A stretch of 64,000 nt of DNA from Trypanosoma brucei (Eukaryota). The notes beneath the pieces were generated by a model that saw nothing but the letters and a program-made list of their open reading frames with translations, did no database searches and was not told where the DNA came from. How positions within the stretch are numbered: position 1 is the stretch's first letter; every line of letters starts with the position of its first letter. The position numbers were made by a program, and so were the translations under genes. The DNA lies in contig CP000069.1 in the NCBI GenBank assembly GCA_000002445.1, positions 352,001 through 416,000 of the forward strand, in the 5' to 3' direction. Shown here in pieces: positions 1 through 64,000 of the stretch.

Positions 1-1823
1 AGCAACCGCATCCGTTCCTCATCCGGCGCAACCTCAAGCAGTTTCTGGACCAAAAAATTTCCGTACGGGTCTTTCATAACATCTGTAAGCACCGGCAACA
101 ACTCGGAGATAACTTTTTGCACCTCTGAGGAGTGGAATGGAAAGCGCTCAAGCACGGATTGTAACATACGACAACCCTGTTGGTCGGCTGCCAGCTTCAC
201 GATGCGGCCACCGTGGAGGGGCATTTGAACAGGGGCCCGCGAGCGTGCCGCTGCGTCGTGTGAGTTTTGTGAACCGGAAGCAGTAAAAGCAGCAGACTGG
301 CCGTTTTCACTCATCATACTTCCGGCTAACGCCGTCACGTTTAGATCTCGTTGCTGCATAACTGGGTGAGAACTGTAGTGGCGGTGATGAACCACTTTTG
401 TTGCTAACCGCATGAGAGCATCGGCATCTTCTTCAGCACGGAGCAAAGCAGTGGGATCTGCAAAGGCCGCGTGCACATCCCTCGCCTTTTCGCCGCTCCA
501 CCCCTTTCCTTGGTGCTCGGAGCCCGACATAAATGAGATTCGCCTGTTGGGATTGGTCCCAGATGTTTGCATCATATCTATCGTGCTGTTGTTCCTGCTG
601 CCGTGGCTCATGATGGGATTCCGGTTTACCGCACCGGAAGCTGCCGACGAGAGCGTGAACCGTTCGTACGGCTGTCCTGAACGCAGTGGGTAGGTGTCGT
701 GCAACTCCTGCTTCTGGTGCTGCTGCTGACGTTGGTAATCGGCCATTCCGGCACTACGACCTCCAAGCAACAAATCGCTTTCCTGTGGCGGTAGCCTCTC
801 TGGGCGTGCCAACTGGCTGTAGGAAGAATCACTTGTGGGACGTATACCCAAATTTGATCCCCACCTCCCGCTCGTTCTGCGAGTATTTGGTGTGCATAAA
901 GGCGACAACTCGTCCAGAAGATTAATACCGCCAATCGCCTCATTGAGACAATGTGCATCGCTTCTGCTTGCGTGGACATCCTTGGTTTCTCCACCTGTTA
1001 CTTGATCAACAGCATCACCCCAGTCAAGTCGTGCAATAAATCCCGGTGAAGGATCTCCCGCCAGCTCAAGTGGTTCCCCTGTTCGCTGAGTTGTGATCCC
1101 GGCGGTGTTGTTCGCATTGGCAGAAGCCACTGTGGTGGAATTCGCTGCAGCGGCGGCAGCAATAGCGGCGACGCCACTGATGGCAGCACCGTGTGCGGAT
1201 TCCGACCTGGTGGCGCGGGCGCTGTACACAGAAGGTGTAAGCCCTGCGGCTACCGAAGTGGGGGATACGGATGGTGTGGTAGCGCTACCCTCCGCAGGTT
1301 CGCCAAGGTGCTGACAACTACGGCGGCGGTAAGCACAAGGTGTAAAGGTACTACTTCCTTCAACCATTAACAGGCCTCCCTCAGGGGCGAGAGGCGAAAC
1401 CTCCAATGACGTTGTCGCTCCGACTATTGAGCGTGTGAAGGTGTTATCGTCCACAGGTCGCCCCACACTCCGCGGACATGGCGGTGAGTTTCCCCAGAGT
1501 GAGCACCGTTTCACATCCATTGGAGAATTGCCAGCGGAAGGGCCTCCCAAAAGACTGGCGTTGTGGCGGCGCTCCCAAATGCGTTCTGAGAACTCGTCGC
1601 CTCCCCCTCTTGTTACCATTGCGGTTGCGCATCCTTTTCCATTTCCTAAATTTCCATCTACGCCAGTCACCTCGGCACTGGCCTCCATTGTAAGGTCACT
1701 AATGTTGATGTTAGAGCACCCGTGACGTCTTGCCTCGAGCTCCCGCGCTGCCTCCACCGCAGCCACTTGCGCGAGGAGGGTTGAAAGTTTAGACGTTATG
1801 TTTTCTTCCTCCATGGTTGTCAT
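1..1823 (-). CDS. Pumilio/PUF-domain RNA-binding protein, partial (C-terminal PUF repeats continue beyond window start)
   Basis: Hand translation of the minus strand from the ATG at 1823-1821 gives an uninterrupted frame down to position 1; an in-frame stop lies upstream at 1848-1850. The N-terminal ~450 aa are Ala/Ser/Gln/Thr-rich low complexity. The last ~70 aa in the window read ...RIVKLAADQQGCRMLQSVLERFPFHSSEVQKVISELLPVLTDVMKDPYGNFLVQKLLEVAPDEERMRLL, which carries the classic PUF-repeat signatures (QxGCRxLQ and DxYGNFxVQKxLE). It is absent from the ORF track because its stop lies outside the window. By recollection of gene order it may be the PUF gene near NOT2 on T. brucei chr 6; I am not certain which PUF number it is. 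Confidence 0.75.
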   Translation of the reverse strand, partial: MTTMEEENITSKLSTLLAQVAAVEAARELEARRHGCSNINISDLTMEASAEVTGVDGNLGNGKGCATAMVTRGGGDEFSERIWERRHNASLLGGPSAGNSPMDVKRCSLWGNSPPCPRSVGRPVDDNTFTRSIVGATTSLEVSPLAPEGGLLMVEGSSTFTPCAYRRRSCQHLGEPAEGSATTPSVSPTSVAAGLTPSVYSARATRSESAHGAAISGVAAIAAAAAANSTTVASANANNTAGITTQRTGEPLELAGDPSPGFIARLDWGDAVDQVTGGETKDVHASRSDAHCLNEAIGGINLLDELSPLCTPNTRRTSGRWGSNLGIRPTSDSSYSQLARPERLPPQESDLLLGGRSAGMADYQRQQQHQKQELHDTYPLRSGQPYERFTLSSAASGAVNRNPIMSHGSRNNSTIDMMQTSGTNPNRRISFMSGSEHQGKGWSGEKARDVHAAFADPTALLRAEEDADALMRLATKVVHHRHYSSHPVMQQRDLNVTALAGSMMSENGQSAAFTASGSQNSHDAAARSRAPVQMPLHGGRIVKLAADQQGCRMLQSVLERFPFHSSEVQKVISELLPVLTDVMKDPYGNFLVQKLLEVAPDEERMRL

Positions 1824-3443
1824 GATCCGGCGCGAGGGATGTAACAATTATTCTCGTCTCTTCTTTTCTTTTTCTTTTTTCCCCTCCTCTCCTCTCCCGT
1901 TCACTTCTTTCCGTTTCCCTCTCTCTATTGCTTCGTGGTCTCACTACAACAGTAGTTGCTGGGATCCCAACCAGCACCTAAAAATATCAAAAAAAAAAAA
2001 AAGAAAAACCTACAAAAGAGAAAAATTATATTTTTTCCTCTGGCCGGTGCTTCAACCTTTCCGTTACTACCTCTTCGTTTTATTCCTCTTCTCCCCTCTA
2101 TTTTCTTCTCTTGATAGCTTCTTCTTTCCGTTTCTATTCGAGTATGCGTATCTTTATATTTATTTATATATTTGTGTGGCTATATATCTTTTCGTGTGTA
2201 TATTTCTTCCTCCCTTAGGAGTCACTGAGAGTTTTTTTTTGTTGTTCCCTTCTCTTTCCCTGCAATCCACCTTCCTTTTGGTTAACAAATATATGTTGTA
2301 TATATATATATGTATATATATATATATTAGCGGTTTGGACGGAAGTGTGAACACGTCGTGATGCGAAATTGGACGACAAAAAAAAAAAAAAGAGTCAAAG
2401 AAAAGAGAAGAGAAGAAACAGGATCAAAATGTTGGGAAAGGTAATGGAAAGGAAAATAATAATAATAATAATAATAATGACACAAAATGTTACGAGGCCC
2501 TTTGCCAGTTTCTCTCTTTAAACGTATGGTATTTAAGTAGGAGCGCTTCTACACGCGTACTCCACAACTCCTTTTCTGTGCTTCTGGGCACATCAATAAA
2601 AAAAAAAATAACCTCTCCGGTAACACGAAAAGGAATGAGCCGTTTAATTTTTATTTAGCCTCTTTCTTTCCGTGACTTTTCTATTCTATGTTTACTTCCT
2701 CGTGCATTCATTCGGTTTCATGTTGAGAAGCTGCCCAGTAAGCGGGAGGAAATACACAAGAAATGTTAAAACGTAACAAAAAAAAACAAACAATTAATTG
2801 ACAGAAGAGAAAAAGAACTCGCCCGTATAGATATGTATGTTTGTTTATTTGCATGACACACCAGCAGACTAAGTGGAACTAAAGTTTAGAATCACAGTAG
2901 TAACACCAATAATAATAATAATAACAGTTGTAATCGTAGTAATAGTTTTTCTTTTGTGTGATCATTCCCTCTTCCGGCCATTCAATGTGAGTAAGCATCC
3001 GCAATATAAAACCAAAAAAGATATGTGAATGTTTGTGGGAGAAGTAACGCAAGAATCAATACGGAATGACCGCATCATCATGCTTTCATTCCGCTTCCTT
3101 GCAAGAAAGTTGTTGTGATGACGGTTATAATGAAGTGTCATTTCGTCACCTTCTTTTTTCCTTTTCTCGCCTCCGCGGGTAGAAGGCGGCGTCACTAATA
3201 AGAAAGTATAATAAGTGACAAAACAACAACAACAACTGTTTCTCACTTTAAGAAAAGGGCACATACACAGAAACACAAAAAAGTCAAAAAGAAGGAAAAG
3301 CGGACGCGGTCCAGCACGGAGAAGTTAAGTAGAAAGCGACACTGTCACCAAAAGCAAAGAGGAAAACTAAAACATAATACAATACAACAATACATGCGCA
3401 CACACGCCGCTATGTGTTTTGTTTATTCCTTTTTTTTTTCCAT

Positions 3444-4034
3444 TCACACGTTCGGATCAATCGCAATTCTTTCCTTCATTAGCGCCCTCCATTCGTCTTC
3501 ACAACGCTCGAACATCTCCCTCGCCTCCGTTTCCTGTTGGGCCGTTGTCCTCCACCACCAGCCTGTGGTTTCATTTTCCCTCAATGTGGCCGCAAGAGCT
3601 GCAGCGGATTCATACCGCCGTTTTAATATTAACGCCCGCACAGCGATATCATCCAACCGCTTCACATCCTCAAGTCGGGCTTCATGTAAACCTCCCGGAC
3701 CAATGGGGCTCAGCAGCAGAAGAAATGTTGCCGTTCCAAAGGTGCCGAAAGCCCACATCGCCTGCCGCTGCTGCGCTAATCGCCGCGGGTGCCGAATGCG
3801 CCAAACCCGATGGATGCGGCGGTATTGCCATGAGGCGAGAAGACCCACAACCCCAGCGGAGGCAACTGCGAGAACTAAAAGCGCCTGTCCCGCCTTTACG
3901 TAACGTTCAGCACTCAAAAGCAAACGACTGGCAGTCTTTTCCGTGCTGTTGTAGAGAAGTTGAGCGCCCACTGCACCCTCTTCGCAGTCATTTTTGAGAC
4001 TTGAGGAATTACTAGGCGTTGTCGTTGCGGTCAT
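3444..4034 (-). CDS. hypothetical small membrane protein (196 aa, two predicted TM helices)
   Basis: ATG-initiated minus-strand ORF on the same strand as all neighbouring genes. It has two hydrophobic stretches, ALLVLAVASAGVVGLLASW and FGTFGTATFLLLLSPIGPG, and a charged C-terminal tail. The overlapping plus-strand ORFs 3394..3903 and 3419..3997 are Arg/Ser-rich and look like frame artefacts of a GC-rich region. Confidence 0.4.
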   Translation of the reverse strand: MTATTTPSNSSSLKNDCEEGAVGAQLLYNSTEKTASRLLLSAERYVKAGQALLVLAVASAGVVGLLASWQYRRIHRVWRIRHPRRLAQQRQAMWAFGTFGTATFLLLLSPIGPGGLHEARLEDVKRLDDIAVRALILKRRYESAAALAATLRENETTGWWWRTTAQQETEAREMFERCEDEWRALMKERIAIDPNV

Positions 4035-5613
4035 TTATGATTTTGCTTTTGCTTTTGATATTTTCTCTCTCTCTTTTTTTTTTCTTCTAGTATATGTCTT
4101 GTCCTCGCTCCTTGTAACGAGTGTGACGGCCCCACCACCCCGAGGAGACAAAGGCAGCAAAAAACTATGAAACTCATCACACACACACACACACACACAC
4201 AAACCAAAAACGCAAAACAACAACAACAAGAACAGCGGCAAGAACAGCAGCAAGAACAACACCAAAAAAAAAAAAAGAAGAGAGAGAGAAAGATAATTAT
4301 CAGGAATGAAAACTATATGTGTCGCAGAAGACAATCGTGTATACGAACAACGCGTGGGAGACGAAATAATGTCATGTGAAACAACACGATGCACACGATG
4401 GGTAAAACAATACTAACTACAAACCTGTCGTACGTATACGAGTACATGACCACTCTTCTCTCTTCTATTCTGCCTTCTTGTACACCTTCTCCCCACTTAC
4501 CGCAATGCACACACACACACGGCAGACAAAAGCTCGTCTCAACATCTATTAGTGGACACACCACACATATACATAAAAATAAGTAAATATTCACAACAAC
4601 AACAACAATAACAATAACAATAACACCACCGACAGATAAACCAACAGGGATGCGGGGAGGGGAGCAAACTGGTGGAATGTCGCACTTATATATATATATA
4701 TATATTTATATATCAATTTCTCGCATTTTTGTTTGTCTATTTGGCCTCTGCGATTCGTGTTTTGGTACCCTCCAGGTTGTGCTAAGCCCCCCCCTCCCCT
4801 CAAAAAAAAAAAAAAAGAGAGGATCGAAACGACATAACAACAAAAGCAGAATAGGGCTACATTTAATCTACTCTCCCTTCCTCCCTTTCTCTCTCTCTCC
4901 TTCTTTTTTTTTTTCTTTCATTCTATTTTCCACTCTACATTTCACCTTTCATCATGTCGGTTTCGCCTTCACTTCAGTTTTGTCACTCCCACCCGCAACG
5001 CCACAAATTCTCCATATGCACAGAAAAGATAAAATAAAATGGAGCAACTGCAGCAACAACGACAAACAAAGAAAAAAAAAAAGAACAGAAAAAAAAAAAG
5101 TGCCATGCACGCCAACGTGTAAAATATCAACCGCAACAACGGAAACCCTTATTTTTTTTTTCCCTCCTCCTCCTCCAATTCGTTCACTTATTTATTGTCT
5201 CTGGGACGGGTAGCAAATTGTGATAGTTCGTTGTTAACAAAAGAGAGAGAGAGAGAAAAAAAAAAAAGAAGCGTAAACAACTGAACAAAAACAACAAGCG
5301 ACGTAAATAACAAAGGAAGAGGAACAGGAAAACAACGAAGAAACGAAAGAAAAAAAAAACGATCATAAGGGAAGGGCACACAGAGGCGCAACCAAAGCAA
5401 GGTTTAAGCGTCATGCCGGAGAGAAGGAAAAAAAAAACACGCAAAATAAAATAAAGTTTTAAAAAAAAAGAGACGAACAGAACTAACCAACCAACCAAAC
5501 GCAAAAACAAAACAAGAAAGAAAACGGCCAAACAAACACGAAAACGTGTGTATGTGTGTGGGAGGGGAGGAGGAGAAAGGAAGGAGAGGGAAGAAGTAAG
5601 ATAACATCCTTAT

Positions 5614-6669
5614 CTACATGATGTTTATCTTCAGCGCCGTTCGCAGGTTATCCGCTACGGGAAGGCGCATGATAACCCTGCTGTACTGCGTCAGCGTTGG
5701 GCACTTCTGCTTGACGAGTGGCATCAGCAGTTTTGTTGTGGCTGCCTGTACGATGGCCATTGACACGACAAGGTCTGCCGCCGTGAGAGAGTCACCTACC
5801 AAAAAAATAATATCACTTGGTGGAGCTACATTCCGTTGTGGTGCAATTGTTACGGGCCGTGGGGTACCTGCACTTCCGCGTGGCGACATTACATTAACTG
5901 TACACAATGATTGCCATGGGAAGGAAGAAGCGTCGTTGCCCTTTTCTTTGCTGTCAGGGGGACTGTTTCCCATAATAGAGCTGGATTCATGTCGTTCCTC
6001 CGTACAACTCTTAATGTTGTATGTGTGACAACCACGGAGAGCCGTAGTGCCGCGGGGAGTAAAGGCGATATGACCTTCCTCCTCCGACAAACCTCCATCT
6101 GCTTCTTCCACACAGACACTACCGTTAAGGTGTGTGCTGCCGTTGCATGTGTGTCCTTGTAGTTGCTTCTTTTTTGACTTAAGTTGCTGCTCCAAATCAC
6201 CCAGAGCCTCTAAGACCGCATCACACGCTCCCTGCGCTGCCGCTTGTTCCTGTCGCCTCGAGCCACGCTTCTCCGCCTCAACTATCTGAAGAACATGCGG
6301 ATCAACTTCTGTCATGATGAAGGCAAGCCATTGATCTACTGCTGCCACTTCAAGTTCACTTTTACCATAAAGAGTATACGGTACAGTGTGTTCTGGTGTG
6401 GGGTAACGCAAACTGCCATGAGGACCATACGGCCGCTCCGTTCGTGCAAAATGCCGAATGATGGCGTTGGTGCCGAACAAATAACCCTCATCGGACTTCA
6501 GAACTGGCGCACGCCCGAGCGGGTGGCAGTTTAGCCGATAGCTTTCCGTTGCATTTTCCACTCCATCAGTGATGGGGGCAACTTTCACTTTTGTCTGAGC
6601 GAAAGCGGCAACGAGAAGGATGCGATGGACGTTATGATCCTCAAGCGACCCAACCAATGTGAGAACCAT
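5614..6669 (-). CDS. GST-fold protein (eEF1B-gamma / aaRS-cofactor-like N- and C-terminal GST domains with a ~140 aa insertion)
   Basis: ATG start at 6669-6667. The N-terminus LTLVGSLEDHNVHRILLVAAFAQTKVKVAPITDGVENATESYRLNCHPLGRAPVLKSDEGYLFGTNAIIRHFAR matches the thioredoxin-like GST-N pattern (PLGKVPVL...LFESNAI.RY). The C-terminus IIFLVGDSLTAADLVVSMAI...PTLTQYSRV matches GST-C (LVGD.LT.AD). In between is an acidic, Ser-rich insertion. Confidence 0.55.
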   Translation of the reverse strand: MVLTLVGSLEDHNVHRILLVAAFAQTKVKVAPITDGVENATESYRLNCHPLGRAPVLKSDEGYLFGTNAIIRHFARTERPYGPHGSLRYPTPEHTVPYTLYGKSELEVAAVDQWLAFIMTEVDPHVLQIVEAEKRGSRRQEQAAAQGACDAVLEALGDLEQQLKSKKKQLQGHTCNGSTHLNGSVCVEEADGGLSEEEGHIAFTPRGTTALRGCHTYNIKSCTEERHESSSIMGNSPPDSKEKGNDASSFPWQSLCTVNVMSPRGSAGTPRPVTIAPQRNVAPPSDIIFLVGDSLTAADLVVSMAIVQAATTKLLMPLVKQKCPTLTQYSRVIMRLPVADNLRTALKINIM

Positions 6670-8007
6670 CGCGACTGTTCACCCTTTTTTTTGTATGTAT
6701 TTATTTATTTATCTTCCCCCCTCCCTCTACGTATAATACAAGTGCTCCCCTTCGTATGCGTGTGTGTGTAGTCTCTGTCTGTCTGTCTGTCTGTCTGTAT
6801 GATTCCTTTTATTTTTTTGTTCTCTCTTTCTTTCTTTCTCTCTCTCTGTGTGTGTGTGTGTTTGTGTGATGTTCCCTCCTTCAACCCTAAATAACTACTC
6901 TTTTACTCAATATAACTTTCCTTTTTTTCTCACTGTGCTCTCCCTTTCTTTGTGCGGTGAAAGGAAGGGATAAACTGAGAGCCGTTTCTTAATTCTTTAT
7001 TTTTTTTTGATCCTTTCTTCCTAATTCTACTTCTTTGTTCTTGACCTTTATTTATTTGTTTCTTTCCTCTCCCTTTTCGTTTATTTTTCTTCTTTATTAT
7101 TTTCAGTCTCGAACGTAACTGCTGCGGTGAAGCTTGTGAACCAAATAAGAAGAAAAAGAAAAAGATAATGATAAGAACAATTGATATGCAGAAAGAATTC
7201 AAACACCAACGCCGAAATGAAGTGGGACAGGTAACAAAGCAGAAATGGCAAAACATACTTTTTTTTCTTTAAAAAAAAATAAGGTAAGTAAGTGAGAAGG
7301 AAAACAAAAATAATATAGTGAAGATATTTCTAATTAATTAGCTCCAGCAGTTTGATGCGATAACGAAACTGTTTCTTCTTTTTTTAAAAAAAAAGAAATT
7401 TATCGCACTTGCTTTGCTGATATTGTAGTTGGATACAACAGTGTCCTCATATGCGTGTGTCAATTCTGCCATGCGATGAGCGCCTAAAGAGAACTACGCT
7501 ACGAAGTGTAAATGAAAATAATAATAATAATAATAATGCTTATAATACTTTTGTAACTAAAACGGATAAGGTAATGGGAGAGAAGACGCGTTAGAGAAAT
7601 AAGCATATAAGCGATTATTTGATAAGCAAAAAATTTACACGCATGTAACGTCATACAAGTAAACGCACATGCAGATACACAAAGACACACACACACACAG
7701 AAATAGAGAGAGAAAGAGAGAAAGAAAGAGAGAGAGACACAAAGATATGAAGATATATATATATATATATTTATATTTGTGTACATAGTTATACATATGT
7801 AACCAAATAAACAAATGTGAGTGAAAATGGTGGTTGGGAGCATAGAAGTAACAGAAAATGAAAATGAAGATGTGGCTGTAGCTAAAAAATTGTGTCAGTG
7901 CAGGTGCTTTCAAGTGAAAGCAAAATAATAATAATAATAAAAACAACAACGCCAACAATAACAACAACAGCAACAACACATGATGCGGAACACATGACCA
8001 TTTGCAA

Positions 8008-8012
<5 letters not shown>

Positions 8013-8074
<62 letters not shown>
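8013..8074. repeat. (TA)31 microsatellite
   Basis: Uninterrupted tatata... run in an AT-rich intergenic region. Shorter (TA)n tracts occur at ~2290-2330, 4688-4712, 7745-7775, 9193-9218, 12095-12110, 12470-12500, 12787-12810 and 17905-17925. Confidence 0.9.
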
Positions 8075-8080
<6 letters not shown>

Positions 8081-8164
8081 GTTTAGTTATTTATAAACTA
8101 AAATGTATGACTACTTGCACTATTGAGCAACTGCATCTTCGCTTGTGTTTGTCAGTTGCGGATG

Positions 8165-8329
8165 TCATTGGGAGGATACCGCGCAAACTTGAGTGAAATG
8201 AGTCCGTAAGGCAATGACGTACGCCGCTAAGAAAACAACGGCACCAAACGCAGCTTCGAATAAATTCCATCGCTCATAACCAAATGATTGTACTGGTGGA
8301 AACGCATGAAAGTAAAGAAATGGGGCCAT
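8165..8329 (-). CDS. candidate small tail-anchored protein (54 aa), unannotated-type sORF
   Basis: ATG at 8329-8327 gives MAPFLYFHAFPPVQSFGYERWNLFEAAFGAVVFLAAYVIALRTHFTQVCAVSSQ, with a C-terminal hydrophobic helix. A ~150-nt polypyrimidine tract on the sense strand (plus 8330-8500 is purine-rich) lies immediately upstream of the ATG, with a CAG near sense position -150. This is the usual trypanosome trans-splicing arrangement. The longer 118-aa track ORF is a low-complexity upstream extension. Confidence 0.2.
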   Translation of the reverse strand: MAPFLYFHAFPPVQSFGYERWNLFEAAFGAVVFLAAYVIALRTHFTQVCAVSSQ

Positions 8330-9952
8330 CCGGAAAGAAGTGAAAATAAAAATAATCAAACACACACGCACACAACGCATTGAAGAGGAGAGAGAAAGAG
8401 AGACGAAGCAAAAAAAGAGAAAAAAAGTAAAAAGTAAAGAAAAAACATAAGAAAACTGATTGTAGAGAAACGAAAAGGTCGGGAATCTATCGCGGGACTC
8501 GCAGGTTAAACCAAACCACACTGCGCAGACTTAAGAAAGATCTTTACGAGTCCTTCACTTTCTTCTTAAGTCACCAAATAATAACAATTATCATCGTGTT
8601 TTGTGCGTACCTTTTTTTTAAAAAAAAATATATTTGAGTCATCTTGCTTTACCTCTCCTCCTCTTTATTCCCGTTTCAGTACCTTCCCTCTCCCTTCTTT
8701 CTCTTTCATCATCAGCATTATTGCTATAATTATAATATATATATATATATATATTAATGGTTAATGTCATGATTTCCCCCCTTCAACTAGCTGCGATGCT
8801 TACAGATGCACCGGTAGGTGAATGCGTGACGGGCTCAATAAAATATATAAAAATACAACAGACGGCGCCTTTATTTTGTGTGCACTTTCGTCCGCTTCAT
8901 TTTCTTTTTTAAACGCATTCACCCCATTTCATTTCATTTCATTTTATTTCATTTTCACTTTTCTTCCCTTCTTCCAATACTTCACAAAATATCGGTTCCC
9001 CTGCCGCCCCTCGTTTCTGCTAATCCTTTCAACTCTTTTTTTTTTTTAAAAAAATAATTTCTTTTTCTTTTTTCACCTCCTTCTGTGGAATTCGTTAACC
9101 CTTTTGCTCTGTTTTGGGTTTCCAACCTGTTTATTTTCTCCTCTTTTTAATCTTCCCGCCCTCATCCTTTATCCTTCATCCTTTATTCCTTATATATATA
9201 TATATATATATATCTTCTCTTTTGCTTTTGAAAATAATGTACGTTACCAACGCCACGCTTCCTTCCCTTCTGTTCGACTCCTCTCTCCATTAGCCAACAC
9301 TTCCCTCCTTTATTTTACTTTTTTCTTTTCTACCTATTTTGTTTTATTTTTCGTATTCTTTTAATGTTATATTATATCGTATTAAATAAATATATTCGGT
9401 TTTATCTCCACTCTCTTCCTCTTTCTTTAAAAAAAAAAATCAATTCATATTTGCGGCGGGTTCACTGGTAGTTTCCTCCCTTTCCCTTTTTTTCTTCTCC
9501 GTTTTGCCAAATTCCGCCGCCATCACCGCATCACTTACACGTCAATTTCACACAACCGACTTATCAACATGAATAATCACCACAATCACAGAGAATAAAT
9601 GACAATAAATGATAACAATAACACTTGAAAAAGCAAACAAACGAAACAAAACAGCAACAGCAACAACCAACAACCAACAACGAAGTTAAATCAACTTCAA
9701 GAAGCGGAATAGTAACAAACTAGTAGACACACGTAAGCAGAAACAGACAAAACAGCACGCCCGATCGGCCGAACAGTTACTACAGAAAAAAAAAAGAGGG
9801 AACAAACAAACAAACAAACAAAGGGAGGAAGAAAGAAATAAAGAGAGGAAAATACAAAAAAAAAAGCTTGAAGTGAGCATCGATACACCCAACAAGTACA
9901 TGACCACCTTAATTCACCCTAATCTGGCCTTTTGCGTGCACACAACAGAATG

Positions 9953-10945
9953 TCAGTCCCCTCCCACCACACTACTGTTATTATTATTATTATTATTACC
10001 ACTGCTGTTGCTGTTGGTTGATGTGGGCGGTGGGGCCGCTGCACCCGTGCCAGTCGTTCCCGGTGCAGCAAGGAAAGAATCGGGAATATCGCGCAGAAGA
10101 TCCGACGCGTTCAGTTGATGCATTTCCTCGTTTTCTAACTTCCATGCATTTTGGTTGAAAACCTCGTACTCGTTCTGCACTACGCGCCGCATCCACTGAT
10201 GCCGCGCCTTGTGGAAGCACCAACCTCGCGACACGAGCACTTTAGCGGCTACCGTTTGCAGTAAGTCCCGCGGCATGGAGTAAAATATGTAAAACAGAGT
10301 TTCATTTTTATATTTCTGCAGCATCCTGAATGTGGGCTGCCGTGGCCTGGCCTGTTTGTAGCACTCCGGAATGCGATATTCGGGAATGACAGGCACCTCT
10401 GGCCGTTCTAATGCAATACTCGCGAGTGTTGGGTGTAGAGGCCTCTGCTGAGCGACATTAATTCCGAGTGAGTTGAGTTCAAAGCCACGTGTAAGATACA
10501 AAAATGCAGCGCTGTCAGACTTTTCTGCGTTAACAGGATGTTGAATGAGGTTTGGTAGTGCGAGGAGGCCGTAAGGACCTTCCACTGCCACACGCCCACG
10601 GGGTTGCTGCTGCTGTTGTTGCTGTTGAGCCTGTTGTTGTTGTTGCTGCTGAAGTTGTTGTTGTTGTTGCTGCTGTTGCTGTTGGAGTTGGGCCTGTTGT
10701 TGTTGCTGCTGTTGCTGAAGTTGGGCCTGTTGTTGCTGCTGCTGTTGCTGAAGTTGGGCCTGTTGTTGCTGCTGCTGTTGCTGAAGTTGTTGTTGTTGCT
10801 GCGCTACCAATGCTTGTGTGGTTACGGGGAATACCCCACGCAATGACTGATATGGGTTAGGAGCTCCTGCCTGTGCGGGGTAGGCGATGGGGATTCCTTG
10901 CGGAATGGTGCCCGGGTATCGTGTTCCCTGGTTGCTATTGTTCAT
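9953..10945 (-). CDS. NOT2: CCR4-NOT complex subunit NOT2 (NOT2/3/5 C-terminal NOT-box domain) with N-terminal poly-Gln tract
   Basis: ATG at 10945-10943, with the frame closed 7 codons upstream. The C-terminal region LNSLGIN...VPVIPEYRIPECY...NETLFYIFYSMPRDLLQTVAAKVLVSRGWCFHKARHQWMRR aligns convincingly with the human CNOT2 NOT-box (LTTLGLNLNS...HVPSEYLTN...DLLFYLYYMNGGDVLQLLAAVELFNRDWRYHKEERVWITR). By recollection this fits T. brucei NOT2 on chr 6. Confidence 0.8.
   Translation of the reverse strand: MNNSNQGTRYPGTIPQGIPIAYPAQAGAPNPYQSLRGVFPVTTQALVAQQQQQLQQQQQQQQAQLQQQQQQQQAQLQQQQQQQQAQLQQQQQQQQQQLQQQQQQQAQQQQQQQQPRGRVAVEGPYGLLALPNLIQHPVNAEKSDSAAFLYLTRGFELNSLGINVAQQRPLHPTLASIALERPEVPVIPEYRIPECYKQARPRQPTFRMLQKYKNETLFYIFYSMPRDLLQTVAAKVLVSRGWCFHKARHQWMRRVVQNEYEVFNQNAWKLENEEMHQLNASDLLRDIPDSFLAAPGTTGTGAAAPPPTSTNSNSSGNNNNNNNSSVVGGD
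10600..10800. repeat. CTG/TTG (sense CAG/CAA) glutamine-coding repeat, including ~3.5 copies of a 33-bp tandem unit (10681-10800)
   Basis: The unit gctgaagttgggcctgttgttgctgctgctgtt occurs at 10714-10746 and 10747-10779. A variant lies at 10681-10713 and a partial copy follows 10780. It encodes the repeated AQLQQQQQQQQ block inside NOT2. Confidence 0.8.
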
Positions 10946-12467
10946 GTGATATATATTTTTTTCTTATATATTTATTTACTTATTAATTTTATTTTCTTCC
11001 TTTCCCTTTCGTGCCGTTTCCCCACCTCCTTCTTCGCGTTCCCACTCTACTTTTCCTTTTCCTTTATCCTCTTTTTTTTTTGAAAAAAAAACTACTGTTT
11101 CTCTTGTTGCGGTAACTTAACAAATGACATAGAATAGAACATGTAAACAACAAAAAAAAAAGCAGATAAACGAGACAAACACAAACCGAAAAAAGGAAGG
11201 AGAAAAATAAATGGGGAAAAAGTAAAGTAATGCGAGCCGTACACTTTACACTTTACACTCGCGACAGCACTGAACTAAATGATAGAATGAACTATAAAGT
11301 AATAATAAAAATTCATGTGATGCGCGACCGATGGCTCGTCAAACCGGAGGGGTGGTGGCGTGGCTGGAAGGTACGGAACCACACACGCATATATAAATAT
11401 ATATTGATGTGCAAGTAATTGCACACTTCTTCATTTACTGTCCTTCCTTTTTGTTTATTATTATTATTATTGTTTGAATTGATTTATTTCTCATCTCTCG
11501 TAATGCACCTAATGAAAGTAGCAGCTGCGTTTAATCATACCCAAGTGAATTTCTGTACAGAACCAAACACATATATACACCTATCTTATTATTGGGACTA
11601 TGATAATAACAGAAGAATCTAAAGAATATAGATGAAGAACAAAAGAACGAAGCGGATGAATTTGGTGAAAAGCCAACGATAAAAAGCACATATACGTTTT
11701 GCGTCATATCAAAACTCAAAAAAAAAAATAAACAAACAAACAACAACAACAAGAGTTGCGGTGGAGGAGTAAACACTAACGTTGGGAATAACAATTGGGG
11801 ATATTTCATGTTTATTTTCTCCCCCTTCATTCTTTTCTTCTTTTTTCCCCGTCCTTAACATTTTCATAATCGTCATTACTACCACCGTTATCAACATTAT
11901 CACTAGCGATGCTTCCCGTTTCCTCTCAAGGGAGGTGATGGAAAACATAAGTGAGAGGAGAGGAGGAAGATGATGGGAAAAAAAAGGAAGAAAGAAAGAA
12001 AAATCTCCTGCTGAGACGGGACAGGACGGGACGTAAAACACATAAAAAGGATTAAAACAAAAACAACAAAACACTCACATACGGAAGCGCATATATATAT
12101 ATATATATATATTTATTTATTTATTTATGTATTTATGTATGTATTTATTTATTTATTTCTCTCTTCTTACTTTTCTTTTTTCTTTTTTCCTTCCCCCCCC
12201 CTTTGCGGCTACAGTAAGAAACTGTTGAAGAGAACGCCAGCTATAACAACGATAAAAAATAGTAAGATACTACTACAACAGGTTTATGGAAAAATAAATA
12301 AATAAATAAAATACGACATAGTAAAAAACAAAAACAGCAACACGCGCATACAACACATAAATGAAAACAAAATATGTGAAACATTGACGCTAAAATAACA
12401 CATATGTGCATTACAACATTCCAAATATAACATGATGAATTGTATACGGCCTGTGCGAATAACATTT

Positions 12468-12503
<36 letters not shown>

Positions 12504-13932
12504 CATATATGTAAACAAAAAACATAAACGTAAATTTTTGTGCGGCACCACTTCGAGGTATTGAAAAAATAAAAAAAAAAGAGGTTGCGGTACTTTTTTG
12601 CGTGCATATGAGGAACTGAGAGGATCATATGAACAAAATAAATATTGAAGTCAAAAAAAAAAAAAAAGGAAAAAACAAACCCCCAAAAAAGGGGTGGTAA
12701 AAGAAAAGAAAATGTAGGAGAGCTCACATTAAATCAACATATCAGCTGCTGCTGCGTCCTCTTTTTCACTATAAATATTAAACATATATATATATATATA
12801 TATATATATACTAAACCCTCCCGTTACATTCATGCGTTTCTATTTGTTATATTTATTTTATTTATATTTATGTATTTTTTAATCTCCACACACGTGACGA
12901 AACGCATGTAAGGTTAAACCCGTGACGAACGATATAAATATAAAGTAAATGTGATGTACGTGGATCCGCAATCATGTTCTATGGAGGTTATTTAAAGTAC
13001 TAAAGCATGAAAAATAAACAACAACAACAACAACTCTAATAATAGTTAGAGCGAATATATGACCCAACATCGCATTCATTAAAAGAAAAAAAAAAACAGA
13101 TTCTTAAATAAATAAACATAAACAAAATCATGCAAACTAACACAAATAAGCATATAACACAAAAAAAAACATTTTGCGTGCGGCACATAAAAAGGTATGG
13201 AAAAAGGCGTGATAGAAAGTTCGTCTTTTTTTTTTTTTACATTTTTTTTTAAAAGTTAGCGGAGAGGAGGAAAGGAAGGCTGTCCACACGTACACACAAG
13301 TGAATATGACTCACATTTACTAAAAACAAAAAAAAAAACAAAGCAAAACAACCGACAAAAATGAGGAGGAAACAAAACAAAACGAGAAATCTCCTTTACC
13401 GTCTCCCATACACTTATCGAACAATTAATAAGCCCCCCTCCTCCCCCCCCCCACACACAAAAAAAAAAAGAAACGAAACGAAATGAAATGAAAACTCACA
13501 AATAGACATATTTGTGTACATCGTTGCGTTACAGCAGAAACAACAAAAGCATCAATATCGATAACATATGAACAACAATAAAAGTAATACACACATGCAT
13601 ACATACAAACACACAAACGAAAACAAAAAAAAACAACTAAAGAAATAAAAGAATTAAAGGAAAGAAAAAAAAAAAAAGAAAACAGGGCTGAGGAATGATT
13701 GGATTTGAATGACATTTGACGTTTGCGTGTGGGTTGTTGAGATGAATGTGCAGTTACAACATCCATGTGAAATGATGGTATGAAGGAGTCTGAACAATCA
13801 TCCCAACCGCAATGGAAGCAATGCACGTTTATGTATAAGTATATAATTTTATGTCGTTTGATTGATTCATTCATTCATTTTGTTAATTTCTTCTTCTTTT
13901 GTTCCTCTTCTCTTCTCTTTTCTTTTCATGTT

Positions 13933-13963
<31 letters not shown>

Positions 13964-14445
13964 CTTGCATTTAATAAACCCTTTAAACACCACCTTTTCA
14001 ACACAAAGCAAAACAACATATCGATTAAAAATAGGGCAAAAAAAAGTTCAAACGACAAAATAAAATAACACACACACACACACAAAAATAAAAGGAGGAA
14101 TACCGTTTTCTTTCATTATTTCTTGGCAGCCAATTGGACACATCACTTCTCGTTACGGTGGTGTAATATAAAAACAAGGGGCGAAAGGGGTTGAGAGAAA
14201 GTTATTAAACGACAAATAAACAAAACAAAAAAAAGAGCAAAAAGAAAAAAAACAAATACGAGGGGAAGAGCAACTAACAAAACAACCAGATAAAGTTAAA
14301 TGGCGGTACATGAATATTGTACATACGTGCATAAATAAATAAATATATATATATATATTTATATTTACATACGCGCGCCAACTCCCTTCGTATTGTACAC
14401 TTGTATACGGCACTTGAATAAAGGAAAAGAAGAGTCGTCATTCCT

Positions 14446-16782
14446 TCATGAACCGCCATTCTGTTGGTCTAATTGAAAGGCCGGCATCTGTAATTTCCCC
14501 CATTCCATTCCCTGATACACCTTCAGAAACAAATTCGATACATTATTCGATGAGGCCGATTGAATGGTGTCCGCACTGGCGCAAGAGGCCTCACTGTTGA
14601 GGCGGGCAAAGTTCAGCATCAACCCTGAGAAAAACGGAGGAGCATTATCGGGGTTCTGCGACAAGACGCCCTCGGAATTCTCCCGTCTTGTCGTCCACTC
14701 CAGTGGCTGCTCCTTCGTGTTATTCGCACTGCATTGAGCGGGTTGATTGCTGTACCGTTGATTAATGCTGTTGCTGTGACTTTCTATTCGTTCACGCGAG
14801 GCCGCGGCATCCACTGGTGAGTATAATCCCTTCAGGGCGTGAAAGTGGTGACTAGCGAGGCGTTTTGGTGTGAAGAGACTCGGGCTGCGGCCAGGTGGAA
14901 CGTTAGAACCAATATATGAAGATGCTGGAGTTAGTGGATGGGGAAATGGTAATGCTGCGTCGGGTCGCTCAACTACCGGTGAAATATTTTCACCGTTGCG
15001 GCCATAATCCAGCACAGAAAGTTCCTGTACATGCTGAAGTGGGTCAAAGGCATCTGAAACGATCGTGAAATTCATGGGACTTCGTACGACACGCGGGCGG
15101 CACACTGTTGGATGTTTGTCTTTTACATTCAGGCCAAACGCTTGCGCGCCGGTTAAACGTGTCATGCGACTGTCGAGTGACTGATTATCCATTCGAGAGA
15201 AGTCCGTAAGGCAAAGCACACCTCCCTGTAACTCCGAATATGCACGTTGAAGGCTATCTCGACTATCTCTAAGCATATCCAGTGCTCCTTGATCGTTTCC
15301 CAACCCATTCCACTCGTATAGCGCGGCTGAGGATAGGCTAGGGGAGTCATTTTCATTTCCCCTAAGTATCGAAACAGAGGGAGAGCTCATTTCCATATCT
15401 GCACGTGGGGGCTCGTCCAGCCGACGTTGCTGCTTGAACTCTTTTTTCATCTGATTTGCTCGTTTGAGTCCTTTCGACCTTTTGCTTCTTGGGGGAGAAT
15501 TGATGTACTCTGGCGAAAGGGAAGTGGATGGTGATGGCAACAACAACTCACACCCCATTTGTGGAAGTAAGTGATCCGCGCCAACAAACATCATCGCTGT
15601 CATGGAGCGCCCAGTGGAGCCCAGTGTGAGTTCGGAGATTGAGATTAATCCCGTCGCTTCAAGCTCATCGTTCGAACATTCTCTCTCATCCTCAGCATTG
15701 TCTCTGGTTGCAGCGGGCACCAATCCATTCTTCGTATTCGCAGATGCTCGTGCGGACTCTCCTTTGGCTCTGCGACCGTCACACGCACATGCACACGCGC
15801 ATGTAATCGGCTGCTCTCTGAAGGACACTGTTCCGTGAGGATTAGCCGTAGATGGAGGTACCAGTACAAATGTAGAGGCTTCCCTGTACAATTCACTCGT
15901 GAATCTCCTTGATCTGCCTCCTGTGTCATTGAGAACGTTCACACTCGTACAGCAGTTATCTTTGGATACCCCGCTCGCGCTGGTATTGGGAGGCGTTTGA
16001 CTCAGAATTTCACTGTTGCTATTTCTTCTTGTGTTGGGACGGGATGAGGTTGTGTGGCACCGCAAACAAGTCGAGTTCTCCTTCCGCTCCTCATGATATA
16101 TTTCCCCTGCTTCGCTGTTGCAGTCACATCCATTCGTGCATTCCTGATACCGTCGGTCCACCTCCACAGCGCAACGATGCAAGCGGTTGCTATTCTTCCT
16201 GCATGCTGGAATGGAAATAGCACTGTTGCTTCTACCATGATTTATTTTACAGCCGCTGTAGCAGCGCTCAACTCGTTTTGGCGCGACCCTCTTAACAACT
16301 GTGGAGGAGCGAGTTCGTCCTGTACGGCACTTTCGAATGCTCCTCGCAGCGGTAAATTTCGGTAACATCATTCCTGAAAAGCACAAGTCCCTGCCCCCAT
16401 CAAATATCGGGGTGGGCATTACATCATCGAGGTTGAGAGTGGATTCTGCCGTCTCCTGCTCCTGTTCCTGCAGTTGATCTTGTTGTGGTTGTGGTGGAGG
16501 CGAAACGGTGGTTCTCTTGCCATTTTTCTTCGTTGTGACAGTCCTCGTTCGTAACAGCCGGACTAATGGCGGACAGCGCGAGCCACTGTCATTTATTTCC
16601 TGCAGCAGATGGCTGTCTACTCGCCTTGTGTCGTGCCCAGGTTCTGTATCAATAATGTTGCTTTTATTATTGTTGCCGTTATTGTTATTGTTGACGTCAT
16701 TCCTGGAGCCTTCAGCTGAGCTGGAAGCGTAGGAGGATTGAATCTCCTTCTTAGAGCCCTCCACAGGGTTGTACATGTGCAT
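14446..16782 (-). CDS. hypothetical protein, 778 aa, Ser/Asn/Arg-rich with Cys/His-rich central segment
   Basis: ATG verified (atg cac atg at 16782-16774). It is a long minus-strand ORF in the same orientation as its neighbours. A central segment has multiple Cys/His (CYSGCKINHG...CRKNSNRLHRCAVEVDRRYQECTNGCDCNSEAGEIYHEE...CLRCH), possibly a zinc-binding module. I could not assign a family. Confidence 0.5.
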   Translation of the reverse strand: MHMYNPVEGSKKEIQSSYASSSAEGSRNDVNNNNNGNNNKSNIIDTEPGHDTRRVDSHLLQEINDSGSRCPPLVRLLRTRTVTTKKNGKRTTVSPPPQPQQDQLQEQEQETAESTLNLDDVMPTPIFDGGRDLCFSGMMLPKFTAARSIRKCRTGRTRSSTVVKRVAPKRVERCYSGCKINHGRSNSAISIPACRKNSNRLHRCAVEVDRRYQECTNGCDCNSEAGEIYHEERKENSTCLRCHTTSSRPNTRRNSNSEILSQTPPNTSASGVSKDNCCTSVNVLNDTGGRSRRFTSELYREASTFVLVPPSTANPHGTVSFREQPITCACACACDGRRAKGESARASANTKNGLVPAATRDNAEDERECSNDELEATGLISISELTLGSTGRSMTAMMFVGADHLLPQMGCELLLPSPSTSLSPEYINSPPRSKRSKGLKRANQMKKEFKQQRRLDEPPRADMEMSSPSVSILRGNENDSPSLSSAALYEWNGLGNDQGALDMLRDSRDSLQRAYSELQGGVLCLTDFSRMDNQSLDSRMTRLTGAQAFGLNVKDKHPTVCRPRVVRSPMNFTIVSDAFDPLQHVQELSVLDYGRNGENISPVVERPDAALPFPHPLTPASSYIGSNVPPGRSPSLFTPKRLASHHFHALKGLYSPVDAAASRERIESHSNSINQRYSNQPAQCSANNTKEQPLEWTTRRENSEGVLSQNPDNAPPFFSGLMLNFARLNSEASCASADTIQSASSNNVSNLFLKVYQGMEWGKLQMPAFQLDQQNGGS

Positions 16783-19364
16783 GGTTAATATTATTTACTT
16801 TTTTTCTTTGTTTTCAAAATTTCCCCCCTCCACGCCCAATTATTTCTTTCGCAGTGGCAACACGAACGAAATCGACAAACCTCTCCCCCTCCGAAAACAA
16901 AAACAAACAGTGCCGGCAACAGCACTATAAAGCGTGTCTCTGTTGCTTCCTTTCCACAGCACAAGGACCTCCTTGAGCGTACGTGCGACCTCAGTTGAGG
17001 ATTTGGTGATTAATGATAATAACAGAGGCAAAAATAAAAAAAAACAAAAAGCAACGAATGAAGCAAACACGAAAACTGAATTACCGCTAACTTTCTTTCT
17101 TTTTTCTTTTTGTAAGCGGTGTTGCTATTAATTCTGGTGCAGCTTGTTCTGAAGTCACACCACCACGAAAGAAAAAAAAGTAAAAGAGAATACCTCCTTG
17201 ATAAACCACCGCTGAAGAGTTTAGAAAACTCACAAAAAAAAAAGATAACGAACAAACGAACCCCCCTTTTTTTAAACAACAACAACAACAACACTTCTCC
17301 CTTGTCTGGTGACCTTTCACTTCACCTGTTGGTGTTGTTGTTTAATTTTTTTACCTTTAGTTATTGTGTGGTCACTCACCTCGAAGGAAGAATGACGTTT
17401 TTTTTTTCCCCCTCTCGTTTCCTTTTCCTTTTCCTCTTTCTTCCTTCGTTTTGTTCTCACAAAAAACTTCTCGATATATAAATATACAAGTACAAAAACT
17501 TAACACAAACTTTATGTAAGTCCTTTTTCTTCCTTTTCTTTTTATTTCTCTATATATTTGAAATATTTAAACACGCAAACACCAGCACCAACCACTGGGG
17601 AGAAACGGGCGACACGTCAGTGGCAGTAAATACACTAAGAATTAGAAGGAAACGGGGGAATTACAATAAATCAAATTCAACTCCCCTAGATGTATAATAT
17701 GTTTATATATAAATTTATATATGCGCGCCGTGCACTTCCAGATCAATCCCTCCCCCTTTTTTTTGTATATTCCTACTTACAAAATAACTTACACTTGTTC
17801 GTGCGCACAAACTCCAAAGGGTGGTGTGGAACTCAATATATAAATAAATATAAATATACAGACGGTATGTATATACGTGAGAAAGTAAATAAATATAAAT
17901 ATATATATATATATATTTACGTGTAGTGGAAAAGAAAAATAGGCAACAACGAGTTTGAAGGTTGTGTGTTGCACTGGGGCAGTACCTTATCTAATAGTGA
18001 GGTTTTTTTAAAAAAAATGAGAAAGAGTTAAGGAAAGAGATGAAAAAGAAATGTTGTGTTTGACATAAAGGATGTGTGGTTTTGAGAAGTAATTACACCA
18101 ACAGCAACTGACACATATACACAATTGAGTGAATAACAGCGGGTATTCCAACGACAGATACAGAAGGGCAGTGCCACTTCGTTGCCTGGTTTTCTGAATT
18201 TTTTTTTCCTTCTTTTTCTTTTTCTTTTTTTTAAAAATGCCCTTTTGTTTTTATTTTCATGCGGATTCTTATGAGTCCAGATATAATTATATACGAGGGG
18301 AGGGGATCATAGGAGGAAAGTGAAGCCTTTATTTCCCTCTCCGAATAAGCAAACAAACAATAATAACAGTAGTAGTAGTAATAATAATAATAATAATAAC
18401 ACAAAGAAAGAAAGATTAAAAACACACAACACACAAACACACACACGCAAAAAGAAAAAAAGAACGTTTCATGCGAGAACTGCGACAGCTGCTGATTGCT
18501 TCACTGCCATTTTATCCACTGGAACCAAAAACGACACGCGCAGACTATATACTAATTTAAAATAAATAAATATACATATCTCCCTTATTTGTCAGGCATA
18601 AAGGAAAAAAAAACATTGGATGGAAAGGAAGCGTTATCTCGAAGAAACAAACGAACAACAGCGACATCTGTGGAAGACTAAGAGTAGACAAAAAGGCAAA
18701 AAAAAAAGAAGAGAAAACCAGATACCCCCCCCCACGAAACTTCTTTATAACATATTGTGACAACGAAGCAAACAAAATAGAAGAGGAAAAAAAAAAGAAA
18801 ACCGTAGCTCCAGTGATAAAACTAATAAAAATAGAACCACCAAACGCCACTCCACCGTGGGATCTCACTTATCTCTATTTCTTTTTTTCTTTTTAAATGC
18901 CCTTTTAACGCTGCTCATGCAACATCATCACTGAAGATAAATACAAAACACATCTATCTCATGGCCCCTTTGCACGAGCGATTATTAGACCAACGCTCCT
19001 CTTTTTCCGTTCATCATCTGTTTCCCCTCCCTTTCTTCCTTCCTCATTTCAGTTCACTCCACTTGATTCTTTTTAACATGACTTTAGCTCTTGTTGTCCT
19101 TCCATCCTTTAGAAAGAAAAAAAATCCATGACTTCGTTTTCGCCTCAGAGTGACGAATCTACACAAACTGAGTTTTACAAATGCATCATGCATACGAGAC
19201 AAATTATGTATTCCCGCCGCCGGGCCCGCAGACATTGATAACAGCAACTAAATACAAAAGGAGGAGATAAGCTATCGGGTTGGGCATAGCAAGTCAGATA
19301 AGGGGACGAAACATAAAAACAAACAAACAAAAAAGGGAAATAAATGAGCAAGAAGGCTGCCTAG

Positions 19365-19383
19365 CTAACCCTAACCCTAACCA
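19365..19383. repeat. interstitial telomere-like repeat (CCCTAA x ~3; TTAGGG on minus strand)
   Basis: ctaaccctaaccctaacca lies ~55 nt 3' of the myotubularin-like gene stop. Confidence 0.7.
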
Positions 19384-19435
19384 TAATCAATAGAACGAAG
19401 GAGAGAATGAAAACATCTACATTTGAAACCCGCCG

Positions 19436-22400
19436 CTATATATCAAAGGCCTCCTCCAGTTCATCCAGAAGAGACTCGTATCCACCGTGTAGACGAGGCG
19501 CGGCTGGTTCCGGTGGTGTTACCGCAGGGGTTTGTTGTTGTGAGCGTCTCGCCTCCGTTCCAGTGCCGCTCGGCGAATTTATAGATCCTTCACCCAGCGA
19601 AGATGTGAGTGAAAATGGCCGCCCTACTCTGCTTTCCTCACCAGCTGGCGCGGCCTTCTGCTGCAAACTGCTCCATCGTTCATCCAAAAAGGGCAAACTT
19701 CGTGATTTGGTTAACTGTTGGCCGGGGTCCCGCTGACGCAGCGCACAGCTTTTACTTGCCCCACTGCTGCACTCACTACCCTCGAGCCTTCCACAGCTGT
19801 TATTACCACTGCGACGGCGACTGATCTGACCGCGTGCTGAATACGTGCTTTCACACAGAGCGGCATGTGAGAAGGAACGTCTGAGAAAGGGATCGCCCGC
19901 ACCCATGGGTACGGGACTATGATGCCCCGCTAATCTAGCGGGTGGCGTGAAGGCAGCACCTCCACCTCTATTCACTCCACAGTGTATGACCGGCTGGCTA
20001 CGCGTTATGCGCTGATTGGTTGTACAACCTGTAAATGGCTGTTGACCACTTTCAAGACCCTCTCGACCTTCGGCTGGGGAGCTGTGGCTGGCAGATGCAC
20101 ACGAACAACATTCCACTGGTCCCGCATTTGTCGCCGCTAACCGCTTCCCCTCGTCACTATGGCGTTGTTCGCTCTCCACCGCTAAGTGGAAATACCGCTG
20201 TGACGTTGATGAGAAGCTATCCCTTAGTGAAGCAACAGTGACCGCATGGTACGTAGATGGGCTCTGCTCACTAAACCTCCGCAGTCTCTGCGGTCTTTCG
20301 TAGCAGAAGCTATAACGCATAAAGAAACGCTCCCACAAGGTAATGCCATCTAGGGGAAGTGGATCGAGCAGAGGCCCAACACATTCCTTGTTGTCAGCCA
20401 ACGAGAAATGTGGGTTCAGCAGACCGGAGTACATGAGAGCATCACTCGAAATACATAAACGTCGTGGCTTACATAGTGAAGAAAACTTACCCACCGCCGG
20501 GCACCAGTTGGGAGTATAAATTGATGAACCGCCATAACCCACTTTGAAAAAGGATTGCAGGGGGATGGGATGAGAGCAAGGTGATGTGGTGGCTTCTGTA
20601 TCTACCGATGCGTTCGTCACTCTGTACTCCCCGTCATCATACGCCCTCCGCACGTCTATAGATGATTCTAGCGAAGTCAGCTGTTCCCCTTCTGTTGGAA
20701 TGGTTGTCGCGAGAACGAGAGCTATGAGTTGACTGAGCGAAAGTGTGTGTTTTTCCACCCCCCACCGCTTGATGTCAGCCTCACAATTCACCGCGAAGGT
20801 ACCTACGATGCCCGCGTTAAGGATGTCGACAATCAGAAGAAGAAAATTTTCCGTAAATTCGAAGCAGTGCGGGTAGATGCGAAGGAGCTGGTATACGGCA
20901 TCAATAAACTGTAGCATAATGGGTGAGTTCTGCTTTCCACCCAACAGAGTATGCGGTGAGCCACTGGGTGAGGAACTCTCCTTTTCGTCAAATGTGTCCC
21001 CGTTTCCGCCACCGTTGTTGCAGTTTCCACTACCTTCGGAAACGGCGCTGCTACCATTTTGTGTGTCCCACTGGCTCTTCTTTCCTGTAGCTGTGCACGT
21101 AGAGCGGGTGGCAAAAGGGTGACCAAAGGCAACAAACTCCTTCTCCACCAGTATGAGAAAGCCTTCTACCGTGCGGTAGTATGGGTCGAGGAGGAGTTGC
21201 GATAAAGCACAGACCTGCGGTGTACGGTCCCACCCATCGGAGCAGTTCACCATTACTAAACGCGCATCCTTCCGACTCTGCAGTGGCGTGTACGAGGGTA
21301 TCTGTTGTGATTCGGTGGGGAGCGGTGCAGCAGACTTCACACCACCAATGTTCCGACATACAGAGTGGAATGCTCTCATCCACATATACATGGTGGAGGA
21401 GGTGCCAACATCTGTTTTGGCCGGGAAAAGGGCATTTTCCTCCGATACACCAGCCACTAGACGAGCGGCATCCTCAGCGGTGCGCAGTAATCCACGGATG
21501 TGTTCCACCCATGCCATTTTGGCTTTGCCAAGCGGTTGGTTCTCTTGCGCTCGCAGTTGGGCGAGTGATGAGGTTGGTCCCCCCGCTTGGGTGTTCTGCC
21601 TCTTTGGAGCCGTAGCGCATTTCATCACGGCTGTGGGAAAGTTCGGATTGTGGGTAAATATTTCTTCACAGAGTGAATCATAACTTTCGCGTACATGGTG
21701 AATGTTCTCAAGTGAGCAGAAGCGTCTGTTTTCACCCAGCGAAAAGCCCCCTCCCACAAGCGTACTGCTTAACGCACGTATACCACTGCGGAGGTCAAAA
21801 ATGTGCACGGGACGCATGCAAGCGTTTCGGTACTCTTCCACAGGGTCAGTCAGTGCCTTTGCGGAAGCGGCCGATGCATAAAGCGCCGGTATAACAGCGG
21901 GCTGTGCGGCACGAACAAGCCCCGCTTCGCTCGCTGAATAATAAAATGAAAGTGCCTCCACACGCCCACGTCCACGAAGCCGTGCTGTGTGCAACAGCCT
22001 GTCGTCGTGTAGACTGTTCGGTACAACAAAACGCTCCGGATACGTTGTAAAGTGCTTGTGGTCTATGTTAATATCAGTTATTCTCCACTGCTTCAGGGGA
22101 ATATCCTGCCTTTCAAATTCCTCTGCCACAGAGTAAAGCCACCAATGGTGTGCTCGCCCTTGGGTACTATCTTCACACTCATACTCACATTCACGCTTAT
22201 CTCTTCTTTCCTCCTCTTTCTGCCCTCCTCGTTCCTCCAAATCGACAAATGCAGTGAGAATATTTCGGATAACCTGCAGATAAAACGGAGTGTATGGATT
22301 CGGTAGGACATCACCAGCTGTTAGCACTAAGCCGACCATACGCCAAGGTCGGCGAGCGCTGGCCAATAGTCGGTTTCCGTATGAGGATGTCATTGGCGCA

Positions 22401-24754
22401 ATTAACTCGCTATGGACCGCACTCACCGCATCTATCCCATGAAATGCTAGCCACACGCGGCGACATGCCCGGGTTTGCAGCAGAAGAACGGTTGAAGGCG
22501 TTCCATCCCTGGTGGTCAGCCACTGCACATCCGCTAAAGAAACACGAGGAAATACGAGTCTGAGCCTTATATAATCTTTGGAATCGGAGGAATCACCGTT
22601 GAAATGGCTGGTAGGGTTATCCTCACTATCACTGCCATAGGGAGAAAACGGCGGCTCGCAAGAACCCTCATTGGTGTTGTCGCTGTTACCACTGCGCTCA
22701 CTGTCGCTGACAACTCTACTTTTGATGTTTGTCACTTCGTTGCTGCGTGACGTCTTCTCTGTTCTTAACGCTACCCGTTCCTCCCCACGGCCAACGGATG
22801 CCTGTCGCCTGTTGATGTTGTCAAATGCACTGGCTAAAATAATGTCAGTTTCGGTTAGATATAAATAACAGGGGTGACCGCTGTTAGCTTTAACGCCAAC
22901 ACCACCGGGTGACAGCCCGGTACCTGAGTTATACAGAGCAGCCGTCCCCCCAGCGTTGGTGGTCGCGTCACTTGCGGCCAGCAGATGCTGAGGGAACAGG
23001 TCATAAAACCAAACTTTTGTAGTTTTTTGTAGGCGCCGCTGAAGTAAGTCTGCTTTTTCCATTGCTCTGCGACTAGGAAAGAAATCGCCCCTCGCGAGTG
23101 CCGATAAACGGCGCCTATATTGCCTCCCTACGTCCGGGGAGAATAGCCCACTCGCTAGGCGGAGAGTTAAAGAGGGGAGAAATCCTCCCGTGATGGCACC
23201 ACTGCACTTCGTCTTGATGGTGCTGTTGGTGTTACCGCCCCGTTCAGCTGCTATAGCATGCTCCGCCTTCTCATTGTCGTCACTGCTATCAGATTTTGAA
23301 ACGGCAGGAAGCTGCTCTTCGAGGCTGTTACTAGTTGCAGCGTAAGCTGCTGCGGACGATGACTCCGGCGTACCCGCCCTTCTTCCATCACCCAAACTCC
23401 ACTCAGTTTTTAAGACATGTTGTTGATTCCCCTGGAGGTGGAAGGCATCCACGAGAACATCTGTACAAACCGACAATACGGGGTATAGTTCCTTATCCTG
23501 CTTGACCTCGGGGACGCGACGGCCATCATCGGCAATGTTGCCAAGTTCCTCCTGCATCTGCTGCTGTTGCTGGCCTGAAGACACATCCCCCACACTTTCC
23601 TCCGCGCCGAGGGTTGAGGTTGCAGCGGACCACGTCGACACCGAACGCAGCATCGTAGGTATAAAACTTGGCGGAGTCAGCGCCTTTACTGATGGCATCG
23701 TACCCTTAGCATGGGATGTCCTCTCCCCCTTATCCGTGCCGCGCCCCGTTTGGAGTGTTTTCGGGGGTCCAAAATCGTCACAATCGTCGTAGCATGTGGG
23801 TTCTCTAACGTGTAGGAAACTTATCTCGTCGGTGGCGGGGTGGGCGGAAGTACTGATTGGAGCAGAAAGTGTTTCATGCATCATCTGTGACCACCCAAAA
23901 ATAATCTCCATGAGGTTATCCACTTCCTTTCCTTCTTCCTGTTGCCGTTCCTTCAACACCCTATGTAAATAGCATATGGCTTGCACAACTTGTTCCACCT
24001 GCCGGGTCTTACCATCGTGGTTGCCCAACTTTTGAATCACGTTGCAAAAACTTCCCTGTACACCGCTGTGATTGAGGAAGGCCATATTCCATAGCGATGT
24101 TTGCCTGAGAAGTGTTAGTAGGAGTCGCGTAGATTCCCCTATAGCGAATTTTTCACTAGGGAAGTCAGTTCCTCCGCAACCCGTATCTTGCTCTTGCTTG
24201 CTTCCTCCATCGCTACTCAAGAGCACTGAGCTGACTGTTGGAATCGTAACGCTTCGGTCAGTCTTAACGAAAAATACGAAACGTGGAGCAGGAGAATCCA
24301 TTCGGTTTCGTCGGGGCGTGTTCGACGTTTCGAGGGAGTGGGCCCAGTGGAACTGCAAAGACACACGTAAATCGCCACATGTAAGAGTTGATGCTAAAAG
24401 TTGACGCACAACGGGCGGCACCTCTAACTTGGGTGGCACTTCGAGTGCATAGCATCTTGCATCAGTTTCTGTCACGTCTTCCAACTCCACGCGCCGGGCG
24501 AGCACCAAAAGCGATGGACCAAGTCCACTCAAACGCATGCGCTGCCACTGAAGTTCCTCAGAAGAGCCCTCCACTTCGCCGAGCACACACTTTAGCAGTA
24601 TCATTTCAATGGGCGAAGCAACCCAGTTTGATGGTTGAACGCTTTGTTTCCTCTGATGATGTTCTCCACCGTCCCGTCCTCCCGCAAGAACACCACATGC
24701 TCCATCAGCTTGCGTATCGGATGGGCATGCCACTGGTAGCGTTGTTCTATCCAT
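19436..24754 (-). CDS. myotubularin-like phosphoinositide 3-phosphatase (large, 1772 aa)
   Basis: ATG verified at 24754-24752. It contains [49 protein letters not shown]. This is the myotubularin CX5R catalytic loop (CSDGWDRT) with the downstream conserved block (human MTM1: [49 protein letters not shown]). The catalytic Cys and Arg are present. Confidence 0.8.
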   Translation of the reverse strand: [1772 protein letters not shown]

Positions 24755-25623
24755 CGCTTCAAATAATGCAGGTTATGTGTCTTTGTATATTTATTCACCT
24801 ACGCCCCTCCTCTGACTGCGTTTGCCACCGACCACGCCGTCACTACCGATACTTTGCTCTGCTAAAAGCAGAAGCTCCCTTCCTCTCCTTAACCAAAACG
24901 TATGATAAAACTAAGGAAAGCAGAGGAGTTAAATCGTGAAATCGGTTGAACAAAGAAACTGCAAGAAATATGCTGGTTTCTACATAATTGAAGCGTTTCC
25001 TTGTTTAGAAACTTACCCGGACAACCTAAAACTTTCTGGTCACAATCATAAAGCAACCGACAATAGCAATCCCCTCTTACACCCCGGTTCCCTCTTTCGA
25101 GACTTGCAACTGCGTGGCAGCGGCGCAACACTAAAATTACGATCAGTTTCAACGGCACTCAGAGGTAGTGGCAAAGAACAGGAACAGAGAAGTAATGCTG
25201 AATCCACTTCAAGGAAGGGGAGAAGGGAGTAACGAAAGATCAACCCCCAGATCCATGCTGAGAACCAAACGAAGCGAATACTACATAATAAAGATGTGTG
25301 TGTTTGTGTGTATGTGCCAAATAAGTGGTCCAACCTCAGGTAGCAAACAGTTTAAACTGAGGCATCACTTACATGCCGATTCCACCGCAAGATACAAATG
25401 GAGGAGAGCAGATGATGGAAATAGGATACCCTTTTAAAAACTTGGTGACTGAATCCTCAATTACGCATCTCCCCCATCCTTCGACACGCTGCACCTCCGA
25501 TGTTACCCCTTCCTCCTTTTGTGGCTGGTCCATACGATATCCGCCCGTTTTCGATTTTCTCCCCTCCTTCCGACTTCTTTCGGTTGTTGTCTCCGTCGCT
25601 GCCTAGCACCTTCCAAGAGTATG

Positions 25624-27018
25624 CTACGCATTTTTCTTAGCATTTAGCGCTGCGGCAACGACGCTGCCTCTTCCCTCCGCATGATAGTCTTCCCCTCTTT
25701 GACTTTTCTTTTCGTCTCTACCTATTGGTTGGAGCCATTTCCAGCGGTTTTGTCTTTCTCGCCGTAGACTTTCATCCTGCCGCCGCAGCATAAGTATTAA
25801 AAGCAAGGCATCCACGAGAAGCATCAAAACCAAACCAACTGTGGCGTATACGATGCAATCATTCGCAGGACGTCCTCGCACATAGCCCAAATAATACCCA
25901 ACAGCCCCCCCAGAGAGAGCCATCAATTGCATATCAAACCCAATGGAAGCACCGCGGAGGAAGCTAGAAAAGGACTCCTCCTGTTTCCGGTTCTGTAGTC
26001 CCTGTGCCTCATCTTGATGAAGAGGAATGACTGGGTTGAACGCACCGTTGGCCCGCCTGTTGCTGGAGTGCGCCATGCTCTCATAGTACTGAGCAAACAC
26101 CGCTTGTTGTATCCTGTCAAGACGTTTATTCTTCTCTGCTCGGTGAGGGTTATTAGTTGGCGGTAACGCCGGGTTAATGATGAAAGAAACGGAGCGTCGG
26201 GACTTGCTCCACTCCGACAGGACTGTCTGCTTTTGAGTGCAGATTGCAATGACTTGGCGTAGCGAGAGGCCGCGGATAGAACGGCACACATGAAGGGGCA
26301 CAAGTACTACACATTCATGCGGAAAATCCGTGAACCGACTATGATCATCTTCTTCAATTTCTTCCTCCTCTGCTTGATCGCATCGTTGACCGTTGGTTTG
26401 ACAGGACAAAGGGAGGAGTTGCCTCATCAGGGTAGCAACAGCGTGGCGCACAAGCGCTACCAACCGTGTTAGAACCCACAAGTCCTCTGCCGTTCTGCAG
26501 CGAGTAGTTACATTCCTTTCCCTTGAAGTGTGGTTACTGGGCTCATCGGCCTCGCCAGCGAAGTGAAACTCATGACCGTCAGACGTTGGACGGGCCTTCT
26601 TAACCCATTGGAGCACTTGCTTTACGGTGATTTTTGCTACCCTACTCGTAAGTGGTGTGCTTTCGGGATAACAGTCGCTGGTAGAAGTTGCGAGCGTGGG
26701 AGATTCGACGAACTCGGCATGACTGGGTTCTACTGCATTTCTTGCCCTGTATGGTGTTTCTATAGGACTGTTGCCTCCTGGGACAGTTGCGACCCTTATG
26801 CCGTCTCCAACCTCATCTTCATCTATCTCACCGCTTTGTTGTCCTCTCTTCGCCTTCAGGGAGTGCCATAACCAACACACAAGCGACATTGTTGACGGTA
26901 GCTGAGTTTCCCTTAGTGAATCCCACTTGTTTTGAACAAATGACTGAACAGCGGTAGGGTCTCCGTGCCGGTCTAACAAGAGGCAAAGTACCACATCATG
27001 GGCAAGAATGTACACCAT
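25624..27018 (-). CDS. hypothetical protein (~464 aa) with C-terminal transmembrane anchor
   Basis: The track ORF starts at 27234, but its first 72 codons (MWCQCCLWWL...) look like 5' leader. The start was moved to the ATG at 27018-27016 (MVYILAHDVVLCLLLDRHGDPTAVQSF...). A C-terminal hydrophobic helix CIVYATVGLVLMLLVDALLLILML is followed by a basic tail. No family assigned. Confidence 0.45.
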   Translation of the reverse strand: MVYILAHDVVLCLLLDRHGDPTAVQSFVQNKWDSLRETQLPSTMSLVCWLWHSLKAKRGQQSGEIDEDEVGDGIRVATVPGGNSPIETPYRARNAVEPSHAEFVESPTLATSTSDCYPESTPLTSRVAKITVKQVLQWVKKARPTSDGHEFHFAGEADEPSNHTSRERNVTTRCRTAEDLWVLTRLVALVRHAVATLMRQLLPLSCQTNGQRCDQAEEEEIEEDDHSRFTDFPHECVVLVPLHVCRSIRGLSLRQVIAICTQKQTVLSEWSKSRRSVSFIINPALPPTNNPHRAEKNKRLDRIQQAVFAQYYESMAHSSNRRANGAFNPVIPLHQDEAQGLQNRKQEESFSSFLRGASIGFDMQLMALSGGAVGYYLGYVRGRPANDCIVYATVGLVLMLLVDALLLILMLRRQDESLRRERQNRWKWLQPIGRDEKKSQRGEDYHAEGRGSVVAAALNAKKNA

Positions 27019-27751
27019 CACACACCCTTCGAAAGTGCAAGAAACAAGCAAAGGGGAAGATGCCACACCATGTGTATGCACGTGTGAGCAGATGGATGGG
27101 GACAAACGAGGACGCTCACATTTTTTCCCCAAGAAGAAATAGGCAGTTTTTATTTCGTTTAAAACAAAGAGAGGCGTGATGCACCTGCGGACGCTGAGGT
27201 GATCCAGCCACCACAAACAACACTGGCACCACATTTACCTTTCTCGTTTCAGTAATGTGCACCCCCTTCACACGAGAAATGTAGCAGATATGCCCGCATC
27301 AGCGCACCAACTCATTCTGTACCTCCGATTGTAGTCGCAGATGCTTGTGTTTGCACGAAAGTCAGCGACGCACAAACAGAGGGATGTTGATGGGAGAAGG
27401 ATAAATGCACGTGAAAGAAACCATTGGTGGAGGAGGAAAGCACAGCAATCAGCATTCCATTCACCATACAGACTCTTTTCCTGCGGTCCCATTCTCTCTT
27501 GTTCTTATCATCCCCGACGCTATGTTTCAGCCCCGCACCTTCATCCCTCTGCACATAGTGATGTATGTGTCACTTGAGCTTCCAACAACTGAAAGTGATT
27601 TGCCGCCATTTTCCCAGCCCCCCTCCATGTTCGGTTGTTTCACTGGCGCATTTAACCCTGAGAAAGAGTAGAATACAGAGAGGACACGTTTCTAGTGACA
27701 ATCAACAGCCGTCAATGATTTCACAATCGCCGACATCCTTCCCTCCTACCG

Positions 27752-30700
27752 TTACCACGCATCAAACTTATTTTTCCGCAAAAAATCACGGCACCTCACT
27801 TCGTAGTCTTGTAGAAGCGAATGGACAGAGGAGTTCAGCATTTCCTTCAGTGCTATGACACCAAATGCGGTGAAACCACCATTGCCATATTGACTGCGGA
27901 ATGCTCTTGTATTTTTGTCCATAAGAGAATGGATAGGAACTACGAGTAGAGTAGGGTCTGGTGGTGCACCCGATGGCATCACCCTCCGCGATTTAATAAG
28001 CTTCTGAATTCGGTAAGGAAGGCTACGCTTCATATTTGAGTCAACTCCATCACCGCTTTCGATACTACTTGGTAGCGATGTAGCCGACAAGAAAGAACCA
28101 TCCGGTGATGAGCCGCTACACATCTGGGCTTGGGACCGCGCCTTCACCACGGCACGACGTATGGTGTTTTGATACATGGCACGCCATGGAGGCATCTTAT
28201 CATCATATAGAGTTGCGGCTGCTTGTAGTTCCGACTCTTCGGCTACCTTGCTGCATCGCTCCCATGTGGACCAGAAGAATTCTTCCACAGTCTTTTTCTT
28301 TTCTTCGTCTTCCTGAACAGATTCCGTGTAGAGTACAACGATGACACCCGCAAGTAGGACAGCCCGCTGTTCCACTGACTGAGAAATGAGCGACCGCAGC
28401 ACTTCCATACCTGCTGCAAACTCCTTGTGCCGGGTTGTATCGAGTGCGATGATCACCGTGGGATGCTCTCGTTGGCATTCACACGCCGCTACCTTGCATG
28501 CTGCCGGCGAAGATGTTTGGGTGTCTTGAGTCCACCGCAGTCGCGGAACATCGCGGAAATCCACAGCGTGCAACGCAATCTGTGTTTGAAGAAGCATCTT
28601 GGTTGACCCGCTAGGGAGGGGTCGCCGCCATGCGGCAGCGGCAGTTGAAAGAAGTCTCCACGCTGCCGGTGTTGTTTTTGCATCAGCGGCCCGTAGAACG
28701 TGCATTTGCTCCCATATACCAATGTGGTCACTGTCCCTGCTTTTCCCCAACTCGGCAGCGGATCCACCACCCTCATCGAAACATGCATCCATATCTGTTG
28801 ACTGAGGCGTTTTTGAGTGGTAGAGAATACCTTCCCTTAGAACTCTTGCCCGCTCCGCAGGCGGAAGCATCAGGGCAGCGATCCAATGCCCTAAAGACGG
28901 ATGCTGTCTGTCGGACAGCTGACTCGATACGAAACGGCTCCCAGCACCTCCACTGAGACCGGAGGATGCAAACAAAGATGCCCCATCCGTACCGGTGTGC
29001 TCGTCACGGTCGTCGTGTTCTCGCAGATCACTTCCAAAAACGATTATTTTCGATGTGAGACGGAGTATGGGCGTCTCCCGTGTCGGTGCATTTGTACTTT
29101 CATCGTGGCTGAGTTCCTCATTAAAATTTAACAACGAATCTTCACCTGTCTCACTGTACGGAATCATTGATGGTGTGAAACCTCGGCACATCCAACCTGT
29201 GATTTCCTGTGAGCGGGATCCACGACAAATGATGTCAGTAAGGTGCCGGCAAGCCGTAACATCGCTGTAGGAGGCAGAGTAGAAACTGACTAGGTAGCTC
29301 GTAAAAGTATCCACCCACTGTGGTAACTCCTGCAGTAACAACGCCACAGCAGAGTACTCAGCTCCAGTGGAAAAACAAAAGGGTAGCGGGGAATGTACCT
29401 GAAGCGACTGTTCACGTGAAGGTTTGGAAGGTGCACGCGGGAGAAGGGACACGTCCGCCTCAGACATCCGGGGCCACCGTTGCTCCTTGCCTTTCATTTC
29501 GTCTACACACGCCTTTATGACGTCTTTATAAGACACCAAACTGGGGCCACCTGCTTCCGGTAGTCTCGGAGCGGGGTCAACATCTGAGGAAGTTGCGCAG
29601 TGGGAGGTGGTTGGCACGCTCCGCTCACTTGTGTCTGTGTCCACTTTGCCTCGCTCAGCGCGCATTCGTTGCCTCGGGGCGTCCTCCTTTTGTTGCACTT
29701 CAGCTTTCAATGTTCTTTGTTCACTCTCCTCTTCCACCTCAGACGGCAGAAGCATAATCCTGTCGTCCACAGATGACGTGGTAGTGTCTAGAACGGTATC
29801 TACTTGTTGCCGACTTAGATAGGAACCTGGGATGGTAGCGTTGTTGTCGATTTCTTCTGAACGCGAACGTTTTAGTGCCGAATCTCCCTTTCCCTGCACG
29901 TTTTCCTCAACGTTCGCCTTTTGTTGTGTAGGTGAACCGGGGAACCCACTATGCAAATTTCCAAACGATATCGGGGGAAACTTTGACACACCAAAGAAAG
30001 CAGGAACCGCACTCTGTGAACCGAACAGCATGCTTCTGTTGCTCTGGTCTTGAGCCAGCGTTTCGTTGCGCTCTCCACTTTCACATTCCTTTTTGTTCGC
30101 CTGCTGGGGTCTCTCGGCGACGGCCACAATCTCAACCTCGGAATTCTCTGTTGATCGACTGCTCTCGCTCTCGGGTGCTTCAACAGTTGCGTGCAGAGTC
30201 GGTGACATCACACCTGGATGATCACTCGGCAGTGGAGTCACCGCTGTTTCAGCTCCACTTGATGGTTTGTACAACACCAGCTCTGAGGCATTTTCATCGA
30301 GCTTCTGCTGCTCCTGCTTCTCGTCCTCGTTATTCCTCTGTGAAGATCCCTGTGCGGCAGCATGTGCCTCATCAGCTCCTTTGATAGGGTCGGTAGCGGC
30401 TGCCGTATCTGGTAACTCCTTAGTTGTCTCTTTCTGCATATTGCTGCTTGCCAACTGGTATATCGAGGAGTTTTGAAGCGAATTGATCAGTATATTCGCT
30501 TCACGCAGAGCCTCGTCCTCCTCTCCATAATCGCTTTCATTGTTCAGCACATCCTCCTCGCCACACACTTCCTCAGCATGCAGGCCGAAGCCTGTCTCGT
30601 TGTGCGTCAGCTCAGTTTCATCATCGTCGTCAAATACGGAGCTACGCGTGGAAACGCTTTCCCTGTCCATCTCCGCCACAACCTCCCGGAGCTCTTCACC

Positions 30701-32446
30701 CAATTCATCACCCTTCATGCTTCCAGAAACACCATCGTATTCACAACCCATAGTAGCGTTTCCACCCCAACGGGAATCATCCTGAGCTTCTGTCTCCATT
30801 CCCTCACGCTTCACTTCCGCACGTGAAGCATTGTTAACACACCACGCCAACATGCGCTCCCGAGAGGCCTGTATACCATCAAACCATTCACTTCCTGCGT
30901 CCAACAATTCAAGCGCCGCTACATCCTCGTTGTAGGGCGGACAGTAAGGCTCCAACAGTTGCATAAGATTCACGGGGCAACGCATATTTTCGAGATCCGT
31001 TACGGGTGGTGACGATGCTCCTGACACGGTTCCCGCCGCATCGCCGTCGAACGCACTTGGAAACAACTCGAAAGCACGTTGCCAGACCGTAAAGCCGACG
31101 AAGGAGGAAAGTGTCGGTAGGCACAGACGTGGCTTACCACCGGTTTCTTCTAAGTGACGAAAAATTTGCTCTTGCGTGGTATACGGCGAGGAATCCTGCT
31201 GTGACAGACGTAGTACAGTACGGTCCTCACTTAGTTGTGGGCCCAGGCCCATCGTCAGCAGCAATTCCACGCAATGCTTTGGAGTAAAAAGCAACAGCTC
31301 TGCCAGTTCACTTACAGCCATGGAGCCCCGTACTCGACCTTTTCCGTACACCACTACGTTAGCTGTGACAAGGTCCACAACAGCGCGGAAGCGCGCGTAG
31401 CTAAAGGAGTGGGAAAGAATCGCACGTTGCAGGACTGTTAGTCGAGCAGTTCTACAAAGGTAGAAGAAGCGAAACCACTCACGTTGACACCAGCAGTGGA
31501 TAATTTTGAGCGCAATGCGCACGTGACGGCTGCGTGCCATGCAGGGAATATAGCTAAGCTCCCTATAAACACTACCGAAGTCTACACTGCTGCTTGGTGG
31601 TTCAAATACGGAGGTCGGTGCCGCAACTGTGGTGCCTCCAGAAACGGAACTAACCGTCACCTGTGAGACCCGAAAAAATCCTGCACGATTTTCAATTTTC
31701 GTCAGCTGGGAAAGACCGTAGAAAAGAATAACAGCAGAGAACATTTCTGAGTTTCTCAACCGTTGCTCCGCTCGATACGACACCACCAAATCACTAAAGC
31801 ACTGGGCAATAGACTCGAAAAAATTCTGCTTTTCCTGCACAAAGTGTCTACATCCCTCAACACTACGGCACAAGTTTGCCCCTCCCACAGAGAGTGCTGC
31901 TACAGTAAACTCCAACCAACGCAGGCGCCGACGCGACTCCCTCCTAACCATCTGCTTCGTCGTTATCGTCTCACACTGCTGTTGCAATATTCCTCCACGT
32001 AAATCTCCCCCTTCGTTGACATTCCCCTCAATACGCTCCCCACACCCATCGTCCCGCAGTTCTGCTCCTACAGGTGGTAACTGAGGCACCCAATTGGTAC
32101 GAACTTGCCGCATGCGGTCCCACAGATACCGCCACACGTCAAAGGGAGCCAGAAACACCGCTGAACCGTGTGGCTTCCGCAGGTAGTGTTGTACAAGAAA
32201 GTGCATGCTTTTTTCGAGTGCAGTAGGTGTACGCAAATGAGCCGGCTCCACAACAACACCTGCCGCTGACCGTCCGTATGGTTCGACAGCTGGAAGCTGT
32301 GAGATTCCATCGCCGGTGTTGTTGGCGCGGTTCCCGCCACAGAGAGCTGCCAGTTGACCACGCCTCGGTGGCTCATCTACCTTAAACTCACAAAAGGTAG
32401 AGAATGGTGGGGTAGACAGGGCAGCGCGAACACTGAGGCCGCTCAT
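27752..32446 (-). CDS. large protein (1564 aa) with SAC3/GANP-family motif near N-terminus
   Basis: ATG verified at 32446-32444. Residues ~70-115, FLVQHYLRKPHGSAVFLAPFDVWRYLWDRMRQVRTNWVPQ, resemble the conserved start of the SAC3/GANP (PCI-associated) domain (DFVWDRTRAIRQDxxQQ). The remainder is acidic, Ser-rich low complexity and unassigned regions. Confidence 0.5.
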   Translation of the reverse strand: MSGLSVRAALSTPPFSTFCEFKVDEPPRRGQLAALCGGNRANNTGDGISQLPAVEPYGRSAAGVVVEPAHLRTPTALEKSMHFLVQHYLRKPHGSAVFLAPFDVWRYLWDRMRQVRTNWVPQLPPVGAELRDDGCGERIEGNVNEGGDLRGGILQQQCETITTKQMVRRESRRRLRWLEFTVAALSVGGANLCRSVEGCRHFVQEKQNFFESIAQCFSDLVVSYRAEQRLRNSEMFSAVILFYGLSQLTKIENRAGFFRVSQVTVSSVSGGTTVAAPTSVFEPPSSSVDFGSVYRELSYIPCMARSRHVRIALKIIHCWCQREWFRFFYLCRTARLTVLQRAILSHSFSYARFRAVVDLVTANVVVYGKGRVRGSMAVSELAELLLFTPKHCVELLLTMGLGPQLSEDRTVLRLSQQDSSPYTTQEQIFRHLEETGGKPRLCLPTLSSFVGFTVWQRAFELFPSAFDGDAAGTVSGASSPPVTDLENMRCPVNLMQLLEPYCPPYNEDVAALELLDAGSEWFDGIQASRERMLAWCVNNASRAEVKREGMETEAQDDSRWGGNATMGCEYDGVSGSMKGDELGEELREVVAEMDRESVSTRSSVFDDDDETELTHNETGFGLHAEEVCGEEDVLNNESDYGEEDEALREANILINSLQNSSIYQLASSNMQKETTKELPDTAAATDPIKGADEAHAAAQGSSQRNNEDEKQEQQKLDENASELVLYKPSSGAETAVTPLPSDHPGVMSPTLHATVEAPESESSRSTENSEVEIVAVAERPQQANKKECESGERNETLAQDQSNRSMLFGSQSAVPAFFGVSKFPPISFGNLHSGFPGSPTQQKANVEENVQGKGDSALKRSRSEEIDNNATIPGSYLSRQQVDTVLDTTTSSVDDRIMLLPSEVEEESEQRTLKAEVQQKEDAPRQRMRAERGKVDTDTSERSVPTTSHCATSSDVDPAPRLPEAGGPSLVSYKDVIKACVDEMKGKEQRWPRMSEADVSLLPRAPSKPSREQSLQVHSPLPFCFSTGAEYSAVALLLQELPQWVDTFTSYLVSFYSASYSDVTACRHLTDIICRGSRSQEITGWMCRGFTPSMIPYSETGEDSLLNFNEELSHDESTNAPTRETPILRLTSKIIVFGSDLREHDDRDEHTGTDGASLFASSGLSGGAGSRFVSSQLSDRQHPSLGHWIAALMLPPAERARVLREGILYHSKTPQSTDMDACFDEGGGSAAELGKSRDSDHIGIWEQMHVLRAADAKTTPAAWRLLSTAAAAWRRPLPSGSTKMLLQTQIALHAVDFRDVPRLRWTQDTQTSSPAACKVAACECQREHPTVIIALDTTRHKEFAAGMEVLRSLISQSVEQRAVLLAGVIVVLYTESVQEDEEKKKTVEEFFWSTWERCSKVAEESELQAAATLYDDKMPPWRAMYQNTIRRAVVKARSQAQMCSGSSPDGSFLSATSLPSSIESGDGVDSNMKRSLPYRIQKLIKSRRVMPSGAPPDPTLLVVPIHSLMDKNTRAFRSQYGNGGFTAFGVIALKEMLNSSVHSLLQDYEVRCRDFLRKNKFDAW

Positions 32447-32780
32447 CGCTGTCCCAGCCGCTGTTGGTAGGGCACACGGTAGACCGGGGGCAAAATCACG
32501 AAAAATAGCGCAAACGCTTGATACCTTTTCTTCTTTTTTGACTATTGTTCGTGTGCTTCTCTACTCCCTCAATAAAGGATGCTAACGGCGAGCAGTAACA
32601 ACAGCAAGAAAGAAAGAAAACACCCAAGAGAGAGGAGGAAAGAAAATGCTGATAAACACTTTAACTTTTGTGAACAATCAATATATTTTCTTCACGATAT
32701 CCATCCATTAACTTGAAGATAAAACAGTCCGTCAACTGCCTCCAACCTTGCAGCACTTCTCACCTTTCGTTATATGCAAA

Positions 32781-35723
32781 CTATGCCTGGAAAATGTATC
32801 GGACACACTCCATCAGCACATCTATGAGGGACTCCCCGGAAGAACTACCGGGTACAGTCCCCAAATTTCTATTTGATCTACCATGTGCACCGGCATATGG
32901 TTCGCCATGCAGCCACCTCTCTTCCTCCACTTCGCCATGTAACCCGAAACTCAGATTCATCGTTCTCTTGTTGTTTCCACCACCACCAACGCTCCTCTTG
33001 TGCATTTCACCCGGGGTAGTGGTGACTCCCGTTCCAGTTCTACTTGAATTAGTGCCGAGAAGTTGTGACTTCAAATAGTCTGCGATTCGGCATCGTACCC
33101 GCTGGCGCATCGCCTGGGGAATTGCTTTCCCGAAGCTAAAAGAAGCACTGATGTCACTACACGTGAATGAATTCGACTGGCACAAAGCCTCCCACCCACC
33201 GTTGACTCCAAGAAAATTTCGCGTAATGTCATCGCAAGCAGCACGCAGAATGTTCTCCCTTTCGCTTAACGCATCTTGCGGTGGGCTATCATAGGTAAGT
33301 CTAACTCTGTGATTCTTCTCTTTGGTGTTTTGAGAAGCTGCACGAGTAACGTACCTGTCGCCAACCACAGTAGCGTATGACTCTAGCTCATGGATGAATT
33401 CCACGAGCTCCGCTACCACACGCGCTACCCCTCGCTGAATAACCCACTGCTGTCGCTTGTTGCCCTCTGCAGCAGCGGCAAAAGCGCTACTCATGCGGCG
33501 GCGGTGCGTACTTTCCAGCTTCCGCAGGGTTTCTCTTTGCATGTCTTCCAGAGTTGCTATTTGCCGCTGCTGTTTTTGCTGTTGTTTTTCCACACGCTCC
33601 ATCAGCATCTTCCGGTCTTTAACCATTGCACAGTATTTGCGACGTTTAGCCTGCAACTGTTCCTCCAGCTCGGTAGTGCGCGCTAAAGCCTCATTCAGCC
33701 TGGCTTCAATACAGTTGTACTCACACGCAGGTGATTGAGGCGCGGTAAACCTCGCAGTGTGGGCATCAGCACGTTGTTCTTGTAAAGCGGTTGGCTGTGC
33801 TGCTGCAAGTAATACTTCCTGCTTCACTACTGTATTATGAAGAGGCAATCGCGCCGGACGTGTCACCCGGCTCCCATCCTTCATGTTCTGCACAGGAGGC
33901 CGACGATCCTGCCTTACGGGTTCTGACACATTCGTTTCGAGACGCTTCCTATTTTGTTCCTCATTCAGCTTAATTTGTTGCTTTAACATGCGGCACTCAA
34001 CATTTCTTCGACTGAGTTTATTCTGAAGAGCCTGCAACACCTTGGCTATCTGCTTCTCAAACAAAACATGGCGGCGGGACTCTTCTCCCGCCGCTGTGGC
34101 CCTTTCCTCCTTAACCTGCTGCAGCTCCGAACATGCTTCTCGAAACTGCTCCTGTGCGCGCAACAACGCCGCCTGTGCTCTCTCCTCTGCTTCTTCTTGT
34201 TGCTGCTGCTTCTCATCCAACTCCCGTTGCAACTGCTGAATGTGTACACGTTGCACAGCAGCCCTCTCGTCCGCGATTTGTTGCTGCTCGAGTAGTTCCT
34301 TTCGCGCGCTGACGGACAGCTGCTGGAGTTGAGTTCGTAGCCGTTCCCGCTCGGCAGACAACATCTGTTCACGTCCTTCGCTATCACTAAGACGTCTTTC
34401 CAGGGTGGCTACCATACTCTCCAGTTGCTTCCGGGTGCCATACATACTTCGCTCCGCTTCCGTGTGAAAGTGTGCGTGGAATGTTAGTTCTGTTTCGTCT
34501 TCACAGTTTTCCTCGTCTTCTGCTTCGAGGTACTCTTTATTCCGGAGCCGCTCCAGTGATGCACGCAGAATGACTGTCTCCTCCCGAGCCGCCTGGAGAC
34601 TGGCTCTAAGATGCGCTTGCTCTTCTGACATGTCTGCTATTCTTTGCTCGTTAACTTCGAAGGTGACTGTTAGCGTGGCATGGTTAACAGTCAACTGCTG
34701 TAATTCCTCTTGTAGCAATTTCGCCTCATTAGTAGCTTCTCGACCAGCAGCTTCGGCCTCCTCATACAGCTTCTTATATCGTTTCAGCTTCTTTTGGTTC
34801 TCTTCCCGTTCACGGATCAAAACTTCCTCAGCTTCGCGAGTGGACTCCCTGTACTGTAACTCGCATTTCTTCCTCAACTCCCGCTCACCCGCAAGATTGC
34901 TTTCCATTTGTTGCAACGCCGCCCGCAACGACCGCACCTCATCCACAAGTGTGGAAAACTCTTGCATTTCTTCATGAATGTACTGTAAGTCCGCTGTATA
35001 CTTTTCCTCACGCTCCTCAGCCTCTCGCCGCGCCTCCGAAAGCTGCGTTATTAGCTTTTTATTTTGCGCGTTCAAAGAGGTGATGTCAGCCTGCTGCTCA
35101 CGTGAGGCGCTTGCTGTCTGCTTTGAGGCGGTATCCGTTTCATTGCAGTCACGAAGTTGTTGGAGTAACAGACGCTTTTCCTCCCGTAACCCTGCAACCT
35201 CACCCTGTAGATGCGCTAATTCCAGGTCCCGTTGCTTCAGGGTATTGGCTTGTTCACGAAGCAAGTCATCTTTACGCTGAAGCGCCGTAAGTATGAGCTC
35301 AGCCATACTCTCATCATGTTCCGCTTTTGCCTCACCCCACCCCCTTTCGTTCTCATTTTCATTCCGTCCCCTTTCCGCCACCGTATACCGCCCACCACTG
35401 TATTCACTCGTCTCGTCCCCACTCACATTCGGTGAGCGAATCTCACTTCCGCAGAATTGTGATGAAACACAGGCACTATCATCCATGTTTATGGCTACCC
35501 CTTCAGTCACGGAATCGGGGCTGAACTCGTTGGAAGCCGGCATATCGGTAAAAATACCGTTTGAGTGACACGCAGGAGGGCGAGGTAGGAGGTTAGGAGG
35601 GAGGTACCGATATTGTTGATGTAGCGACGTTGGCTGCACACCTTGACGACAATCACGACTATGTTTGGATACGTTTCGTACATCATGTGAGCCCGATGGA
35701 AAATCCACCTCGTCCATTGCCAT
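32781..35723 (-). CDS. coiled-coil protein (~980 aa)
   Basis: The first codon of the track ORF at 35744 is GTG. The start was moved to the ATG at 35723-35721 (MAMDEVDF...). Most of the protein is heptad-like, E/Q/L/R/K-rich sequence (ELAHLQGEVAGLREEKRLLLQQLRD..., LQQLSVSARKELLEQQQIADERAAVQRVHIQQLQRELDEKQQQQEEAEERAQ), typical of long coiled coils. Confidence 0.55.
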   Translation of the reverse strand: MAMDEVDFPSGSHDVRNVSKHSRDCRQGVQPTSLHQQYRYLPPNLLPRPPACHSNGIFTDMPASNEFSPDSVTEGVAINMDDSACVSSQFCGSEIRSPNVSGDETSEYSGGRYTVAERGRNENENERGWGEAKAEHDESMAELILTALQRKDDLLREQANTLKQRDLELAHLQGEVAGLREEKRLLLQQLRDCNETDTASKQTASASREQQADITSLNAQNKKLITQLSEARREAEEREEKYTADLQYIHEEMQEFSTLVDEVRSLRAALQQMESNLAGERELRKKCELQYRESTREAEEVLIREREENQKKLKRYKKLYEEAEAAGREATNEAKLLQEELQQLTVNHATLTVTFEVNEQRIADMSEEQAHLRASLQAAREETVILRASLERLRNKEYLEAEDEENCEDETELTFHAHFHTEAERSMYGTRKQLESMVATLERRLSDSEGREQMLSAERERLRTQLQQLSVSARKELLEQQQIADERAAVQRVHIQQLQRELDEKQQQQEEAEERAQAALLRAQEQFREACSELQQVKEERATAAGEESRRHVLFEKQIAKVLQALQNKLSRRNVECRMLKQQIKLNEEQNRKRLETNVSEPVRQDRRPPVQNMKDGSRVTRPARLPLHNTVVKQEVLLAAAQPTALQEQRADAHTARFTAPQSPACEYNCIEARLNEALARTTELEEQLQAKRRKYCAMVKDRKMLMERVEKQQQKQQRQIATLEDMQRETLRKLESTHRRRMSSAFAAAAEGNKRQQWVIQRGVARVVAELVEFIHELESYATVVGDRYVTRAASQNTKEKNHRVRLTYDSPPQDALSERENILRAACDDITRNFLGVNGGWEALCQSNSFTCSDISASFSFGKAIPQAMRQRVRCRIADYLKSQLLGTNSSRTGTGVTTTPGEMHKRSVGGGGNNKRTMNLSFGLHGEVEEERWLHGEPYAGAHGRSNRNLGTVPGSSSGESLIDVLMECVRYIFQA

Positions 35724-36040
35724 CGGAAGCACCCCTCCGGGCACCTTCGGCTGCCTTTCTCCCTTTGTCGCAGTTTCCGATAGCTACAAGAGAAAAAGCG
35801 AATAACATTCATATTTATATGGGAAAAGCTGTAGGTTAGAACTGGTTCCCCCCCATGGAAGACATCTACTGTCACGTGGAAAACAAAACAAAAACACAGA
35901 TAAGCATTTATTCGAGGTTTCCTCCAAAACTCAGCGCTCACACACTAAGTCCACACGACTTGGCGCTCGAAACTAAAGTTTTCCCCTCGGATGCGTGCAT
36001 AAAAAAAAAGGTTTAACCGCGGACCCTCTTCCTTCCACAG

Positions 36041-37675
36041 CTAGTCGACTGGTGAGGCCTCATTGAGAAATTTGAATACGTGTCTGTAGCACATAAGCAA
36101 TTCTCGTTTCGTCGCTGAGCGCCGCGATGCTGCGAGGTGCGCTTGCATGTAGCGAAGAAGCGGCTTCCTTGACGAAAGAAGCGACAAGAAAACTGTTTCA
36201 TCATCGTAGCCCATCCGCAGGAGCTTCCCCACTTCCTTTATGCTGTCATCACCAATATTACGATTACCGTTTACCCGTACGTTGTTTCCACCATTGCATA
36301 TAAACCGCGATAAGATGCCGTTTTTATCTTTGCAGTGTTTACGCCCTGCAAAATATTGTGAAACTTCGTCAGTTTGTTTGTACACGAAGTGCCTGCAGTT
36401 TGAAGAGCCGCAACGGCAGACAACAAAGTACTTCTTCAGTGCATTTTCACCATAAAAAAGTGGTGCCACTCTGTGCGAGTAGCTAATCGTCAACTCGGAG
36501 CCCGCTGGCACATCACGGGTGGTGAAGAAACTATTCGCATCCCCGAAGTACGGAAAGTTTTCTATTCGACTCAAGACTTCCTTACATTCGGAATATTCAC
36601 CTGTTGCAGCAGCCGCCGGCCAAAATTCTTTCGAAAGCCCACAGCAGCAATTGGGTTCACAACTATGGTTCATGAGATGGTGTGGCAGCGGTTGAGTGAC
36701 AAGCTCCATTAATGAACCTGTTGGGTGCGTGTAGTGAAATGTGTCTGGCAACCGCGTGTGCGTATCGCCAAGTAATAGCACCAACTGGGCGGCGTCCATA
36801 TATGTGCGCTGTGGGGCAACTACCACCCGAGTGCCGCGTGGTAACGCCTTTGTCGTGAAGAGTCCCCTGCTGTGGATGGGGCTACTTCCCACCCGAATAC
36901 AATCAAGTGTCGTGCCCTGCAGGAGGCCCCGAAAGTAGGGCGTTCCGTTTAAATTTTCCAAAAAAATATTTTCAGCCGAAACGGTCCCGCTGTTATCACT
37001 GGCGGTGAGCGACTCCCGCGAGTTGGCGCATTCCGCCTGATGAACAGTTGTGGTGGAAAGCGCTGCCGCTTGCGCGTAGGCCCCTGCAGCAATAAGCTGC
37101 TGTATTGAAGCTTCAACGTCCATAGGGGAAGACAAGGATGTCCGCAGCAGAACCGGCGACGGTGTTGCCGATGTTGAGTTGCCTCCTGATGTCGATAGTG
37201 GCGGCGCTACACTATACCGCGTATAAAAGGAGACACGCCCCATAGTGTAGCCAACATAGGCCATGGCGTTCAGTATGCCGTAGGTTATGGGGCCGACAAG
37301 GGGCATTGCCAAAGCCCCCAGCACAAATGCAGAAAGGCGTAAAGACGATGCGGCAGCATGTGGCTGAGGTGGTTGCATCACACCTTCGTCCAGCGATTCC
37401 CACGAGCCACATGACACTGCTTCCCCCTCAGAGGATGCAACAAACAAGTCAGGGAACATCAGCTGCTCTCGGTCTGCATAATTGGTGCGCTTTGTACGGC
37501 GCGGCAATCTCTGAGATTTGGGCTTCTCCGAGTCCGATCCAGATAAAGAGGTAACAGCACAACCCGAACAAAGCCTATTACACAATAAATGGGTGGTCGT
37601 GACGGTATTTAATCTCTGTAATACACTCTTCCGGTTTGCTGTTATTCGTCCCCCAACTACACCACCAAGTACCAT
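36041..37675 (-). CDS. SET-domain protein lysine methyltransferase with post-SET Cys cluster and N-terminal hydrophobic segments
   Basis: The first codon of the track ORF at 37768 is GTG, and the first ATG is at 37675, so the start is uncertain. The SET signatures are IHSRGLFTTKALPRGTRVV (GxG region), MNHSCEPNC (NHSC motif) and DVPAGSELTISY (ELTxxY), followed by the post-SET CRCGSSNCR. A hydrophobic stretch LGALAMPLVGPITYGILNAMAYVGYTMG lies upstream of the SET domain. Confidence 0.75.
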   Translation of the reverse strand: MVLGGVVGGRITANRKSVLQRLNTVTTTHLLCNRLCSGCAVTSLSGSDSEKPKSQRLPRRTKRTNYADREQLMFPDLFVASSEGEAVSCGSWESLDEGVMQPPQPHAAASSLRLSAFVLGALAMPLVGPITYGILNAMAYVGYTMGRVSFYTRYSVAPPLSTSGGNSTSATPSPVLLRTSLSSPMDVEASIQQLIAAGAYAQAAALSTTTVHQAECANSRESLTASDNSGTVSAENIFLENLNGTPYFRGLLQGTTLDCIRVGSSPIHSRGLFTTKALPRGTRVVVAPQRTYMDAAQLVLLLGDTHTRLPDTFHYTHPTGSLMELVTQPLPHHLMNHSCEPNCCCGLSKEFWPAAAATGEYSECKEVLSRIENFPYFGDANSFFTTRDVPAGSELTISYSHRVAPLFYGENALKKYFVVCRCGSSNCRHFVYKQTDEVSQYFAGRKHCKDKNGILSRFICNGGNNVRVNGNRNIGDDSIKEVGKLLRMGYDDETVFLSLLSSRKPLLRYMQAHLAASRRSATKRELLMCYRHVFKFLNEASPVD

Positions 37676-37985
37676 ATTAGGTCCACCTGCCCCACACCCC
37701 TTTCTTCCTATTACACATATCAGTGCAAAAACAAAAAAACAAGCATCAGGTATCGTCGTGACAAGCACAGAAACGTGGCAAAGGCAAAATGTTCAGTCGA
37801 CACCTGATGTATCCTTTTGTTTTGGTCTTGTTAGGTTCCACCCGTCACTCCACTCACGCCTTGGAAGTGGCTGACGAACTGACGATACGGTGGCTGCCAC
37901 CTCAAAATATGAGACGGAGCCCAAGGAAGGGGGAATGCAACGTAATGCAGCGATGTGAAGACCATATGATGAAGCAATCAAGTGC

Positions 37986-40900
37986 TCAGAAAAGCACATC
38001 GGGCCCATGCCCTTGCTTCGTGTTAACACCTTTTGTCACCTGTAGGGATCTTGAAAGTGTGCCTTTCTCAGGCTCAGCGGCTCCTCCCACCTGCGAAGTG
38101 GCGTTGAAATCGCACGCAGCATGCGCATGAAAGTTGCGTATGTCAACTCGATGGCGCCGTAACAACTCAGCGAGGTTCGGTGAAGGCAAATAACTGGGTA
38201 GTACGGTGGGAATGAGAAAGAGTTTTTCATTCGTTCCGCCGGTGTTAACTCTTGGCACCCCTTTTGTTGGTATAATTGTCCCATCGACGTCCCCCATGGC
38301 CACCAGAGTGCTGGGTGGGGAGAGAAACTGGCAGCCGATATCACGGAGTAGATTTTCTATCGACTGGCCGCGGCGAGAAGCCACGAGCCTCGCTAACAAT
38401 TCCGCTCCTGGGCAATGTCCCACCGCCGCCGCTGCCGCTGGAGGTCTCAATTGTGGTTGTTGAGCGTTAGACCACGCGTTAAGTTTTGCGACCACCCGTT
38501 GAATGTAATCGGCGAAACTCACAACATTTCGCAAAGAGTTTTGGTACTCATGCAACACAATCAGCAGTGTACTCTGAACTACCTCATCCACAGATGGTGC
38601 GTCGTCGTCCAACACTACCTTTAGAATTCCCCTCCTCGTTTGCCGCCCCTTCCCGCCGCTGCCACTGTACGTACACTGCGGGCACACATCGGACACAACG
38701 CACCAATGCAAACTTTCCTCCTCACAAGCACCTCCCGCATCGTCTTTACGACATCGGTTCCCACTTTCGCTAGATTGATCGGTTGCCGTGCCGCCTGCCT
38801 CGCACTCATCATCAGCATCGACGGGTACGCCTCGCCACGGCTTTCCGGCATAAACCCTCATAACACTCTTCAGTTTCTGCACACTCAATGGAGTTGGAAA
38901 GCGCCACACTCCCCAATCATGTAGCATCACTGCATGCGCTCGTGTATGCGCGGTGTTCGTCAGTAGAGCGGCGTCAAAACCAGTGGAGGCAGCGGCAAGA
39001 TATCCTGCGAGAACAAACAGCGAGGGCGGCAATTCACTACCTGCGGGTTCAGTGGAGGCGCCAGGGCGCTCAGTGTCCAAAACCCAGACATGTAACGCTT
39101 GCAGCGTCATACCACTATCTTTTATTGGCGCTGCGCGAGTTACTGTGTAGGAGGGAGCATTTCCTATAAGCGTGCCCGCAACGGCCATCGGCAGCATCGC
39201 TGTCCCCCCTTCACCACGTGGTCGCCATTGTAGAGCGTTAAGAAACGACAAGGGGGATACATTACAGGATCTAAGTTCAACCGCCACATCGCTACGACTG
39301 ATGCTACTGACACTATTAGTCCCCCTCTTACGTAGTAGAAGGTCAGATAACGTGCCGCTACAGAAAGATCCCACCCACTCACGCCGCATACCGAACTGCA
39401 CAGCAAAGGAAAGTCGAGTAAGGTGGGTTACGCTCCGACAGTGATGATGGAAGCTTTTTTCCCGAAACCACAAATTGTGGCACACATAGCAGTAATAATC
39501 CTTATTACAAGGTGCTGTTTCCCCCTCCTCCGTTTCACAGCTGTGGTACTCGTGTTGAGAGGACCTCACAGTTGGCAAAGTTACCTTCCATTGAACCGCT
39601 CCAGTGAAGGTCACACGATGTATGCTTAGCAGTGCGTGTTGTTCGTCACTACCATCACTATTCACTCCACTGCTACTCACATCTTCATCAACACCGGGCG
39701 CAGGTACAGGCTCGCCTGACAAGATGACACCGTTACCAGTTGAACGGCAGATGCTACAGTCCTCATGGTCAGCATCGGCGGCTGCAGCCGCAATCGGTTT
39801 GGGAAAAAATTCTTCATAGCCCATACGCCGTGCGTCACTAAGAAGAAGGGAATGCTCCCGACCGTAGCTATCGTGCCATGTTACACAGGTATCAGATGCA
39901 GCAGAGGAATCTCCCTCAGTTTCTGTAAAGCGGAGACTAAACGTACGGTTGACCGTCCTTACACCCGGAACTGGAAGTGAACGATCCAAAGAAGCTACTT
40001 TTTCATGAGCCTCTGCCCGCCGAATCGATTCCGTCTCCCCATCGTTTCTGTCCTGCTCACCTGGTAAACGTACGGCTGATGACGCCGGTGGTGATGTGGG
40101 AGGCAGCATTGCCACCAGCCGTGTTAGTATATTCTGAATTGACACCAAAAGACTTATTCCAATAGGAGCTAATACAACCGCAGCCAAATTTCTTCCCTTT
40201 TCCGCTTCCATTAACCCTGCGGGGTCACAAGGCAGTGCGACCGCCGATAACAACCGGTCCTCTTCCTTACCTGAGTTGCCGCCTCTTCTGTCTCCATCCA
40301 CAGACCCATTAACCTCGCTACCAAATCGAACGACACCTGAACGCCTCGTGGAAAAAAGTTCAATCTGTTGAACATTGGTATCGGCTAGATATGGCGTAAT
40401 GACGTCGCGCAGCACCTCTGGTGTCAGGCGTTCAAGTAAACTCTGCTGATGCCGCTGGTCGCTGTGTAGCTCCACCGAAAAGGAGCATGTACGGTCTGCA
40501 TCCTCCTGCAGGGCACCAAGGTTACGCAGCATCCGCCTCTGGTGTGCACGGTGGGATGCATCCTCGCCACGCATGGTGTTCCTTGCAAATGCGGCTACGA
40601 AAGCTGCGCAAAGCCGGTCTTGTACGTGTCCAAATGTAAGCAGCGGTTTCTTGGACCTCTGATTCTGCTTTGGAGCCCTGGGCAATTGCGGTTGAAGTTT
40701 TCGGATAAGTTGTTCATCTTGTGTATACCATTGTGTCATAGTCCGGTGCTGTGATGAAGGACGGTGGGCGGAATGCTCAAGCGCGCAACGGTGAAGCCGC
40801 AGCAACGAATTGGCAAGTAGAACACGGTACGATTCAGGGAAGGTGGAGAGCACAAGCTGCTTAATAAGTGAGGCGCTGGGGCGGCGTTCCACCCTGTCAT

Positions 40901-41447
40901 GCTCACCATATAGCGCAAATACGTCATCTTTATCGCCACCCCCCACACCACTAGTGACAGCTTTTTCCTTATTCACAGTTTCATGTGAGTCGGAACCCTG
41001 TGTGACAAGTCTCCACAGGCGTAACGCGCACTGTGCCACGCTGCTATCTACAGTGCGAAGTGCCCTACCGTTCACGCGAAATTTTCGAAAAAAGGCCACC
41101 ACATCCGCACTGCTAGTACATGCGTACCATTCATAAAGGATTGAAAGCAGCATGAGTGGTTCACTCAGAGTGTGCCCACTGGTGCTTTTGCCCCTCTCTC
41201 CGATTTTAGAAGCTGTACTCCGCTGAATCAGAAGTGACTGCAAGTATTGTGCTGCTGGTGCACCTTCGCAGCTTTTGGAATCCCCAACCTGGACAGACAC
41301 GCGTGGATAGAGAAGTAACGCCGGAACAGTCATTGCGCAGGCGATAAGTATCGCATCCTCGATGCAGGCAAACTGCAAAGCATAGTACAACATTAATGCT
41401 TGCTCATGAGGTATGGGGGAAGTATGAGACAAACTCCCCCTTTGCGG
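37986..41447 (-). CDS. C-terminal part (HA2/ratchet-like region plus long extension) of the DEAH-box helicase, separated from the upstream ORF by an apparent frameshift
   Basis: The frame is open from the stop at 41448-41450 and the track start codon is TTG. The N-terminal residues IPHEQALMLYYALQFACIEDAILIACAMTVPALL...GHTLSEPLMLLSILYEWY resemble the HA2 domain of DHX helicases (LSKMLIAS..GCSEEILTIVSMLSV..GDHLTLLNVYNQW). That domain normally follows the winged-helix domain found at the end of ORF 41404..44370. Confidence 0.6.
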   Translation of the reverse strand, partial: PQRGSLSHTSPIPHEQALMLYYALQFACIEDAILIACAMTVPALLLYPRVSVQVGDSKSCEGAPAAQYLQSLLIQRSTASKIGERGKSTSGHTLSEPLMLLSILYEWYACTSSADVVAFFRKFRVNGRALRTVDSSVAQCALRLWRLVTQGSDSHETVNKEKAVTSGVGGGDKDDVFALYGEHDRVERRPSASLIKQLVLSTFPESYRVLLANSLLRLHRCALEHSAHRPSSQHRTMTQWYTQDEQLIRKLQPQLPRAPKQNQRSKKPLLTFGHVQDRLCAAFVAAFARNTMRGEDASHRAHQRRMLRNLGALQEDADRTCSFSVELHSDQRHQQSLLERLTPEVLRDVITPYLADTNVQQIELFSTRRSGVVRFGSEVNGSVDGDRRGGNSGKEEDRLLSAVALPCDPAGLMEAEKGRNLAAVVLAPIGISLLVSIQNILTRLVAMLPPTSPPASSAVRLPGEQDRNDGETESIRRAEAHEKVASLDRSLPVPGVRTVNRTFSLRFTETEGDSSAASDTCVTWHDSYGREHSLLLSDARRMGYEEFFPKPIAAAAADADHEDCSICRSTGNGVILSGEPVPAPGVDEDVSSSGVNSDGSDEQHALLSIHRVTFTGAVQWKVTLPTVRSSQHEYHSCETEEGETAPCNKDYYCYVCHNLWFREKSFHHHCRSVTHLTRLSFAVQFGMRREWVGSFCSGTLSDLLLRKRGTNSVSSISRSDVAVELRSCNVSPLSFLNALQWRPRGEGGTAMLPMAVAGTLIGNAPSYTVTRAAPIKDSGMTLQALHVWVLDTERPGASTEPAGSELPPSLFVLAGYLAAASTGFDAALLTNTAHTRAHAVMLHDWGVWRFPTPLSVQKLKSVMRVYAGKPWRGVPVDADDECEAGGTATDQSSESGNRCRKDDAGGACEEESLHWCVVSDVCPQCTYSGSGGKGRQTRRGILKVVLDDDAPSVDEVVQSTLLIVLHEYQNSLRNVVSFADYIQRVVAKLNAWSNAQQPQLRPPAAAAAVGHCPGAELLARLVASRRGQSIENLLRDIGCQFLSPPSTLVAMGDVDGTIIPTKGVPRVNTGGTNEKLFLIPTVLPSYLPSPNLAELLRRHRVDIRNFHAHAACDFNATSQVGGAAEPEKGTLSRSLQVTKGVNTKQGHGPDVLF

Positions 41448-44370
41448 TTAAACAAACGTCGTTGTAGAGGTCGATCAAACGTGGCATGTCCTTAGATAAT
41501 TCAAGGCAGCTATCACCTATACAATGAACATCGTCACCACTCCTTTGTTTCGGGCTTTTGGAGCACTGTAGAAGTCCCAGGTCTAAGAGCTGTCGGATGC
41601 CCTGTGCTATCGCCTTCGGTTTAGGTGCATCTGGTAGTAATAACAACAGCGAACTTGCCTGGTGAGGAAACAAGTACTTGACCCGAAGCAGCAATGAAGC
41701 TACATTGGCTGCGGCACTCTCAGGAATTGTGTGTGCAGGCGCCGCCGGAACCAAGCCGCTCAAACTCCTCTGGTTGCTGGTCAGAAAGAAAGCTTTCCCG
41801 CTTTCATTGTCTTCCCCCCTATTATCCTTTACTTTCCCATCATCACCCTTTTCGTCTGAAGTGACTAGCTCTTCCTGTCCACAATTGCCGTAGTGGGTCC
41901 CCACAACCTCCTTTTGGAGTGTGAACATACGCCTCGGAGCCAAACGAATAACAAAACTATCGCAGGTCCTTCCAGCCCTCCCCGCACGCTGCCGTGAGCT
42001 GCTAACGCTGACGACAGCCGTGCTGCGGAGCGTGACACCTGTTAATGGATCAGAAAAGAATCGCCGCTCGAGGCAAGAGTCTACAACACAACGCACGTTA
42101 GGAATGGTGACGGAGCTCTCAGCAACGTTCGTTGACAAAATAATTCGATAAGGGAACGGAGAGGTAGTTTCACGTAGTTGTCGTTGTGGACTTCCAACTG
42201 CCGTGGCGTGCAGGAGGGCAACAGAAAATGAACATCCTTCGTACTCCAAAAATGTGACATTTCCGCTACCCGCGTTGTCGTAAGCATAGTTCATCGTGCT
42301 ATCAACACTAATTTTGGTGGTGGTACCCGCAGGTTCTGCATGTCGCTGGGTATCATTAGTCCCTTCGTCGTTTACAAGCGTTTTTCTGCACAGAACTTCA
42401 AGAGATTGCAACACAAGGGACATTTCAGCAAACCCGGGAAGAAACACCAATATGCTCTCCGGTTGCTCGTTGTTTTGATCTTGAGTAATCCCCCCTTTCT
42501 CTTGCACGGCACCACTCCCCTCAGTCGTGTGGGGCTTTGACCTACAGCTGGCTAGGTTCGCGATGCTTTGTAGCGTGAAGAGTACAAATTGTGCCAGTGC
42601 ACGTGCCTGAGGAGAATGTATCTCGGGGCTAAAACGTATATATGAAAAGAAGTGCACCAACGAAGCCATCACTCGGCGTGCGGGCGGTAGCAACAGGGGA
42701 CACAACCTTCCATTTAGCGAGGATACTACTTTACTTCCGTTATCCGCACTCTTCTCATCAGCACCCAACAGCTGCGACGACTCCAGGGCGCTGGGAAGGT
42801 CGTCGATGAAATACTCCTCAAGACGATAGGGACCACTTCCCGCTAAGCCGCTGCGCACTGCAACGTCCGAAACCTCATCCGGTAGCTGGGCTGCCTCATT
42901 GCCTAGAGAGAGAACATACGGTTTGCAGAAAGCGGAAAGATTCCTCGTTGCTTCAGACGGTGGTGCGCTAAACTGCGCACCTATGAGATAAGATACCATT
43001 TGCTCTGCCGAAAGCGTGGCAGACATCAAAATCAGATGGCGCATGCCCCAAGATTGTTCCCTGTCTTCACCATGCTCTCGTTGGTAAGCCCTAAGCAACT
43101 GTTGTTTTGCCCACGCAAGAAGCAAATCCGTTTCCATATCACGACAGTGTGCCTCATCGATGATCAGTGTCGTGTGAGACAGTAAACTGTGGTCGTGCTG
43201 CAAAGCGTTGAGTATGTAGCCGGGCGTAGCGTATATGATTTCACTTGCAGCTGAGAAACAGCTGTCGCCGCCGACTGCGTAGCCCACGCGGTCGCCAACG
43301 TTGGATGCCGCCGGTGTTGACGAAGACGACGCCAAAATTGCTGCTGTAAACTTTGCCAGCTCCACGCACGCAAGACGCGTGGGTTGTGACACTATAATAC
43401 AAAGCCTACTGCTCGCACCAAACACTGTAGCGTACTCCCGCGTGCTGACATTAACAGGGAACGGAGAAGGCGGCAGAAACGTCTCAACTGACCTCATTAC
43501 ACCTTCTTTAGAATCGATGACACTACTACTGGCGGCAGAGGACACAATTTTCGCTTTGTGAGAGATGTCAATTCGTTGTAACATGCGCTGCCAGTGGCTG
43601 TCCAGAAGAAACAGTGGAACCAAGCTGCTTTTCCCCGAGCCAGTCGGCGCGTTGCACACAAACACGTCCGTTACTGGCTGCGGAAAATCAGTTAAAATTG
43701 CGGCGGGTTCGTTTCCTCCGTTATTCTTTAACCGTTTAGCGCTTGCAGGAGGAAGGGGGACTGCTGAGTTTGCGAGAAACAAATTGGTCCATTCGGATCG
43801 CTTCTGCCATACGCCCAGGCGCTGAAGTGACGGATAACTCTGCGCCACGCACTGCCAATCCATTTGTTTGCGGAGTACATTCTCTCGCAATTTACTAATA
43901 AGCGATGATGAAACAACAGGCTTTCCCTGTGCAACAAAGGCTCGGGGTTTTGGAACCACCCTCCCACGAGCCTCGAGCGGGGTATTCGATTTTGCAGTCG
44001 ATGTGAAAATTTCCGCAAGCATAGTACCAACAGGCTTTGGAGACACGCCAACGGTGGGCCCCGCTTTTGGCTTCTTCCGCTTAGAAATTGTCTCAAGCAG
44101 TTTACTCATGCCGTGAGCGCCGTTCTTGCTAGAAATAGTGCGTTCGTTAACGTCACATCTTCCTTCAAGGTCTGTGGTGGGTTCGGTGCAATTCGGTGAA
44201 TTAACAACTGGGTTCTCGACCGGTTCTGTCGCTTCTGTCAGATTGTCAACACGCGTGAAGTTGTCACCTGAGCCTATTTTAGTTGAATACGGTCTATTTA
44301 TCTGATATAGAACGATACGCCGCAACAGCGTACGGTGATCTTCGCGTAGCACCAACACAAAGCGATGCAT
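41404..44370 (-). CDS. DEAH-box ATP-dependent RNA helicase, N-terminal part (helicase core + winged helix); ORF terminates where a 1-nt frameshift would continue into 37986..41447
   Basis: ATG verified at 44370-44368. The helicase motifs are I NAPTGSGKS, II IIDEAHCRD (DEAH), III LILMSATL, V ILSTNVAESSVTIPN and VI QRAGRAGR. A winged-helix-like block PESAAANVASLLLRVKYL...LLPDAPKPKAIAQGIRQLLDLGLL follows motif VI. Confidence 0.8.
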   Translation of the reverse strand: MHRFVLVLREDHRTLLRRIVLYQINRPYSTKIGSGDNFTRVDNLTEATEPVENPVVNSPNCTEPTTDLEGRCDVNERTISSKNGAHGMSKLLETISKRKKPKAGPTVGVSPKPVGTMLAEIFTSTAKSNTPLEARGRVVPKPRAFVAQGKPVVSSSLISKLRENVLRKQMDWQCVAQSYPSLQRLGVWQKRSEWTNLFLANSAVPLPPASAKRLKNNGGNEPAAILTDFPQPVTDVFVCNAPTGSGKSSLVPLFLLDSHWQRMLQRIDISHKAKIVSSAASSSVIDSKEGVMRSVETFLPPSPFPVNVSTREYATVFGASSRLCIIVSQPTRLACVELAKFTAAILASSSSTPAASNVGDRVGYAVGGDSCFSAASEIIYATPGYILNALQHDHSLLSHTTLIIDEAHCRDMETDLLLAWAKQQLLRAYQREHGEDREQSWGMRHLILMSATLSAEQMVSYLIGAQFSAPPSEATRNLSAFCKPYVLSLGNEAAQLPDEVSDVAVRSGLAGSGPYRLEEYFIDDLPSALESSQLLGADEKSADNGSKVVSSLNGRLCPLLLPPARRVMASLVHFFSYIRFSPEIHSPQARALAQFVLFTLQSIANLASCRSKPHTTEGSGAVQEKGGITQDQNNEQPESILVFLPGFAEMSLVLQSLEVLCRKTLVNDEGTNDTQRHAEPAGTTTKISVDSTMNYAYDNAGSGNVTFLEYEGCSFSVALLHATAVGSPQRQLRETTSPFPYRIILSTNVAESSVTIPNVRCVVDSCLERRFFSDPLTGVTLRSTAVVSVSSSRQRAGRAGRTCDSFVIRLAPRRMFTLQKEVVGTHYGNCGQEELVTSDEKGDDGKVKDNRGEDNESGKAFFLTSNQRSLSGLVPAAPAHTIPESAAANVASLLLRVKYLFPHQASSLLLLLPDAPKPKAIAQGIRQLLDLGLLQCSKSPKQRSGDDVHCIGDSCLELSKDMPRLIDLYNDVCLTAKGEFVSYFPHTS

Positions 44371-45263
44371 GATGACAGTAATTGGTCACTTTGTTGGCAA
44401 GGAGGGGGGCGTTCAATTGAAACAGTATCAGAGCAGAGAAGGATTCAGAGAATCAATCAACGGAGCCGGGGTATGAACATTATGTCCAATAGCGGTGGCA
44501 GACAGGAAGAGCAGCATTAAAAAACAGAAGATATAAGGCCGAATTTTTACAAAAAAAGAGGGAACCATTAAAAACGAAAAGAAGTTAATTAAAAGAGAAC
44601 TTGTGTGCAAACTGCCCACAAAATCAGACGACAGTTACCGGCAAAAAAAAGAAAGAATCGTAAAACGACACTTACATAAAAAGTAAATTCTGGAGAAGGA
44701 ACCAATTCGACGGGAAAAATCACGCACACTACCAAACAGCCTCTACAAATTACCAACGTTCATGAAAACTGCGCGAGTGACAGCAAACGAGTTGGCCACC
44801 GCTGAGTACCTTACACTAACAACAAATATATTTTTAAAAAAAGTATAGTCTCAGACAGATATTATGGCAAAGCGAACCAAAGGGCAGAAACTCGGCGGTT
44901 TCTTTTATTCATTGCAACATCATGAAGCGGCGCTAAGTGATGTGTGTTTGGGTCACTATCGCACGACTCAGCTGCCGGCCGCACTCATCAAGAGAGAGAG
45001 AGAGGTACGCATGTATGTATATATATATATATTACAAAGTGAGTGTGCAGCCAAAGGGACATTGCGTGTGTGAGCGTGTGCCCGGGACGGGTGGCGAAAA
45101 TACAGGTCAAAAGGGAGCACTTCACGACAGTGATAACACAAGCACGTATCCGAACAACTTTCACAAACCCCATCCATATTCAGAATAAGGAAAAAACATG
45201 GAAGTACAAACAATTTGGATATGAAAACGCTTTTCTTTGGCATTATTGGGGCAGGGTGTGTAT

Positions 45264-45303
45264 GCAGAGCCCACTGTTTCTAATGGGATTCGAACCCTTC
45301 TGC
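45264..45303 (-). other. hairpin containing a perfect tRNA T-arm consensus (GGGTTCGAATCCC on minus strand), directly 3' of metacaspase stop codon; tRNA-like remnant
   Basis: Plus 45285-45297 is gggattcgaaccc. It is flanked by the inverted repeat gcaga (45264-45268) and tctgc (45299-45303). No complete cloverleaf can be built: the acceptor and D-arm are absent, and the 5' region would lie inside the MCA CDS. Confidence 0.35.
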
Positions 45304-45320
45304 AGCTCCCAGGCACAGGA

Positions 45321-46394
45321 CTATTGGATAGATCTGTCAACAGAAAACATTTCCGTTAGTGAGAAGGTCTGATCAAGGTCTATAGCTTTTGAAGCACTGA
45401 GCTGTGGCACTTGTTTGAACCTTTTCCTCTTCAACATGTCGCGAGTTTCGATTAGAAGTTTACCATACGACAACGACTGGTTGTTCATAAGCATGCACGT
45501 GATACACTGCGTGGCCGCACCACCAGCGCCTGTAGAACCCGTACCAAATGTGGCAGTGTTCTTAACATCAGCAGATGTTTGCTCATCAGCACAACCAGAA
45601 ATCATCATCACATCCCCCAGAACATCATTTCCCTCACGAATTCGCTTCATGTGTGGCGTACCCGATGCTTGCTCACCTCCACTGCAGACATAGGTAAAAG
45701 GAAGATCCATAATGGAGCCTGAGTGGCAACAATCGAACACAGCTGTGAGTCGTACCTTTTCAGGAAGCCTAGAGAAGAGAAGTTTGTGTATATCATCATC
45801 AACAATGCATCCACTTTTCTGGAAGTCCACAGGGGCAATGCATTGATCGTACTTCTCGTCACTGTCGCCTCTGGATTTGCATTGTGTACCATGACCAGAG
45901 TAATGGAAGAAAAGGACATCACCTGGTTTTGCATCCTTCACGAGCCACGCCATGTAACGTACGATATTGTCGCGGGTTGGCTGGTCGGTCCTCCCGGGGA
46001 AATTGTCCTCGTCGACGAGTATGACGGCTTCGTTGATTGGGAGCCCCTTTTTCTGCAGTGTGGCGAGCATTTGCTTGACATCATTGCAGCAACCGGAGAG
46101 CGCTGCAGAAGTTCCATAGTAATTAATTCCAATAAATAAAGCTCGAACTGTTTGGCCAGGAAGAGGTGTCGCGACCCATGGTTGTTCGCCGTGAGCATCC
46201 CCCGCATTTGCAACAGCGGCATCTACGTCCACCTTGGGGGGAGGTGGTTGAAGTCCCAGAGCTTGTACAAGGTACGGCTGGGCTGTCTGCCACAGTTCCA
46301 TACCAATTTTCACAAAATCATTGGTGCCCTTTGCACTACTTGCTTTTGATATTGTAGAGCAGAGACTCAAAAGACACCTTGGGTCCACGGCCAT
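45321..46394 (-). CDS. MCA3: metacaspase (357 aa; matches MCA3-type copy)
   Basis: ATG verified. The caspase-like His/Cys dyad is intact (FFHYSGHGTQ and VFDCCHSGSIMD). It is nearly identical to the downstream 347-aa copy except for the N-terminal ~45 aa. The length of 357 aa and the position fit T. brucei MCA3, from recollection. Confidence 0.85.
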   Translation of the reverse strand: MAVDPRCLLSLCSTISKASSAKGTNDFVKIGMELWQTAQPYLVQALGLQPPPPKVDVDAAVANAGDAHGEQPWVATPLPGQTVRALFIGINYYGTSAALSGCCNDVKQMLATLQKKGLPINEAVILVDEDNFPGRTDQPTRDNIVRYMAWLVKDAKPGDVLFFHYSGHGTQCKSRGDSDEKYDQCIAPVDFQKSGCIVDDDIHKLLFSRLPEKVRLTAVFDCCHSGSIMDLPFTYVCSGGEQASGTPHMKRIREGNDVLGDVMMISGCADEQTSADVKNTATFGTGSTGAGGAATQCITCMLMNNQSLSYGKLLIETRDMLKRKRFKQVPQLSASKAIDLDQTFSLTEMFSVDRSIQ

Positions 46395-48116
46395 CTATAT
46401 GTACCTTTTCCTTGTAAATGTTAATGTTGTAGCAAGAGCTTCTACCACTGTATTATTTTACTGCAGTGTTTAGTACTGAGGGTCTGAAGGGAAGTCATGG
46501 GGGAACAGAGTGCCGAACAAGATACCTTGGAATAAGCAGAAAACAACTGCAACCGATGATAACATAGCATTTGGTTTACTCACATTACCTTCCCCCGCCC
46601 CGTCATATGCGCCCTTCTGTGGGCTGCATGAAGAAAGGGAATGGGGAATGAATCAATAGTGTGTTGAAAATACCACAATTCCTCGAAACATCCTGTTGCC
46701 ATCACTCTGCAAATTCTGGTCTTGCACGTGATGGTGTTGTTCAGTGAAGGCCTTGTTTGAGTGAGGTAAGAAACTAGCTACCACATTCCTTTTCAAAAGA
46801 AAAAAAAGAGGGGAAATAATCAGGAAAGCGAAAGCTAAACGTTCTTCTCCCCCGCATTAAACACAGCATAAGAAAATCATGTATGCCCACCGCAGCAGGG
46901 ATCCGGTGCACACACGAAAAAAGCGATGCAAAGACACTTCATCGGTTTCTCTTTCCCACCCTTTGTGGCAAAACAAGCAGCCTCTATTTTCCCTCCACCA
47001 AGCTTTTGTGTGGAATCGTTGCCATACCATAAAGGAGATGTCTAACGTCCCGTCTTCTCCACCCCTTTGATTTCAGGCTTGTTTTCCTCTTCCCTTCTCA
47101 AATCTGCAACAGTAAACAACACACTCCAACATTCCTTAACGACACTCCATCAGTTATGATGGCATCGAGTAACGATTGGTAGGAATATATTGTCGCTCAT
47201 TGGAGGAAGAAGAGGGGGAGGAGTAAGAAACAGAGGGATGGGTGGGTGGGTTTGCTCCGTACTGTTATCCAAAATTGTAGAATAATTAAAATGACAAAGG
47301 TAAAACACACATAAAAAGTAAATTGTGTTGACGAGGTGACAACCCCTCACCGAAACAACAACAAAAAGGGGCGCCCATACCAAGTCACAGGGAATTACAC
47401 CCCGCCAGAGTTATTCAAAAGTTAAAGTGGGCAAACAAGAAAACGCACTCCAGAGCGAGTGCAAAAGTGGATAGTTGCCACACAAACACACAAAAGGAGC
47501 TACTAAGAGGCGAAAAAAAAAATGACAGAGCATTTTATAAGATAACAGTCTCAACACGAATAAAAAAATTTCAACTAAGCGACACCTGTTTCATGAAAGA
47601 AGGCGCCGCCAAGCATATTACACAGGATAAAGATCCGTAGGAAGCAGGAAGGGGTGAGGAACATCAGTCAGCCTCCCCACCAAAAAAAACAACAACAACA
47701 TCATCAGACATTTAAACAAAGACCCAGATAACACCCTCACAACAGCCACTTGTGCTTATTGCAACATCATGAAGCGGCGCTAAGTGATGTGTGTTTGGGT
47801 CACTATCGCACGACTCAGCTGCCGGCCGCACTCATCAAGAGAGAGAGAGAGGTACGCATGTATGTATATATATGTATATATATTACAAAGTGAGAGTGTG
47901 CAGCCAAAGGGACATTGCGTGTGTGAGCGTGTGCCCGGGACGGGTGGCGAAAATACAGGTCAAAAGGGAGCACTTCACGACAGTGATAACACAAGCACGT
48001 ATCCGAACAACTTTCACAAACCCCATCCATATTCAGAATAAGGAAAAAACATGGAAGTACAAACAATTTGGATATGAAAACGCTTTTCTTTGGCATTATT
48101 GGGGCAGGGTGTGTAT

Positions 48117-48156
48117 GCAGAGCCCACTGTTTCTAATGGGATTCGAACCCTTCTGC
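48117..48156 (-). other. second copy of the tRNA T-arm-like hairpin, 3' of the MCA2-type gene
   Basis: gggattcgaaccc at 48138-48150 within the duplicated flank, in the same hairpin context. Confidence 0.35.
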
Positions 48157-48173
48157 AGCTCCCAGGCACAGGA

Positions 48174-49217
48174 CTATTGGATAGATCTGTCAACAGAAAA
48201 CATTTCCGTTAGTGAGAAGGTCTGATCAAGGTCTATAGCTTTTGAAGCACTGAGCTGTGGCACTTGTTTGAATCCTTTCCTCTTCAACATGTCGCGAGTT
48301 TCGATTAGAAGTTTACCATACGACAACGACTGGTTGTTCATAAGCATGCACGTGATACACTGCGTGGCCGCACCACCAGCGCCTGTAGAACCCGTACCAA
48401 ATGTGGCAGTGTTCTTAACATCAGCAGATGTTTGCTCATCAGCACAACCAGAAATCATCATCACATCCCCCAGAACATCATTTCCCTCACGAATTCGCTT
48501 CATGTGTGGCGTACCCGATGCTTGCTCACCTCCACTGCAGACATAGGTAAAAGGAAGATCCATAATGGAACCTGAGTGGCAACAATCGAACACAGCTGTG
48601 AGTCGTACCTTTTCAGGAAGCCTAGAGAAGAGAAGTTTGTGTATATCATCATCAACAATGCATCCACTTTTCTGGAAGTCCACAGGGGCAATGCATTGAT
48701 CGTACTTCTCGTCACTGTCGCCTCTGGATTTGCATTGTGTACCATGACCAGAGTAATGGAAGAAAAGGACATCACCTGGTTTTGCATCCTTCACGAGCCA
48801 CGCCATGTAACGTACGATATTGTCGCGGGTTGGCTGGTCGGTCCTCCCGGGGAAATTGTCCTCGTCGACGAGTATGACGGCTTCGTTGATTGGGAGCCCC
48901 TTTTTCTGCAGTGTGGCGAGCATTTGCTTGACATCATTGCAGCAACCGGAGAGCGCTGCGGAAGTTCCATAGTAATTAATTCCAATAAATAAAGCTCGAA
49001 CTGTTTGGCCAGGAAGAGGTGTCGCGACCCATGGCTGGTGGCCATGAAGGCCTTTTGCGTCTCTGAAAGCGGCATCTACGTCAACCCTCCGGGGAGGTGG
49101 TTGAAGTCCCAGAGCTTGTACAAGGTACGGCTGGGAGCTCACTGCGTTTAACCAGCCGAGCCCCACATAATCAGCTAACTGGCCCGCATCACAGAGTTGT
49201 GTAATTAAGGAGCACAT
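48174..49217 (-). CDS. MCA2: metacaspase (347 aa; matches MCA2-type copy)
   Basis: ATG verified at 49217-49215. The same catalytic H and C motifs are present. It is a paralogue of the 45321..46394 gene, and the only substantive difference within the CDS is the N-terminal segment (MCSLITQLCDAGQLADYVGLGWLNAVSSQPYLVQ... versus MAVDPRCLLSLCSTISKASSAKGTNDFVKIGMELWQTAQPYLVQ...). Confidence 0.85.
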   Translation of the reverse strand: MCSLITQLCDAGQLADYVGLGWLNAVSSQPYLVQALGLQPPPRRVDVDAAFRDAKGLHGHQPWVATPLPGQTVRALFIGINYYGTSAALSGCCNDVKQMLATLQKKGLPINEAVILVDEDNFPGRTDQPTRDNIVRYMAWLVKDAKPGDVLFFHYSGHGTQCKSRGDSDEKYDQCIAPVDFQKSGCIVDDDIHKLLFSRLPEKVRLTAVFDCCHSGSIMDLPFTYVCSGGEQASGTPHMKRIREGNDVLGDVMMISGCADEQTSADVKNTATFGTGSTGAGGAATQCITCMLMNNQSLSYGKLLIETRDMLKRKGFKQVPQLSASKAIDLDQTFSLTEMFSVDRSIQ

Positions 49218-50053
49218 ATTATTTTTCTACTGTCTGCGGATGTGCGTGGAAAATTATGCCTCAAGTGTATGTTAGTATCGTAGCAAAAGCTTCTACCACT
49301 GTATTATTTTACTGCAGTGTTTAGTACTGAGGGTCTGAAGGGAAGTCATGGGGGAACAGAGTGCCGAACAAGATACCTTGGAATAAGCAGAAAACAACTG
49401 CAACCGATGATAACATAGCATTTGGTTTACTCACATTACCTTCCCCCGCCCCGTCATATGCGCCCTTCTGTGGGCTGCATGAAGAAAGGGAATGGGGAAT
49501 GAATCAATAGTGTGTTGAAAATACCACAATTCCTCGAAACATCCTGTTGCCATCACTCTGCAAACATACAGCCGGGGCGTTTTTACCCACTCATCCGCAT
49601 ATGTATTCGTTTTTCTCCTGCAATTAACCTGAATTTGTTTCGTTCTACTTATTAGTGGTTCCTAAGTACCTTTTTATTCTTGTCTGCCGCCCGGGACGCA
49701 TTTCCCCCTCTTGAATAACCTACCGACACCACCGTCACATTATCATTTCCCACCATACTTTTCGATTTCCGTTCTAGTTTCTTTCCTGCCAATATATTTT
49801 CGTTAGTATTTAGAAGCCTTAACAAAGAACGCCATTGTAAAAGGATGCTGCGGGGAAAGACAACAAAAGACACCGCGTTCCTGTAGGTGTGTGACCGGTG
49901 GCACGAAATTCATGTAGGACGAGTTTCGGATAATTCCATAAAGGGAAAAGAAAACAAAGTAATTGTGCTCCTGTTTCGTCACCCCTTGCCCTCGCGTTTG
50001 TTGCTTCCCCCTTCTGTTTCGGTCCATTAGGCTCCTTGCGCTATCCTTTGCAG

Positions 50054-52411
50054 CTATGATACTTCGGTGCTTTTTAAGCTCTCTTGCATGTTGGCCAGTT
50101 CTTGCTCTTGTTCCAAAAGCCACTCCATCCCGCCCTTTGAATTGAATTCTTCGTGTGCTTTTGCATACTTGGCCAACTCCTTTGAAAGCTTCTTCAGTTC
50201 CTTTTCCCCAACTACTTCACCACGTGAGTTACTGGTGGGGAGTCCAGTTTCCTCGTCGAAGGTGGCGTACACACTCCCGCTTTGCATCTTGAAGTAATCT
50301 TTCGGAGAGGATGTGTAATTCCTCCACTTTTCCACAAGCTTCTTCTTTGTCTCAATTTGGTTCTGCAACTTCCTCCGCCTGTCGTTGGCCTGTTGCTCTC
50401 TCCGCTCAGAGATTTCCCGCAGCAAAACGGCTGGGTCGTCTCTCTTCCACGTGGTTGGCCCATTGGGACTGTCCTCTATTCGGATACCGGCCTGTGCAAG
50501 CCATTCGTCCCGGATAGCGTCACATAAGGGAAGAAAGTTTGCTGTTGTACCGCTAGCCTTAGCTTCACTACGTACTGAATCGCGGAAGCGAAGCAAAGCT
50601 TCCATCACAGGTACCAATTGGTCATCCGTTTGTCGTGTTTTTGTGAAACCAACCATGTCATTCCCATCCACCACACCAAATACCTGTAGTATCCGGGTAA
50701 CATAACGACCGACCTTGTGCACCAATGTGGCACTGGGGCGTTGTCCTGTGACAAGATACCGGTTTGTCTCGCTCACAAGTCCCATGATCGCTTCCATAGC
50801 GGTGGGGGTGTCAAAGTTGTTGCGCAATGCCGCGTCCACGGCGCTCTCGGTGGAAATCCAGGCCTCATTCAACTTGCGGTCGTGCTCATTGAAGCCCTGT
50901 ATTTCTTTCAGTGTATCACTTCGAAGCACCATATCAACACTTCCAAAGAAAGAACGCAAAACTCTTTCGCGCTCCTTTGCCTCGTCAATGCTTTGATCAG
51001 AGAAATTCATTGCCTTATTCCATTGGTTTGCAAGAAAAAGGAGCCGCATCGTACGCGGAGTTACACCCAGGTCATCCAAAGCATGACGAATAGTAATGAA
51101 ATTCTTCAGACTCTTGCTCATCTTCAGCCCTTTAATGTGTAGGTGACCGCAGTGCAAAAAATAGTTCACCCATTGATGTTGCATACTGTATGCTTCACTC
51201 TGTGCACACTCGTTGTCATGGTGTGGAAACTTCAGGTCGCATCCACCACTATGAATATCCATATTTGTGCCGAGTATATCAGAGGCCATAACCGAGCACT
51301 CAATGTGCCAACCCGGTCTTCCGGCACCCCAAGGTGAAGGCCAGTGGGGTTCACCAGGCTTTGAGAATTTCCACAGCGCGAAATCGTTGGGACTCCGCTT
51401 CTCACCGGCAACACATGCGGCAAGTGCGCCCTCACCTTCCGCCATTTCGGCTTCGGTCGTGTTGCATTCATCGCGCTCGCTTATGGGCTTTAGCTTTGGA
51501 TAGTTGTGCCCCGCCCGTATGAAAGCGGTCGTATCAAAGAACACCGAAGTTTCGCCAGAATAGGCGAAACCGTTGTCCATAATCCTTTGAATAAAGTTGA
51601 CCACTTGCGGAACATACTCTGTCACGCGCGTAATGACATCAGGATCCTTCACCCCGAGGCGCTTCATATCTTCAAAAAAAAGCCGCTCATAACGCCGTGC
51701 ATGATCATCAAATATTTTTTGGTCGGTCACAGTGTGACCCTCGAGCTGGTCCAGCAGGTCACCGTTAATACCTGAGGCCGCATCAAACAGTTCGTCAAAG
51801 TCGCCAGCCTTAATAGCGCTTTGAATACGACCACTTGTGTCACTGAACTGTGTTTCCTTAAGTGCGAGTTCCATGATTTTCTCTTCCCTCTCCATCCGAA
51901 CACGGCTAGAAGTACCCTCTGGCAGCGCTTGCGACAACTTTTCCCTCGTCTCCGAGAGGGCACGCGAAGCCGATCTCTGCGCTTCCACTGTAAATTTAAC
52001 AAGTTTCTCCATATTACCACCCTCAAGAGTCACATCGCGAAAATGACGCAAAAGTGAAGAAACCCTCGCCCGCTTAATAATCTTATCGTCAATATCCGTA
52101 ATATTCATCTGATAAATTACTTTATACCCAAAGAAATCTTCCATAATGCGCCGTAGGATATCAAAAGTAAGGTAAGCGCGCGCATGGCCCATATGAGAGA
52201 CATCATATACCGTTGGCCCACAAGTGTACCACCGCACCAACCGCCCCTCACGAGGTGCAAACTTCTCAAGGCACTCAGTCATGGAATTAAGAACACAAAC
52301 ATCATTGCCATCAACATTCAAAGGCGGATACCACGGCGGATGTCGAGAACGTTTCACAGGTTCACACACATTCAAACCATCTGCTAATAACAAACCGTCA
52401 CTTTCCTTCAT
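50054..52411 (-). CDS. CysRS: cysteinyl-tRNA synthetase (class I aaRS)
   Basis: The HIGH motif (VSHMGHARAYLTFDILRR) and KMSKS motif (LKMSKSLKNF) are present, with CysRS-type spacing and a characteristic WPSPWG...GWHIECS block. The first codon of the track ORF at 52492 is TTG, so the start was moved to the first ATG at 52411-52409 (MKESDGLLL...). A polypyrimidine tract and a CAG lie on the sense strand just upstream. Confidence 0.85.
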   Translation of the reverse strand: MKESDGLLLADGLNVCEPVKRSRHPPWYPPLNVDGNDVCVLNSMTECLEKFAPREGRLVRWYTCGPTVYDVSHMGHARAYLTFDILRRIMEDFFGYKVIYQMNITDIDDKIIKRARVSSLLRHFRDVTLEGGNMEKLVKFTVEAQRSASRALSETREKLSQALPEGTSSRVRMEREEKIMELALKETQFSDTSGRIQSAIKAGDFDELFDAASGINGDLLDQLEGHTVTDQKIFDDHARRYERLFFEDMKRLGVKDPDVITRVTEYVPQVVNFIQRIMDNGFAYSGETSVFFDTTAFIRAGHNYPKLKPISERDECNTTEAEMAEGEGALAACVAGEKRSPNDFALWKFSKPGEPHWPSPWGAGRPGWHIECSVMASDILGTNMDIHSGGCDLKFPHHDNECAQSEAYSMQHQWVNYFLHCGHLHIKGLKMSKSLKNFITIRHALDDLGVTPRTMRLLFLANQWNKAMNFSDQSIDEAKERERVLRSFFGSVDMVLRSDTLKEIQGFNEHDRKLNEAWISTESAVDAALRNNFDTPTAMEAIMGLVSETNRYLVTGQRPSATLVHKVGRYVTRILQVFGVVDGNDMVGFTKTRQTDDQLVPVMEALLRFRDSVRSEAKASGTTANFLPLCDAIRDEWLAQAGIRIEDSPNGPTTWKRDDPAVLLREISERREQQANDRRRKLQNQIETKKKLVEKWRNYTSSPKDYFKMQSGSVYATFDEETGLPTSNSRGEVVGEKELKKLSKELAKYAKAHEEFNSKGGMEWLLEQEQELANMQESLKSTEVS

Positions 52412-52480
52412 CGCAAAGCTGCAATTAAAAGAAAACGAAGTTCTGAAAAAATAACGTAAAGAAAAACGAAACGTTGTAAA
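52412..52480 (-). promoter_or_regulatory. probable trans-splicing signal for CysRS (polypyrimidine tract + AG acceptor ~9 nt upstream of ATG)
   Basis: Sense-strand sequence upstream of the ATG: ...tttttacgttattttttcagaacttcgttttcttttaattgcag|ctttgcgATG. Kinetoplastid mRNAs are matured by SL trans-splicing at an AG downstream of a poly-Y tract; this is established knowledge applied here by inspection. Confidence 0.4.
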
Positions 52481-52803
52481 AGATACAAACAACTAAAAAA
52501 AGTAAAAAAAAAGAACTAAAGCAAAAAAAGGAAAGGAAAAAAGAAAATAGCAAACAAATAAAAAAACACACGCGTGGCTAAGACGGCATCAGCACTCACT
52601 GTACCGGAGCGCAGCACATTCTGCTATGCACATACCACACGCACATGCCCTCCAGGTGTATTACAGTTCCACTACACAGCCGCTCGCCGAAGAAGATAGA
52701 ATTGAGGGGGAGTAAAAAGGGAAGGAAATAAAAACAAAAACCAAGCAATAATGAACGAGAAACACCAATCACAAGGTGAAGCGCAACCCAAGACCACGCC
52801 ACC

Positions 52804-54387
<1,584 letters not shown>

Positions 54388-54567
54388 CTATGCACATACC
54401 ACACGCACATGCCCTCCAGGTGTATTACAGTTCCACTACACAGCCGCTCGCCGAAGAAGATAGAATTGAGGGGGAGTAAAAAGGGAAGGAAATAAAAACA
54501 AAAACCAAGCAATAATGAACGAGAAACACCAATCACAAGGTGAAGCGCAACCCAAGACCACGCCACC

Positions 54568-56151
<1,584 letters not shown>

Positions 56152-56331
56152 CTATGCACATACCACACGCACATGCCCTCCAGGTGTATTACAGTTCCAC
56201 TACACAGCCGCTCGCCGAAGAAGATAGAATTGAGGGGGAGTAAAAAGGGAAGGAAATAAAAACAAAAACCAAGCAATAATGAACGAGAAACACCAATCAC
56301 AAGGTGAAGCGCAACCCAAGACCACGCCACC

Positions 56332-57915
<1,584 letters not shown>

Positions 57916-58095
57916 CTATGCACATACCACACGCACATGCCCTCCAGGTGTATTACAGTTCCACTACACAGCCGCTCGCCGAAGAAGATAGAATTGAGGG
58001 GGAGTAAAAAGGGAAGGAAATAAAAAAAAAAACCAAGCAATAATGAACGAGAAACACCAATCACAAGGTGAAGCGCAACCCAAGACTACGCCACC

Positions 58096-59676
<1,581 letters not shown>

Positions 59677-59856
59677 CTATGCACATACCACACGCACATG
59701 CCCTCCAGGTGTATTACAGTTCCACTACACAGCCGCTCGCCGAAGAAGATAGAATTGAGGGGGAGTAAAAAGGGAAGGAAATAAAAAAAAAAACCAAGCA
59801 ATAATGAACGAGAAACACCAATCACAAGGTGAAGCGCAACCCAAGACTACGCCACC

Positions 59857-61437
<1,581 letters not shown>

Positions 61438-61617
61438 CTATGCACATACCACACGCACATGCCCTCCAGGTGTATTACAGTTCCACTACACAGCCGCTCG
61501 CCGAAGAAGATAGAATTGAGGGGGAGTAAAAAGGGAAGGAAATAAAAACAAAAACCAAGCAATAATGAACGAGAAACACCAATCACAAGGTGAAGCGCAA
61601 CCCAAGACCACGCCACC

Positions 61618-63201
<1,584 letters not shown>

Positions 63202-63381
63202 CTATGCACATACCACACGCACATGCCCTCCAGGTGTATTACAGTTCCACTACACAGCCGCTCGCCGAAGAAGATAGAATTGAGGGGGAGTAAAAAGGGA
63301 AGGAAATAAAAACAAAAACCAAGCAATAATGAACGAGAAACACCAATCACAAGGTGAAGCGCAACCCAAGACCACGCCACC

Positions 63382-64000
<619 letters not shown>

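What the first reader, a model, noticed from the sequence alone, without database searches (positions are those of the whole stretch)
41404..41447. DEAH-box helicase gene broken into two ORFs by a single-base difference in a G5 homopolymer (plus 41415-41419)
ORF 41404..44370 carries the complete DEAH helicase core and the winged-helix block but stops right before the HA2/ratchet domain. The next ORF, 37986..41447, in the -1 frame, begins with clear HA2-like sequence (IPHEQALMLYYALQFACIEDAILIACAMTV...GHTLSEPLMLLSILYEWY). The two frames overlap for 44 nt with zero intergenic space, which is incompatible with trypanosome mRNA processing because no room remains for poly-Y and AG signals. Removing one G from the gggg g run gives ...AKGEFVSYFPIPHEQALMLYY..., which even restores a DHX-like FPxxP motif. 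The locus would then encode one ~2130-aa helicase. This is either a homopolymer sequencing or assembly error, or a genuine strain-specific frameshift, in which case the product is a truncated helicase lacking HA2/OB domains, i.e. a pseudogene in progress.
Basis: partly seen in the sequence, partly recalled or inferred. Interest (0 to 1): 0.7.

Follow-up and report, generated by a model that had tools for sequence, protein, structure and literature searches.

The report
Reference-genome frameshift splitting one helicase gene
One extra G in the Trypanosoma brucei TREU927 reference splits a single 2127-residue DEAH-box helicase gene (Tb927.6.920) into two reading frames; a 2015 paper already noted that re-sequencing of the same strain did not show it, so it is most likely a reference-sequence artefact.

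Summary
On the minus strand, ORF A (41404-44370, 988 aa, DEAH core) and ORF B (open 37986-41447) overlap by 44 nt. Deleting one base of the + strand G5 run at 41415-41419 gives one 2127-aa protein. That protein has the same length as, and is 99% identical to, the intact helicases of T. b. gambiense DAL972 and T. equiperdum OVI.

Four other T. brucei-group assemblies carry four bases at this run, where the window has five. More distant trypanosome orthologues read straight through as ...GEFV[SA]Y[FL]P[IL]PHEQAL.... This places the indel in this run and not in the second homopolymer of the overlap.

The window is T. b. brucei TREU927 chromosome 6 (Tb927_06_v4:352001-416000), and the locus is Tb927.6.920 plus the former gene model Tb06.3A7.270. 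Carnes et al. 2015 (PMC4288722, supplementary tables) list exactly this site (393415, G deleted, His986fs) in T. evansi. They state that the frameshift in Tb927_v4 was "not seen in Tb927dn resequencing".

The best reading is one gene and a reference error, already documented. A real frameshift allele on one of the two TREU927 haplotypes is not excluded. A fixed pseudogene, two separate genes and programmed frameshifting are all unlikely. Interest is low.

The parts
41415..41419 (-). Five-base homopolymer (GGGGG on +, CCCCC on the coding strand) that carries one base too many. It equals Tb927_06_v4:393415-393419.
   Evidence: Searches give the sequence. One search shows DAL972, T. equiperdum OVI, T. 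b. equiperdum and Logan ERR7929162 all reading TTCCCCATA where the window reads TTCCCCCATA. Searches give the T. evansi STIB805 row: 393415, ref G, deleted, 50 of 58 reads, His986fs, Tb927.6.920.
37986..44370 (-). The whole helicase gene. It encodes one 2127-aa DEAH/RHA-type protein once a base of the run is removed.
   Evidence: Searches give the repaired ORF. Searches show 2127 aa, 99% identity to P0001 and 4 differences from P0059. One search shows invariant columns through both halves in 14 kinetoplastid orthologues.
41404..44370 (-). ORF A, the gene model Tb927.6.920 (988 aa). It holds an N-terminal extension, RecA1, RecA2 and most of the winged-helix block, and ends at the premature TGA at 41406-41404.
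   Evidence: Pfam DEAD (E = 1.7e-07) and Helicase_C (E = 2.4e-07). 'His986fs' fits a 988-aa model.
37986..41447 (-). ORF B, open from 41447. From its first ATG at 41393 it equals the former gene model Tb06.3A7.270 (3408 nt, 1135 aa). It holds the ratchet-like helical domain, a long kinetoplastid-specific region with a C2H2 finger, and a conserved C-terminus.
   Evidence: One search gives Tb06.3A7.270 at Tb927_06_v4:389986-393393(-), length 3408. Pfam HA2_C is weak.
43627..43650 (-). Helicase motif I (APTGSGKS).
   Evidence: T243, G244, G246, K247 and S248 are invariant.
43147..43158 (-). Helicase motif II (DEAH).
   Evidence: D405, E406 and H408 are invariant.
41968..41991 (-). Helicase motif VI (QRAGRAGR).
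   Evidence: Q794, R795, G797, R798, G800 and R801 are invariant.
39423..39491 (-). C2H2 zinc finger (C1627, C1630, H1643, H1649), a putative dsRNA-binding JAZ-type finger.
   Evidence: The columns are invariant. Pfam zf-C2H2_jaz matches 2 of 14 orthologues (best E = 8.1e-05).

Best explanation
The locus is one gene, Tb927.6.920 joined with the former model Tb06.3A7.270, on T. b. brucei TREU927 chromosome 6. It encodes a 2127-residue kinetoplastid-specific DEAH/RHA-type helicase. In order, the protein has RecA1, RecA2, a winged helix, a ratchet-like domain, and a long C-terminal region with a C2H2 finger.

The 2005 Sanger, BAC-based reference carries one G too many in a homopolymer: G5 at window 41415-41419 where G4 is expected. 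This shifts the frame after Pro985, at the boundary between the winged helix and the ratchet domain. A stop follows three codons later.

The extra base is most likely an artefact of the reference, from base-calling, the sequenced clone or the culture used. Re-sequencing of TREU927/4 did not show it, so the parasite would make the full-length protein.

- **Shown here:** the single-gene architecture, the exact site, and the four-base state in all other genomes examined.
- **Taken from the literature:** the absence of the frameshift on re-sequencing.
- **Inferred:** that the discrepancy is an error and not one of two alleles.
For: - **Source of the window.** Ten neighbouring ORF products are exact matches to TREU927 proteins AAZ11648-AAZ11657. 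The accessions run consecutively across the locus with no protein deposited for either half.
- **Length of the run elsewhere.** DAL972, T. equiperdum OVI, T. b. equiperdum and a Logan assembly have 4 bases where the window has 5. OVI otherwise differs from the window at only 5 of 6385 positions.
- **Repaired protein.** It has 2127 aa, the same length as P0001 and P0059, with no gap.
- **Continuity in distant orthologues.** T. congolense, T. cruzi, T. c. marinkellei and T. rangeli read GEFV[SA]Y[FL]P[IL]PHEQAL across the junction.
- **Homology across the junction.** The family profile aligns across it to Spindle-E (i-Evalue 9.7e-05), and phmmer aligns residues 965-1046 to Prp43 501-583. For the AF2 model of residues 880-1340, the top 50 PDB matches are all DEAH/RHA helicases.
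- **Published record.** In PMC4288722, S4 Table lists Tb927_06_v4:393415, ref G deleted, 50 of 58 T. evansi reads, His986fs, Tb927.6.920. [quoted passage not shown] Position 393415 maps to window 41415 through the Tb06.3A7.270 coordinates.
- **Background rate.** The same paper reports 58 homozygous indel discrepancies between TREU927/4 Illumina reads and the Sanger reference.
Against: - No reads could be examined here.
- Tb927dn was assembled from TREU927/4 reads that did not match the reference. Its intact copy therefore proves that a G4 allele exists, not that a G5 allele is absent.
- In the same study only 58 of 1630 indels called in TREU927/4 reads were homozygous, so most discrepancies of this kind are allelic.
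- The stored copy of S5 Table, which would give the TREU927 read frequency at this site, is cut before chromosome 6.
- A 5-base run is not normally difficult for finished Sanger sequence.
- TREU927 carries three private substitutions, all non-synonymous and all downstream of the shift. This is what relaxed constraint on a real broken allele would look like, although three is far too few to test.
Confidence: 0.7

Rival explanations
1. TREU927 really carries the frameshift on one of its two homologous chromosomes. The BAC that was sequenced (3A7) came from that haplotype, so the haploid reference shows the broken copy while the other allele is intact. The broken allele would yield a 988-aa helicase lacking the ratchet domain and everything downstream, probably non-functional. 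Its mRNA would still be expressed.
For: [quoted passage not shown]
- Tb927dn was built only from reads that did not match the reference, so it would recover the intact allele even if a G5 allele exists.
- Allele-specific premature stops, with no transcript decay, are documented in T. brucei Lister 427 (PMC8445201).
- The three TREU927-private substitutions are all non-synonymous and all downstream of the shift.
Against: - The authors who inspected the locus described the frameshift as 'not seen' on re-sequencing, not as heterozygous.
- The near-identical OVI genome and four other genomes, counting T. evansi, have the intact state.
- The three private changes are not statistically informative. 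The chance that all three fall downstream is about 0.16 from the length fraction alone, computed.
Confidence: 0.22
2. The frameshift is genuine and fixed (homozygous) in TREU927, so the helicase is a young strain-specific pseudogene.
For: - The base is present in the deposited reference.
- No protein was deposited for the locus in the TREU927 record, so the original annotators accepted the disruption.
Against: - Re-sequencing of TREU927/4 yielded a copy without the frameshift.
- The gene is conserved over its full length across kinetoplastids.
- Apart from the indel, the gene differs from the intact OVI gene at only 5 positions.
Confidence: 0.05
3. The two ORFs are decoded as one protein by recoding. 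Either the ribosome shifts +1 on UUC-CCC-C (tRNA-Pro slipping on CCC-C), or the polymerase slips on the C5/G5 run during transcription.
For: - CCC-C is a slippery context for +1 shifts in other systems (own knowledge; general review PMC5009743, listed).
- The zero-frame stop lies only three codons downstream.
Against: - The site is not conserved. All five other T. brucei-group genomes examined are simply in frame with C4, and so are the more distant orthologues. A programmed site would be conserved.
- To my knowledge, no nuclear programmed frameshifting is known in trypanosomes.
Confidence: 0.01
4. These are two independent neighbouring genes, as in the old annotation (Tb927.6.920 and Tb06.3A7.270), each with its own mRNA.
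For: Both were once separate gene models. ORF B has an ATG at 41393.
Against: - Every orthologue is a single protein.
- The split falls inside a contiguous helicase C-terminal module.
- The ORFs overlap by 44 nt with no intergenic region.
- T. evansi has one fused CDS, TevSTIB805.6.990.
Confidence: 0.01

Closest known systems
Documented discrepancy at Tb927.6.920 / Tb06.3A7.270 in the Tb927_v4 reference (Carnes et al. 2015, PLoS Negl Trop Dis, PMC4288722, S4 and S6 Tables)
   Same: It is the same locus, the same base (Tb927_06_v4:393415 = window 41415) and the same consequence (His986fs; two gene models fused into TevSTIB805.6.990 in T. evansi). The paper also says the frameshift was not seen on re-sequencing TREU927.
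   Different: Nothing of substance differs. This analysis adds four further assemblies with the 4-base state, the placement of the break at the winged-helix/ratchet boundary, and the caveat that an allele on one haplotype is not formally excluded.
Intact orthologues: T. b. gambiense DAL972 CBH11589.1 / XP_011773874.1 and T. equiperdum OVI SCU65882.1 ('helicase, putative', 2127 aa)
   Same: They match the repaired window protein in length, at 99% identity or better, and share the neighbours MCA3 upstream and the SET-domain gene downstream.
   Different: They have four C on the coding strand where the window has five.
DEAH/RHA helicases with solved structures (Spindle-E 9nhs_G, DHX29, Dhr1/DHX37, Prp43, DHX36, HrpA/HrpB)
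   Same: They share the RecA1/RecA2 motifs and the winged-helix and ratchet module.
   Different: - The trypanosome protein is about twice as long.
- Its HA2 match is below the Pfam threshold and no Pfam OB_NTP_bind match was found.
- It has large kinetoplastid-specific insertions and a C-terminal region of about 800 aa with a C2H2 finger.
- No orthology to a particular DHX subfamily was established.
Allele-specific premature termination codons in T. brucei Lister 427 (Cosentino et al. 2021, PMC8445201)
   Same: These are frameshifting indels that truncate an ORF on one haplotype and that appear as artefacts or pseudogenes in collapsed or haploid references.
   Different: That study phased both haplotypes with reads. 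Here the allelic state in TREU927 is unknown.

Membership tests
DEAH/RHA (SF2) helicase | Conserved core motifs I (GxGKS/T), II (DEAH), III (SAT) and VI (QRxGRAGR) in two RecA-like domains | tested here: met
   ORF A contains APTGSGKS, DEAH, SAT and QRAGRAGR. Pfam DEAD and Helicase_C score above their cut-offs. PDB hits reach 3.6e-21 with phmmer and 7.3e-36 with the family profile.
DEAH/RHA (SF2) helicase | C-terminal winged-helix plus ratchet (HA2) module directly after RecA2 | tested here: met
   The family profile aligns across the junction to Spindle-E 592-683 (i-Evalue 9.7e-05). The top 50 Foldseek PDB matches to the model of residues 880-1340 are all DEAH/RHA helicases, with 199-314 aligned columns. 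Pfam HA2_C alone is sub-threshold: E = 0.014 for ORF B, and 7 of 14 orthologues match with best E = 0.0053.
DEAH/RHA (SF2) helicase | OB-fold domain (Pfam OB_NTP_bind) after the ratchet | tested here: inconclusive
   No PF07717 match at E <= 0.1 in any of 14 orthologues. The model has low confidence beyond residue ~1200 of the protein. A conserved block around residues 1247-1283 could be a divergent OB start, but this was not shown.
Genuine (fixed) pseudogene | The disabling mutation is reproducible in independent sequence from the same strain | not testable with these tools
   No TREU927 reads or second TREU927 assembly were available here. The literature reports that the frameshift was not seen on re-sequencing, which argues against membership.
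Genuine (fixed) pseudogene | Relaxed constraint downstream of the lesion | tested here: inconclusive
   The three TREU927-private substitutions are all non-synonymous and all downstream, but three events cannot support a test.
Programmed ribosomal frameshift / transcriptional slippage site | The shift site and the two-frame arrangement are conserved in orthologues | tested here: not met
   The four other T. brucei-group assemblies, and T. evansi in the published table, are in frame with a 4-base run. Distant orthologues are single ORFs.
Reference sequencing/assembly error | The reference disagrees with all re-sequencing reads of the same strain (a homozygous discrepancy) | not testable with these tools
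   PMC4288722 S6 Table says 'not seen in Tb927dn resequencing'. The per-site TREU927 read frequency (S5 Table) is cut from the stored copy.

The most novel reading that the evidence does not exclude
TREU927, the reference strain of T. brucei, genuinely carries a loss-of-function frameshift on one haplotype of a helicase conserved across kinetoplastids, and the truncated allele is expressed. The strain would then be a natural hemizygote for this uncharacterised 2127-aa DEAH/RHA protein. Its C-terminal half (Tb06.3A7.270) appears, with 'Low' confidence, in the list of mitochondrial-proteome proteins analysed in PMC4288722.
Probability: 0.22. Interest if true: 0.2.

Novelty: already known. Interest (0 to 1): 0.1.

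Why it matters
The matter is mainly practical. Anyone using the TREU927 reference for Tb927.6.920, whether for RNAi or CRISPR design, tagging, proteomics databases, RNA-seq counting or orthology tables, should treat window 37986-44370 as one 2127-aa gene. The 988-aa product and an orphan 'hypothetical protein' are not separate entities. C-terminal tagging at the ORF A stop, or peptide searches against the split models, would mislead.

It also shows that homopolymer indels still sit in a finished Sanger reference, and that comparison with sister genomes finds them quickly. It opens no new biological question. The helicase itself is uncharacterised and may deserve study, but that is independent of the frameshift.

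Tried and rejected
- **Second homopolymer as the indel site.** The + strand C5 run at 41436-41440 was considered. Deleting a base there would give ...TAKGSLSHTSPIPHEQ, which destroys the GEFV.Y.P block conserved in all orthologues.
- **Strain identification by exact look-up.** Looking up two long window proteins with their stop codons included returned nothing. The cluster look-up without stops then identified TREU927.
- **Independent TREU927 sequence.** Neither half under any ATG start, nor a TREU927-identical full-length protein, is in the protein collection. The 4-member cluster holds only DAL972, OVI, T. b. equiperdum and one gambiense-like Logan contig.
- **Poly-pyrimidine content.** The stretch upstream of the ORF B ATG was compared with true intergenic regions. 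The longest Y run was 10, against 11-16 in the intergenic regions and a mean of 9.2 in coding sequence, so this does not discriminate.
- **Literature searches that found nothing useful.**
  - Tb427.06.920 and Tb06.3A7.270 gave no hits.
  - The GBE 2022 TriTryps pseudogene paper has no supplements held.
  - The TrypTag supplements do not contain Tb927.6.920 in the stored text.
  - The ILRA paper concerns Lister 427 only.
  - The stored S5 Table of PMC4288722 stops before chromosome 6.
- **Solved structure of this protein.** No T. brucei chain was found in the PDB; only distant DEAH/RHA relatives matched.
- **Relaxed selection.** The private-substitution count (three, all non-synonymous and downstream) is too small to use.

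Full report
**1.

On the minus strand the sequence reads ...ACC GCA AAG GGG GAG TTT GTC TCA TAC TTC CCC CAT ACC TCA TGA.
- ORF A (41404-44370) encodes 988 aa and ends ...GEFVSYFPHTS*.
- The neighbouring frame is closed by a TAA at 41450-41448. It is then open from 41447 down to the stop at 37988-37986, reading PQRGSLSHTSPIPHEQALMLYY....
- The two frames therefore overlap by 44 nt (41404-41447).
- The + strand at 41415-41419 is GGGGG.
- Deleting one base of that run joins the frames into a 2127-codon ORF reading ...AKGEFVSYFPIPHEQALMLYY....

**2.

The repaired protein retrieves a 2127-aa 'helicase, putative' of T. b. gambiense DAL972 (CBH11589.1) at 99% identity and 100% coverage. It also retrieves single-ORF orthologues in T. 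congolense, T. cruzi, T. c. marinkellei and T. rangeli, and more distant kinetoplastid proteins of about 2000-2950 aa.
- The DAL972 and T. equiperdum OVI proteins have exactly the same length as the repaired protein. They differ from it by 19 and 4 substitutions with no gap.
- All five trypanosome orthologues read [TS]A[KM]GEFV[SA]Y[FL]P[IL]PHEQAL across the junction.
- This fixes the extra base between the F/L-P and I/L-P codons, that is, in the coding-strand C5 run. Repair in the other homopolymer would destroy the conserved GEFV.Y.P block.
- At the DNA level, DAL972 (FN554969.1), T. equiperdum OVI (CZPT02000448.1), T. b. equiperdum (CM010677.1) and a Logan assembly of ERR7929162 all read TTCCCCATA where the window reads TTCCCCCATA.
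- The OVI gene otherwise differs from the window at only 5 of 6385 positions.

**3. Where the window comes from**

Ten other ORF products in the window are exact matches to T. b. brucei TREU927 chromosome 6 proteins AAZ11648-AAZ11657. They include Tb927.6.860, MCA3 and MCA2.

The accessions are consecutive across the helicase locus: AAZ11655 is the SET-domain gene and AAZ11656 is MCA3. Neither half of the helicase, under any ATG start, exists as a deposited protein. The TREU927 record therefore carries no protein for this locus.

Counting gene identifiers in steps of ten from Tb927.6.860 gives Tb927.6.920. A 2021 paper calls this gene a putative helicase (PMC8612549).

**4. The discrepancy is already documented**

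All of this comes from the supplementary tables of Carnes et al. 2015 (PMC4288722).
- **S4 Table** lists, for T. evansi STIB805 reads mapped to the TREU927 reference: Tb927_06_v4, position 393415, indel, length 1, reference G, variant '-', 86.2%, 50 of 58 reads, His986fs, Tb927.6.920. His986 is the H of ...YFPHTS* in ORF A.
- **S2 Table** places the gene model Tb06.3A7.270 ('hypothetical protein, conserved', 3408 nt) at Tb927_06_v4:389986-393393(-). This is exactly ORF B from its first ATG (window 37986-41393, 1135 aa plus stop). The window is therefore Tb927_06_v4:352001-416000, and 393415 is window 41415, the first G of the run.
- **Main text.** Tb927dn is a de novo assembly of public TREU 927/4 Illumina reads that did not match the reference. 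The main text also reports 58 homozygous indel discrepancies between those reads and the Sanger reference, of unknown cause.

**5. What the protein is**

- **Core.** ORF A carries motifs I (APTGSGKS), II (DEAH), III (SAT) and VI (QRAGRAGR). Pfam DEAD and Helicase_C score above threshold.
- **Relatives.** The nearest solved relatives are DEAH/RHA helicases, including Spindle-E, Prp43, Dhr1/DHX37, DHX29, DHX36 and HrpA/B.
- **Position of the frameshift.** It falls after Pro985. In the Prp43 alignment, residues 965-1046 match Prp43 501-583, and YFPIPHEQALML lies opposite QFPLDPMLAVML.
- **Strength of the HA2 evidence.** ORF B alone gives only a sub-threshold Pfam HA2_C match (E = 0.014, 16.4 bits against a cut-off of 21.3), and 7 of 14 orthologues give similarly weak matches. 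A profile of 14 orthologues, however, aligns the junction-spanning stretch to Spindle-E with i-Evalue 9.7e-05.
- **Fold evidence.** An AlphaFold2 model of residues 880-1340 (mean pLDDT 63, pTM 0.67, well predicted around the junction) has only DEAH/RHA helicases among its top 50 PDB matches. The Foldseek E-values themselves are weak, 5e-03 and above.
- **OB fold.** It was not detected.
- **C-terminal half.** It is conserved across kinetoplastids and includes an invariant C2H2 finger that resembles the dsRNA-binding JAZ type in two orthologues.
- **Mitochondrial-proteome listing.** ORF B's former model is one of the mitochondrial-proteome proteins analysed in PMC4288722, with 'Low' assignment confidence. 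That would imply peptides from this frame were detected, but I did not see the primary data.

**6. Explanation and rivals**

- **Best (0.70):** one gene, with a surplus G that is an artefact of the 2005 reference.
- **Main rival (0.22):** a real frameshift on one TREU927 haplotype, captured because the BAC-based reference is haploid.
  - Tb927dn was built only from non-matching reads.
  - Most indel calls in TREU927/4 reads were not homozygous.
  - Allele-specific premature stops exist in T. brucei (PMC8445201).
  - The three TREU927-private substitutions in the gene are all non-synonymous and all downstream of the shift, though three events prove nothing.
- **Fixed pseudogene (0.05):** contradicted by the re-sequencing comment.
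- **Programmed +1 frameshifting or transcriptional slippage (0.01):** fails the conservation test, because every other genome is simply in frame.
- **Two independent genes (0.01):** contradicted by every orthologue and by the split falling inside a contiguous domain module.

**7. Verdict**

The feature is ordinary and already recorded in the literature. Its value is as an annotation correction. I could not examine reads, so the choice between a reference error and an allele on one haplotype rests on a one-line published comment. The decisive check is a read count at Tb927_06_v4:393415-393419.

Noticed in passing
L004:~2980 (gene nt 328; T. b. equiperdum CM010677.1): This assembly has its own 1-nt deletion in a T-run near the 5' end of the same helicase gene. 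As a result its annotated protein (RHW71782.1) starts at Met117 and has 2011 aa instead of 2127. This is probably a homopolymer error in that assembly.
   Followed up: partly
window 39960-39962, 39561-39563, 39531-39533: Three substitutions are private to TREU927 (V1470, S1603 and T1613, where the four other T. brucei-group sequences have I, P and K). All are non-synonymous and cluster within 430 nt downstream of the frameshift. No private change lies upstream. They could be further reference errors, allele-specific variants or chance.
   Followed up: partly
window 39423-39491: The C-terminal half of the helicase has an invariant C2H2 zinc finger (C1627, C1630, H1643, H1649). It matches Pfam zf-C2H2_jaz, a dsRNA-binding finger, in 2 of 14 orthologues. 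This suggests an RNA-duplex-binding accessory module in a DEAH/RHA helicase.
   Followed up: partly
window 52804-63195: Six tandem ORFs of about 525 aa, spaced about 1.76 kb apart, encode cathepsin-L-like cysteine peptidases (Inhibitor_I29, Peptidase_C1 and DUF3586). Further along the minus strand from the array lie a Cys-tRNA-synthetase-like ORF (50057-52492) and the metacaspase pair MCA2 (48177-49217) and MCA3 (45324-46394).
   Followed up: partly
L002:9697-11332 and L003:1295-2044: The DAL972 SET-domain neighbour is flagged 'LOW QUALITY PROTEIN' and has 556 aa, against 544 aa in TREU927 and OVI. The OVI metacaspase upstream of the helicase is called as only 249 aa. These are further signs of small assembly or annotation differences among the sister genomes at this locus.
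   Followed up: no
window 41404-44370 and 37986-41393: The two halves had separate identifiers in Tb927_v4 (Tb927.6.920 and Tb06.3A7.270). The GenBank/RefSeq TREU927 record carries no protein for either. Expression and proteomics tables keyed to Tb927.6.920 may therefore cover only the N-terminal 988 aa.
   Followed up: partly
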